A program made the translations under genes and the position numbers. Of a stretch of 64,000 bases of DNA, positions 1 to 64,000 are shown in pieces. The notes under the pieces are model-generated. The model was not told the origin of the DNA. It did not search any database and saw only the letters and a program-made list of their open reading frames with translations. Position 1 is the stretch's first letter; every line of letters starts with the position of its first letter. Source of the DNA: Octopus vulgaris (Eukaryota); the NCBI GenBank assembly GCA_951406725.2, contig OX597814.1, positions 187,984,001 to 188,048,000 of the forward strand, in the 5' to 3' direction.

Positions 1-143
1 GGTGACGCATTGGGGTGGGGGTGAATAACTGAGATGGGGGATGGAATGATGGCCGGAATTTGATAGGTTCAGAACTTAAGGTTTGTTTATTTGTTATTTC
101 ATTAAAGACTGCTGTTTTGACTGTGCAGACTTAATTATAAGTG

Positions 144-187
<44 letters not shown>

Positions 188-1120
188 TGTATACTATCTA
201 TTATGACATTTATTTCAATTAGCTATTATACATTTTATTATATTAATTAAGAAATAGTTATTTAGTAAATAATTAAATTAAGAAAATATGAAGTACACCA
301 TAATAAATTTAATTACATGGAAAAATGCAAGCATGTAAAGTAATATTCTTAAGATTATAAACCTGGAAAAGTACAGGACAAGTTATTACACATGGAAAAA
401 TATAGGACAAGTAAAGAATAAGAAACTTTTTTACTTAAAATGTTGCAGCAAAGAATGCCAGTTCTTCTAATTTATCACTCTTTACAGTTCTCATCTTTTA
501 AATTTATTGTACAAAACTGTTCAGCTAATTTGTAAGTTTGTTTAATTAGTCACTTTTTTCCATATTTAAGGTAGTAAATTAACCAATTTCTACTTAAATA
601 AGTATAGTGTTATTTGTAAACTATAATAAAATGATTTTTAATATTGAAATTTTAATTTTAATTGCAATATTTTAAGTAAAAAATTTCTTATTGATCAGGT
701 TGACAAAGGTGGGGTACTCCACTACATGCGGCGGTAGCATGTTGTCAACAAACAGGTCTACAATCCTTCTAGAAAGGGTCATAGACACTGCCTTTCCTTT
801 CAGTCTAAGAAATAAAAATGAAGTGGAAATATTGTGGAAATCATGAGTATTTCTACACTTCTCAGATTGAATTAAATTCTTCCAAGGGAAAGCAATAGGC
901 CAACTTCCTATCCAAGGGAAATTTAATTTCTCCTCAGCTTAATGTTATGAAAACTGGAACTTAAAGCACTTGCCTGATCACATGGGCTTTTTAAAACTGA
1001 TCAGCAATAGTTTGTTGCTTTATCTCAATTGGTGACCAATTTTTAGTATTTTGGACTTTCATTTTCAGCAGTGAACACCCATTGATAATAACATTGAATT
1101 TTGTTTCTTTTATTGAATAG

Positions 1121-1200
1121 GTACAAGTAATTTTAATGAAACAAATGCTTCCACTAACAACAGTCAAAATGAGACAATTAGCCAACAAGAGTTATCAGAG
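1121..1200 (+). CDS. SEC16: Internal coding exon of SEC16-like gene (xTSNFNETNASTNNSQNETISQQELSE)
   Basis: Acceptor tttcttttattgaatag ends at 1120; donor GAG|gtaaga at 1201; open frame ending in phase 0, compatible with the next exon; low-complexity S/N/Q composition typical of the disordered SEC16 C-terminus. Confidence 0.7.
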
Positions 1201-1980
1201 GTAAGATAAAATATTTTCTTCTATCTTAAAACTTTTGCCTTGCCACTTTGGTTATTCACTCCTTAAATAAAAAAACAACCCAAAACCAGCATAATCACGT
1301 TAATTCTTTTTTTTTTTTTTTGATGTGTGTTTTGAGATTTAAATCTGTAGCTGCATATATAGGGAAGGGATTTATTGTATTTTGATCACTAATTTCATCA
1401 AGAAAACATCTTTGGGCTTTAAGTTGTTCGTGAACATTTCCCTGAATTGCTACCATGTATTAACACACAGCTGATATTGGAAATTCATTAGCATCATTTT
1501 GATAGAAATTTTTCTTTATGGCTTCCTTAGCTATCTTTTGTTTATTTTGAGCAGACATTAAAACTTGTTACTTCTCTTTAAGTAATCATTGATCTAACAA
1601 TATCAGTTGATGACTTAATTTTGTATTCTATGAAAAGTAATAGTCATATGATTCGTACAAAATGTTTACTTTGCAACGTGATTCAGGTACTATATTATTA
1701 CTTGACAGTTTTAATTGCTGCTTAGAATTGCTCATCTACATTAAAAGACAGCTATATTTACTATTTGAGAGGGTCATTACTATAAGCAATATTTTTTCCT
1801 AAGACAGCATATCAAAATGTAAAGAAAATATGTTTGCTATCTTTTGATTAAATTTCCATGTATGTTTGGATGCATGCATGCAATCATTGCCTCTATAGTG
1901 AGTTGATTCTGAGCTACTCTTGTTCTGCAATGTCCATCTTGGGTTTCATGAATGTTTTGCCCACTTAATTCCCATTCCAG

Positions 1981-2046
1981 CTGTCTAGATCCAGCTCTAT
2001 GAGCTCCCTATCTCAAGAAGTGCAGCAGTTGACCCTCAAACAACAG
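1981..2046 (+). CDS. SEC16: Coding exon of SEC16-like gene (LSRSSSMSSLSQEVQQLTLKQQ)
   Basis: Acceptor ttcccattccag and donor CAG|gtaaac; 66 nt, phase 0-0; peptide matches the LSRCSSMSSLSREV motif recalled from the vertebrate SEC16A C-terminal region. Confidence 0.85.
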
Positions 2047-4624
2047 GTAAACCTCTCCCAACCTCTCACTCCATCTGTTCACACCGACACCTCTGTCACC
2101 TTTCTGTGCTTTGTAGATTTACTGATCAGTCTTCAGCTTTTGTAGCAGTAGTTCAGCTTCTTCGTACCCTTCTGTAATTGCAGCTTGTAATCCGTTGCAT
2201 GTTCTCCACTGTGTTGTGTGTTGTTCTAATGGATATGATGTTTCATGTATATTAATCGTTTGTGTATATGTCTGTGTATACATTTAACATGCACATGTTT
2301 AAGACGAGATGAAACCTGATGATCATGTGTACTTTCCCTTCTGTACTTGACTGTTAATCTTGCTTTAGCAGTTTCTCTTTCCAGTCATTATCTAACTCTC
2401 CTTATAAAGCACAGTACTTCTATAACAAGCGAGTACTAATTTATTATCAACACTGCTATTAGTGCACTTCAATTTTCAAAATTTCAGTGAATAGTACTGT
2501 GCTTTATTCTAATATATATATGTATATTTTCCTCTATTTCATAAAATTTTCAAATGAAAATTTAGTTTCTTTAGTTTGATATATCTTCACTCCTATAAAT
2601 AACCTATTTTATTTCCTTTAATAATTAAGTAACTGTTTCAGTTTCTTATGTTGAGTTATATTACTAAAGAAAATAAAAACTAAAAATAAAAACAGGCAAT
2701 TTTCATGAAAAGTTTTTGCTAAATATTTTCCACTACACATATTAAAAGACATCCCCAAAACTTGCTATTCTATTTGTAGAATTACAGGACATTTAATATG
2801 TATTATAGGTATTGCATCTTTATATATTCTGATACACAAAAACGTTTGTATCTTCACTGAACTCTATCATGATATAATTTTTATAACATTTAGTTTTAAG
2901 CCTGTATGTTTTTAGAGTTAAGCAATCAGTACCAGACCAGAAATTTCTGCAGAACTTCACTTGTTAACTAAAGTATTTTTGGAAGTAGAGGTATTTTTAG
3001 TCATTTAGCTCTTCGAATATTTTTAGGTTCCAGTTGTTTAAATTTGATTCTGAAATAGTAAAATCTTAACTACATGGAAATGTTGAGTGAGGAAAAAACT
3101 AATTTTTCATTTAATACAATCTTGGTTGATAGTATAAAGCACTCTTGAATCTCCGCAGTGAGTAGTTTGGTAGTGCTGAAATTATAAACAAATGCAACCT
3201 GTTGATCTATTCTGTTGTTTGTTATTATTCATTCAGAGATGGCAGAGAGGAGCAAATATCTAAAATATCTGCTGAAAGCTTTTGCAATGGTGAGCAACTT
3301 GTAAATGTTTTCATTTGGTTTTGTATGTCAGATATGTGCAGTATATACCTTGTTATTGAGCATGTATATAATTTAAAGTGCAACTGACTTTCAAAACAAT
3401 TAGAATGCTTTTTTTTGTATGTTTGGAAAATTATATTTCTAGAGTTACTTTTTCAATTTTGAAAGCTTTCTAACAGTTTTGATCTGTTTTCTAATTGGTC
3501 TATGTTTGCGTGTTTTCTTCAACTTTCCTAATTCCCATTATTCTAACATGTTATTAACATATTATGCTTAATGAATTTATTCTTGGTTTTCAAGTTGACT
3601 CTTCACCTAATGTTGGCATAGCATACTCAGCACTTAAAGAATATCATTGATATCTAAATTATCTATTATTTCTTGCTTTAAATTGAAGTCCATCTTTTCT
3701 AGTTAAGCTTCCTCTCAGAACAGAGATACATAAGTGTAATTGTACTGTTGTGGTTATATATCTTCCTGTTTATAGTAGTTTACTTTACTGGATGTATAAG
3801 ATTTAATGTTTACACATACTTTTGAAAGATATTCAGTTTCCTCAAACCTGCCAAATTTGAATGTTCTTATTCACAAATCAGATTTAATATTTAGTTGAAT
3901 AGCTTTTCCGTTGAATAAAAATAATTCTCCATTCTGTCTGAGGTTATTTTCAATCCCAGCATTTCTGAGTACTAACAATTTTTTTGTTTCTCTACGACCT
4001 AACTGATTGTGTTTTTTGACCATTTCCCTAATACTAATTATTACTTGACGTTATTTTTCCCTCGAAAACCCAATTTTGATATGACTACACTTATTAAGTA
4101 TTAATATTTACAATCGTTATATAACACACTGATGCATTTTGTGTATTAATTTTTTATTAACATTATTTTGTACAATAATTTACAAACTGATACATTTTAA
4201 AATATTAAAAAAAATAATTTTGTGATATGGTTTTGTTAATTTAGTTTTTACCTTGATCATTTACTAAAATGATATATGCCATCATTTATTTTTTAAATAT
4301 ACTATTTGCATTGTAATATGTTTGTATTTTTTATATTGTTTTCACAGTAGCATGCCTAACATCTTGGATGTTGTGAGGATATACAATATGATGCTTACTT
4401 TTCATTTTCATCATTATTGGGATATTTCCTATCAGACATTAATATTTCATGTATTCTCGGCTTTTTATGTTTGCCACTGTGTTGTAAACATTTCTTTAAT
4501 GCATGTAAAACCAAATTAAAAAATTAGGTTAGAGTGATATTTCACAAGTATGGATTGGGTTTCTTAGGTTTCAGTCAGTCCTTTTTTAAAATTAATTTAT
4601 TACTAATTCATCTTCTTTTCAGTA

Positions 4625-5030
4625 TTAACCCTTTTATTACCATAATTTGTTGAAACACACTTCCTTTGGTTCAATTAATTTGGAAATTAATGAATAATTT
4701 AGTAAAATAACTGTCATTATTATACTATCATTTGGGACATAAATTAAGAATATGAATGAAAGGTTTCCATTTAGATCTCTTTTCACTCTTTAGTATCCAA
4801 ATTACTCAGTCAAATGTAATGCTTGTTTATTCACATTATTTTGATGCATTGTCTCATAGCTTTGAGATTTTAATGATGTTGGGTGGATGTGAGATGCCGG
4901 ATTTTCCCAGTTTGAACATAAAACAGGTAGAATATTTAGGTTGGATTAGGCCGGTTTAAATGCTAAAGGGTTAAAACAGGAAGTTTGTACTGGGCATTTT
5001 TTTTATGCAGGTTGGTATCAAAAAGGTTAA
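4625..5030. mobile_element. piggyBac-like non-autonomous element
   Basis: TTAA-CCCTTT at 4625; AAAGGG-TTAA at 4965-4974 and a second end-like ggtatcaaaaaggttaa at about 5030; a related terminus ggtaacgaaagggttaa at about 30430. Confidence 0.5.
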
Positions 5031-7336
5031 AGGGGGATTTTATGGATGGGTTCATGATAGTTCGTATTCCAATTGAGAGATTCATTGGAATTTATTAAAT
5101 TGTGTCAGACTTGGTTTTTTAATGTTATCAAATATATTTATGCTGTTTGGTACAGTGCATAGATACACAGCCGTACACATTCACAAGCACACTATTACTG
5201 CACTCCCTCACTGTTTCTTTTCAAAAGTTTCACATCCAAGTTACTGTTCAACTACTTGAAGTATGTTGCTTATTGTGTCACACAGGAATGACGGTAGGTT
5301 GGGGGAGTGGGGGTAAGAAGTCAGCAAAAGGAGTAATGTGAGAAAGCACAAGATGTACTTAAGTACTTTACTTTCTTTTCAGAGCCACTCACCAAGAACA
5401 GTTAGTGCCTCCCATCGCTGTTAGCATTCACAGTCATGAGTGATTGTTTTTAACTTGAGTTGGCAACAGCTACCCTATCCTCCATTTCTTTAAAAAAAAA
5501 AAATCTAAAAGCAATACAATAGAAGAAAAGCCTTGTGCAATTTAGATTAAAATTTTTTTTTTACATATATGACTAGAACTTTCTTATACCTCATAGAATT
5601 ATGTAAACAAAGAGGTACCTGTATAGAGTGAGAGAAGAAACAAAGAGCGGCACTTGTAGTTTTTTTTTTGTGTCAGTGTTGGGTGTTAGTATCATAGTTT
5701 TCTTGGTCCACTGCTCTAACCACTAAGCTATGTACCTGGGAGATTTTGATTGCCGTTTCTCACAGGTCGAGCGATTGTGCAGAAACTCTTTACTGGGATC
5801 TTTTCGGTTTGAACGGCAGTTTTTTCTAGCGGTGTCATATGAAATTGTCACCCATAATTATGACCCTAGTATCGATCTATTGCATTTCAATCTGTTTTAC
5901 GGTTAGGGTTAGGGGGTGGGAGGAAGGGTATCTTTTTTTCTTCACAAATGTAAATAAACCCAATCTAAAAGCAATACAATAGAAGAAAAAGCTTGTGCAA
6001 TTTAGATTAAAATTTTTTTTTACATATACGACTAGAACTTTCTTATACCTCATAAAATTATGTAAACAAAGAGGTACCTGTATGGAGTGAGAGAAGAAAC
6101 AAAGAGTGGTACTTGTAGTTTTTTTTTTTTGTGTCAGTGTTGGGTGTTAGTATCGTAATTTTCTTGGTCATTCAAGCTATTGAATATAGGTGTTTGTAGT
6201 AATAATATAATTTATAGTATTAGGAGGAAATACATATGTGAAGTAAGAGATACTTGCTGCACTGGATTGGGTGAATCATTGCCTTTATTTCCTGAGTTCA
6301 AACCCCACTGAGGTCAGTTTTACCTTTCGTCTTTTCAGGGTTGATATAATAATAAAGTACTGGTCTTGTACGGAGGTTGATGTTATCAACTCCCATCTCC
6401 TCCAAAGATTGTTAGCCTTGTGCCAGAATTAGAAGTATTATTATCATTATTATTATTACTATTATTATTGAGAAGGCAACACGCTAGTAGAATCATTAGC
6501 ATGCTGGACAAAATACTTGGTGGCATTTCATCTGTCTTCACATTCTGAGTTCAAGTTCCACTGAGGTTGACTTTGCCTTTCAGCCTTTTGAAGTCGATGA
6601 AATAAGTACCAGTTTTCAGGCCTTTTGCCTATAGTGTTGTTTATTCCTTCTTGAGACATTCCTGGCTCATAAGGGCCGGTTTCTCGGTTTCATTGGCATA
6701 TAGGTTCCCCACTTGGATGGAATGCCAGTCCATCTCAGGTGAGCTGCTAGATGCAGGACAAAAGAGTGAGAGAAAGTTGTGGTTGAAAGAGTCAGCATTG
6801 ACAATGAAGGAGACCCTTTTCCCTCTTGGTCAGAAAATCTGTACACTACCAATAGTTTGTTCAAGAAGATTTTAGAATTCTATAGCTTATGTTGCATATG
6901 CAAATGTTTAGATTGAAGCATCTGCAATGACATCTAACATAGCAAACTAGTTTGGTTGTTGTTTCAGATTTTTTTTTCTTTTGCATCTGGTAAATTTTCC
7001 TCAGCTCTAGAGTTCTCAGGGATAATTTTCTTTGGCTCTTTCAGATCAACTGTCATGGCCAGCCTCTTTGTAGGATCATTTTTTCCAGGCAATATTACTT
7101 TTACATAAGGTTAGCAATCTGAGGATTGTTAGCATACCTGGCAAAATGCTTTGCGGCATTTCATCTGTCTTTACATTCTGAGTTCAAATTCTGCTGAGGT
7201 TGACTTTCATCCTTTCGGGGTCAATAAGTACCAATTGAACACTGGGGTCAATGTAATTGATTTACTTCCTCCCCTAAACATGCTGGCTTTGTGCCAAAAT
7301 TTGAAGCTATTATTACTTTGACATATTTCTCCATCA

Positions 7337-7734
7337 TAGGCGCAGGTGTGGCTGTGTGGTAAGTAGCTTGCTAACCAACCACATGGTTCCGGGTTCAGTC
7401 CCACTGCGTGGCATCTTGGGCAAGTGTCTTCTGCTATAGCCCCGGGCCGACCAATGCCTTGTGAGTGGATTTGGTAGACGGAAACTGAAAGAAGCCTGTC
7501 ATATATATGTGTATGTATGTGTTTGTGTGTCTGTGTTTGTCCCCCTAGCATTGCTTGACAACCGATGCTGGTGTGCTTACGTCCCCGTCACATGCGGTTC
7601 GGCAAAAAGAGACCGATAGAATAAGTACTGGGCTTACAAAGAATAAGTCCCGCGGTCGAGTTGCTCGATTAAAGGCGGTGGTCCAGCATGGCCGCAGTCA
7701 AATGACTGAAACATGTAAAAGTGTAAAAAGAGTA
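7337..7734 (+). mobile_element. tRNA-derived CORE-like SINE (family 1) with internal (TA)n(TG)n
   Basis: A-box tggctgtgtggt, B-box ggttcagtccc, CORE-like cttgggcaagt, tail gtaaaagagta; further copies at about 19337, 24940, 40295, 41815(-), 44288, 44907, 61338(-), 62289(-). Confidence 0.9.
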
Positions 7735-9959
7735 TAGTAGTTCAGTCATTTGAATTTGTCTGAGATATAATGAAGTCAAAATTCTTTATGATTTTCTTCA
7801 CTGCCCATTACTTTCTTTTCTGAAAGTTAGTCTGGTTGAAAGTAACCACCGTGTCGACTCAATCACTTTTAGAATTACCATCTGTTGTATTATAGCAAGT
7901 TTTGTAATTGATGGCAGTTGCAACACAATTGCCAAAGAATTTCTTGAGGATAGGCATGGGCAACCTTTTGTGAGAAGGGGATCGCATGAGCCACAGCTCA
8001 TCATCAGATGAACAGCTTTACTAAACGACTTATGCATAGGTTATTTTCCTCAGCAAATTAGGTGTGCCATTCAGAAAGTTTTGCTGGCTGTAGACTGTCC
8101 ATGACTGCTCTTTGGAAAACAAGGATAGATAAGTTAGTTTTAGTTACACAATGATTTTGTGAAAAGACATGTGGAAATGGTAATTTGGTACAAGTAAATG
8201 GAGTAAATTTGTCTGTGGTGCCATTTCTTGGTACACCAGAGAAGCATTTATTGTGACAAAAATCCCCTTTCTGCTCTACCGTAGATACAGTTGTCTGTGT
8301 TTGTTTTTCTGTGTTATTTTGTTCTGATTCATATGTTGTAAATTTAATGTATTGTAAATGTCTTTCATTGTTTTTGTTGTTTAACCACTGGTTGATATGC
8401 AAAGTATTAAATTAAAAAAAAAAATACATATTTTCATCCTGTCAGTAACTCGGTGTCTTACGAAGAAACCAATATTATTACTGTGGTTGAAAGTATACTA
8501 TATTTCTTATAAAATTGTGCTTAAGGAGGAAATTATCACTCTTCTCTACTTATTGTCATCTTCATGGTGGATTGGCAGAATTTTTTGAGCAGTATACAAA
8601 ATGCCTTGCAGTGTTTCTTCCCACCTTTTACATCCTGAGATCAAATTCCACCAGAGCCAACTTTGCCTTTCATCCTTTTTGGATTGACGAAATAAAGCAT
8701 CAGCCAAGTACTGGGGCTGAAGTAATTGACTGACCTTTCGCCATTAAAATTGCTGGCCTTGTGTTAAAATTTGAAGCTGCTATTATTGTTATTATTATTG
8801 TTGTTGTTGGCATCAGGAAGGGCATCCAGCCATAGAAACCACAGCAAAGTGGACAGTGGCACCCGGTGCAGTTCACTCCTATCAAATCATCCAACCCATG
8901 GCAGCATGAATAATGGCCATTAAATGATGATGATAGATCAACATATTCATAAGAGCCTTGAACAAAATGCTTTGTGGTAATTTATTTGTATCTCTTTTAT
9001 GTTCTGAGTTCAAGAGTCATCTTTGTCTTTCCTTCTGCTAGGATTGATTAAACAAAGTACCAACGAAGCACTTGAATAGATTATAATCAACTGTTCCCTT
9101 AAAACTTGGAACCTTGTGTCTGTGTATGAAATCTTTTTATACTATTATTGAAGAAAGGGACGTGGATTTACAGAATTGTTATAGTATTAGGCAAAATGTC
9201 TTGCAGTATTTGTTCTGTCTCTTTATATTTCGAGTTCAAATCCTGCTGAGGTCAACTTTGCCTTTCATCCTTCTGGGGGCCACTATATAAATGGCTCCTT
9301 GCTTACCATCGAATCTCAGTACTGTACCTTTGTTAGAAATAACTATTATTAAGTTGGCAAAATCAGTAGGACATGATGATGATAATAATAATTATTATTA
9401 TTATTATTATAATTATAATAATAATAATAATTATTATTATAATTATAATAATAATAAATTCTTACATAGGCATAAGGAATTTGGCATGAGTTAGTTATTT
9501 AAATAAGAGTACCAGTTTTTGACTGGTATTCTTTTTTTACTGCCTAATGTTCCCTTTTAACTATTTAGTTGTATATCCAGTCAAAATGAGTCATTGTTTT
9601 AAAATAATAACTATTAGCATTTTAAAGATGGTTTTCAAACATTATGTTAATGGGTCAGTCAACAATATTTCTTCTTGTGAAAGGATTTAGTAAAATAAGT
9701 TCCACTAATATATACATATTCCAATTCATTTGACTATATCTTTTACTTGGAAAATTGGCTTTATGCCTTGTCAAATGAATTATCATCATCATCATTACTA
9801 TTTTCATCATTATCATTAACAGTATTATTCTGGTAGCAGAATAGTGGCTTGGTAGAATTGTTAGAGTGTTGGACAAAAATGCATTGCAGTATTTATTCTA
9901 CTTCTTTACACTCTGGGTTCAGATTCCATTGAAATCAACCTTAGGCCTCCATATCTACA

Positions 9960-10112
9960 GCGTTTGCTGCTGGAATAAGGAGTGGTTGGAGGTCACGTGG
10001 TCGTTAGCCTCAAATCGCCAGGTCTGGTTGGCGTTTGTGAGAGATGCAGTATTGAGGATGGATGAAGCCAGCTCAACCCACCCCGGGTGAATGCTTTCTC
10101 AAGTCAAGTCAA
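9960..10112 (+). mobile_element. 3' end of an RTE-clade LINE
   Basis: WNKEWLEVTWSLASNRQVWLAFVRDAV...STHPG* followed by a caagt-repeat tail; related 3' end on - at about 18640-18950. Confidence 0.6.
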
Positions 10113-10564
10113 ATCAACCTTGCCTTTCATCCTCCCAGAATCATTATAAAAAGGTACCAGTCAAGTACTTGGTTTGATTTAACCTACTAATCCCTTCTCA
10201 CCAAATTTCTGGCCTTTTACCTCTGTCAGAAATTCTTCTAGCTGTAAGTTGTCTATAGTCTGAATTGCAAGAAGTTACTTGACTTAAATTTTATGAGAAA
10301 ATGTCCCAAATTTCTTGGTGCATCGTTTTTAGACAAATGTAAGAAATAATATTGATTTCAAATTTTGGCACAAGGCCAACACATTTGGGGTATAGGGGAA
10401 AATCGATTCCATTTACTCCAGCGCTCAACTTATTTTATCTATCCTGAAAGGATGAAAGGCAAAGCTGACTTCCACAGAATTTGAACTCAGATCCTAAAGA
10501 CGTATGAAATGCTGCTAAGCATTTTGCCTGGCATGCTAACTGTTCTGCCAGCTTGCTGGCTTAT

Positions 10565-10887
10565 GGAAGACACCCGTGCCGGTGACATGTAAAAAGCACC
10601 ATCCGAACATAGCAGATGCCAGCGCCGCCTGACTGGCACCCGTGTCAATGACACGAACAAGCACCAACCGATCGTGACAGTTTGCCAGCCTGCTCTGGCC
10701 CCTGTGCCGGTGGCATGTAAAAAACACTCACTACACTCATGGAGTGGTTGGCGTTAGGAAGGGCATCCAGCTTTAGAAACACTGCCAAATCAGACTAGAG
10801 TCCAGTGCAGCCTTCATGGCTTCCCATACCCCGGTCGAACCGTCCAACCCATGCTAGCATGGAAAATGGACGTTAAATGATGATGAC
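10565..10887 (+). mobile_element. SINE fragment with (GAT)n tail
   Basis: ggcgttaggaagggcatccagc ... aacccatgctagcatggaaaatggacgttaaatgatgatga; same tail at about 8806-8935 and 16490-16540. Confidence 0.7.
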
Positions 10888-11272
10888 AGTAGTTATATGA
10901 GAGGCAGAAATCAACTCTAGTAGTACTTGATTTTTAGTTCTAATATAATGGGAATCATCTTTTGGGATTTCTAAAATATACTGGAGCTAACCAAATTAAC
11001 ACTCATTGTGCTGAGTTAAAGAAAAAAAAAATTGTTATTGTTAATGGTGTCATTTTGCTAAGAATATTTTTCCTGTTAATATGTATTAAGTTATAAATGC
11101 AAGTAAAAGACAGCTGCACTTGTGTTGTTTGTAATTGTTGAAAACTGAAATAAATAAATAAATGTAATGATAAACTCCTAATGAATCTGTTCAGTAGTCT
11201 TACCACCTTGTTGGTGTTTCTTGTGAAGAGAATTGTTAAGTAATTGTTGTGTGTGTTCCACTGGCTATATAG

Positions 11273-11386
11273 ATGAAGGATGATGCTTCCTACCAATCCC
11301 CCTTTGTTCCCTGGTCGACACAGCAGAAGATTTACGAAAGCATTGTGAAGTTCACAAAGTCACCTACATCTCCTCACCAATACCAG
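11273..11386 (+). CDS. Candidate cassette exon of SEC16-like gene (MKDDASYQSPFVPWSTQQKIYESIVKFTKSPTSPHQYQ)
   Basis: 114 nt, phase 0-0, open in the SEC16 frame, more GC-rich than its flanks; weak splice sites (tatag| and CAG|gtttct). Confidence 0.45.
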
Positions 11387-14300
11387 GTTTCTTGTTTTAA
11401 ATTTTTAAACGGCAAATTTCTGCACTGATGGAACTGGGTGCTAACACGTCACTCTAGCTAAAAGCTTCGAAAGAGGTCAGAGTTGTTAGATCCAAATGGT
11501 GCCTAAACAAATCTCTTGAACGAAATGCTAACTTAACTTTGTTAATCCTGCTTTTAAAATTAAGATTGACTGAAACATTTACAGAACACACTTTCAGAGG
11601 TGCTTGGTTAAATCACTATGCACATGATTTAGGAGTTTGCAATTAACTAAGATGTTGCCAATCCACTGGTAAATCCAAATAGCTTTATGCCACATTTAAG
11701 TGTGTGTGTGTGAATGAATGAATGAGAGAGAAGGAGAGAGTTTTTATTTGCTGTTGCAATGTCACAAATGCACTTAAATTTCTTACTGATTTTTATATTA
11801 TTTCCCTTATATAATAACAATTTAAAGAAAAAAAAAATAGTTATATTATTTGCTTTTGGTTTCAAGATTAGTCCTTTTTGAACTGTTTAGTCACAAAGCA
11901 CTTTAAATTTACTTTCAAATTGCCTTCCTTCACTGCTTTCTGAAATAGTTTAAAAAAAAAAAATGTACATGTTTATATTTTTGGTTGCTGTCCTGGTGAG
12001 TTCTGCTTTGAATAAACCTGTTGAATGGAGTTAGATAACCAAATCAAAATCTTTGTTGGGATTTCTAGCCATAATTATCCCATCTTTGTCTGGTATACTT
12101 TTTTCAAGATTTAAGTAATTAGAGAATGAAATTTAAACTATGAAAGTAGTTTCTTCAGAGAAGTTTAGTTTGTTATACTGAGCATATTGAGTAGTTATGC
12201 AGATGTTGTTCACTTGCTGCTGTTGTTGTTCTTCTTCCAATCAGGTCTCACATCATTAGCCACAAAGAATAATCTCTAATTCAAGCTTACTCTAAGCTAC
12301 TAAGAATGTGTGTGGCAACTTAAAGATCCACTCACCACATGCAATAGACTGCTGGTTGCAACGATGCGAAAGCTACGTTGTTATCCTCATTCCGTAAACA
12401 GTGGCTTTTAACGGGTAGACAGCTGAACCATCCTTGGGTTCAGAGGATTTGCAATCTAGACTAGGGTCTGAAAGTTTACCCCACCATAATGGGTTACACC
12501 ATGGTTCCTCTGCTTTGTGGCAGAAGTAGGAAGAAAGAGTGAGAGAAAGTTGTGGTGAAAGAGTACAGCAGGGTTCATGGAGCTTAGGTGTTTTTACTCA
12601 ATAAACACTCACAATGCCTGGTCTGGGAATTGAAACCACATTCTTACAACCGCAAGTCTGCTGCCCTAACCACTGGGCCATTGCGTCTCCACTGCTGTTG
12701 TTATTGCTGTTTAACCTCATGTCAGCTCTGGTCATGCATATTAAGAGTGACTATTCCATCTTCATAAACATATTTTATCTCAAGCTACACTATCATACAT
12801 GTTCTTTTTTGATAGTTGGCAGAGTGTGTTTGGGGGATTTGGTTGCTATTTTTAGCATGTCAAGCGACCAGAGAGACATTCACTTATTGTTGTGTCATGT
12901 AGCACTATTGAATAAAAATTATATCTTTATTCTTTGAAGCTTTAGCTTAAGATGTTTAGCCTGTAAGGGCCTCCTAGAAAGCTTTCAAAATTGTATTGAA
13001 CACGGAAAAATATGGAAATTTGAACTTAGTAATAACTACATAACTGTAACTTTTAGATGAACTTTTAGTAGAAAAGTATTAGTAGCATCATGTTAATAAG
13101 TTTTTTTTTTTGTGTTACTGTTCATATTATGTTTTGATCTATATTTTCTGATTATATTTAAATGACATATTTCTATATCTATACATATCGTATAGACATA
13201 AGTAGTAATGTTGATATCCACTGTCAAACATAAAGGTTTGCAAGTTGAATATCCCTAGCCTAAGGATATATTTGTAAAAATATTGTACCTAAAGATGATT
13301 GCAGACCAAGTAATAGTATATGTAGTCAAAGCAATGAAGAATTCCTTCTACTCTAATAGCAATTTTTCTCGATGTTTTAAGATATTTTCTTGTAATTAGA
13401 TAAATATACTTAAAGATCCTTTCTGAAAAACTATTTCAGCAGTTATATATTGCCAGGTGTTAAATAAATTTTAGGATGTGTGTGAGGCATTAAGAGAGAG
13501 CAAAGAGAGCCCCTATTACCTTAGGGGGTAATAGAGCCCCTATTGGTTAAAGTCTGTTTGTATGTTTGTGTGTGTGCATGCGTGTGTTTGTTAGTGTGTG
13601 AGATGGAGAAAGATAGTGTAACTACTATTGGTTGAATGTTTGGTATGCTATTAGGTTATGTGTTAGCACAAGGTAAATTAACTCTTTTTTGTTTTGTAGC
13701 TGAAAATAGCTACTATTCCCACATCACAGCTGAGGATCTGCTCTCACAATTCATGCACATTTTATTTTCAGAATAAGCACTGCTTTTGGCATCATAGAGA
13801 AAATAGTTATAAAACACTATTTACTGTGTTGCACTTGTCAAATGGTGTTGATATATAAAAACCGGTAATTCACAAATTGGGAAATAGTTGTCCTCACCAC
13901 TAAAATGACAGTTGTTAAGTCAATGGTTAGGAGAAATAAGAGGACACTTAAAAGAAACAAGTCACAGCAAAATATGTGTTAATGCTAATCTCCTAATCCA
14001 TTTCTTGTTAAAAAAAGATTAGAGTGCAGGATCAATGTTAGGATATTTATGATGTTTTCAAATCCCTATTGTTTTTTTTTTCCCTTTTTAATTCTTGTAA
14101 TAAAAATTCAAGGAAGAGGTATATAATTTGTACTGGTTGACTTTAGATTAAAAACAAAAATGTATTGTTATTGCTTTGGCACTTGCTTAGATTAATAATT
14201 TGTTTGAAAAAAAAATGCTATAGATATGCTGTATTTGTACTGCTGTTTGGTTAGTTTTTGCATCTGTAGCCAAAGTGATTTTGGTGTTACCACACATACA

Positions 14301-14403
14301 CAAACATTCAGACATGTATATCCATACACATATGTGTGTTTTACATAGGTGTATGCTTGTAAATGTATCTTTTACAACTTTATTTTTTTTGGTTTCTTTT
14401 CAG

Positions 14404-14553
14404 GCCGTACCGGTTTCTTCTGATTCTACCAACCAAACAGCATCTGGTATGCCAATGCTATTTAACCCCGCATCTTTCCAGAAACAGTCTCAGCCCACAG
14501 CAGCAACTGGTGCTGGCTCTCGGTTGTCACAGCGTCGGATTTATCCAAAATAA
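14404..14553 (+). CDS. SEC16: Terminal coding exon of SEC16-like gene (AVPVSS...GMPMLFNPASF...GSRLSQRRIYPK*)
   Basis: Strong polypyrimidine acceptor ending cag at 14403; phase 0; resembles the SEC16A C-terminus (MPFYNPAQL...SRLGRIGQRK); TAA at 14551-14553. Confidence 0.85.
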   Translation, partial: AVPVSSDSTNQTASGMPMLFNPASFQKQSQPTAATGAGSRLSQRRIYPK

Positions 14554-14907
14554 TGATGGCTAACAGATAATTACAGCAGAAACCAAAACAAGACCCAAAT
14601 CTGTTCAATGGATATGGAAGTAACGGCAATTACTCTCACGAGGAATAATGGATTCCTTGCACACATACTTCAGTGAATACATTTTTGATTCGGTCACTGA
14701 AAAATCCTCATGTTAATGAACTGAAATGAAAGCCAAATATACACATGCATAAATTCGGAACCCTTCCCCCACCCCACCACTAAACCTGTCTAAAAATGAT
14801 TTTAATGTGTGTGTTTGTATGTATGTATGTGTGTGTGTGTGTATATATATAAAAATAAAAATATATTTATGTATCTGTGTGAATGTATGTGTGTATATAT
14901 GTGTATG

Positions 14908-14939
<32 letters not shown>

Positions 14940-15269
14940 TACATACATACACATACACTCATACGTATATATATGCTTGTATATGTATGTGTGTGTATAA
15001 ATATGTATGTGTGCATATATATATATATGAATGTATATATGTATGATATAGATGTATATATGTTTGTATTCAAGGGTGTGTGTGTGTGTGTGTAAACATA
15101 TACATATACACACACATGCACACATGTACACATATATATGTACACAAACACACGCACACACACATACATATATATATATTAATATGTATACACATATAAA
15201 CAATATTTTATGAAAATATTTTGTATTCTATTGCTTAATTATGTATACTAATTAATATTATCTCAACTG

Positions 15270-15300
<31 letters not shown>

Positions 15301-16425
15301 TGCACACACACTTGGCTGGGCATACACAGACACACACACATGCATACACATCAATATCAAGGAATGTTGTGTAGCAAATGAAGGAGAGTGTGTTAAAATA
15401 CAGATTCTGCTCACCGGTGTTGGGCATGGCAATTCGTTGTCTGTTTTTGAGTGTCACTGGCAGAATGTGATATTACTATTGTATTTAATGATGTAATCCT
15501 GAGTGCACACACACATATACACATGCACATGTACACCACATCCATATAGAGGGATACACACAAGCACACACACACACGTTAGTGTATTTTGGCTGCAACT
15601 TTCATACATCTGCTATTGAAAAGACAACAATAGTTGACAAGTTAAATATTGAACTTTTTCAAAACTCTGATATTCTTTTTGCTTTTAGATTCCAAAAAAA
15701 ATAAAAAAATAAAAAAAAAGTATGGCTTTCAAACTGGAAATGTTTCTAAATTTCTAAGAGTTTTTTTTTTTTTTTTTGTTTTATTCTTAACCTGTTGTTC
15801 TAGAATTAAGCAAAAGTTCTACGCAACAGAAGTGAAAAGCTAAAGCCGGAAATGACTGCATATGGTTGTATATGCCATGTTCTGATGTGTTGTGAACAAT
15901 ATGTTTTGTTAAAAAACCATTGTGTCTTGGAGCCTCATGGCATGTATGCAGAGGGAGACAATTATTAATTTAAAGGCAGTCAGTGTTCATTATTGCCAAT
16001 TGTTTGGCTGAAGTTTTAAAACTTTGGAGGATGACTCTAACAACCGTCATTAGTTTTGAAACCTGATCAGGAAAGCCTCATACTATGTATCTGAATCAAG
16101 ACTTGTGTCCGACTATTGGAAAAACTCAATATTTAATTTGCCAACCAGATCTATAGTTGTTTATTTTTTTTTTCCAACACTACACACATACACACACACA
16201 CACACACACAAACATATACATACACATATAAATATATATATTTATTCACATCCTCCTGTTGTAGTCGTGTCTATAGTCTGAGGTTAAAAACAAATTCTCC
16301 TCGTGATTGTCATGCACTTCCTACAACATTTTACTAATAATGTATAAAAGAATCTTCATAAAGATGAAACCCAATCAATTCTGTATAAAAAATTCCAATA
16401 AATGTAATTGTAAAAATATTGTTGG
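14554..16425 (+). other. Probable 3' UTR of SEC16-like gene
   Basis: SINE-free stretch after the stop codon; AATAAA at 16397-16402 followed by GT-rich sequence; SINEs resume just downstream. Confidence 0.55.
16397..16402 (+). terminator. Candidate polyadenylation signal
   Basis: AATAAA with downstream tgtgttgtttattg element. Confidence 0.5.
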
Positions 16426-17211
16426 AAGATGTTTGATGATACTGTGTTGTTTATTGATTTTTATGAACATTGTTAATATTATGTAATGTTGTCCAACCCA
16501 TGCTCACATGGAAAGCGGACGTTAAACGATGATGATGATGTTATCCAGGTTAGCAAAAGTTTTTTAATCTGTTATGATAAACTTCTTTAAAGATGGCATG
16601 TAATAGCGACTAATTTTAAGTATTATTTCTTGTAATTTTAAACATCAAAGTTTGAAACATTATTATTGTTGAACTTTTATTGACATAATAAATAAAAATA
16701 AATGCGTCCTTTTAAAGCCTAGCCAGGTTCATAGGCCCGCTTTCTCAGTTCAATGGCGTATGTGTTTCTCAGCTGGACGGGACGCTAGTCCATCGCAGCG
16801 TTACTCATTTTTGCAAGCTGAGTGGACTGGAGCAACGTGAAATGAAGTGTTTTGCTCAAGAACAGAACGTGTCGCCCGGTTCAGGAATTGAAATCACAAT
16901 CTTACGATCATGATGCTGACACCCTAACCAAGCCACGCGCCTCCACTTTATTAACATAGAAGTTTAACTCTAGCACTTTTTGACTGGGTACTCAGTATTA
17001 CTTGGGTAGGAATAGTTAATTGGATTAATATATACTGTATTGGCCAGTGTATAAGATGCTCTTTTACATAAGGCAAAAAGCATATTTTGTGGAAAAAAAT
17101 AAATTTAATATATTTCATTATACACTCATATGCTCAGTATCCCATCTGTAGTATGGTCACATTAGAGGCTTGCAATTTTTGATAAACTAGTATATATGGT
17201 GTGTTTGTGTA

Positions 17212-17268
<57 letters not shown>

Positions 17269-17546
17269 ATACATTTATATACATACACGTGTGTGTATTT
17301 ATTTATTTAATAGGTTGACTTAGCTCATTAAAGTTTCATGTATGTGGTAGGACATTCATTTCCTTGAACATTTTGAATGAAAAACAAGATGGTCTCTTTA
17401 TTATGGAGATAACTTAAACATCAGTGGTCAGTTTGTATTATAATTGATATAGTAATAACTCAGTGGCAGCATATGTTAAAGCATTGATACATAGTAGTTG
17501 GATGTCAGTGATTAAAACAGGGTGGCAAGAAATGGCTTATGTATTA

Positions 17547-17940
17547 AGGCGGCGAGCTGGCAGAAACGTTAGCACACCGGACGAAATGCGGAGCCGTATT
17601 TCGTCTGCCGTTACATTCTGAGTTCAAATTCCGCCAAGGTCGACTTTGCCTGTCATCCTTTCGGGGTCGATTAAATAAGTACCAGTTACGCACTGGGGTC
17701 GATGTAATCGACTTAATCCCTTTGTCCTTGTTTGTCCCCTCTATGTTTAGCCCATTGTGGGCAATAAGAAACGTTCTGAGTTCAAATTCTGCCGAGGTCG
17801 ACTTTGCCTTTCATCCTTTCGGGGTCGATTAAATCAGTACTAGTTACGCACTGGGGTCGATATAATCGACTTAATCCATTTGTCTGTCCTTGTTTGTCCC
17901 CTCTGTGTGTAGCCCCTTGTGGGCAGTAAAGAAATAAGAA
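17547..17940 (+). mobile_element. tRNA-derived SINE family 2, tandem partial dimer with long TSD
   Basis: B-box gagttcaaattcc; central gcctttcatcctttcggggtcgat..aagtacc domain; flanking direct repeat aagaaatggcttatgtatt. Confidence 0.9.
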
Positions 17941-19810
17941 ATGGCTTATGTATTGCAAAGAGAGAGAGAGAGAGAGTTAAACGTCTGATGATCAGTTATG
18001 GTTACATGGATATAGTGATAACTTAGTAACAACAGATAGTAGGTGAAGTCACAGCATGTTAAAGCAGACTGCATGTTAAACTCAGTCACCAGAGTGTTTG
18101 GTGCAGATGTGTATGGTATGTCTACTGGGTCATTGAGTTGCAGGAACGGTGGACAGTAATCTCTGTGGGCAGCATGCAAATAACGACCCAGTCGAGGGTA
18201 GAATATTGGGATTGCTGGGGGTCATTAGTTCAAAATACATTAAAAATGCATTGTGATAATATGAAATATCTGTCTTTTTATTAATGGTTACTGTAAGCTT
18301 GTTGGAATATGTGCAGTTTTTCATGGAGAAAGGGTTGGCTGTTGTGAGCTCCAGCCACGTAAGGTGAGACCTCATCGAGTATACTCCATTTGATGCTGAG
18401 TAAGGTGTTATTGGGATTGTGGAGACTCCTGATGAAGCGGGACATCAAAGTGGAGTTTTACTTGTCCCTATATCTGAAGCAATGCATAGGCCACCATACC
18501 CATATAGTGTAATACCATTACCACCGGGTGGTGTAAGTAAGGCCATATAGACACACAGCTTTCAAGGGGGAGGATCTAATCAGTGAACACTTGGTAGGAT
18601 TTTGACAGTTGCAGATATGAGTGTGGGATGGAGAGTGTGTACTTACTTGTACTTGTGGCGACATTCACCCTGGGTGGGTTGAGTCGGCTTCTTCCACCAC
18701 CCTCGAGGCATTGTATTCGCCATTGAGAATTCATGGAAGAAGTTTCGTGGGAATATGTGGATTTGACAAGCGGTCTCCAACAATCCCGCATGTAGAGACA
18801 TCCTGTTTGCCGCAGATTATCCGCAGACACAGGGGCAGAAAGACCGAGGAGCCGCCGGTTGCCGAAACAAACACTCTGAGGATTTTCACCAGAGCCCCAT
18901 TTGCCGGGTTGTGGCCCTAATATTACTCGGTGTCAGACCAATCCGCCTTGGAACCGAAGTTGCTGACTTTAGTATTACGGGAATTAAAAAACTTATGGTT
19001 TTTATGGGTTCTATGGAACAGTTGATTTACATTGTTTTATAATAGATTTAAACATTGGGAGAAGATGATACCTGTTTTGAGGAGAATACTTTTGATAAAA
19101 CTAACTACAGTATGTGACGTATTTTATTACCCTTGGAGAGATGAAAGAGATAAATGTTTGCAGCCACATTTTAATTAAGATCGTAGAGTAACAAACAAAA
19201 TACCGGCGCTTTATTCTGACAGCTGCTATCCTGAGTTTTGTAACCAATGTTATAATTAAGAATTATTTATTATTCGTCATACCTATGCATATTTGTCATA
19301 CCTGTATGCATCACTTTTAATTTTAGCTTTATAATGAAGGCGCAGGAGTGGCTGTGTGTTAAGTAGCTTGCTTACCAACTACATGGTTCGGGTTCAGTCC
19401 CACTGCGTGGCACCTTGGGCAAGTGTCTTCTACTATAGCCTCGGGCCGACCAAAGAGAATGATAGAATAAGTACTGGGGTCGATTTGCTCGATTAAAGGT
19501 GGTGCTCCAGCATGGCCGCAGTCAAATGACTGAAACAGGTAAAAGGGTAAAGAGTAAATGGTAATGAAAATATAACTCCCCTACTACTGTCAGTCACACA
19601 GACGTATAACGCACAGCTGTCAATTTTTTTGAATTGAGCAGTGTAAGGGCCTTATATTGTTTTTCTTTTTTGAGCATATATTTCCAGTTTTTTTGCATGC
19701 TGAAACTTGATTTGGTTGACCAAAGATTTGTGAGTGAAATTTGAAAAAACTAAGATTTTTGTCTGAATTTCAGAATAGAGGTATTATCACCATCATATAT
19801 TAATATATTG

Positions 19811-20148
19811 TGAAGGCGCATGGCTCAGTGGTTAGAGCGTCGAGCTTACGATCGTGAGGTTGTGAGCTCGAATCCCGGACCGGGCTGCGTGTTGCGTTCT
19901 TGAGCAAGGCACTTTATTTCACGTTGCTCCAGTTCACTCAGCTGTAGAAATGAGCTGTGACGTCATGGGTGCCAAGCTGTATCGACCTTTGTCTTTCCCT
20001 TGGATAACACTGGTGGTGTGGAGAGGGGAGGCTGGTATGCATGGGCGACTACTGATCTTCCATAAACAACCTCGCCCGGACTTGTGTCTAGGAGGGTAAC
20101 TTTCTAGGTGCAATCCCATGGTCTGTGTCGTGACCGAAGGGGGTCTCC
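19811..20148 (+). mobile_element. tRNA-derived SINE family 4
   Basis: tggctcagtggttagagc A-box, gagctcgaatccc B-box; TSD atattaatatatt; relatives on - at about 16700-16946 and 27147-27387. Confidence 0.85.
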
Positions 20149-20579
20149 GATATTAATATATTCAACAAGTGTCCTCATCTTTGTTGTTGTAGTCAACGTC
20201 TCGGCCGTTGTACTCTTTGGTCTTCTTTAGTTGCCTGTCGCATTCGGTAACATTCTCGAAATTTGGAACCGAACCTTTTATTAAATCCACGAGGATAGAT
20301 TATTCTCATTCCATTCTCTGTATCAGAGGTTACTCCTTTTATTTTTCTATTATTTTCCTATTTGTGATGTAGAGACAAGCTTTAGAGAAGGCCAAGCTTC
20401 TCAAATTGTACATAAGAAGAGGGAGGAAAAAAACGCATATCAAAAACTGCAGAGTGATACCAATATCACAATACTACCAACGAGGACAAAGCTTCAATGC
20501 TGTGCTTAAACTGGAATACTCAAATTGATATGTCTAGCTGGGGACGGTAGATACAGCAAGTTTAAGAAAGATCCAACCT

Positions 20580-21178
20580 TATTTATTTATTGCCCACAAG
20601 GGGCTAAACATAGAGGGGACAAACAAGGATAAATGGATTAAGTCGATTACATTGACCCCAATGCGCAACTGGTACTTAATTTATCGATCTCAAAAGGATG
20701 AAAGATGAAAGGCAAAGTCGACCTCGGCGGAATTTGAACTCAGAACGTAACGGCAGACAAAATACCTATTTCTTTACTACCCACAAGGGACTAAACACAG
20801 GGAGGACAAACAAGGACAGACAAAGGGATTAAGTCGATTACATTGACCACAGTGCGTAACTGGTACTTATTTAATCGACCCCGAAAGGATGAAAGGCAAA
20901 GTCGACCTCGGCGGAATTTGAACTCACAACGTAACGGCAGACAAAATACCTATTTCTTTACTACCCACAAGGGGCTAAACACAGGTGGGGGGGACAAACA
21001 AGGACAGACAAACGGATTAAGTCGATTATATCGACCACAGTGCGTAACTGGTACATATTTAATCGACCCCGAAAGGATGAAAGGTAAAGTCGACCTCGGC
21101 GGAATTTGAACTCAGAACGTAACGGCAGACGAAATGCCGCTAAGCATTTCGCTCGGCGTGCTAACGTTTCTGCCAGCT
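20580..21178 (-). mobile_element. SINE family 2 tandem trimer
   Basis: Three repeats of the SINE 3' portion; flanked by gatccaac direct repeat. Confidence 0.9.
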
Positions 21179-21549
21179 TTATTATGATCCAACTATAATA
21201 AATGAAAGAAAGCTGTCACACATTCCTGGAAAAAGTATTCCACTGAGACCTAAAGTTATTTGTCGGGTTGTAACATCATTCGCTGAGTAGATTCTTTACA
21301 AATACAATCAAGCCACTAACAGGTAAGTCTCGATCTTAAAATAAAGTTCTGTCTGCTTCGTGGATATAATTGAAGATGCTCCCGTTCATAGTAAACGAAT
21401 GGGAAATTTGTACGCGGTAACGCCATCGACGTTATTACAGACAATGGTTAGAGATCAAATGAAATCTGATTCTTCAATTGGAGGAAAATATCAGTAAAAA
21501 AGATAGAGAGCCTGTTGATATTCTGTGTACAAACAATATACTTCCAATT

Positions 21550-21997
21550 GAAGGCGGCGAGCTGGCAGACACGTTAGCACGCCGGGCGAAATGCTTTGCG
21601 GTATTTCGTCTGCCGCTACGTTCTGAGTTCAAATTCCGCCGAGGTTGACTTTGCCTTTCATCCTTTCGGGGTCGATTAAATAAGTACCAGTTACGCACTG
21701 GGGTCATTATAATCGACTTAATCCGTTTGTCTGTCTTTGTTTGTCTTCTCTGTGTTTAGCCCTTGTGGGTAATAAAGAAATAAGAATTGTTAGCACGCCG
21801 GGCGAAATGCTTTGCGGTATTTCGTCTGCCGCTACGTTCTGAGTTCAAATTCCGCCGAGGTTAACTTTGCCTTTCATCCTTTCGGGATCGATAAATTAAG
21901 TACCAGTTGCGCAGTGGGGTCAATATAATCGACTTAATCCGTTTGTCTGTCCTTGTTTGTCCCTTCTGTGTGTAGCCCCTTGTGGGTAGTTAAGAAA
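21550..21997 (+). mobile_element. SINE family 2 dimer
   Basis: TSD aatatactt(c/t)caatt; other arrays or copies at about 23291, 31250(-), 37215(-), 38676, 43108(-), 45655(-). Confidence 0.9.
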
Positions 21998-23176
21998 TAT
22001 ACTTTCAATTGTAGTTTGATCTATATCATTCAGTAAGAAAGTTTAGCTATGAGTTTAGCAATGGCAAACACAAGGAATATTTTGAGAAATGACCTTGAAA
22101 TATGGTCACTTAAGCCTACCATGTGGCTGAGGTTTGTGGATGGTTCTGGCTTCATTAGGAAGAAATACAAGTGCTGCCGGGCAATATTGATTCAATAAGA
22201 CCTTTAATACAGTTTGCGACTGAAAAAAAAAAAGGGCAATAAACCGGCCTTCTTGAATATGCTAATAACTTGTAGATTATGAATTCATTAGATCCGTATA
22301 TTGGAAACCCACTTGTTTCAGACAATGATTGATCTTTGATTACAACCATTCATACAGTGTGAAGAAAGGGATTATTCGTGGACAAAAACATAGAAGAAAA
22401 TTCAATAAGTGGTGACTGAAATACACACCAGCAGGAGATGATCAGAACAAGAAAAAACCCTTCACAGTTGCAACTACTCTGGAAGTATTGCCTTAAATTC
22501 ACAGAACAGAGGTATATGGGTCGATAATGCTGAATCGAAAAACTGTCACAAACAGTATTTCAAAGCAGTGTTCATGTCAACGAATGTATACCCACCCTTC
22601 TTCCTTTGGACTTTCAATTCTTATCCTTTGACGGGTTTTATTTCCTATCCTTTAGGGGCGTGTCTTCTGAACAAAACAAACGTCTACCAAAAGAGATCAC
22701 GTTGAAGAATTGTGAGTATTCTATCTCATGCAGTTCATGCGGAACGAACAAGTGACATCACAAACAAGAGACTAGCTAATAGGAAAATATCTCTGGTATG
22801 GACTACAGAATGAGAATAATTTACTCCTGTGGTATTAATAAAAGGTTCGTTCGAAATTCCGAGAGCATTACTGAATACGACTGGAATCTGAAATAGGGCG
22901 GAGCAAGATTTGATTTATATGTAAGACATTATAAGCGTAAATTTAGGACAGACACCACCCCGCCTCCCGCGACACTCCGACGGGATAATTTGTGTTTCAC
23001 TTAACTTCCCGTACTATGAATTGTCTGCTGTATCCTGATGTGATATTTGGTATGGGGGATCGTTAGTTTCGTTTGGCAGAGACACTGGGTATTCTGTGGT
23101 GGAATTGATACAGTGACTTTTAGAATGTAGAAAACACGAGGTTCAAGTACCGTTAGAAGAGCAACTCTTTCAGTGC

Positions 23177-23219
<43 letters not shown>

Positions 23220-23520
23220 CGTGCGTGCGTGTGCGTGTGTGTGTGTATGTATGTATGTATGTGTGTATGTATGTATGTATGTATGTATGTAAGGCGGCGA
23301 GCTGGCAGAATCGTTAGCACGCCGGGCGAAATGAGTAGCCATATTTCGTCTGCCGTTACGTTCTGAGTTCAAATTCCGCCGAGGTCGACTTTGCCTTTCA
23401 TCCTTTCGGGGTCGATTAAATAAGTACCAGTTACATCATGGGGTCGATGTAATCGACTTAATCCGTTTGTCTGTCCTTGTTTGTCCCCTCTGTGTTTAGC
23501 CCCTTGATGATAGTAAAGAA

Positions 23521-23551
<31 letters not shown>

Positions 23552-23575
23552 TGTATGTATGTATGTATGTATGTA

Positions 23576-23615
<40 letters not shown>

Positions 23616-24020
23616 TGTGTGTGTTCATGTCAACGAATGTATACCCACCCTTCTTCCTTTGAACTTTCAGTTCTTATCATTTGACGGGTTTTATTTCCTA
23701 TCTTTTATTATTTTAACTTATGTTATATATAGCCAGACCCATTTGCAGGTTATAACCCCAGAATTATTCTACTCTCCGTCAGTGTACCCTCATACTACGA
23801 GAGAGTACAACATGCATGGAGAAACTCAGTATATGTAGTAGAATATCTTTTATACCAAACACCCGAGGAGACACAGACTGCACCGATTGATGCAACACAA
23901 CTAGATATGCAATATCCTACCCGAAAGGGACAGCTGCAGGAAGGGTCGAAACAATAGTCGCGTTGAATAAAGATTCGCACCAAATCCATTTCCGTTTCCC
24001 TCATCAATTATCTATTATAT

Positions 24021-24230
24021 AAAATCCGTTCTGTCTGTCTGTGTGTGTGTCTTCTAGGATCTCGGACATCCTCCATCCGATTGCGCTCAAATTTGATATG
24101 TAGATACCGACGGTATCAGGGCGTATATAAGTCTTGAAAAAATTACAAAAATCGTTTCCAGGTGAGAATGCAATCAATAAAGCCGTGGGAACGTGCATTT
24201 GTACGCGCAAGTACACCAGCTGTTGCTCAA
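24021..24230 (+). mobile_element. Helitron-like non-autonomous 5' portion
   Basis: Starts tctattatataaaa with ctgtctgt repeats and ccgattgcgctcaaatttg; Helitron-like 3' end gcaacgccggg...tagt seen at about 49460-49482. Confidence 0.45.
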
Positions 24231-24367
24231 ATTTAGGTTAAATCAGTGTTTCTCAAAGGGGAGGCCTATGGGACGGTCGGACAAGTTGTTCTGAGAAAAT
24301 TTAGTTTAAATGTTTGATAACTCAGTACCGTCCATTGGACGGGGGTGGGGGAGGGAGCGTTTTGCTC

Positions 24368-24403
<36 letters not shown>

Positions 24404-24406
<3 letters not shown>

Positions 24407-24851
24407 CAATAATAATAAAGGGTAAAATTAATTAATCAATTTATAATTAATAATCTTACCAAGTAGTTCGGTATGTTAAAAGAACCATTATCGGTAAACT
24501 TATACAAAAATTATTCTAATTATAAACATAATTATAATTAGGGTTTACCAAAATTGCTTCACCACATACCGAAATTTAGAAATAGCAGTTAAATACTATT
24601 CCTCTACCATAAGATATCTCTCCCAGACAGCAATACTCTCAACTCACGCAGGTTAAGAGAAAAAATAACGAATAGTTAATCAAAGCCGGTCGGATTCGTT
24701 ATTTTTTCTCTTTGCATGTGTGAGTTGAGAGCATTGCTGTCTGAGAGAATTGTAGTAGAATGGTATTTTAACTGCTATTTCTAAATTTCAGTATGTGGTG
24801 AAGCAATTTTGCTAAACCCTAATTATAATTATGTTTATAATTAGAATAATT

Positions 24852-24852
<1 letters not shown>
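24404..24852. repeat. Fold-back element (about 165-bp inverted arms) between (TA)n and (TCTA)n
   Basis: 24508-24674 is the reverse complement of 24694-24852. Confidence 0.9.
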
Positions 24853-24917
<65 letters not shown>

Positions 24918-25098
24918 CATATATGTGTGTGTGTGTGTGTGTGTGTGGTAAGTAGCTTGCTTACGAACCACATGGTTCCGGGTTCAGTCCCACTGCGTTG
25001 CACCTTGGGCAAGTGTCTTCTACTATAGCCTCGGGTCGACCGAAGCCTTGTAAGTGGAATTGGTGGACGGAAACTGAAAGAAGCCCGTCGTATATATG

Positions 25099-25145
<47 letters not shown>

Positions 25146-25240
25146 TGTAACACGTGTCTGTGAATCTTTTCTCTTAGACAAAAACCACACCACCATGCAT
25201 TTGAACGGTGTATATACATTTAGTATGATATATATATGGC

Positions 25241-25293
<53 letters not shown>

Positions 25294-25756
25294 GCAGAAA
25301 AGTATGTATACAAAGTTTGTAATAAGATGTTAAATGACATAAGATAATTGGTGCATACAAACAAAACACAGGTCGAATTTGCGTCTAAACCCCAGCTTTA
25401 AGTGCAAGGAAATGATACCTGCATGAATCAAGATTGGCTCTAGGCAACGGATCGATCGAGCTGGTATATGACGTATAACGGAACAAAAGCAGTCTACGGG
25501 TATCAAGTAATTTTATTGCATATTTATTCTTACATAACATATTGAAGAGAAATGCAAATACATTTCCTTTATGCATATTTGCTTTTCTTTCCAACATATT
25601 ATATAAGAAGTATAAATAGGTTATCAATTGAGGTGATACCTGTTGATTGCCTGTCCTTGCTTTTTTTCGGTTACACATACATACAGGCATACATACCTGC
25701 ATGCATGCATACATAAATGTAAGTCTGTCTTCCACCTCTCTTTCTCTAAATATAAA

Positions 25757-26160
25757 TAGGCGTAGGAGTGGCTGTGTGGTAAGTAGCTTGCTTACCAACC
25801 ACATGGTTCCGGGTTCAGTCCCACTGCGTGGCACCTTGGGCAGGTGTCTTCTACTCTAGCCTTGGGCCGACCAAAGCCTTCTGAGTGGATTTGGTAGACG
25901 GAAACTGAAAGAAACTCGTCGTATATATGTATATATATATAGATATGTGTGTGTGTTTGTGTGTCTGTGTTTGTCCCCACAACATCGCTTGACAACCGAT
26001 GCTGGTGTGTTTATGTCCCCGCAACTTAGCGGTTCGGCAAAAGGGACCGATAGAATAAGTACTAGGCTTACAAAGAATAAGTCCTGGGGGTCGATTTACT
26101 CGACTAAAGGCGGTGCTCCAGCATGGCCGCAGTCAAATGACTGAAACAAGTAAAAGAGTA
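25757..26160 (+). mobile_element. SINE family 1, full length
   Basis: Near-identical to the copies at 7337 and 29886. Confidence 0.9.
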
Positions 26161-26652
26161 CCGTAAATCCTCGAGTATAATCCGCATCCCCCCCAAATTT
26201 AAAGATCAAAATCCCTAGTGCGTACTATATACGAGGTTAAAAATGAAATAATATTTTCTAAGCAATGTCCGAGCCTCTGTTTGCTGTCTGACAATGTTTA
26301 TTCAGATGCATTTTGTGATGTCGGGCGTGAAAATACCTTAAGCTAAGCCTGAAAGCTATGAAGTCATAAAAGAATCATCCATAACTTGCAGTAAGCAACA
26401 TTTATTAAACGTTATTACTGTTATTTCTTTATTTTCTGCAAACAAAATGCACAAAAAAGCTACACGTTTGCATTATGTTATATATACAATAATACTAAAG
26501 GACGTTACCGTATACATTTTTACAAACCAAGGACGTTATATAGACCTCCTTGACTCAAGTTACAGAAGGGGTGCGTATTCTACACAAGGTTTAGATTTTA
26601 AAAGTCCCCTGCGTATTATACTCAAGAGCGGACTATACTCGAGGATTCACAG
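26161..26652. mobile_element. pogo/Tc2-like MITE
   Basis: TIRs ccgtaaatcctcgagtataatccgc / gcggactatactcgaggattcacag with TA on both sides. Confidence 0.8.
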
Positions 26653-27384
26653 TATATCTTTTGTGTACAAATAGGTCTACGACTGCTACTGTTAAGCAGG
26701 GTTCCAATCAACTATAATGGTGAAACGTACGTAGGAACTAATTCTATAAATTTTGTATTTATCTTAACCTCTCATATATATACGAGAATATATTACTGAT
26801 TACGACAATTGTTCTGGCACATCTACCATCGTCGTGGTTAATAATAAATTCTCGTAAGTTCCTTTTCTACTCTATCGATCCAGTAGGCAACTGGTACTTA
26901 ATTTATCGATCCCGAAAGGATGAAAGGCAAAGTCAACCTCGGCGGAATTTGAACTTAGGACGTAAAGACAGATGAAATACCGTTAAGCAGCTCACCACAT
27001 AATTCTCGTATATTCCATCTTCCGTCCTTAATTTGCTATAGAAATAACTATCATTGTGAAAAGGACTGTGCTTAACCAGTAAGCGACCAGGTGTAAACCA
27101 TTCATTTTATTATCGAACATATATATATATAATAATAATAATAATAGATGCGCCCTTTTAAAGCCTAGCCAGGCTCATGGGCCCGGTTTCCCGGTTTCTA
27201 TGGCGTATGTGTTCCCCAACTGGACGGGACGCCAGTCCATAGCAGTGCTATTCATTTTTGCCAGCTGAGTGGACAGGAGCAACGTGAAATGAAGTGTTTT
27301 GCTCAAGAACACAATGCGGTCCAGGAATTGAAACCACAATCTTACGATCATGTTGCTGGCACCATAACCACTAAGCCACGCGCT

Positions 27385-28009
<625 letters not shown>

Positions 28010-28068
28010 CTTTTAGTCGAGCGAATCGATCCCAATATAACAGAAAAGATTATGCATATATATATATA

Positions 28069-28125
<57 letters not shown>

Positions 28126-28131
28126 TCTCTC

Positions 28132-28594
28132 TCTCTTTTACTCTTTTACTTGTTTCAGTCAGTTGACTGCGGCCATGCTGGAGCACCGCCTTTAGTCGAG
28201 CAACTCCACCCCGGGACTTATTCTTTGTAAGCCCAGTACTTATTCTATCGGTCTCTTTGCCGAACCGCTAAGTAACGGGGTCATAAACACACCATCGGTT
28301 GTCAAGCAATGCTAGGGGGACAAACACAGACACACACATACACATACATACATATATATACACATACATATATACGACGGGCTTCTTTCAGTTTCCGTCT
28401 ACCAAATCCACTCACAAGGCTTTGGTCGGCCCGAGGCTATAGTAGAAGACACTTGCCCAAAGTGCCACGCAGTGGGACTGAACGCGGAACCATGTGGTTG
28501 GTAAACAAGCTACTTACCACACAGCCACTCCTGCGCCTATGGCCACTCCTGCGCCTATGGCCACTCCTGCACCTATGGCCACTCCTGCGCCTAT
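28132..28594 (-). mobile_element. SINE family 1 with a four-copy 18-bp tandem at its 5' end
   Basis: Reverse complement of family 1; gccactcctgcgcctatg repeated about 4 times at 28524-28594. Confidence 0.9.
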
Positions 28595-28961
28595 ATCTTT
28601 TCTTTTTCTTTTTCTTTCCTTGTTTTTACCCCTCTGCGAAGTAATTTTATTTAATTCTTTCGCAGGAAGGGCTAGTTCGATGAGTAGTGTCCTGCCCTCC
28701 CCTTCGAAACACGCTGGAGTTGAACTAGGGACAGCTGATGAAGGGGTTTTTTCCTTGTGTAGTTTGTCGCGTCCTCTGTTTTTCGTTGTAAAAAAATGGT
28801 CCGTTCCATGCTTGTTTTTACGTTTTCGTTTCTCGTTGAGTTCTACGTCTATTTGTGGTGTCCTGTACTCACGTATATATATTTATATATGCATGTATAT
28901 ATACATGTAGATGTAGGTACGTACATATATGTATGTATGTATGCATATATTTTATTCATTA

Positions 28962-29038
<77 letters not shown>

Positions 29039-29044
29039 CACACA

Positions 29045-29124
<80 letters not shown>

Positions 29125-29339
29125 TATATATATATAGGCATAATCTTTTCTGTTATATTGGGATCGATTCGCTCGACTAAAAGTTCTGGTGCCCCAGCAT
29201 GGCTGCAATCTAATGACTGAAAAAAGTAGAAGACAAAATGTAAAGGGTATGTTTATATGAAGTTTATGTATTTCATATAAACTTTTCCAAAACTTTCTAG
29301 CTTTCTTGCAAGCTTTAAACTCCCTAGAACGCTAAAAAT

Positions 29340-29700
29340 ATAGCATAAATACACTCTGACCAAAAGGGAGGAAGCAGATGCCAAAAATGACAGGCTTTCC
29401 TCTCTGGTTTCACATTCCAGTCATATAGAACGAATTGTCAGATGACGAGCTTACAAGAACTTGACTTGCCGAAACTGACACTAACACGCCACACGGTTTT
29501 TGTCAAGGAAGAAGCTGCCTCACACAGATTCTACAGCATTATGATTGCCTATTGTAACATCTGCTCAACTCTTCAAATGTGGATGTAATATATTTTGACA
29601 TCGTGGAGGCTTTTAATAACGTTGATCATGAAGTGTTATAGCATAAACTGCGTGGTTTCGGCATAGTTGGAAAATTAGGAGACTTATGAAGTAAAAAGTC
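29340..29700 (+). pseudogene. CR1/L2-type LINE reverse transcriptase fragment
   Basis: HGFCQGRSCLTQILQHYD...NVDVIYFDIVEAFNNVDHEVL*HKLRGFGIVGKL with stops. Confidence 0.75.
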
Positions 29701-29885
29701 AGGTAGTTGCGACTTCATCTTTTCTTCCACTTTTCTCTCGGAATTAGTTTTCATATAAACTGGTCTCATACTACGAGTAATTTAACCATTTTGTTATTTT
29801 GTTACTGTATTTATTTTCAGATGCTCTCTGTTTCTTTCAATTACTTTAAATATAACAAAGAATTTAGTAAAATAACTAAGTAAAA

Positions 29886-30292
29886 TAGGCGTAGGAGTGG
29901 CTGTGTGGTAAGTAGCTTGCTTACGAACCACATGGTTCCAGGTTCAGTCCCACTGCGTGGCACCTTGGGCAAGTGTCTTCTACTATAGCCTCGGGTCGAC
30001 CAATGCCTTGTGAGTGGATTTGGTAGACGGAAACTGAAAGAAGCCCGTCGTATATATGTATATATATATATGTATGTGCGTGTTTGTGTGTCTGTGTTTG
30101 TCCCCACCAACATCGCTTGACAACCGATGGTGATGTGTTTATGTCCCCGTAACTTAGCGGTTCGGCAAAAGAGACCGATAGAATAAGTACTAGGCTTACA
30201 AAGAATAAGTCCTGGGGTCGATTTGCTCGACTAAAGGCGGTGCTCCAGCATGGCCACAGTCAAATGACTGACACAAGTAAAAGAGTAAAAGA
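29886..30292 (+). mobile_element. SINE family 1, full length
   Basis: Sequence identity with the other copies. Confidence 0.9.
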
Positions 30293-30824
30293 GTTATAAT
30301 TAAGCTAGTGTTAAGCACATAAATTGTGACTAAGGTTTGGTGGAAGATATTAATACAAAACTTATGAAGACAAGACATTTGTGCTCAGTGCCAGAGTCGG
30401 TTTCAGCCGGGTTGGTAACGAAAGGGTTAATGTTTAAGAGATGATTTCCAATATTGCAAAGAAGGATCTGACGCGCCAACAAAATAGACACAACATTTAT
30501 CCCTCTCGTTCTTTAAAACATTGGAAAAGAGTTTTAATTAAGCAATATGAAGTTTAATTAAATATTTCTAAGATATTAGTTTAATGTTTGTGCTATTTCG
30601 TTTTTGTGTTGAACTGGTGCGTGTGTTATTACTATTGGCATAATGGCTCTCCCAAGACACAGCAATGTTTGTGTTATTGCTATTTTTTGTTATATCTAAT
30701 GCTTTATCTGTATTATTAACGCTTTCTATGAGACATCGATTTTCTACACATTCCCCAAATGACGTAAGCAAACTATAATATTCACGGACACACATACACA
30801 CGTGCATGTACGTCTAGACAGATG

Positions 30825-30944
<120 letters not shown>

Positions 30945-32003
30945 CATTGTCCTTTGAGAGAGAAAGAGATTATTGGGTAAGTGTATGTGTATTTTAGATA
31001 AGGAGACCAAAGAAAAGAGTAACGCTGGTTTCTTGAGTATGCTGTTAAGAGAAGTTGTTTGGTGTAAGCTAGGCTGTTTTGCGTGTATGTATACATGACG
31101 TGTATGTATACGCGAACATAATACATTATTATAATATTTATTGCACATATTTATATAAATTTTTAATGACTGCTAGTAGAGACGTAAGAGATTAGAAGCG
31201 AGTTCTAGTGTAACAGAGATTACACAGTAATCCATTCTTCTATAATCACAAGGTCTGAAATTTTGCGGGAGGGGTAAAGTCGATCACATCGAACCCCAGT
31301 ATTTGACTGGTACTCAATTCATCGACCCCGAAAGGCATGAAAAGCAAAGTCGACCTCAGCGGAATTTGAACTCAGAATGTAAAGACGGACGAAATAGCTA
31401 TTTCTTTACTACCCACAAGGGGCTAAACACAGAGAGGACAAACAAGGACAGACAAACGGATTAAGTCGATTATATCAACCCCAGTACGTAACTGGTACTT
31501 ATTTAATCGACTCCGAAAGGATTAAAGGCAAAGTCGACCTCGGCAGAATTTGAACTCAGAACGTAGCGGTAGACGAAATACCTATTTCTTTACTACCCAC
31601 AAGGGGCTAAATACAGAGAGGACAAACAAGGACAGACAAACGGATTAAGTCGATTATATCCACCCCAGTACGTAACTGGTATTTGTTTAATCGACCCCGA
31701 AAGGACGAAAGGTAAAGTCGACCTCGGCGGAATTTGAACTCAGAACATAACGGCATGCTAACGATTCTGTCAGCTCAATGATTAGTAAGTCTGAAGATGC
31801 CGGAAAGATTTGGCCTGAAATTATGAAGAAGAATTCCTTTCGTTTCTAATTGGATTCAGCAAAGGAAACTGGACGCTGTAAAGGGTTAATTGCTTAATTA
31901 AAACTGCAGTGAATTCTTTATGAGTGCTTGCTTGATGAGAGTGATGTGCCTTCAATGAAAACTAACCCGCCTATGTTCTCTTGTTCGTGCCTTTTCCTAA
32001 ATA

Positions 32004-32413
32004 ACTAGAGAAAGCGCGCGAACTTCACGGACATTGAAGATAGTGTTCATGATTTGCCATGATATCACTGCGAACGGATTGGTTGATAATCAGGACAGAC
32101 CGCGTGACCTGAACATGATCTACGCGCAGTACGAACCTGGCAACTGAAAATGTGAGGCCTCGTTACAAAAGAAAGAAAAACAGTCTGATAAGCAGATAAC
32201 ATTTCGGTACCTTAATCTCATATACTCCTACTTAACTGCTTCTCCGTTACAACTTTCAGTTTCTCTATATTTTGCTTGACTAATTTCTGTTTTACTCCAA
32301 GAAGATTTCGGACCCGGGATCATTTGTTTACACATTATTTTATGTTGCATCGGGATGTCTGCGTATAATTTGGTGCAAAGACAAACGGACGAACATCGAC
32401 GTTTATAGATATG
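32004..32413 (-). mobile_element. Helitron-like non-autonomous element
   Basis: actag plus GC-rich hairpin remnant at the left end; cagac/ggac repeats and tttatagata at the right end. Confidence 0.4.
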
Positions 32414-33267
32414 AATTTGTTACTAAACTAATCAAGTACTTGAGATTTATTTACTTGAAATTTATTTACTGTCTTCTAGTAGAAGTTACTAGTTTACGAC
32501 AGACTCGTTCTCTCATTTCATTCAATCGAATTTTGAAGATGGGCTAACTATAGCTATATAACGCTGGTTACTTTATCAATCATTTTCTTTAGACACTGGC
32601 AGATGACACCAGAAATTCACTTGTAGAAACTATGTACGGTCCTGAAATAATATTTACCATATGTTTTGTAATTCATTTGTGCAAACCACAAATCTATGTT
32701 TAAGTTCGTGAGGATAAAGCAGATCTGACGAGCTATATAAGTCAACTTAAGGGAGAGTATATGAATTTAAAAAATCAGTGAAACTTTCCAGAATGTTTAT
32801 TATTTAAGTATATATATGAGCATATCTAGAATTACAAATTATATGCATGAGAAGATAAACATCAAACAAAACATTCAAATTTGCACATATGCATACATAC
32901 AAAAATACCCTGTTGATGTTGTTGGCATTCCAGTGAAGGAGCTTTCGATCTAGGTTAGAAACCGGTTCTTTTTCTATTGACAAGAAATCTTGAAATAAAT
33001 CTGAAAAATGACATACATACGTAAATACATACATGCATGCATGCACACACACACATACATACATACATACATAGATACATACACACATACATACATACAT
33101 ACATACATACACACGCACACATACATACACAAACATACATACATATATATACATTCATACATATAAAGTGGATCCAAACGAAGAAGAACAAACAAGAAAA
33201 AAACAACAACGCGAGGACGTGGTACAAGTAATGTATTATCAGACGCTCAGGAAAGGAAAGGAAGTGG

Positions 33268-33302
33268 ATTTAACGTTTCGAGCAAAGCTCTTCTTCAGAA
33301 AT
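33268..33302 (-). ncRNA. Minimal type I hammerhead ribozyme motif
   Basis: Minus strand ATTT-CTGAAGA-A-GAGC(TTT)GCTC-GAAAC-GTT-AAAT; lies in a ~205-bp element at 33163-33368. Confidence 0.75.
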
Positions 33303-33366
33303 AGAGGAAACTCCAAAAGAAGGGAAGACGAAGGAAGAAAATCGCCAACGATTTACACGTGGTTAC

Positions 33367-33411
<45 letters not shown>

Positions 33412-33906
33412 AAAATAAGAAGACGAAGAAAGAGTTTGACACATCTTTATTACTTTATTACTTGTTACAAACGTTTCGGTGACACTCAGTTTTTAATGCA
33501 ATTGCACGAGGATTTCATGCAAAAAGTTATATAATATTTGCAGTCCTTTTTTTTTTACATTCGAGTGGCACTTGCATCGAAAGGTGCTCTTACATTGTGC
33601 AATGGTCTAGCGTTGTACGTTGCCTATCTAGAGAAGAATAAAAAGGATGAAATAGCGAAGAGACAATAAGTAGACGATATTAATACTAAGTATGATAAAG
33701 AAGAATAAGAATAGAGAGAGTGAGAAGGGGGAAAAAAAGGAAGGAAAAGATAAGGATGATGATGAAGATGATTATGATGACAACAAAGAAGAAGATGAAG
33801 AGGAAGAGCATTAGGTGTGCAGCAGGCTGTAATGATAAATTTAATAAGAAACTACTACACCAGCAACAAAACAATAAACCAGTAAGAATAAGAATCTCTC
33901 ATGCCC

Positions 33907-33980
<74 letters not shown>

Positions 33981-34002
33981 ACTCTCTTTTATCCTGTAAA
34001 TC

Positions 34003-34070
<68 letters not shown>

Positions 34071-34072
<2 letters not shown>

Positions 34073-34590
34073 ACTTTGTTCTCATGCATTTATTTTCTCC
34101 CTGCCTGAGGTTACCGTGGTCTTTTCTGAAGTCTTTTCTTCCCACGGATGAACCTGATCTTGTTTCTTATTAAAAAAAAAAAATGTTTCTGTGATACACG
34201 ATCCCTATTGATCGCCTTTTTTTTCTCCCCAATCCCTTTTGATCGAAATTTTACATTTGTTTCCTTTTTTGTTCCTTTTTTTCTTTTTCCATCACCGAAA
34301 AGAAAAGCTCTATATTTGTATTCAGCCCTGTGTGGTCAATAAAGAAAGTTATCTATCTATCTATCTATTTTTTTTTTATTCTTTTTATTTTTTATTTTAT
34401 TTTATTATTTTTGTTTTGTTTTTTGTTCTTTTCTTCCCTTTTACGATCCCTCTTGATCGAAAACCTACGCCACTCCCTTTTTTTTTCTTTTTCTTTTGTT
34501 TTTTGTTTTTTTCATCCCCCAAAAGAAAAGCTCTACCTTGTAACTTGTCCCATCTGTGTGCAGCCCTGTGTGGCCAATAGAAACTTAAGA

Positions 34591-34592
<2 letters not shown>
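34071..34592 (+). mobile_element. Two tandem 3'-UTR ends of the Tx1-like LINE, each followed by (ATCT)n
   Basis: Shares gaggttaccgtggtcttttc and cagccctgtgtgg..aataaagaaa with 48598-48871. Confidence 0.8.
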
Positions 34593-34676
<84 letters not shown>

Positions 34677-34736
34677 ATAATTGTAGTTGTTGATTCTGTT
34701 AGAAAGTGAAGGAAACCACAATTAAAGTCCGATACT

Positions 34737-34737
<1 letters not shown>

Positions 34738-34784
<47 letters not shown>

Positions 34785-34803
34785 CACCATCACCACAACC
34801 ACC

Positions 34804-34850
<47 letters not shown>

Positions 34851-34896
34851 CACCACCACCACAACCACCACCACCACCACCACCACCACCACCACC

Positions 34897-34975
<79 letters not shown>
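34738..34975. repeat. Compound (CTA)n/(CCA)n microsatellite
   Basis: Direct inspection; many other (TA)n, (CA)n, (GA)n, (TCTA)n, (TATG)n and (AAT)n tracts occur throughout the window. Confidence 0.95.
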
Positions 34976-37900
34976 AATTAAGAATGATGTTGCTTTTGGG
35001 AAATGCAATCATCTCACATATTCCTGTTGCCTGTAAATAAGCAGTTATATGCTCAGTGAAAATAAATCATCATTATTTTAAAATGATAATAGCTTTCATC
35101 GTACCTGCCAATAAAAATAATATTCGTCGTTGACTAATATTTTTACTGTCTCATTCGCCAGCATAAATTATTTTTAGTCATCCTTTTGATGCTCTCCACA
35201 TTAAAAATTTTAGTGCTAACTTAACTATTGCGTTTCACGCAGATGGTGTCTCTGAATCATTTATTCTCTAAATAATTCTGTTATCCTACGCCACCATACA
35301 TACAGACATACACAGACACAGACTCCGAGACGCAAGCAAATGTCTAAACTGAAGGCCGATGTGCTGGTAGTGGAATACTTACTATTATTAATGAGTTGAG
35401 AGATACATCAAGAGTATCGTTTCTTATATCAAAAAGAATTAAATGCGCTGTGGAAAGCACGAAGTAAATGTTTCATGGTTAAGAAATGATTTGTGAGAAT
35501 TCTCTAACAGCATTCACAGACGCCTAAGATTGCTATTTTCTGGAACGTTCTTATGTTTATCTTTGTACGTAAGCTGAACCAGTTAGTTGCACGCTATTTC
35601 CACGTTTGTCACGAAAATTAATGTCTGAATTATTGTGATGCGAGCTGTGTGGGAACCGGCATATCAAAGAATAGACCCAGCCTTTCCTTCGCGTGCTGTA
35701 AAAGGCGACTAAAAAACACCGAGGTAGGATTTGCACTTCGACCTCGTAAAATCATCCTCGCCGTCAGTGACTATCCAGACAGGCCCATGGTTTGGAGGAT
35801 TGTCGCCTGAGTGATGCAAAGGTGCCACCCGCCAGGACTTGGGAATCACCGGCAAATGGTGGATGCAGCGACGCGCTACAACACCACATGCCTTCATACC
35901 TAACCTGACCTATTGTGATGGACCATCTGTAACCCCACAGGGTTTTTGAATTGTGACTTTCTCAGACAAGTGCCGTAAAAGGCGACTAAAGAAGACCGAG
36001 GTAGGATTTGTACTTCGACCTCGTAAAATCCTCGCCGTCAGGCGACTATCCAGACAGACCCATAGGTTGGAGGATTGTCGCCTGAGTGTTGCAAAGGTGC
36101 CACCCCTCAGGAGTTGGGTATCACCGGCAAATGGTGGATGCAGCGATGCGCTACAACAGCGCTTGCCTCCATACCTAACCTGACCTATTGTGATGGACCG
36201 TCTGAGTTCAGCTCATAATTATAACGGCGTGAGTTCAATTTCTGGAACGGGCAGTTCGCTGTGTCCTTGAGTAAGGCACTTCATTTTACTTGATCTAATC
36301 TATTGAGTTGAAAATAAGTACCAGCCAATTGCTGGTGCAAGCATCCCATGGTCTAGGTGTCACATTCCTAGATATGCCACCGAGTCAAAGGCGAGAGGTC
36401 CGAGAGGGTGTTTATGTATGTTCGTGATTACATAGGCACCTAAAATAATTAGTGAAAACTCTGTTATCAAGCCATACTCACTCGCGAGTGATGACCGGCT
36501 ATACTTTGCTTTCAAGAATAGAACTAGATGTCCAAATGTATATTAAGTTGTATTACTACACTGGGAGCTGAAGTATATTTTAGGGGAAGTGATGTTGAAC
36601 AACTCAAATCAATATGGTACATTGTTCCAGAATTTGTACAACATAAGCAATATTTACCGTATTTATTTTAAGAATTATACGTATTCTTCTTAATATGTCT
36701 AGTGAATACAATTCCGTCGAGGTCGACTTTGTCTTTTATCCTTTCGGGGTTAATAAAATAAGCATCATTTGAGCACTGGGTTCGGTGTAACCGACTTATC
36801 TCTTACCCCAAAATTGCTGGCCTTGTGCCAAAATGTAAAATCAATGTATCTAGTGGCTATGAACTGTTCCCATTCAGGGTAGATTTGTCCACCAAAATCA
36901 GACTCAATAAAAAGCAAAAACTTACTGTGTGAGACATTCATTCACGAGGGAACTCGACTTGTAAGGGATCCACTATTGTTGCGATCAAATGTTTTGTTTT
37001 CGTAGACACATTGTATCTTGACAGTAGATTGAGACTTGGAAGAAATTTGGCTGTTATTTCTAACAAGTCGAAATATACATAGATATTCTATTGTTGACTT
37101 CTGCCTGTTCATGGTTGTTCCCTATGATCGTTAAAGGTGTCATTAGAATGTTCGTTTTTAGCTTTATATTAATTTTGAATTTCACGCCTTTGAAATACAA
37201 GCAAATTTGTAGCGATACCTATTTCTTTATTACCCACAAGGGACTAAACACAGAGGGGACAAACAAGGACAGACACAGGTATTAAGTCGATTACATCGAC
37301 CCCAGTGCGTAACTAGTACTTAATTTATTGACCCCAAAAGGATGAAAGGCAAAGTCGACCTCGGCGGAATTTGAACTAACAACGTAACGACAGACGAAAT
37401 ACGGCAACGCATTTCGCCCGGCGTGCTAACGTTTCTGCCAGCTCGCCGCCTTTTTGTAGCAATACCGATTTACCATCGTATAATCCTAACTAACAAGAGT
37501 TAACTATTATCTAGGTTATCCACTGTTCCGTCTTACAGCAGTACTTGCATCCATTGTGGTCCTCCATACATCTTGCTAATTCACCAGTAGATTCCGCTCT
37601 TACATCTTTCTTTACTATGGGCACTTGTAGAGTAACCTTTTCTTTTAATACTCATGTATAGGCTTCCATATCAAAAGCTTATAACTTTACTTGATACCGA
37701 AAGAAGGGGTAGCGGATCAATCATTTTCTACTTTATCTCTAGTGTTCTCAATTGTTTTTGTTTTGTAAACCAACTCACTGTTATTGCTGTTATTTTTATT
37801 GCACGACTTCGTTGCATAATCGAGAGCAGCTTTGTGTGCTTTGGGTTTGTCCAGTGTTTTGTTTTGATTTTGTGTTTTATATTGTATTTAAAGTATTCTA

Positions 37901-39573
37901 TGTAACATGTTAGTTTCTGTACTTTGTGTATACTTGTCAATCCTGGATTTTGGTTATGTAGTCGTCTGCGTCAATTTTAATCGCTCCAAAACTCCCTCCT
38001 ATGATTGAAGTTGTTTGTATTTAGTCCCCACATTATCGTTATCTCTATTCTTGTATATTTGGATAATTTCTTTTCCTGATACATCTGCTGAGACTGATAC
38101 TTCCATCACTTACTTTCATAATAGTCCTTTAGAACAACAACAACAACAAAAAAAGACCCTGAGAACAACAAACTATTGTCACTATTTCAAACTTAGATAA
38201 TTTCCTGTCTGTAAAATCCCTAACTCTATCATGCCTATATAAAGGGATTCAGGCAGGGCAGGCAGAAACAACGCGTTTGATTGTCTCTTCAAAACCCCCA
38301 GACATTCTCCGGTTACTTTTGCATTCTAATTTTGGTGGTTTCTGTTGGAGAGGTTTTGGTATTGTATTGCAATAAAAAAATCATTTGGTCTCTGCATTGA
38401 CTCCTACACTCCTCATCAGACTGCTGAGATTTTTCTTTACTGATTTCTCTTTTAGACTATCTTGTCAAGTATTGGCCGTGTAGAGGCTTTTTCTTGCCAT
38501 CGCTTTTGTATAACACTTTGTAATTCCATTATCACCCCAGTTTTCAGTCTTTTCAACAATTTCTGTTGTTTTCCTCTCTGTCATCTGCTGTTCTAATCAC
38601 AGTCTTTTTATTTGTTGCCTTCTTTGAAAATATATAATAATCTTTTGTTTTATTTATTTTATTTTTTTTATAGTTAGTTGCTCCCGTTAGCACGCCGGGC
38701 GAAATGTTTAGCGATATTTCGTCTGCCGCTACGTTCTGAGTTCAAATTCCGCCGAGGTCGACTTTGCCTTTCATCCTTTCGGGGTCGATTAAATAAGTAC
38801 CAGTTACACACTGGGGTCGATGTAATTGACTTAATCCGTTTGTCCCTTCTGTGTTTAGCTCCTTGTGGGTAGTAAAGAAATAGGTATTTCGTCTGCTGCT
38901 ATGTTCTGAGTTCAAATTCCGCCGAGGTCGACTTTGCCTTTCATCCTTTCGGGGTCGATTAAATAAGTACCAGTTACGCACTGGGGTCGATATAATCGAC
39001 TTAATCCGTTTGTCTGTTCATGTTTGTCCCGTCTGTGTTTAGCCCCTTGTGGGCAATAAAGAAATAAGAATTGTTAGCACACCGGACGAAATGCTTTGCG
39101 ACATTTCGCCCGCCATAACGTTCTGAGTTCAAATTCCGCCGTGATCGAGTTTGCCTTTCATCCTTTCGGGATTGATAAAAATAGTACCCGTTGAGCACTG
39201 GGGTTGATGCAATGAACTTCCCTCTTCCTCCTAACTTGTACCAAAATCTGAAACCAATATTATTCATTTAAAATATTCCCTCATAAAGTTTTCTTTCATG
39301 CTTGTGTGTTGTGTGTACTCTGTCTAGTTATTAATTCCCAAATATTTGTAATATGGTATCTGCCCAATATTCTTACTGTTGTTTCTTTAACATCATATTA
39401 GTGGAGTTTATTAGTGTGTTTCACTTTAAGATTGCATTATTGTATTTTTCTTAGTTTCATATAAATTTCTCTAGAAAATTCCATGTACTGTCTGAAAAAC
39501 GTGTTTTCCGTTGTTTAATATAAACTGTGTATAGAAAATGTACCAGCTTCCATCAGTTACTAACACTCTACAA

Positions 39574-39792
39574 CAGTGCTTTTCAAACTTTTTGCTGGAG
39601 CGGAACCCCAAGGAAACATTCCACTGGCTCGGGGAACCCCTGTGCAATAATTTAATAGTCTTATGCACACATATCTGCACAGGAGACTTAAAAATTACTG
39701 CCGATTTTAGCAGTTTTGTAACTTCTTGCGGAACCCCTGGACTGTACTGGCGGAACCCTAAGTTTCCGCGGAACCCTGGTTGAAAAGCACTG
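39574..39792. mobile_element. hAT (Charlie-like) MITE
   Basis: TIR cagtgcttttcaa / ttgaaaagcactg; perfect 8-bp TSD ctctacaa; internal ggaacccc repeats. Confidence 0.92.
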
Positions 39793-40442
39793 CTCTACAA
39801 AATAGAGTTCCCTCATCTGAAACAGTGCTGCTGTTCCACACAGAAACATTCTAAATTGCTTCCAGAGAAAAGTCATTCGACTGACTGACATGAAGTCACT
39901 CACAGATACGACCAAATTTCTGGCTCACAAGTGTGGTGTCCTTTCTCTATCTCCTGCTCTGCTTTTCTACTATTATACACAATGTACTTTGTTTTCCGGA
40001 TCTGGTATCGTTCAACATCTATTTAGGCTCTTCCCATTTACTCATCTCTTCTCCTCTTTACAGCCACGTTGTGTCCAAGCACTAGCCCCCACCATCCCAC
40101 TAACTATTGCGTCCATATCTTCCTTACCAGAATATCGGCCTTCTGCAGCTCCGTACCTACACATACGTTTCTTTCAGATGTCGACAACTAGCAATATTCT
40201 TAATGGTACATTAACGACATTAATCTCCCTGGTTTCCGAGAAACAAAACAAATAAAATAGCAAAAATCCCATAAGACCACACAAACGCAAACATAGGCCC
40301 AGGCGTGGTGTGTAGTTGAGAAGCTTGCTTCCCAACCACGTACCCTTGGGCTCAGTCCCACTGCGCGGCATCTTGGCCAGGATCTTCTAATACAGCCCCG
40401 CATTGTGAGTGGATTTGTAGACGGAAACTGAAAGAAGCCCGT

Positions 40443-40475
<33 letters not shown>

Positions 40476-40551
40476 AAATGTGACCGCGTGTGTACCGTTG
40501 GCGATTTTTTCTTCCTCCGTCTTCTCTTCTCTGGATCTTTCCTTTTCCTAT

Positions 40552-40586
40552 GTTTCTGACGAAGAGTTCCGCTCGAAACGTAAAAC
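40552..40586 (+). ncRNA. Minimal type I hammerhead ribozyme motif
   Basis: GTTT-CTGACGA-A-GAG(TTCCG)CTC-GAAAC-GTA-AAAC; lies in element 40475-40688 flanked by (TA)n on both sides. Confidence 0.8.
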
Positions 40587-40683
40587 CCTCCTTCTTCCCT
40601 TCCTTCCTGAGCGTCCAATAATACTATATTTGTTCTACGTCCTCGCGTTGTTGTGTTTTATCTTGGTGCTTTCATGTTTGGAT

Positions 40684-40731
<48 letters not shown>

Positions 40732-40742
40732 AAAATACAATA

Positions 40743-40788
<46 letters not shown>

Positions 40789-40928
40789 GAGAGAGAGAGG
40801 GAGGGAGGGGGGAGAGAGAGAGGGAGGGAGGGAGGGAGAGAGAGAGATAAGAAAAGAAATGGAACAACAATTAACAATTAGAAGTTGATCATTGGTATTA
40901 AAAGGTATAGTTTAATTGTAGCTAAAAA

Positions 40929-41008
40929 CATTTACAGCTGTTTCAGTTTGTTATTTTTGAAGTAAATTTGCATTTATCTCGAACCATATAACAAACATCG
41001 TCAGAATG
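40929..41008 (-). ncRNA. Type I hammerhead ribozyme motif with long stem II
   Basis: Minus strand CATT-CTGACGA-T-GTTTGTTAT...ATAACAAAC-T-GAAAC-AGCT-GTA-AATG; palindromic stem III ACAGCTGT. Confidence 0.75.
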
Positions 41009-42239
41009 ATTTAGAGTTTATCGGAGGAATATAGACAGGAGAAAAAGGTAAAAGGAAAAGAAAAAGGAAAAATGTTCGTTAAGCGCTTAGGCTTATATTT
41101 TTGTGTCCTTCAAGGTTCCACGTGTGTCTACATTTCTTCAGTTAGATGAATGGAGCAATAAGTGGGGAAAATGTCTAGTTGACCGGCGATGTTAGTCGAA
41201 AGAGTTATACCTGTTAGTAATATCGGTGTCGTTAATTGTGATAAATAACGGTGTTTCCTCACACGTGATCAGCGGCTATCGTTCTTTTTTCCTCTCGCTT
41301 CACAAGAGATAAGACCTACTTTTGCTTGTCTCTTGTCATAGCTCCTTTCTCCAGCGTTCACCACTTCACCTCGTTATGGCTTAATAGCCCTCACCGTTTG
41401 TGTTTTACTGTTTTGTCCTTACTGTCTTGTTTTTTTGCTACCACTTTAACCCTCCGCAAAAATTCCAGATTTTATTTAATTTGCTTTGCGGGAAGGACTC
41501 TTTTAACGAAGTTACGTCTTGTCCCTACCATCGGAACGCGGAGTAGGTAAAACAGGGAGCTACTGATGAAGGGTTTGTCCCTTAATGTTGCCTGTCTCGT
41601 TTCTCTATTTGTTTCTTTCGTTGTCCCCCAAAAGTTCGTTTTCCATGTTTTTGTTTTTTTATGTTCTCGTCTTTCATTTTGTTAACATTTTTTGACGTCC
41701 TGTACCCATATATGCATGTATATATACATATATATGTAGGTTTGTACATATATGAATGTATATATGCATATATATATATTATTGGTTTATATATATATAT
41801 ATATATATATATACTCTTTACTCTTTCTCCTTTACTCTTTTACTCATTTGACTGCGGCCATGCTGGAGCACCGCCTTTAGTCGAAGAAATCGACCCCAGA
41901 ACTTATTCTTTGTACTTATTCTATCGTTCTCTTTTGCCGAACCGCTAAGTTACGGAAACGTGAACACATCAGCATCGATTGACAAGCGATGGTGGGGGAC
42001 AAACACAGACACACAAACATATACACACACACATACATACATATATTTATACATATATACGACGGGCTTCTTTCAGTTTCCATCTACAAAATACACTCAC
42101 AAGGCTTTGGTCTGCCCGAGGCTATAGTAGAAGACACTTTCCCAAAGTGCCACGCGGTGGGACTGAACCCGGAACCATGTGGTTGGTAAGCAAGCTACTT
42201 ACTACACAGCCACTCCTACGCCTATATATATATATATAT

Positions 42240-42317
<78 letters not shown>

Positions 42318-42688
42318 TATACACACACACACATAGATGCATAAATCTTATTCGCAATGAAGAGCTGCTTTTTCAGCTGCTCTATCCTCAAAGCACCAAA
42401 CTTAACACACCAACAGCTGGAAGACATTATATTTTCTTCTGCTTTTGCACAATGCCTAAATATTTGTAAATTTTTTATTGTAATTTTATTATAAATTTTC
42501 TTCAACAGCGATACATAAATGGAATTAGAAAATTAAGTGTTCGTGCATTTTGAAAGAAGTCTTTTATTGTGGCTTCCTTCCAAAACAGAGTCATCATGTG
42601 AGCGTTAATATGAAACTTGGGTCGTTGTTGGAAATAGAAAATTTTTTTAGGAAAACTATAGTAATAAACTTCGCATAAAATATATTGT

Positions 42689-42744
<56 letters not shown>

Positions 42745-44442
42745 ATATAATCAACTGAAGCGCAGAAGCAGAAATAATTTCGATGTTTCGTCATCCATGA
42801 TTCAGCTTTTTGTCAGATTTGCAGAAGAACACAAACAATCGAATTTGAAAATATGTGCTTGTTTATTTATTTACTTATACTGTATTATATTTCTGTGTTG
42901 GAATTGTCGTTGAGTAATATAATTGTTGATTACATGTTTCCAACAGGCCAGTCATTGGTTCTCTACAATCATGACGGTGAGAGTGACACTGGAAAGTACA
43001 ATATTGTGATAATCTCTCAAAAATGCACTAGGCTTTCGGTTTTCTCGCCGATGTCTACGTCCTCCGTCGATATGCGCTAACATCTATCCATCCAGGTTTT
43101 CACAGTTTATTATTTCTTTACTGCTCACAAGGGGCTACACACATAGAAGACAAATAAGGACAGACAAACGAAATACTTATTTCGTTACTACCCACAAGGG
43201 GCTAAACAAAGAGAGGACAAACAAGGACAGATACACGTATTAAGTCGATTACATCGACCCCAGTGCGTAACTGATACTTATTTAATCGACCCCGAAAGGA
43301 TGAAAGGCAAAGTCGACCTCGGCGGAATTTGAACTCAGAACGTAACGGCAAACGCAATGCTTATTTCTTTACTGCCCACAAGGGGCCAAACACAGAGGAG
43401 ACAAACAAGGACAAACAGACGGATTAAGTCGATTATATCGACCCTAGTGCATAACTGGTACTTAATTTATCGACCTCGAAAAGATGATAGGCAAAGTCGA
43501 CCTCGGCGGAATTTGAACAAAGAACGTAACGGCAGACGAAATACCTACTTCTTTACTACCCACAGAGAGGACAAACAAGGACAGACAAACGGATTAAGTT
43601 GATTACATCGACCCCAGTGCGTAACTGGTACTTAATTTATCGACCCCGAAAGGATGAAAGGCAAAGTCGACCTCGGCGGAATTTGAACTCAGAACGTAGC
43701 GGCAGACGAAATACGACTACGCATTTCGCCCGGCGTGCTAACGTTTCTGCCAGCTCGCCGCGTTTTCACAGTTTCTGTCCATCAAACCTAATTCATAATG
43801 CAAATTTGAGACCATAATTAAAGGCACTTATCCACATTCCCACAAAATCGGATCGATCTGAGAACCACGAGGTTGTGGAACAAATATTTTAACAACACGG
43901 CTATGTTTAATTTTTCTAACTGCTTCTGTATTGATTTAATGATTAAATTTCTTTAAGAATAAATTTCTTCTGGATACTTATTAATATTTTTCTCTAATTA
44001 AAACGTAAAATCATTTAAATTCCATTACTGATGTTTATATGTCTGGATAGAGCAATTTTAAGCTTGTTACGGCAAACAGTTTAAAATGGCTTCAAATTAA
44101 TTAATCTTATTTGAAGCAAATTACTAGAATTATTATAAAGTTAATCTAGCACCTTTTTACTTTAATATTTAAAAAAGAATCATGTTGAATACTGAATGTT
44201 GCTTTTATGAAATTAGCAGAAAGCACAAATCTACTTGGTTTCTCTAAGGAATTAAGAACTATATCAGTTTATTCTCGACATAATCTCCGCAGGCGTGGCT
44301 GTGTGGTAAGAAGTTTGCTTCGCAACTAAGTGGTCTTGGGTTCAGTTCCGCTACACGGCACCTTGAGCAAGTGTCTTCCACTGTAGCACCGGGCCGTTCC
44401 AAGAGTGGATTTGGTAATAGAAACTGAAAGAAGCCCGTCGTA

Positions 44443-44521
<79 letters not shown>

Positions 44522-47333
44522 ATGTATGTAACAAACCATTCCACGAAAAGTGATCACGCACTTCCTCGGCTCCCGGAGACAACCACGAAATTTATAGCTG
44601 CTGGTTGACGATATACATATATTAAGAATTTGTATCATATTACTACAGGATTTACATTAAGTTCTAATGATTTACAAAGCATTTTAATTACTTTTATTTA
44701 TTTGAAAATTAACGAAGCAGCAACCACCAAGGAAAATGAAAGAAAAAAATATAAGTAAAACAAATTTTCCATATATCTCAATTTGATGATTTTTTTTTAT
44801 TGGTGGAAAAAAGTTTATTTTTATTTGGGCACACTACATTTTAATAACGAGTCCAATCAACGCCTTAGAGACCAAGAGACGGCAATTTTTCAATTTTTAT
44901 AATGAAGTGGAGTGGCTGTGTGGTAAGTAGATTGCTTACGAACCACATAGTTCCGGGTTCAGTCCCATTGCGTGGCACCTTGGGCAAGTGTTTTCTACTC
45001 AAGCCTCGGGCCGACCAAAGCCTTGTGAGTGGATTTGGTAGACGGAAACTGAAAGAAGCTCGTCGTATATATGTATATATATATGTGTGTGTATATGTTT
45101 GTATGTCTGTGTTTGTCTCCCCAACATCGCTTGACAACCGATGCTGGCGTGTTTATGTCCCCTGTATTATAGCAGTTCGGCAAAAGAGATCGATAGAATA
45201 AGTGCTAGGCTTACAAAGAATAAGTCCTGGGGTCGATTTGCCCGACTAAAGGCGGTGCTCCAGCATGGCCGCAGTCAAATGACTGAAACAAGTAAAAGAG
45301 TAGAAGAGTGTTTCAAATTGACTGCCATACTTGGTTTAAAATTTAAGTCGTGTAAGATATGTTATAGTACTGCAAGAGAACATAATACATTCACCCCACC
45401 CCTACACGCGCGCACACACACACGTAACCTTCGGCAATGCACAGCTCGAAACCACTTCCTTTTATTAAATAATTTTAAATGAGAACTATTTTTTGTTGAG
45501 TAATTCTTATTTTTACCTTTCCAGGTCGCATTAGTATTTTAATTGCATTTTACCAGCATCATTTCATCATTTACTGATGTAATCCATGGATCTCGAATAC
45601 GTCATGTTGACTCTTAAACAAATACATGGTTTACCCCTAAATTTAACTATTTACCTATTTCTTTACTACCCACAAGGGGCTAAACACAGAGGCGACAAAC
45701 AAGGACAGACATAGGTATTAAGTCGATTACATTGACCCCAGTGCGTAACTGGTACTTATTTAATCGACCCCGAAAGGATGAAAGGCAAAGTCGACCTCGG
45801 CGGAATTTGAACTCAGAACGTAACGGCAGACGAAATACTGCTACGCATTTCGCCCGGCGTGCTAACGATTCTACCAGCTCGCCGCCTTAACTTAATTTAA
45901 CTATTTACCTCAGTATGAAACAACGAGGAAGCCTCTAAGACCTTCGACTTGTTAGAAGTAACTGCAAAAATTTCTTCAAACAATACCATACCTTTTTAAA
46001 AAGGAAACGTCACATTGAACAATATAGTTCGAGATCTGTTACAAGAATGGTGTGCCGATCATAACTGAAATGTTTTTGATTATAAGGCTAGTCCACAAGA
46101 AACAACTCTGGATCACACAACAACAACTTACCTCAATGTAGCACTGGTGCAGAATTTAAAGAATACCGGAAGCTTAAATGGCTACATCACTCCAACATCA
46201 CTCAAATTTATCACGGAATCACCAGCAAATTTTCTGTTCAGAAGAGCTTCTTAGAGGTTCCATCCAAAGTAGGCTACATGATGATCTCTATTTTGTTGCA
46301 GATGCAGTGATGAGATTTTCGGTTGGTATTGATTAGTCTGAGATGTTAGTATGTGATTGATTAGGCTCTTAATCTATAGAAGATTAATGTCTTTTGTTTG
46401 CACAACACTTGGTAGAACATAATTTGATTGGACTTTCTGTAGATCTTTTCATATGTATCATTTATGATTACTGAGATGCTTCGCAAGGAAGGTGCAGTCA
46501 ACCTATATGCTTTTTAGCCAATAGCTGTTTATCAAAGGAAATATATTTGCCATCTCCAAAACTGAAGTAAGTTATTTAAATCATGATTTATGTTAAGCTC
46601 GGTTTAATATTTATAAAGATGTTCAATCTAGTAAGAATACCAATCAGTTAAAATTAAATATCCCTTGCGTTTAATTTAGGGATGAAAGTATTGAATTTTG
46701 TACTCCACTACCAAAAAAAGAAATACAAAAACGTGGCAGATATTATAACAGAACAGCAGTATATTGCTTGAAAAAAATATGAAAAGTGAGGTAGATCTCA
46801 GCGGAATTTGAACTTAGAAAGGAACGTAACGGATTACCACAAAGACTTTAACCCTCTAATTTAACGTTTCTGCCAGTTTCCGCTTCTATCGTCAGAAATG
46901 CTCATCTACACTCTTATATATTCATATTCTAAATTAAATTAATCTTCTAATTTAACGCTACAGATTCGTGTTTTAAATTAAACCCAGAAACTACCTCAAG
47001 TGAATCCCTTCAGAAACGTTTTAAGCCAATTTTTTTGCTGACATTTAAATGACTTAATCTTTGCTTACTTTTGCAGGAGGGCTGAAAGTGAAACTGGCTC
47101 CGATTTCGTTGTCTCCTCGAGATAGTTGGACGAATCTAAACTCAATGTAGTGTAGTTTCAATTTAAAAATTCAGATGCACATTCATAATCCTATGAATGA
47201 AAATCAGTAAGAATTCTTCTACAGTTTATGTTTCATATTTCGCAGAGATGCGGTTTATACATTTTTCTGTCACCTGGAAAAAATTGTCCTTTAAAAAGAC
47301 TTAAGGAACAAAAGAAAAATGGAAACATACAAA

Positions 47334-47398
<65 letters not shown>

Positions 47399-48871
47399 GG
47401 AACGAGATAACGAGTAGGGTGGTCACTCTCGCCCGGCAATGGGCCGAGAGGAAACTGTCCCTAAAAGGTCGGGCGGAGGTGGCGAACACGTACATCGCGT
47501 CCATCATCTACTACCGCCTGACCGTCGTACCTTGTCCCGACCCTACCATCACCAAACTAGAACGCATTCTCTTCCGCTTCTTGTGGAAAGGATGCGTCCC
47601 GATGGTCAGGTGATCCATTTGCTGTCAACACCCGTTAAAAGGAGGGTTGGGCATGCCGTGGTTGATGATGCGCAGACACGCGCTGAGACTGCGACATCTC
47701 CAGCTCTATGTAGACGACGGTGAACAGGTGTGGTCGCCGTTTGTGAGGCACGCTTTTCCGCAGCTCGTCTCCATGACAGAACTGCAGTCGTGGATCAAAA
47801 AGAGGCCGAGGAAGGGCGAATGGTACCGCGAGTGTCGCGTTGCTCTCAAGTAACTATGCCGTCCCGGGTCGACCTTGAGTGACTTCAACACAAAAAGCAT
47901 TCTATAGGGGATTAGTGGAGGGGAGGTACGACGACGATTTTGGGGCGAACCTGGACGTCGACGAGGAATACCGGACCCGCCTGTTTGAGACGACTTTCGG
48001 GCCGGGACCTATGGACAACTTCCAGAGATCCCTGGCCTGGCAGGGCTGCCGAGAAGCGCTACCCGTTCGGGATAAGCTCTATAGGCATGGCTCGAGAAAC
48101 TCGAGGCCGACCTGCCAGAGATGCGGTCAGAGCGACGAAACCGTTCTGCACGCAATCGCGCAGTATCCAACAATCTCTGACCTGTGGGCTTATGTCGAAC
48201 GACTGCTGTCACGTGTGGGACGAGTCGGTTTATCAGCTGAGTCTATCGTTAATATCGTCACGCCTCCTTCCTTCAAACGGGAAGGAAGAGCTATTTTTAT
48301 CATACTTGTGGCTATGGCGAAAGAATGTATCTGTTGGACACGCCTGAAAGGATTAGAGACAAACACTTTCCTTTCTGGTCAATCTCTCATCAACTTCTTC
48401 AAGTATCACTTGAAAAGGAAAGTGAGAGTAGAGAGGCAAGTTTTGTCTAGTGAATGTTTAAAAAAAAGATGGGTGAATGTAGCAAGGATGGCACGTATGA
48501 ATGGCGAAGCCACCTTGACTATGATCCTATGAACCGAAAAAATTAATACAGAGAGTTGCTTATTTGTAAAAAAATATAACATGTGACTTCATTGACCGAG
48601 GTTACCGTGGTCTTTTCCGTTGGCTTTTCTTTCCACGGGTAAACCTCACCTGTCCTCCCCTTTACACTTTAAATTGACATTTCTGTGACAACGACCTCTA
48701 TTGATCGATTTTTTCTTTTTCTTTTTTTTTTCTTTTGCTTTTCTCTTTCTTTCCATTTACGATCCCTTTTGATCGAAAACCAACCCACCTTTTTTTTTTA
48801 TCTCCAAATAGAAAAGCTCTACCTTGTAATTTGTCCCGTCTGTGTGCAGCCCTGTGTGGCTAATAAAGAAA
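47399..48871 (+). mobile_element. 5'-truncated Tx1/L1-clade LINE (RT C-terminus, CCHC-type zinc knuckle, 3' UTR) inserted in (TCTA)n
   Basis: W..RKLSLKGRA...GGLGMP...ALPVRDKL...CQRCGQSDETVLH motifs; stops at 47611 and 47851 plus a frameshift; (TCTA)n-type repeats on both sides. Confidence 0.9.
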
Positions 48872-48906
48872 CATCTCTCTCTATATATATCTCTCTATCT
48901 ATCTAC

Positions 48907-48980
<74 letters not shown>

Positions 48981-49500
48981 GCCTGTATAACTGCGCGTTC
49001 ACACTCAATTTAAATCGAATAAAGAGAAGTTGGCACAAAGCAGGTACAAGTTGGGACAACTATAGTAAAATAGTGACACAGTAATTATTTAATGCAGCTA
49101 CATTTTCGATAAAGTGTTGGAATGATGCAGTCAAAATACTAGCATAATAATCTTTTCTGCTCTAGGCACAAGACCCGAAATTTTGGGGGAAGGGCCAGTC
49201 GATTAGATCGACTTCAGTAAGCAACTGGTACTTAATTTATCGTCTCCAAAAGGATGAAAGGCAAAGTCAACCTCGGCGGAATTTGAATTCAGAACATGAC
49301 AGCAGACAAAATACCTATTTTTTTACGATTTTTTGACTGCTGTGTCGCTAATTTTCGGTGTATTTCAACCAGAAAAATGTTCACTTAAAGAGAATAACAA
49401 GCAAAATTTTTACGTTTCAAAAATTCCAATTCCAAAGGGTCGAAACCCCCCCCCCCGAGCAACGCCGGGCTACACTGATAGTATATATATATATATATAT

Positions 49501-50036
49501 ATGCGTATAATAAGAGATGACCACTAAGTGGACATCCAATATGCTAGAAGAAGATCATCTACGATCTAACCACAAAGAAAAGAATGTTTTCTAGAGAAAT
49601 TCAGCAAACACCAGAACATAAGCGAGTAAGTCAAAATACATAATTAATCGTAGAATTTATGAGGACAACTCGTGTATAGTTCTGTAAATTATATTGAATT
49701 GGAGCGATCGTACTGAAGAGTCCACGGACGATGATTATGTAAGTAAAATCGTTAATGACGAAATCGGTCTACGATTAATTCTGTATTTTGCATATTTTCA
49801 TCTATCTTACCCGCTTATGTTCTGGTGTTTGCTGAATTTCTCGAGAGAACATTCTTTTCTTTGTGGTTAGATCGTAGGTGATCTTCTTCTAGCATACTGT
49901 ATGTCCACTTAGTGGTCATCATTATTATACGCATGTATTACAATTTTTCTGAATTTTAAGATTTTTCTATATGCTAGGCTACTGGTTTTAAATTGATGTT
50001 AATTAAATTAATATTCAATTTACCACCCTCATTATT

Positions 50037-50040
<4 letters not shown>
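49501..50040 (+). mobile_element. Fold-back element with hammerhead in its loop, embedded in (TA)n
   Basis: Arms 49501-49654 and 49768-49934; tail ending tttaccaccctc resembles the tails of the 24.4 and 27.5 kb fold-backs. Confidence 0.8.
49707..49775 (+). ncRNA. Type I hammerhead ribozyme motif
   Basis: ATCGTA-CTGAAGA-GTC...GAC-GAAA-TCG-GTC-TACGAT; 6-bp perfect stem I; GUC cleavage triplet ending at 49769. Confidence 0.8.
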
Positions 50041-50073
<33 letters not shown>

Positions 50074-50167
50074 ATAAGCATAACAAATGCGCAACCGGTA
50101 AAAAGAACTTTCACCTAATTAAATTACTTAAATTACTTCAATTATTTGTCAGCATTTTCTTCATTTC

Positions 50168-50608
<441 letters not shown>

Positions 50609-52591
50609 ATCACGGTGATATATATATATATATCGCCCAGAAGGAAGACCAAAAGTTATCGAAACACAATGACCTCGAAATTAAAATAGGAGTAAAAATA
50701 GCCTTGGTGATAAATTGGTGTACTGGGTACGGTAAAAAAAAGTACGTGTAAACAACAACAACAACAACCTTAAACGTTTTACCAAGACTCAGAATTTTAG
50801 ATAAATATGTAGTCATCAAATATGTAGTTACTGCAGCATATATTCTACGCAAGATACTATTAAATAAATAGTACAACTTATGCAATCATCTGATAAAATC
50901 TTTCACTACAACCAACAAAAATACAACAAAACTAATCCTCACAACACAGCAAGCTGCATCTAATATTTTTCAACTCGTGGCAATGAGGTGGTGTGGACGG
51001 GTGAGACGCCTATATGGTAGGTCGACCTGCAAGAAATACAACAAAATTTTCCTCAGATCATACCCTACCGTCTGAGATAATAGGAAGACATATTAGATAC
51101 TGTAATTTTGCTCACCCTTAAAAGAGGGGTTGATTTTAGTTGAATTTCTTCTGATCGTTAGTCATAAGCTGTCACGAGATTAGATAAACATGGATGGAAG
51201 CACTCCATCGTTTACGACGATGAGGGTTCCGGTTGATCCGAATCAACGGAACAGCCTGCTCGTGAAATTAACGTGTAAGTGGCTGAGCACTCCACAGACA
51301 CGTGCACCTTTAACGTAGTTCTCGGGGATATTCAGCGTGACACAGAGAGTGACAACAGAAACAGGAAGTAAGAGAAAGTTGTGGTGAAAGAGTACAGCAG
51401 GGATCACCACCATCCCCTGCCGGAGCCTCGTGGGGCTTTTTTTTAGGTGTTTTCGCTCAATAAACACTCACAACGCCCGGTCTGGGAATCGAAACCGCGA
51501 TCCTATGACCGCGAGTCCGCTGCCCTAACCACTGGGCCATTGCGTCTCCACTAATTAAGGCTACGCAGCCATTCAAACGAATTCCTTCCACGAAACATCC
51601 TTATCTTCTAACAATCGTTGACAAATACTCTTGGTTTCCGTTTTATTATCCAGTATCTGACACATCAGACTATGATTGGAAATTAGTTTCTTTGAACCAG
51701 GAATTACTGGTCATACATAACAGTGGGTGACTTGTTAATTGGCAGTAAACAAACACGGAGTAATAATAAATAAAGCAACAACAACAACAACAACAACTTT
51801 CCTCTTTCATAAAACAATACTATAAAACCTCCGGGAACGCATTGTTGTTGCCGTTGCTGTTTAGCTATAGATCTGCCTTGATCGAGGAGGCCTATGATCA
51901 AAGGCATTTTAGCCGTGGTCATCTCATGTTATCATTTTTGTATGTGCCAGTAAACCAGGTTCACATGTAATGTATCTTTTTCTAAAAAGATAGAGGTATG
52001 ATCTGAGGAAAAAATTGGCTGCTATTTCCAGTAGATCGAACGACCACGAAGAGAGTTCTTCATTGACTCGACATACGGCGATCTAATAGTGCATTCATAA
52101 TCTCGAATGAATCTATTGAAAGCACATAATTATAATGATAATCCTGGTTTCTAATATAGGCACACTGGTACATATTTTTAGGAGACAAAATTATTTCTGT
52201 ACCAAAAATAAGACATGCGCGCGTACACACACACACACACACAGAAAAATTTGTGTATGCATGTATCTATCTGTGTACAGGTATTGTTTGCTTACTGTCA
52301 ACAAGCATCTGAATTCTTCAGTGGTAACTAGTTTGTGATCGACGTATTTTATTCTGCAAAATACAATACTATTTTTCCCTTGAATTTATGATTTCAAAGC
52401 AAGGTAAGAAATTCTTCATATTTTGCATCTTTGGCATTTTGACTTTACAGTTTGAATTGTAGAATTGTCTATCCAATCGAAATATTGCAATAGCTAACAG
52501 TAAAATATAGAATTAAAAAACGCTTTTTCGACTGTTTTCACGTCTTCGAGAACTTTCACGTCTGTTTTTCAAAAATATATAATTTGAAATA

Positions 52592-53152
52592 TTGGATTGT
52601 TCGGAAAGTTCGTACTGAATTTTAAAGGAAAGAAAAAGGTCAATAAATACTTGCCATCACATTTTTAAACAACCAAATATGAACCATTTTGTTGCACAAT
52701 GCGTCTCCATCTTTCCTTTAACTTGAAAATACCCTCTTCCCAGAATTGAGGTGGTTTCATGGCAAAGAATTCATCAAGGTATCTTTTTGCGTCATCCAAG
52801 GAATTGAAATTTTTACCATTAAGACTATTCTGTAGAGACCTGAATAAGTGGAAATCCGAAGGAGCAATATCTGGTGAATATCTGGGGTAACACATCCAAG
52901 CCGAGTTGCAGCAATTTTTGCCTGGTTCCCAAAGCATCAAGTGCCGAAAATGAACTTTCTTATCTTCCATTTTAAAGGGTTACAGAATTAATACAGGTTA
53001 TAGGAACATAAACCTTCTTCCACGAAAAGATAGCTTAAGCTGTGCTCTAAATGGAGGTGTAGTCAAATCCTATTTTATAGACTCAACCATGTTCTAAAAT
53101 AAGTCGAAACTTAAGCTACTATAAATCTGCACGAACTTTCCGGACAACCCAA
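52592..53152 (-). mobile_element. Internally deleted mariner (mellifera-like) transposon
   Basis: TIRs ttgg(a/g)ttgt(t/c)cggaaagttcgt with TA flanks; fused transposase ends MEDKKVHFRHLML...YSPDIAPSDFHLFRSLQNSL. Confidence 0.92.
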
Positions 53153-53664
53153 TAGTTTGCTTTTGTTTTGGACTGAAAATGTTTTGTAATCTTATGTTCT
53201 TGAATAAACTTCTTCGCATACAAAAGCTGAGACAACTATACTTCACAGTTGTTATTTTGAAATGCTTATCTTCTGATATTTGTGAGTCCATCGAATTTAT
53301 ATTCAACCCTATTAAATGTTGGTCTTCCTAGACATGAAATTATTCTATAGTTCCAGCCCTAAATAAATTTAACTTGTACTTTTAAAGATGTTCTTTAGGA
53401 TAACAAGAAATATTGAACTTCAGATAGAATAAAGTAAAATATAGCTATGAATAAAAGGTGCGTAGATTATGAATTTTGATTGAAGAGATGGGGCCTCGAA
53501 ACAATAAGTTGCAGGGGGCCTCTAAAAGTCATGCGACGGCCCTGGGTAGTCATGATGGGTATACTGGGCTTCATGTATTCGTCCCCTAGTGTCGTTCAGC
53601 TGGCATGCGCTGCTCTCTCTCTCATTCAATAATGATAATAATAATAATAATGATGATGATGATG

Positions 53665-53728
<64 letters not shown>

Positions 53729-54136
53729 TGACCATCATCATCATCATCAACATCGATTATTATCATCATCAACATTACAAGAACGTCAGCTTATGTTTAA
53801 AATCAAAACAGTTTTATTTGTACCAAGTCTATCGTGAAGATCAATCCATTGCTTTCCTTTGGGTAGCCTTCTTCTGCCTGCTAACTATGCTGAGGAAAGC
53901 TGTGTGATGGTCACCGTTGAAACGGGCCTACTCTAATAATGCAGCCATACAGGGAGAAGTCACTTGTGTTTGTTGTATATGGGTTATTAGGGTATCTCGA
54001 TCGCACTATTTCAGTTTAGGGATCCTTTCTTGCAAATATGTTGCTTTGTTTTGTTATTTCTACTTTTTGTTTTTATTGTTATTGTTGACTTCAACATTCC
54101 CCTTGATAAAAATCCCACTGTTCCTTGTTTTCTTCT

Positions 54137-56792
54137 TTTGTAATTCTCTTTGCTACTCTCCTTAACATTGAGCCCTTTGTGATTAACATTGAGCCTTTTG
54201 TGATTAACATTGAGCCTTTTGTAATTCTCTTTGCTACTCTCCTTAACATGAGCCTTTTGTAATTAACATTGTGCCTTTTGTAATTCTCTTTGCTACTCTC
54301 CTTAACATGAGCCTTTTGTAATTAACATTGTGCCTTTTGTAATTCTCTTTGCTACTCTCCTTAACATTGTGCCTTTTGTAATTCTCTTTGCTACTCTCCT
54401 TAACATTGAGTCCATTGTGATTAACATTGAGCCCTTTGTGATTAACATTGAGCCTTTTGTGATTAACATTGAGCCTTTTGTGATTAATATTGAGCCTTTT
54501 GTAATTCTCTTTGCTACTCTCCTTAACATGAGCCTTTTGTAATTAACATTGTGCCTTTTGTAATTCTCTTTGCTGCTCTCCTTAACATTGAGTCCTTTGT
54601 GATTAACATTGAGCCCTTTGTGATTAACATTGTGCCTTTTGTAATTCTCTTTGCTACTCTCCTTAATATTGAGTCCTTTGTGATTAATATTGAGCCTTTT
54701 GTGATTAACATTGTGCCTTTTGTAATTCTCTTTGAAACTCTCCTTAACATTGAGTCCTTTGTGATTAACATTGAGCCTTTTGTGATTAACATTGTGCCTT
54801 TTGTAATTCTCTTTGCTACTCTCCTTAACATTGAGCCTTTTGTAATTCTCTTTGCTACTCTCCTTAATATTGAGTCCTTTGTGATTAACATTGAGCCTTT
54901 TGTGATTAACATTGTGCCTTTTGTAATTCTCTTTGCTACTCTCCTTAACATTGAGCCTTTTGTAATTCTCTTTGCTACTCTCCTTAATATTGAGTCCTTT
55001 GTGATTAACATTGAGCCTTTTGTGATTAACATTGTGCCTTTTGTAATTCTCTTTGCTACTCTCCTTAACATTGAGCCCTTTGTGATTAATATTGAGCCTT
55101 TTGTGATTAACATTGTGCCTTTTGTAATTCTCTTTGCTACTCTCCTTAACATTGAGCCCTTTGTGATTAATATTGAGCCTTTTGTAATTAACATTGTGCC
55201 TTTTGTAATTCTCTTTGCTACTCTCCTTAACATTGAGCCCTTTGTGATTAATTTTGAGCCTTTTGTAATTAACATTGTGCCTTTTGTAATTCTCTTTGCT
55301 ACTCTCCTTAACATTGAGCCCTTTGTGATTAATATTGAGCCTTTTGTAATTAACATTGTGCCTTTTGTAATTCTCTTTGCTACTCTCCTTAACATTGAGC
55401 CCTTTGTGATTAATATTGAGCCTTTTGTAATTAACATTGTGCCTTTTGTAATTCTCTTTGCTACTCTCCTTAACATTGAGCCCTTTGTGATTAATATTGA
55501 GCCTTTTGTAATTAACATTGTGCCTTTTGTAATTCTCTTTGCTACTCTCCTTAACATTGAGCCCTTTGTGATTAATATTGAGCCTTTTGTAATTAACATT
55601 GTGCTTTTTGTAATTCTCTTTGCTACTCTCCTTAACATTGAGCCCTTTGTGATTAATATTGAGCCTTTTGTAATTAACATTGTGCCTTTTGTAATTCTCT
55701 TTGCTACTCTCCTTAACATTGAGCCCTTTGTGATTAACATTGAGCCTTTTGTGATTAACATTGAGCCTTTTGTAATTCTCTTTGCTACTCTCCTTAACAT
55801 TGAGCCTTTTGTGATTAATATTGAGCCTTTTGTAATTCTCTTTGCTACTCTCCTTAACATGAGCCTTTTGTAATTAACATTGTGCCTTTTGTAATTCTCT
55901 TTGCTGCTCTCCTTAACATTGAGTCCTTTGTGATTAACATTGAGCCCTTTGTGATTAACATTGTGCCTTTTGTAATTCTCTTTGCTACTCTCCTTAATAT
56001 TGAGTCCTTTGTGATTAACATTGAGCCTTTTGTGATTAACATTGTGCCTTTTGTAATTCTCTTTGCTACTCTCCTTAACATTGAGCCTTTTGTAATTCTC
56101 TTTGCTACTCTCCTTAATATTGAGTCCTTTGTGATTAACATTGAACCTTTTGTGATTAACATTGTGCCTTTTGTAATTCTCTTTGCTACTCTCCTTAACA
56201 TTGAGCCTTTTGTAATTCTCTTTGCTACTCTCCTTAATATTGTGTCCTTTGTGATTAACATTGAGCCTTTTGTAATTCTCTTTGCTACTCTCCTTAACAT
56301 TGAGCCTTTTGTAATTCTCTTTGCTACTCTCCTTAACATGAGCCTTTTGTGATTAACATTGTGCCTTTTGTAATTCTCTTTGCTACTCTCCTTAACATTG
56401 AGCCTTTTGTAATTCTCTTTGCTACTCTCCTTAACATTGAGCCTTTTGTGATTAATATTGAGCCTTTTGTAATTAACATTGTGCCTTTTGTAATTCTCTT
56501 TGCTACTCTCCTTAACATTGAGCCCTTTGTGATTAACATTGAGCCTTTTGTAATTCTCTTTGCTACCCTCCTTAACATTGAGTCCTTTGTGATTAACATT
56601 GAGCCCTTTGTGATTAACATTGAGTCTTTTGTAATTAACATTGAGCCTTTTGTAATTCTCTTTGCTACCCTCCTTAACATTGAGTCCTTTGTGATTAACA
56701 TTGAGCCCTTTGTGATTAACATTGAGTCTTTTGTAATTAACATTGAGCCTTTTGTAATTCTCTTTGCTACTCTCCTTTACATGAGCCCTTGT
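54137..56792. repeat. Compound minisatellite of 21-bp and 39-bp units with higher-order structure
   Basis: Units gtgattaacattgagcctttt and gtaattctctttgctactctccttaacattgagcctttt. Confidence 0.97.
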
Positions 56793-57730
56793 GGTCAACA
56801 GTAAAAATCGTTATTCGGTTACACTAGTAATTAACTGTTCGTATGCTGTTTTATCACGTTCTCTTTACAGTCGTCGGTTTTCAATAATATAACATAAACT
56901 TATGAAGAGGAATCATTTATAAAATCGAGTGTCAACAAATCAGATTCAGTACTTAAAGATTTATTTCTTCGAATTTCTGTGTTAAATCAGAGATCATTTG
57001 TGATACAGAAGATCTTAGGGACATTCTATTTTCTGAAGAATTTCTTTAATATTTTTTTCGGGAACACAAAAAGTGTAGCTCTTTGCCTTGGTTAACATAC
57101 GAATGTAAAGAAATGTTTTAGGTAAAAGATATTTCATTCAAGAATTGCTTATTTATGAAGTGAAATACTACACAGCTAAAACATTCTAAAAAGTGATTAG
57201 TTAATGAAATTCAGCCATAATGCCTTTTCTTTTGTTTACCAAAGTCTAAGTGTGTTTCTTTGAATGACTCATTTACGAGTGCAGAATGTCAAAGCAATAA
57301 CAAAAAGAAAGCTCATTTATGCATGTGTGATTGCAATTTTGTTCTTTTATTAGAATGCGTTTTTTTAATGCTTGAAATATTTTTTGCTCTGTGCCTGGTT
57401 GCAGAGAGCAGTCATCAGCGTATCCTCTTAGCAACTGGCTATTTCACACAACAGTCACATAACAGCCATTATACCAGCGCTCTAATGCAGCAGTTTATGA
57501 TGCATGAAAGAAGAAGACATGTACTTTTTTTTAATGTATAATCTTTGTTTCTTTAGAACCATTAATAGATTAGTTAGCTTGCCGTTGGATAACAATACAA
57601 TGCTAAAACAAACAAACAAAATAAACAACACAAGGCACGGCAGCTCTTAAAAGAAAGAGTAACGTCCCTTGATAGCATATTTGAGAAGAAATGACGTCAG
57701 TGGAGTGATAATGATGGTACTTGTTTCTGG

Positions 57731-57781
57731 TTACACCCTCGTGTACCTGGAGTTCATTGTAGCGCCGTTGCATGTTGTTTT
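57731..57781 (-). CDS. Terminal exon of the FABP/iLBP-family gene (KTTCNGATMNSRYTRV*)
   Basis: Minus-strand acceptor ttcatcttttacag; 51 nt, phase 0, ending TAA; length and pattern match FABP exon 4 (TLT.G..VC.R.Y.K). Confidence 0.8.
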   Translation of the reverse strand, partial: KTTCNGATMNSRYTRV

Positions 57782-58611
57782 CTGTAAAAGATGAAACAAT
57801 AGCGTCATGCAGGAAATAAAACACCGACAAGAAAAGACGCACAAAGAAAGTATCATATTACCAACTTATATTTTCTTTCTTGTCAGAATATATTAATATT
57901 CTGACAACAAGAAAAGACAGAAAAAACAAGAAAATAAAAAAGCATGTGAGGGCAGTTTTTCCGCATGATGATCAGACATAACCATAGACATATCTTTTTC
58001 ATGCAGAATTTATATTGTCTACAAAAATCAGCATTCGACATGTATATCTTCATTTTCATTCTGCATCAGACTAACTCACAAAATGCTATAAAAACATTTG
58101 CATCTAATTTAAGAACATTCCGGCTTTTACACATTTTTTTAAAAACAACAAATGAATTTTCTTTCATTTTTCTTATACCACGCTCATTTTAAGTGCATCT
58201 TATACACTTAAAAATTGGTTTCGGTTTATAATGCGTAAAATCCACATCGTCTGAGAATGTGTTGTAGAGAATCTTTCCAACAGAAATTCACAGCCACATG
58301 GCCTCTAAACTGAAATGGTTGTGCAGTTTATTTTCTTTCAGTTTTAAATTTAGCCACTGCGATAACATAGGAAACCAATGTTTCTCTGATCAGTCTACAT
58401 AAGACAAATCAGTTTAGTATTTGAGAACTGTCGTTGCAAAACTGACCTTAAATCACTCTTTAAAGTGAATTCTTTTGTATGTGGAAGACAAGCATAAGTA
58501 CTATATATATCTCAGAGAAAACAATGATAAAGTTTCTTCCTTTCTTCCCGTTTGTAAGAAAGATCATCACGAAAACAAGTACGTGAACTTCCTGAAAATT
58601 GAGTTTGTTAC

Positions 58612-58719
<108 letters not shown>

Positions 58720-59369
58720 CATACGCATATGTAAATATATGCACATATACACCAACCCCTGCTGCTAAGCGTAAGCTATAAACAATTTTTTAAGATATCG
58801 AATTTCGATACAGGAAAAACAACATTCTGCGTAAATAAACCACTATTGTTTCTGAAAGTTGTTTTCTATACTTTCTACGGACTGCTCGAAGCTTACTATC
58901 TTTCTACACATTGATTCTTGGATCTTACCTTTACTTATTACTATATATATATACATATGTATATATATCTCGTTGCTATTATGTTAAACTGTTGTATGTC
59001 CAAATTTGGGCAAATGCGTTTTTTTCACTATTTAATTTGCTTGTAGTAGCCAGTTCTTTTGGTCAAACTATTGTATCTCCAGCTACTTCGATGCCAAGAT
59101 ATGAAAATTGTCAAAGTGTAGTACAACGGTTCAGCATTTTTCAAGAATGTAGTTAGTCCCACATATGACTGTTTTACAAAAATACTTCTGACTGAAAATA
59201 TCACACATACATGGAGTTACGATTTTATGCGCCCAACAAAGTATTATTGTTAATCTGAAACTGTTGCTAAAGTAAAAAGAAACGGAATAGTGAAACTATG
59301 TTTTCATTTCCTGTAAAAGCAACGTTTTGGACTTACGACACTTTTGCATAATAGCAACGATATATACAC

Positions 59370-59839
59370 AAAGACACTCGTTGTTATATTCTTGTTGTTT
59401 GTATTTGTAATTGTGTACATGTTCTCATTTTTGTCCTTGTTGCCGTATACATTCGCTAGCTTTCTTACAAAAAACTAATGCTCTTAGCTTAGACCTTTTT
59501 TGGAGGCAACCAGATTGAACTGTCTCAAGTGTAACTGCCCGAAACGTTAACGACATCTGGTCACTTCACTGAAGAAAGAAGGCCACGAATGGCCTGTCCT
59601 TTTTTACCCTGTCCTAATTATTGTTTCTCTTGTCCGCCTTTTGTATCGTCTATATGTCCGAATGCTTTATTGTCCTCTATTGAGTATTTGTCCCATTTTT
59701 ATATTTATATATACATACAGCGGTGTACGTACACACTTGTGCTCACCTTATAGTAAGTGCATATCTAAATTTTGTACGACTCTTTTACTCTATCTTTTAG
59801 TTCCCCCATACTTTCTTCCTCTTTTCTTTTTCTCGCTAC

Positions 59840-59881
<42 letters not shown>

Positions 59882-60262
59882 TTTCTCACACTTTTGCTCC
59901 TCAATTATTTCCTATGTCCCTGCCTTTAGGTTTTCACTTCATACACGCCTGCTCAATTTGATTCATTCTTAGTCGAAAGACACCTGTTGTTATATTCTTG
60001 TTGCTGCGTACCATGTTCTCTGATTTTGTCCTTGTTGCCGAATACATTCACTAGGTTTCTCACAAAAAATCTAATGCTCTTATCTTAGACGTTTTTGGGA
60101 GCAACCAGATCGGACTGTCTCAAGTGTAACTGCCCGAAACGGTAACGACATCTGGTCACTTGACTGAAGAAAAAAGACCACAAATGATCCGTCCTTTTTT
60201 TCCCTGTTCTTCTAATCGTTGCTTCGCCTGTTCGCCTTTGCATCGCCTATGTGTCCGAATGT
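59370..60262 (+). mobile_element. Direct-repeat (pseudo-LTR-like) element: two ~290-bp units about 600 bp apart around a (TC)n core
   Basis: 59370-59665 is similar to 59976-60262. Confidence 0.7.
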
Positions 60263-60375
60263 GTGCATGAGAGAGTACACAAAGACAAGGAAAAATAGTG
60301 TAAAGAATTATACTTTCAAATTAGACAGATAGATAAAAAGATAGCAAGATATACATAAATATCTCTCTCTTTCTC

Positions 60376-60447
<72 letters not shown>

Positions 60448-60461
60448 CATGTCTGCCTGTT

Positions 60462-60524
<63 letters not shown>

Positions 60525-60557
60525 GTATGTATGTATGTATGTATGTATGTATGTATG

Positions 60558-60588
<31 letters not shown>

Positions 60589-61514
60589 ATTGCTGGTGAC
60601 ATTTTTGATAAATTACTAACAGATAATGGATAAAGGAAAAGGTTTAACTTGCATCAGATATGAATGAAGACTGACTAAAAAGAAAATGTACTTCTGTTTG
60701 TATTGGCTAATAAATACCAATGTAACCTTGATAATGACAAGTCAATTATACGTACCACCACAAGCTGTTTAAGACTCTAATAACGTAGACTTCCTTAAAG
60801 TCTGAAACTACTGAGATTTCGACCAAAGAAAAGTTAGAAAGCTTCAAGACTGGTCTTCAATGTAGCATTTAATATCGAACGTCTTAAAAACGACACGGAT
60901 TTCCAGATCCCGGTAAACAGCTATTTAGAGTAAGCAATATGTCCTAGAATTAACTGTAATTAGAACTGTCAGAGACATTAGATTACAATAGTATTACAAT
61001 AGTCTTAATTACTGTCTGAACCGATTGCCTTATCTATTAACCATTCGTTCATGGTGCAATCTTTGTGAAGTCTCTACATTTCCAGGTCAGGCAACAGTGC
61101 AGTCATGTCAATGTCTGGTCATTTTGTATCAACTAACAAAGCTTTTAGGACTTTATCAATGACTATTTTAATAATATTGAGAGCGGTTTATATTTTAGAA
61201 AAAGGTGTTCAATTGTAAGAACGAAGAGGTGTTGTTATTTGGATCCAAAAGCATTCAAGACAGCATCCCCCCACCGCACGCCATATATTACTTTATCCAG
61301 GAATCGTGTAGCCTCGACTAGATTACTCTTTTAGAAGAGTAATGTTTCAGTCATTTGACTGCGGCCATGCTGGAGCACCGCCTTTAGTCGAGCAAATCGA
61401 CCCCAGGACTTATTCTTTGTAAGCCTAGTACTTATTCTATCGGTCTCTTTTGCCGAACCGCTAAGTTACAGGGACGTAAACACGCCAGCCTCGGTTGTCA
61501 AGCGATGTCGGGGA

Positions 61515-61567
<53 letters not shown>

Positions 61568-62452
61568 GCATATACATATATACGACGGGCTTCTTTCAGT
61601 TTCCGTCTACCAAATCCACTCACAAGGCTTTGGTCGGCCCGAGGCTATAGTAGAAGACACTTGTCCAAGGTGCCGCGCAGTGGGAATGAATCCGGAAGCA
61701 TGTGGTTCGTAAGCAAGCTACTTGCCTCACAGAGACTCCTGCGCTTTTATTCAATATATCTTTTTCTTTTTTTAAAAAATATAACAAACCGATTAGGCAT
61801 ACTTTGAAGGTGATTTGACGGCTATGTCTAGAAGGTCGAGCGACTACGCAGAAGCTTCCTCGTTGTTGATAATGTTACCGCTTCTGCTATATAGCTCTTG
61901 GTTAACTCATAAGCGTTCCAGTCGTGACAAGCCTGTCTTTTGTTTTAAGAATAGGATACACATTATTGTAGTGTATCCTTTACTTTATTTTATCAACCTC
62001 GAAAAGATGAAATGTAAAGACGACCTCGGCGAAATTTGAACTCAGAACGCAAGATCTGACGAAATGCCGTTAAGAGTTTTGTCGGTAGTGTTAACGATTC
62101 TGCCAATTATACCAATGTAGTAGGGTGGTTTTCGTCGTTTCTTAGGGCGCAGAAGTCTTTAGTTTTGTATACGCATGTCTGTGTGTTTGCACGTGTAGAT
62201 GCGTTGTACTCACGCAAACACACATGCACGAACAAGCGCATGCATTTTTGTACACACGTACGCGTGGTGTTTGCATATGTCTATATATACTCTTTTACTC
62301 GTTTCAGTCATTAGACTGTGGCCATGCTGGAGCACCGCCTTTAGTCGAGCAAATCGCCCCCAGGACTTATTCTTTGTAAGCCTAGTACTTATTCTATCGG
62401 GCTCGTTTGCCGAACCGCTAAGTTACGGGGACGTAAACACACACACACACAT

Positions 62453-62491
<39 letters not shown>

Positions 62492-62991
62492 CATATATAC
62501 GACGGGCTTCTTTCAGTTTCCGTCTACCAAATTCACTCACAAGGCTTTGGTCGGCCCAAGGCTATAGTAGAAGACAGTTGCCCAAGGTGCCACGCAGTGG
62601 ACTGAACCCGGAACCATGTGGTTTGGTAAGCAACCTACTTACCACACAGCCACTCCTACACCTAGCTACTTACCACACAACAGGTACTTAATTTATCGAC
62701 TCCAAAGGATGAAAGACTAAATCGGCTTCAACGGAATTTGAACCCAGAACGTAAAGAGGGATGAAATTTCGTCAAGCATCTTGTTCGGCATGCCAATGAT
62801 GCTGCTACTCTCCGCCTTACAACAACTCCAAAATATTAACAGGTGAAATCTGACTGAGACCGCAAAAAACCCGTAATAACGCAAAGCCTTTTCGTCGGCT
62901 CTCTAACGCTTTAGCAGATACACTATACTGAAGACCGCTTTCTCGTCTTACTTTAGATACAACAATAGGAAACAAGCATGAGAATACTTAC

Positions 62992-63102
62992 CACAATCAT
63001 ATTGCCATTTTCTATCCTCCGAATAATATGCATCTCGGCACCTTGTAGACTCTCTCCCGTATGTTTCTCAACGAATTTATCTCCATCAGCTGTAATGATA
63101 CT
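62992..63102 (-). CDS. Penultimate exon (exon 3 equivalent) of an FABP/iLBP-family gene (SIITADGDKFVEKHTGESLQGAEMHIIRRIENGNMIV)
   Basis: Minus-strand acceptor ttttcttttgcag and donor GTG|gtaagt; 111 nt, phase 0-0; aligns by eye with FABP exon 3 (S.VTLDG.KLV...T.IVRE..DGKL.). Confidence 0.8.
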
Positions 63103-63121
63103 CTGCAAAAGAAAATGCAAG

Positions 63122-63189
<68 letters not shown>

Positions 63190-63190
<1 letters not shown>

Positions 63191-63522
63191 TCATGTTTGA
63201 TTTTTGCTTTACGTTTGTACAAGTTGGCTCCAAGTCTCACCCAGAGACCTCAAGAGACAACAAGTTGGAAGTTCATGTTGGTGTTATGCCTAGGGTGCCA
63301 TATATTTCGTTTTGTACATAGTGTTGTTCTAGAGAATGTTTAAGAAACCATAAGAAAATTATGTTTGTTTTAAAACTTGAGATTACATAGAAAGTATTTT
63401 GCGTAGGATATGAGCAGTTCCCATGAGCACTATCTTTAGAATTTATACCATTTTGGGGTTTTCTGGTATTTGAGCTAGGTAGCTATCAGCTCCTTTTGCT
63501 ATCATTCCCAGGGCACCTATTA
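63190..63522 (-). mobile_element. 3' end of an R4/Dong-like restriction-like-endonuclease LINE in (TAA)n
   Basis: Minus strand IIGALGMI...*ILKIVLMGTAHILRKILSM* then a 3' UTR running into (TAA)n; triplet repeats on both flanks. Confidence 0.75.
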
Positions 63523-63524
63523 TT

Positions 63525-63632
<108 letters not shown>

Positions 63633-64000
63633 TCAAGTTGGAAGTTATATAAGGAAATCATAATGTCCGTATTTATTCTCAAAGTATTTGTATTTGTTTG
63701 CCAAACGAAACTTGAAACATATTCTAAAACGTAAACCTGTTTCGAGACGTACATTATTAGAATGCTATTATATTTCCTATGATTCATGTATTCTCTTCAG
63801 GAAAATATGTAATTAGTTGCATCTAGATATGAGCCAACACTTTACGGTGGAAATTAGCAATGCGGGTTCAAATCTCGATCGAGCTAATTCCCTCAACACT
63901 TTCAGTCTACGGTCTCAATAATTTCCATCTCAGTAATTTCTCTCAGCTATTTCCATCCGTGGTCCACAACATTGAGAGGGATGGATTTCACCATTCTGAA

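Follow-up and report, generated by a model that had tools for sequence, protein, structure and literature searches.

A predicted hammerhead ribozyme with a core probably split between A9 and G10.1 in non-coding retroelements of the octopus genome

The window, by which we mean the whole 64-kb stretch of octopus DNA analyzed here, holds four copies of an RNA motif in elements of three families (F1, F2, and two tandem units of F3), all four of them where a preliminary description had placed them (Table 1). The 3' end of the F1 copy lies in a (TA)n tract about 276 nt beyond the predicted cleavage site, and the copy adjoins the tandem tail of a SINE-like repeat; such repeats, which presumably resemble octopus SINEs, are abundant in the window (e.g., at 28200-28590 and 41860-42340). 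A comparison of 30 copies per family established GAAAC and CUGAnGA as the family state, in that order, as had been reported for the window, and indicated that the window copies are partly decayed. The F2 copy has lost A13 (now G) and has mismatches in stems I and II; judging by these changes it is probably inactive, and its GGAAC, previously read as a loop variant, is a decayed GAAAC. In the first F3 unit the 10.1-11.1 pair and stem III are broken; in the second, the core and stems I and III are intact and stem II has a single mismatch. Elsewhere in the window are a long tandem array of related 21-, 39-, 60-, and 81-nt units (54162-56840), with open frames of a repetitive peptide on both strands, and a 217-amino-acid open frame (47879-48532, minus strand) that resembles the C-terminal zinc-finger region of a LINE ORF2.

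Table 1. Element copies in the window and parts of the predicted motif in the F1 copy
Feature	Position	Strand	Remarks
Family F1 element copy, 5'-truncated	28609..28967	+	95% identity by BLAST with the 790-nt tandem unit from L023
F1 stem V, 5' strand (CCCCT)	28629..28633	+	pairs with AGGGG 28742-28746, directly 3' of CUGAUGA
F1 hairpin P0	28634..28665	+	no linker to stem V (5' side) or stem II (3' side)
F1 stem II, upstream strand (GAAGG, G10.1 first)	28666..28670	+	pairs with CCTTC 28701-28705
F1 stem a, 5' strand	28672..28678	+	pairs with 28722-28728; equivalent of the SGC stem I-II interaction helix
F1 block S: stem III strand, GUC triplet, stem I strand	28686..28697	+	one C-A mismatch
F1 predicted cut	between 28691 and 28692	+	placed by analogy and from the pile-up of 5' ends
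F1 block G: stem II strand, GAAA (28706-28709), stem III strand	28701..28713	+	
F1 stem I strand, CUGAUGA (28735-28741), stem V 3' strand	28729..28746	+	
Family F2 element copy	41255..41809	+	motif 41450-41573, predicted cut 41518/41519
Family F3, first unit	59370..59889	+	motif 59459-59583, predicted cut 59524/59525
Family F3, second tandem unit	59907..60262	+	motif ~60054-60178, predicted cut 60119/60120

All elements of a hammerhead core are present in the conserved fold, arranged non-circularly with the cleavage site first, then GAAA, then CUGAnGA, an order known as type SGC. Read 5' to 3', the motif begins with a stem V strand, hairpin P0, a stem II strand, a 1-nt linker, a stem a strand, and a loop; continues with a stem III strand, UH, the predicted cut, a stem I strand, a 2- to 5-nt linker, and the second stem II strand joined to GAAA and the second stem III strand; and closes, after a further linker, with the stem a strand, the stem I strand joined to CUGAnGA, and the stem V strand. 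Stem III is thus formed by the bases 3' of GAAA with a 5' strand ending in UH, and stem I by the bases 3' of UH with those immediately 5' of CUGAnGA. The circular order of types I, II, and III (UH, CUGAnGA, GAAA) is absent, which bears out the statement in the preliminary description that the fold is of none of these types. As in type II hammerheads, GAAA precedes CUGAnGA, but type II is cleaved between these two words and the octopus site lies 5' of GAAA. A type II reading of the motif was dropped, as stems I and III could not be drawn by eye around a cut at the type II position. An Rfam scan matched no family at the motif; the 126 matches at E<=5 were mostly microsatellites hitting miRNA models.

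Conservation was assessed in 24 representatives, each one real copy of a subfamily judged distinct, of which 11 came from one and 13 from the other of two clades (F1/F2/F4/F6 and F3/F5). Across 24 aligned sequences, 21 of them these representatives or their loci and three further window copies (49% mean column identity), C11.1, G12, A14, A15.1, U16.1, CUGA, and the final GA were invariant, with the limitation that the core words, though not U16.1, had served as the selection pattern. Position N7 varied (T, A, or G), H17 was C, A, or U in 23 of 24, and the 15.2-16.2 pair alternated between C-G and U-A. The core nucleotides, including the A15.1-U16.1 and G10.1-C11.1 pairs, were present, the latter as G-C in 20 of 24. 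Stems I, II, and III flank the core and covary: stem I had a mean of 4.4 of 5 Watson-Crick pairs within a representative versus 2.2 with swapped strands, and stem III 4.6 versus 2.3, the cleavage site having been picked to maximize stem I and III pairs inside a 7-nt range. Stem a connects stems I and II at their far ends, with 5 or more of 6 pairs in most of the representatives listed. Nested folding recovered V, P0, a, and III for F5, the pseudoknots being beyond its scoring, and nested-only z-scores were unremarkable (-0.46 to -1.63). On these sequence grounds the core is almost certainly that of a hammerhead in SGC order. The earlier suggestion of a permuted or pseudoknotted hammerhead variant was apt, although the drawing that went with it lacked the catalytic stems I, II, and III as well as the cleavage site, and the SGC order had already been published (PMC10085705). 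From that drawing, stem a and the hairpin upstream of it held up. Its crossing stem x did not, consisting largely of G-U pairs and mismatches outside the window copies (best 6-mer pairing per representative) and overlapping the true stems I and III; its stem c was perfect only in the window copies, with 3 or 4 mixed pairs elsewhere; and its hairpin after CUGAnGA is an alternative to the better conserved, long-range stem V.

Copies of the motif lie in dispersed repeats throughout the 2.8-Gb genome, where each of the three window families gave more than 2,600 first-look candidates. The pattern CGAAA-N22-30-CTGANGA matched 39,868 times, against 6,214 for a backwards control, and the first 40 listed matches comprised 28 family members and 12 chance hits; roughly 28,000 to 34,000 copies would keep both core words. 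A descriptor restricted to the order site, GAAA, CUGAnGA, run on the loci under study, yielded three further families unprompted, and searches from these gave F4 (98 to 99% identical copies), F5, and F6; the listing of pattern matches added more subfamilies. Some families are young, with near-identical copies (98 to 99%). A looser S-G-C descriptor was poorly specific, with 9 matches in 400 kb of arbitrary genome, only 2 of them family members, versus 1 to 4 in five shuffles; 8 matches of this descriptor antisense to PLE ORFs were set aside as chance.

The repeats are non-coding tandem units with one hammerhead motif each, 790 nt (F1), 846 nt (F4), or 830 nt (F5) long and about 42% T on the ribozyme strand. 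Neither units nor arrays hold an open reading frame, the longest frame starting with M being 101 amino acids. Their 3' ends are fixed, nearly all running into (TA)n: 23 of 25 F4 copies end at +278 and 14 of 19 F5 copies at +149, and F1 ends fall into classes between +275 and +343. Their 5' ends are variable, through truncation. A fixed 3' end with a truncated 5' end is the established pattern of target-primed retroelements, and the ribozyme strand would therefore be the RNA strand of such an element. Inverted copies were seen at 5 of 29 F1, 0 of 25 F4, and 2 of 19 F5 loci. One F5 array (G000:C6:85539757-85545597, L189-L195) has at least seven nearly identical 830-nt units and one internal deletion, as expected from rolling-circle copying.

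The (TA)n target, fixed 3' end, 5' truncation, and inverted and tandem copies are marks typical of, although not exclusive to, a non-autonomous element mobilized by a Penelope-type enzyme, and from them such a helper appears probable. The genome does carry intact 781-amino-acid RT plus GIY-YIG frames, apparently of a young family, in elements ending in (TA)n; their CX4CxxC linker is Neptune-like (a CX2-5CxxC linker is given for Neptune and Nematis elements in PMC8557442). Thirty of 6,136 GIY-YIG candidate loci, dominated by one family, were examined. Sixteen had a minimal type I hammerhead variant of their own, with U3-A8 (UUGAUAA), which lies about 100 nt before the (TA)n junction (e.g., L097 ~2770), and none of the 30 had the split-core motif as a sense-strand terminal repeat; the units are therefore not the terminal repeats of that family. 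Of the description's "Penelope-type terminal repeat," the Penelope part has some support, in that the units behave as non-autonomous passengers, and for the terminal repeat the 30 loci provided no instance. Two of the 30 loci do hold a split-core unit, one probably by chance insertion in (TA)n. At the other (L107 ~1130), a unit truncated at its 5' end three bases before CUGAGGA is fused, inverted and with no microsatellite between the parts, to a 5'-truncated RT/GIY-YIG fragment, which suggests a template switch. It seems unlikely that the ribozyme is as described here while the unit is the terminal repeat of an unsampled autonomous element or is moved by another class of retrotransposon; the small, one-family sample of GIY-YIG loci leaves room for that account, against which stand the arrays without ORFs and a tblastn search in which no unit matched the RT-GIY protein.

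The feature that sets the motif apart is the position of its stem II. The partner strand lies upstream of the cleavage site rather than 3' of CUGAnGA, in a module that consists of a 5-nt stem II strand, a single nucleotide, and a stem a strand and that is located 5' of the cleavage block. In 16 of 24 representatives this upstream strand is fully complementary to the 5 nt preceding GAAA, versus 9 of 490 swaps, and four representatives, which are single decayed copies, form fewer than four pairs. A structure-blind MAFFT alignment of 24 sequences (21 representatives or their loci plus three further window copies) was also scored; it shifts block S by two columns between the clades, and because of this misregistration only stem II was counted on it, the other stems being scored from anchors by script. 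Stem II was paired in 91.7% of 120 cells, with 46 double changes and a covariation of 0.896. None of 500 shuffles was as high on these three measures, and two type-count measures were not above the shuffles; the representatives are related to each other, and the shuffle counts are therefore not probabilities. Slid controls paired only 26 to 45% (at most 44.5%). The versions of the stem include GAAGG/CCUUC, GAACG/CGUUC, GGGCA/UGCCC, GGCUG/CAGCC, GGCCG/CGGCC, GCGCU/AGCGC, GCCCA/UGGGC, and GAGCA/UGCUC, and a compensatory change occurs even within family F2 (L038, L043, L056). Stem II thus very probably uses the upstream strand.

The strand that follows A9 pairs instead with the one immediately 5' of hairpin P0, forming stem V, which has 4.4 of 7 pairs within a representative, 3.1 over all swaps, and 2.5 in swaps between clades. 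P0, which was located without regard to stem V, adjoins stem II at G10.1 with no linker in 20 of 24 representatives. As aligned, the architecture corresponds to the published SGC ribozyme with an opening at the one-nucleotide bulge that lies between A9 and G10.1. V and P0 could stack end to end, keeping A9 beside G10.1 as a four-way junction in which the stack replaces the covalent A9-G10.1 link, and stem a would take the role of the stem I-II contact. Five of 24 representatives have a weak stem V (1 or 2 of 7 pairs), and in the youngest F5 subfamily it opens with two U-U mismatches; on balance, V and P0 are somewhat more likely than not to be needed for activity.

Two other accounts retain the core but not this assembly. 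Dimeric cleavage is known for Penelope hammerheads, and the core could be put together between two units or molecules; alternatively, V and P0 could be dispensable and the A9/G10.1 break a simple nick, as the imperfect stem V of young F5 copies might hint. The strained geometry of stem III, whose strands lie only 3 to 10 nt from stem a, lends some weight to both; strain of this kind has also been flagged for some SGC ribozymes in PMC10085705. Against them, the linkers of V and P0 have zero length in most representatives, V covaries between the clades, and there is no palindromic stem III to drive a dimer, so that we regard these accounts as quite improbable. Still harder to sustain is an ordinary type SGC ribozyme in which the stem II partner is the strand immediately 3' of CUGAnGA, past one extra nucleotide, and the upstream pairing is an off-state or switch. 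Published SGC ribozymes have that extra nucleotide (PMC10085705), and in the F1/F2/F4/F6 clade the downstream strand can make 3 to 5 pairs with the GAAA-side strand, mostly with two G-U. In the F3/F5 clade, however, it makes 0 to 3 of 5, and it reaches at most 3 Watson-Crick pairs of 5 in all 24 representatives, against an upstream strand that is so often perfect and that preserves G10.1-C11.1; we rate this reading as very improbable.

If the split-core ribozyme cleaves, its products might be recorded in the genome as 5' ends. For F5, the 22 nt that immediately follow the predicted cut have 4,743 exact matches, from which 40 places were taken without selection, in list order (3-42). In five of these copies the sequence starts exactly at the bond, the C before it being missing; five others have their ends scattered over the 99 nt upstream; and the remaining 30 continue intact through the site. 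Five exact starts have a probability of about 2e-8 under a uniform model and of an estimated ~2e-4 when the higher truncation rate just downstream is used. In other subfamilies, four copies have their 5' end no more than 1 nt from the bond (L245, L256, L284, L290). Junctions with (TA)n, which were listed without a fixed position and counted by eye, tell a similar story. Of 26 F5-clade loci, 8 have the junction at the bond and 15 have it between +3 and +11, whereas positions -1 to -10 are empty and the other 3 are at -11/-12, five of the 8 exact junctions being loci of the 40-copy sample; in the F1/F2/F4/F6 clade, 19 of 22 lay at or after the bond. Over both clades, 42 of 48 junctions are at or just 3' of the bond. 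TA microhomology influences these positions, many of which are at +7 to +10. A smaller cluster of 5' ends (L236, L262, L267, L294), which may be due to TA microhomology, was observed in the loop that separates stem a from stem III, 9 to 12 nt 5' of the predicted cut.

The simplest cause of the pile-up would be templates with a ribozyme-made 5' end, and cleavage in vivo, read in this way from genomic ends, is highly likely. With 30 of 40 F5 copies crossing the site, most templates would therefore be uncut or religated. A non-catalytic fold (the x/a/c pseudoknot or a protein-binding element), with RT stalling as the source of the pile-up, deserves almost no credence: stem x can form with G-U pairs in F1 to F3 and many 5' ends fall 3 to 11 nt after the site rather than on it, but conservation tracks the hammerhead core exactly, the F5 junctions have a sharp edge (of 26, none within the 10 nt 5' of the bond and 8 exactly at it), and an RT arriving at that point would already have removed the partners of the upstream strands. 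Sequencing contigs that span the F5 stretch came from two runs, presumed to be RNA, and from a DNA run labeled as a second species; no run catalogued as RNA contained the stretch, and the one raw DNA run contributed a single read.

Taken together, we put the probability at roughly 0.8 that the motif is a self-cleaving hammerhead, its core likely split between A9 and G10.1, in a non-coding retroelement likely mobilized by a Penelope-like RT. In the proposed life cycle, multi-unit transcripts would be cut to ~800-nt monomers, and stems V, II, a, and III would clamp both monomer ends, favoring ligation into a circle; a circular intermediate seems somewhat favored. A borrowed RT-endonuclease would nick (TA)n, prime at the UA-rich tract 150 to 340 nt after the cut, and copy toward the 5' end. 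Cut linear templates would give copies starting at or just after the cut, and circular or uncut ones would give copies crossing it, plus tandem arrays.

Type SGC, described with in vitro cleavage by Eckert et al. 2023 (PMC10085705), is the closest relative. The two share the block order S, G, C, the core nucleotides, a short stem I-stem II linker, and a stem II of 5 bp, after which come a single nucleotide and a helix linking stems I and II at their far ends. In the HRIMA-1 rows of that paper, CUGAUGA is followed by an extra U, the 5-nt stem II strand, one nucleotide, and the interaction-helix strand. In the octopus motif, by contrast, the stem II and interaction-helix strands both lie 5' of block S, and V and P0 occupy the A9/G10.1 position. 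CUGAnGA and its adjacent stem strands were assumed there to be inseparable, as an indivisible block C, and six permutations were proposed; with no stem II strand 1 or 2 nt after CUGAnGA, the octopus motif does not have block C intact. The published SGC motifs came from metatranscriptomes, with none given in that text for genomes of known organisms, and the octopus motif has ~30,000 chromosomal copies in an animal. A literature search covering few subscription journals found the SGC order only in PMC10085705 and no description of a split core or of the motif in octopus; PMC13725137 mentions hammerhead variants with additional helices, citing other papers, and these may overlap with the split core.

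In their behavior the units resemble the non-LTR retrozymes of animals, which are type I, tandem, and Penelope-derived according to PMC7229834 and bioRxiv 10.64898/2026.07.22.740005: both are non-coding tandem units with one hammerhead per unit, occur as monomers to multimers, and have a proposed dependence on Penelope elements. Non-LTR retrozymes are, however, defined there by type I hammerheads, and the octopus units (~800 nt), as far as their sequence tells, carry a pseudoknotted split-core motif instead, which type I descriptors would miss. With the pseudo-LTR hammerheads of Penelope elements (Neptune-type; PMC8557442) they share a ribozyme 130 to 340 nt before a (TA)n-joined 3' end, 5' truncation, and inverted copies; those hammerheads are minimal type I motifs beside an RT-GIY-YIG ORF, unlike the ORF-less octopus units, and the sampled autonomous family of the octopus genome likewise has its own type I variant rather than a split core. 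Also listed in that paper are "half-core" cases (Naiad), whose second half lies to one side or the other, and the role of the ribozyme in Penelope-type elements is called unclear there.

A hammerhead topology outside the six proposed permutations, in an animal genome, is what we consider likely to be new here. It would overturn the rule that CUGAnGA and its stem II strand are inseparable; descriptor searches all build that rule in, so that split-core ribozymes would have been invisible so far, and Penelope-type elements recorded as having no hammerhead may carry motifs of this kind. Non-circular permutations, so far a matter of uncultured RNA agents, would now be present at very high copy number in an animal chromosome, the accumulation of 5' ends at the predicted cut would document in the genome how a ribozyme acts during a Penelope-type life cycle, and a helix-tolerant position within the core would offer a new handle for engineered ribozyme switches. 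We lean, with some reserve, toward the reading that joins all of the following: a seventh natural hammerhead topology beyond the six block permutations, its core opened at A9/G10.1 and rebuilt by a four-way junction; a multiply pseudoknotted cage, active in vivo, that clamps the cleaved ends for self-ligation; and a motor for ~30,000 circular-RNA retroelements that would be the first non-circularly permuted ribozyme in a eukaryotic chromosome.

Hammerheads of the minimal type I form are also present in the window, at 40556 (plus strand) and 33298 (minus strand), where they have a palindromic stem III and belong to another Penelope-type repeat. A related copy, whose core is CUGUCGA, occurs at two further loci (L069 and L073).
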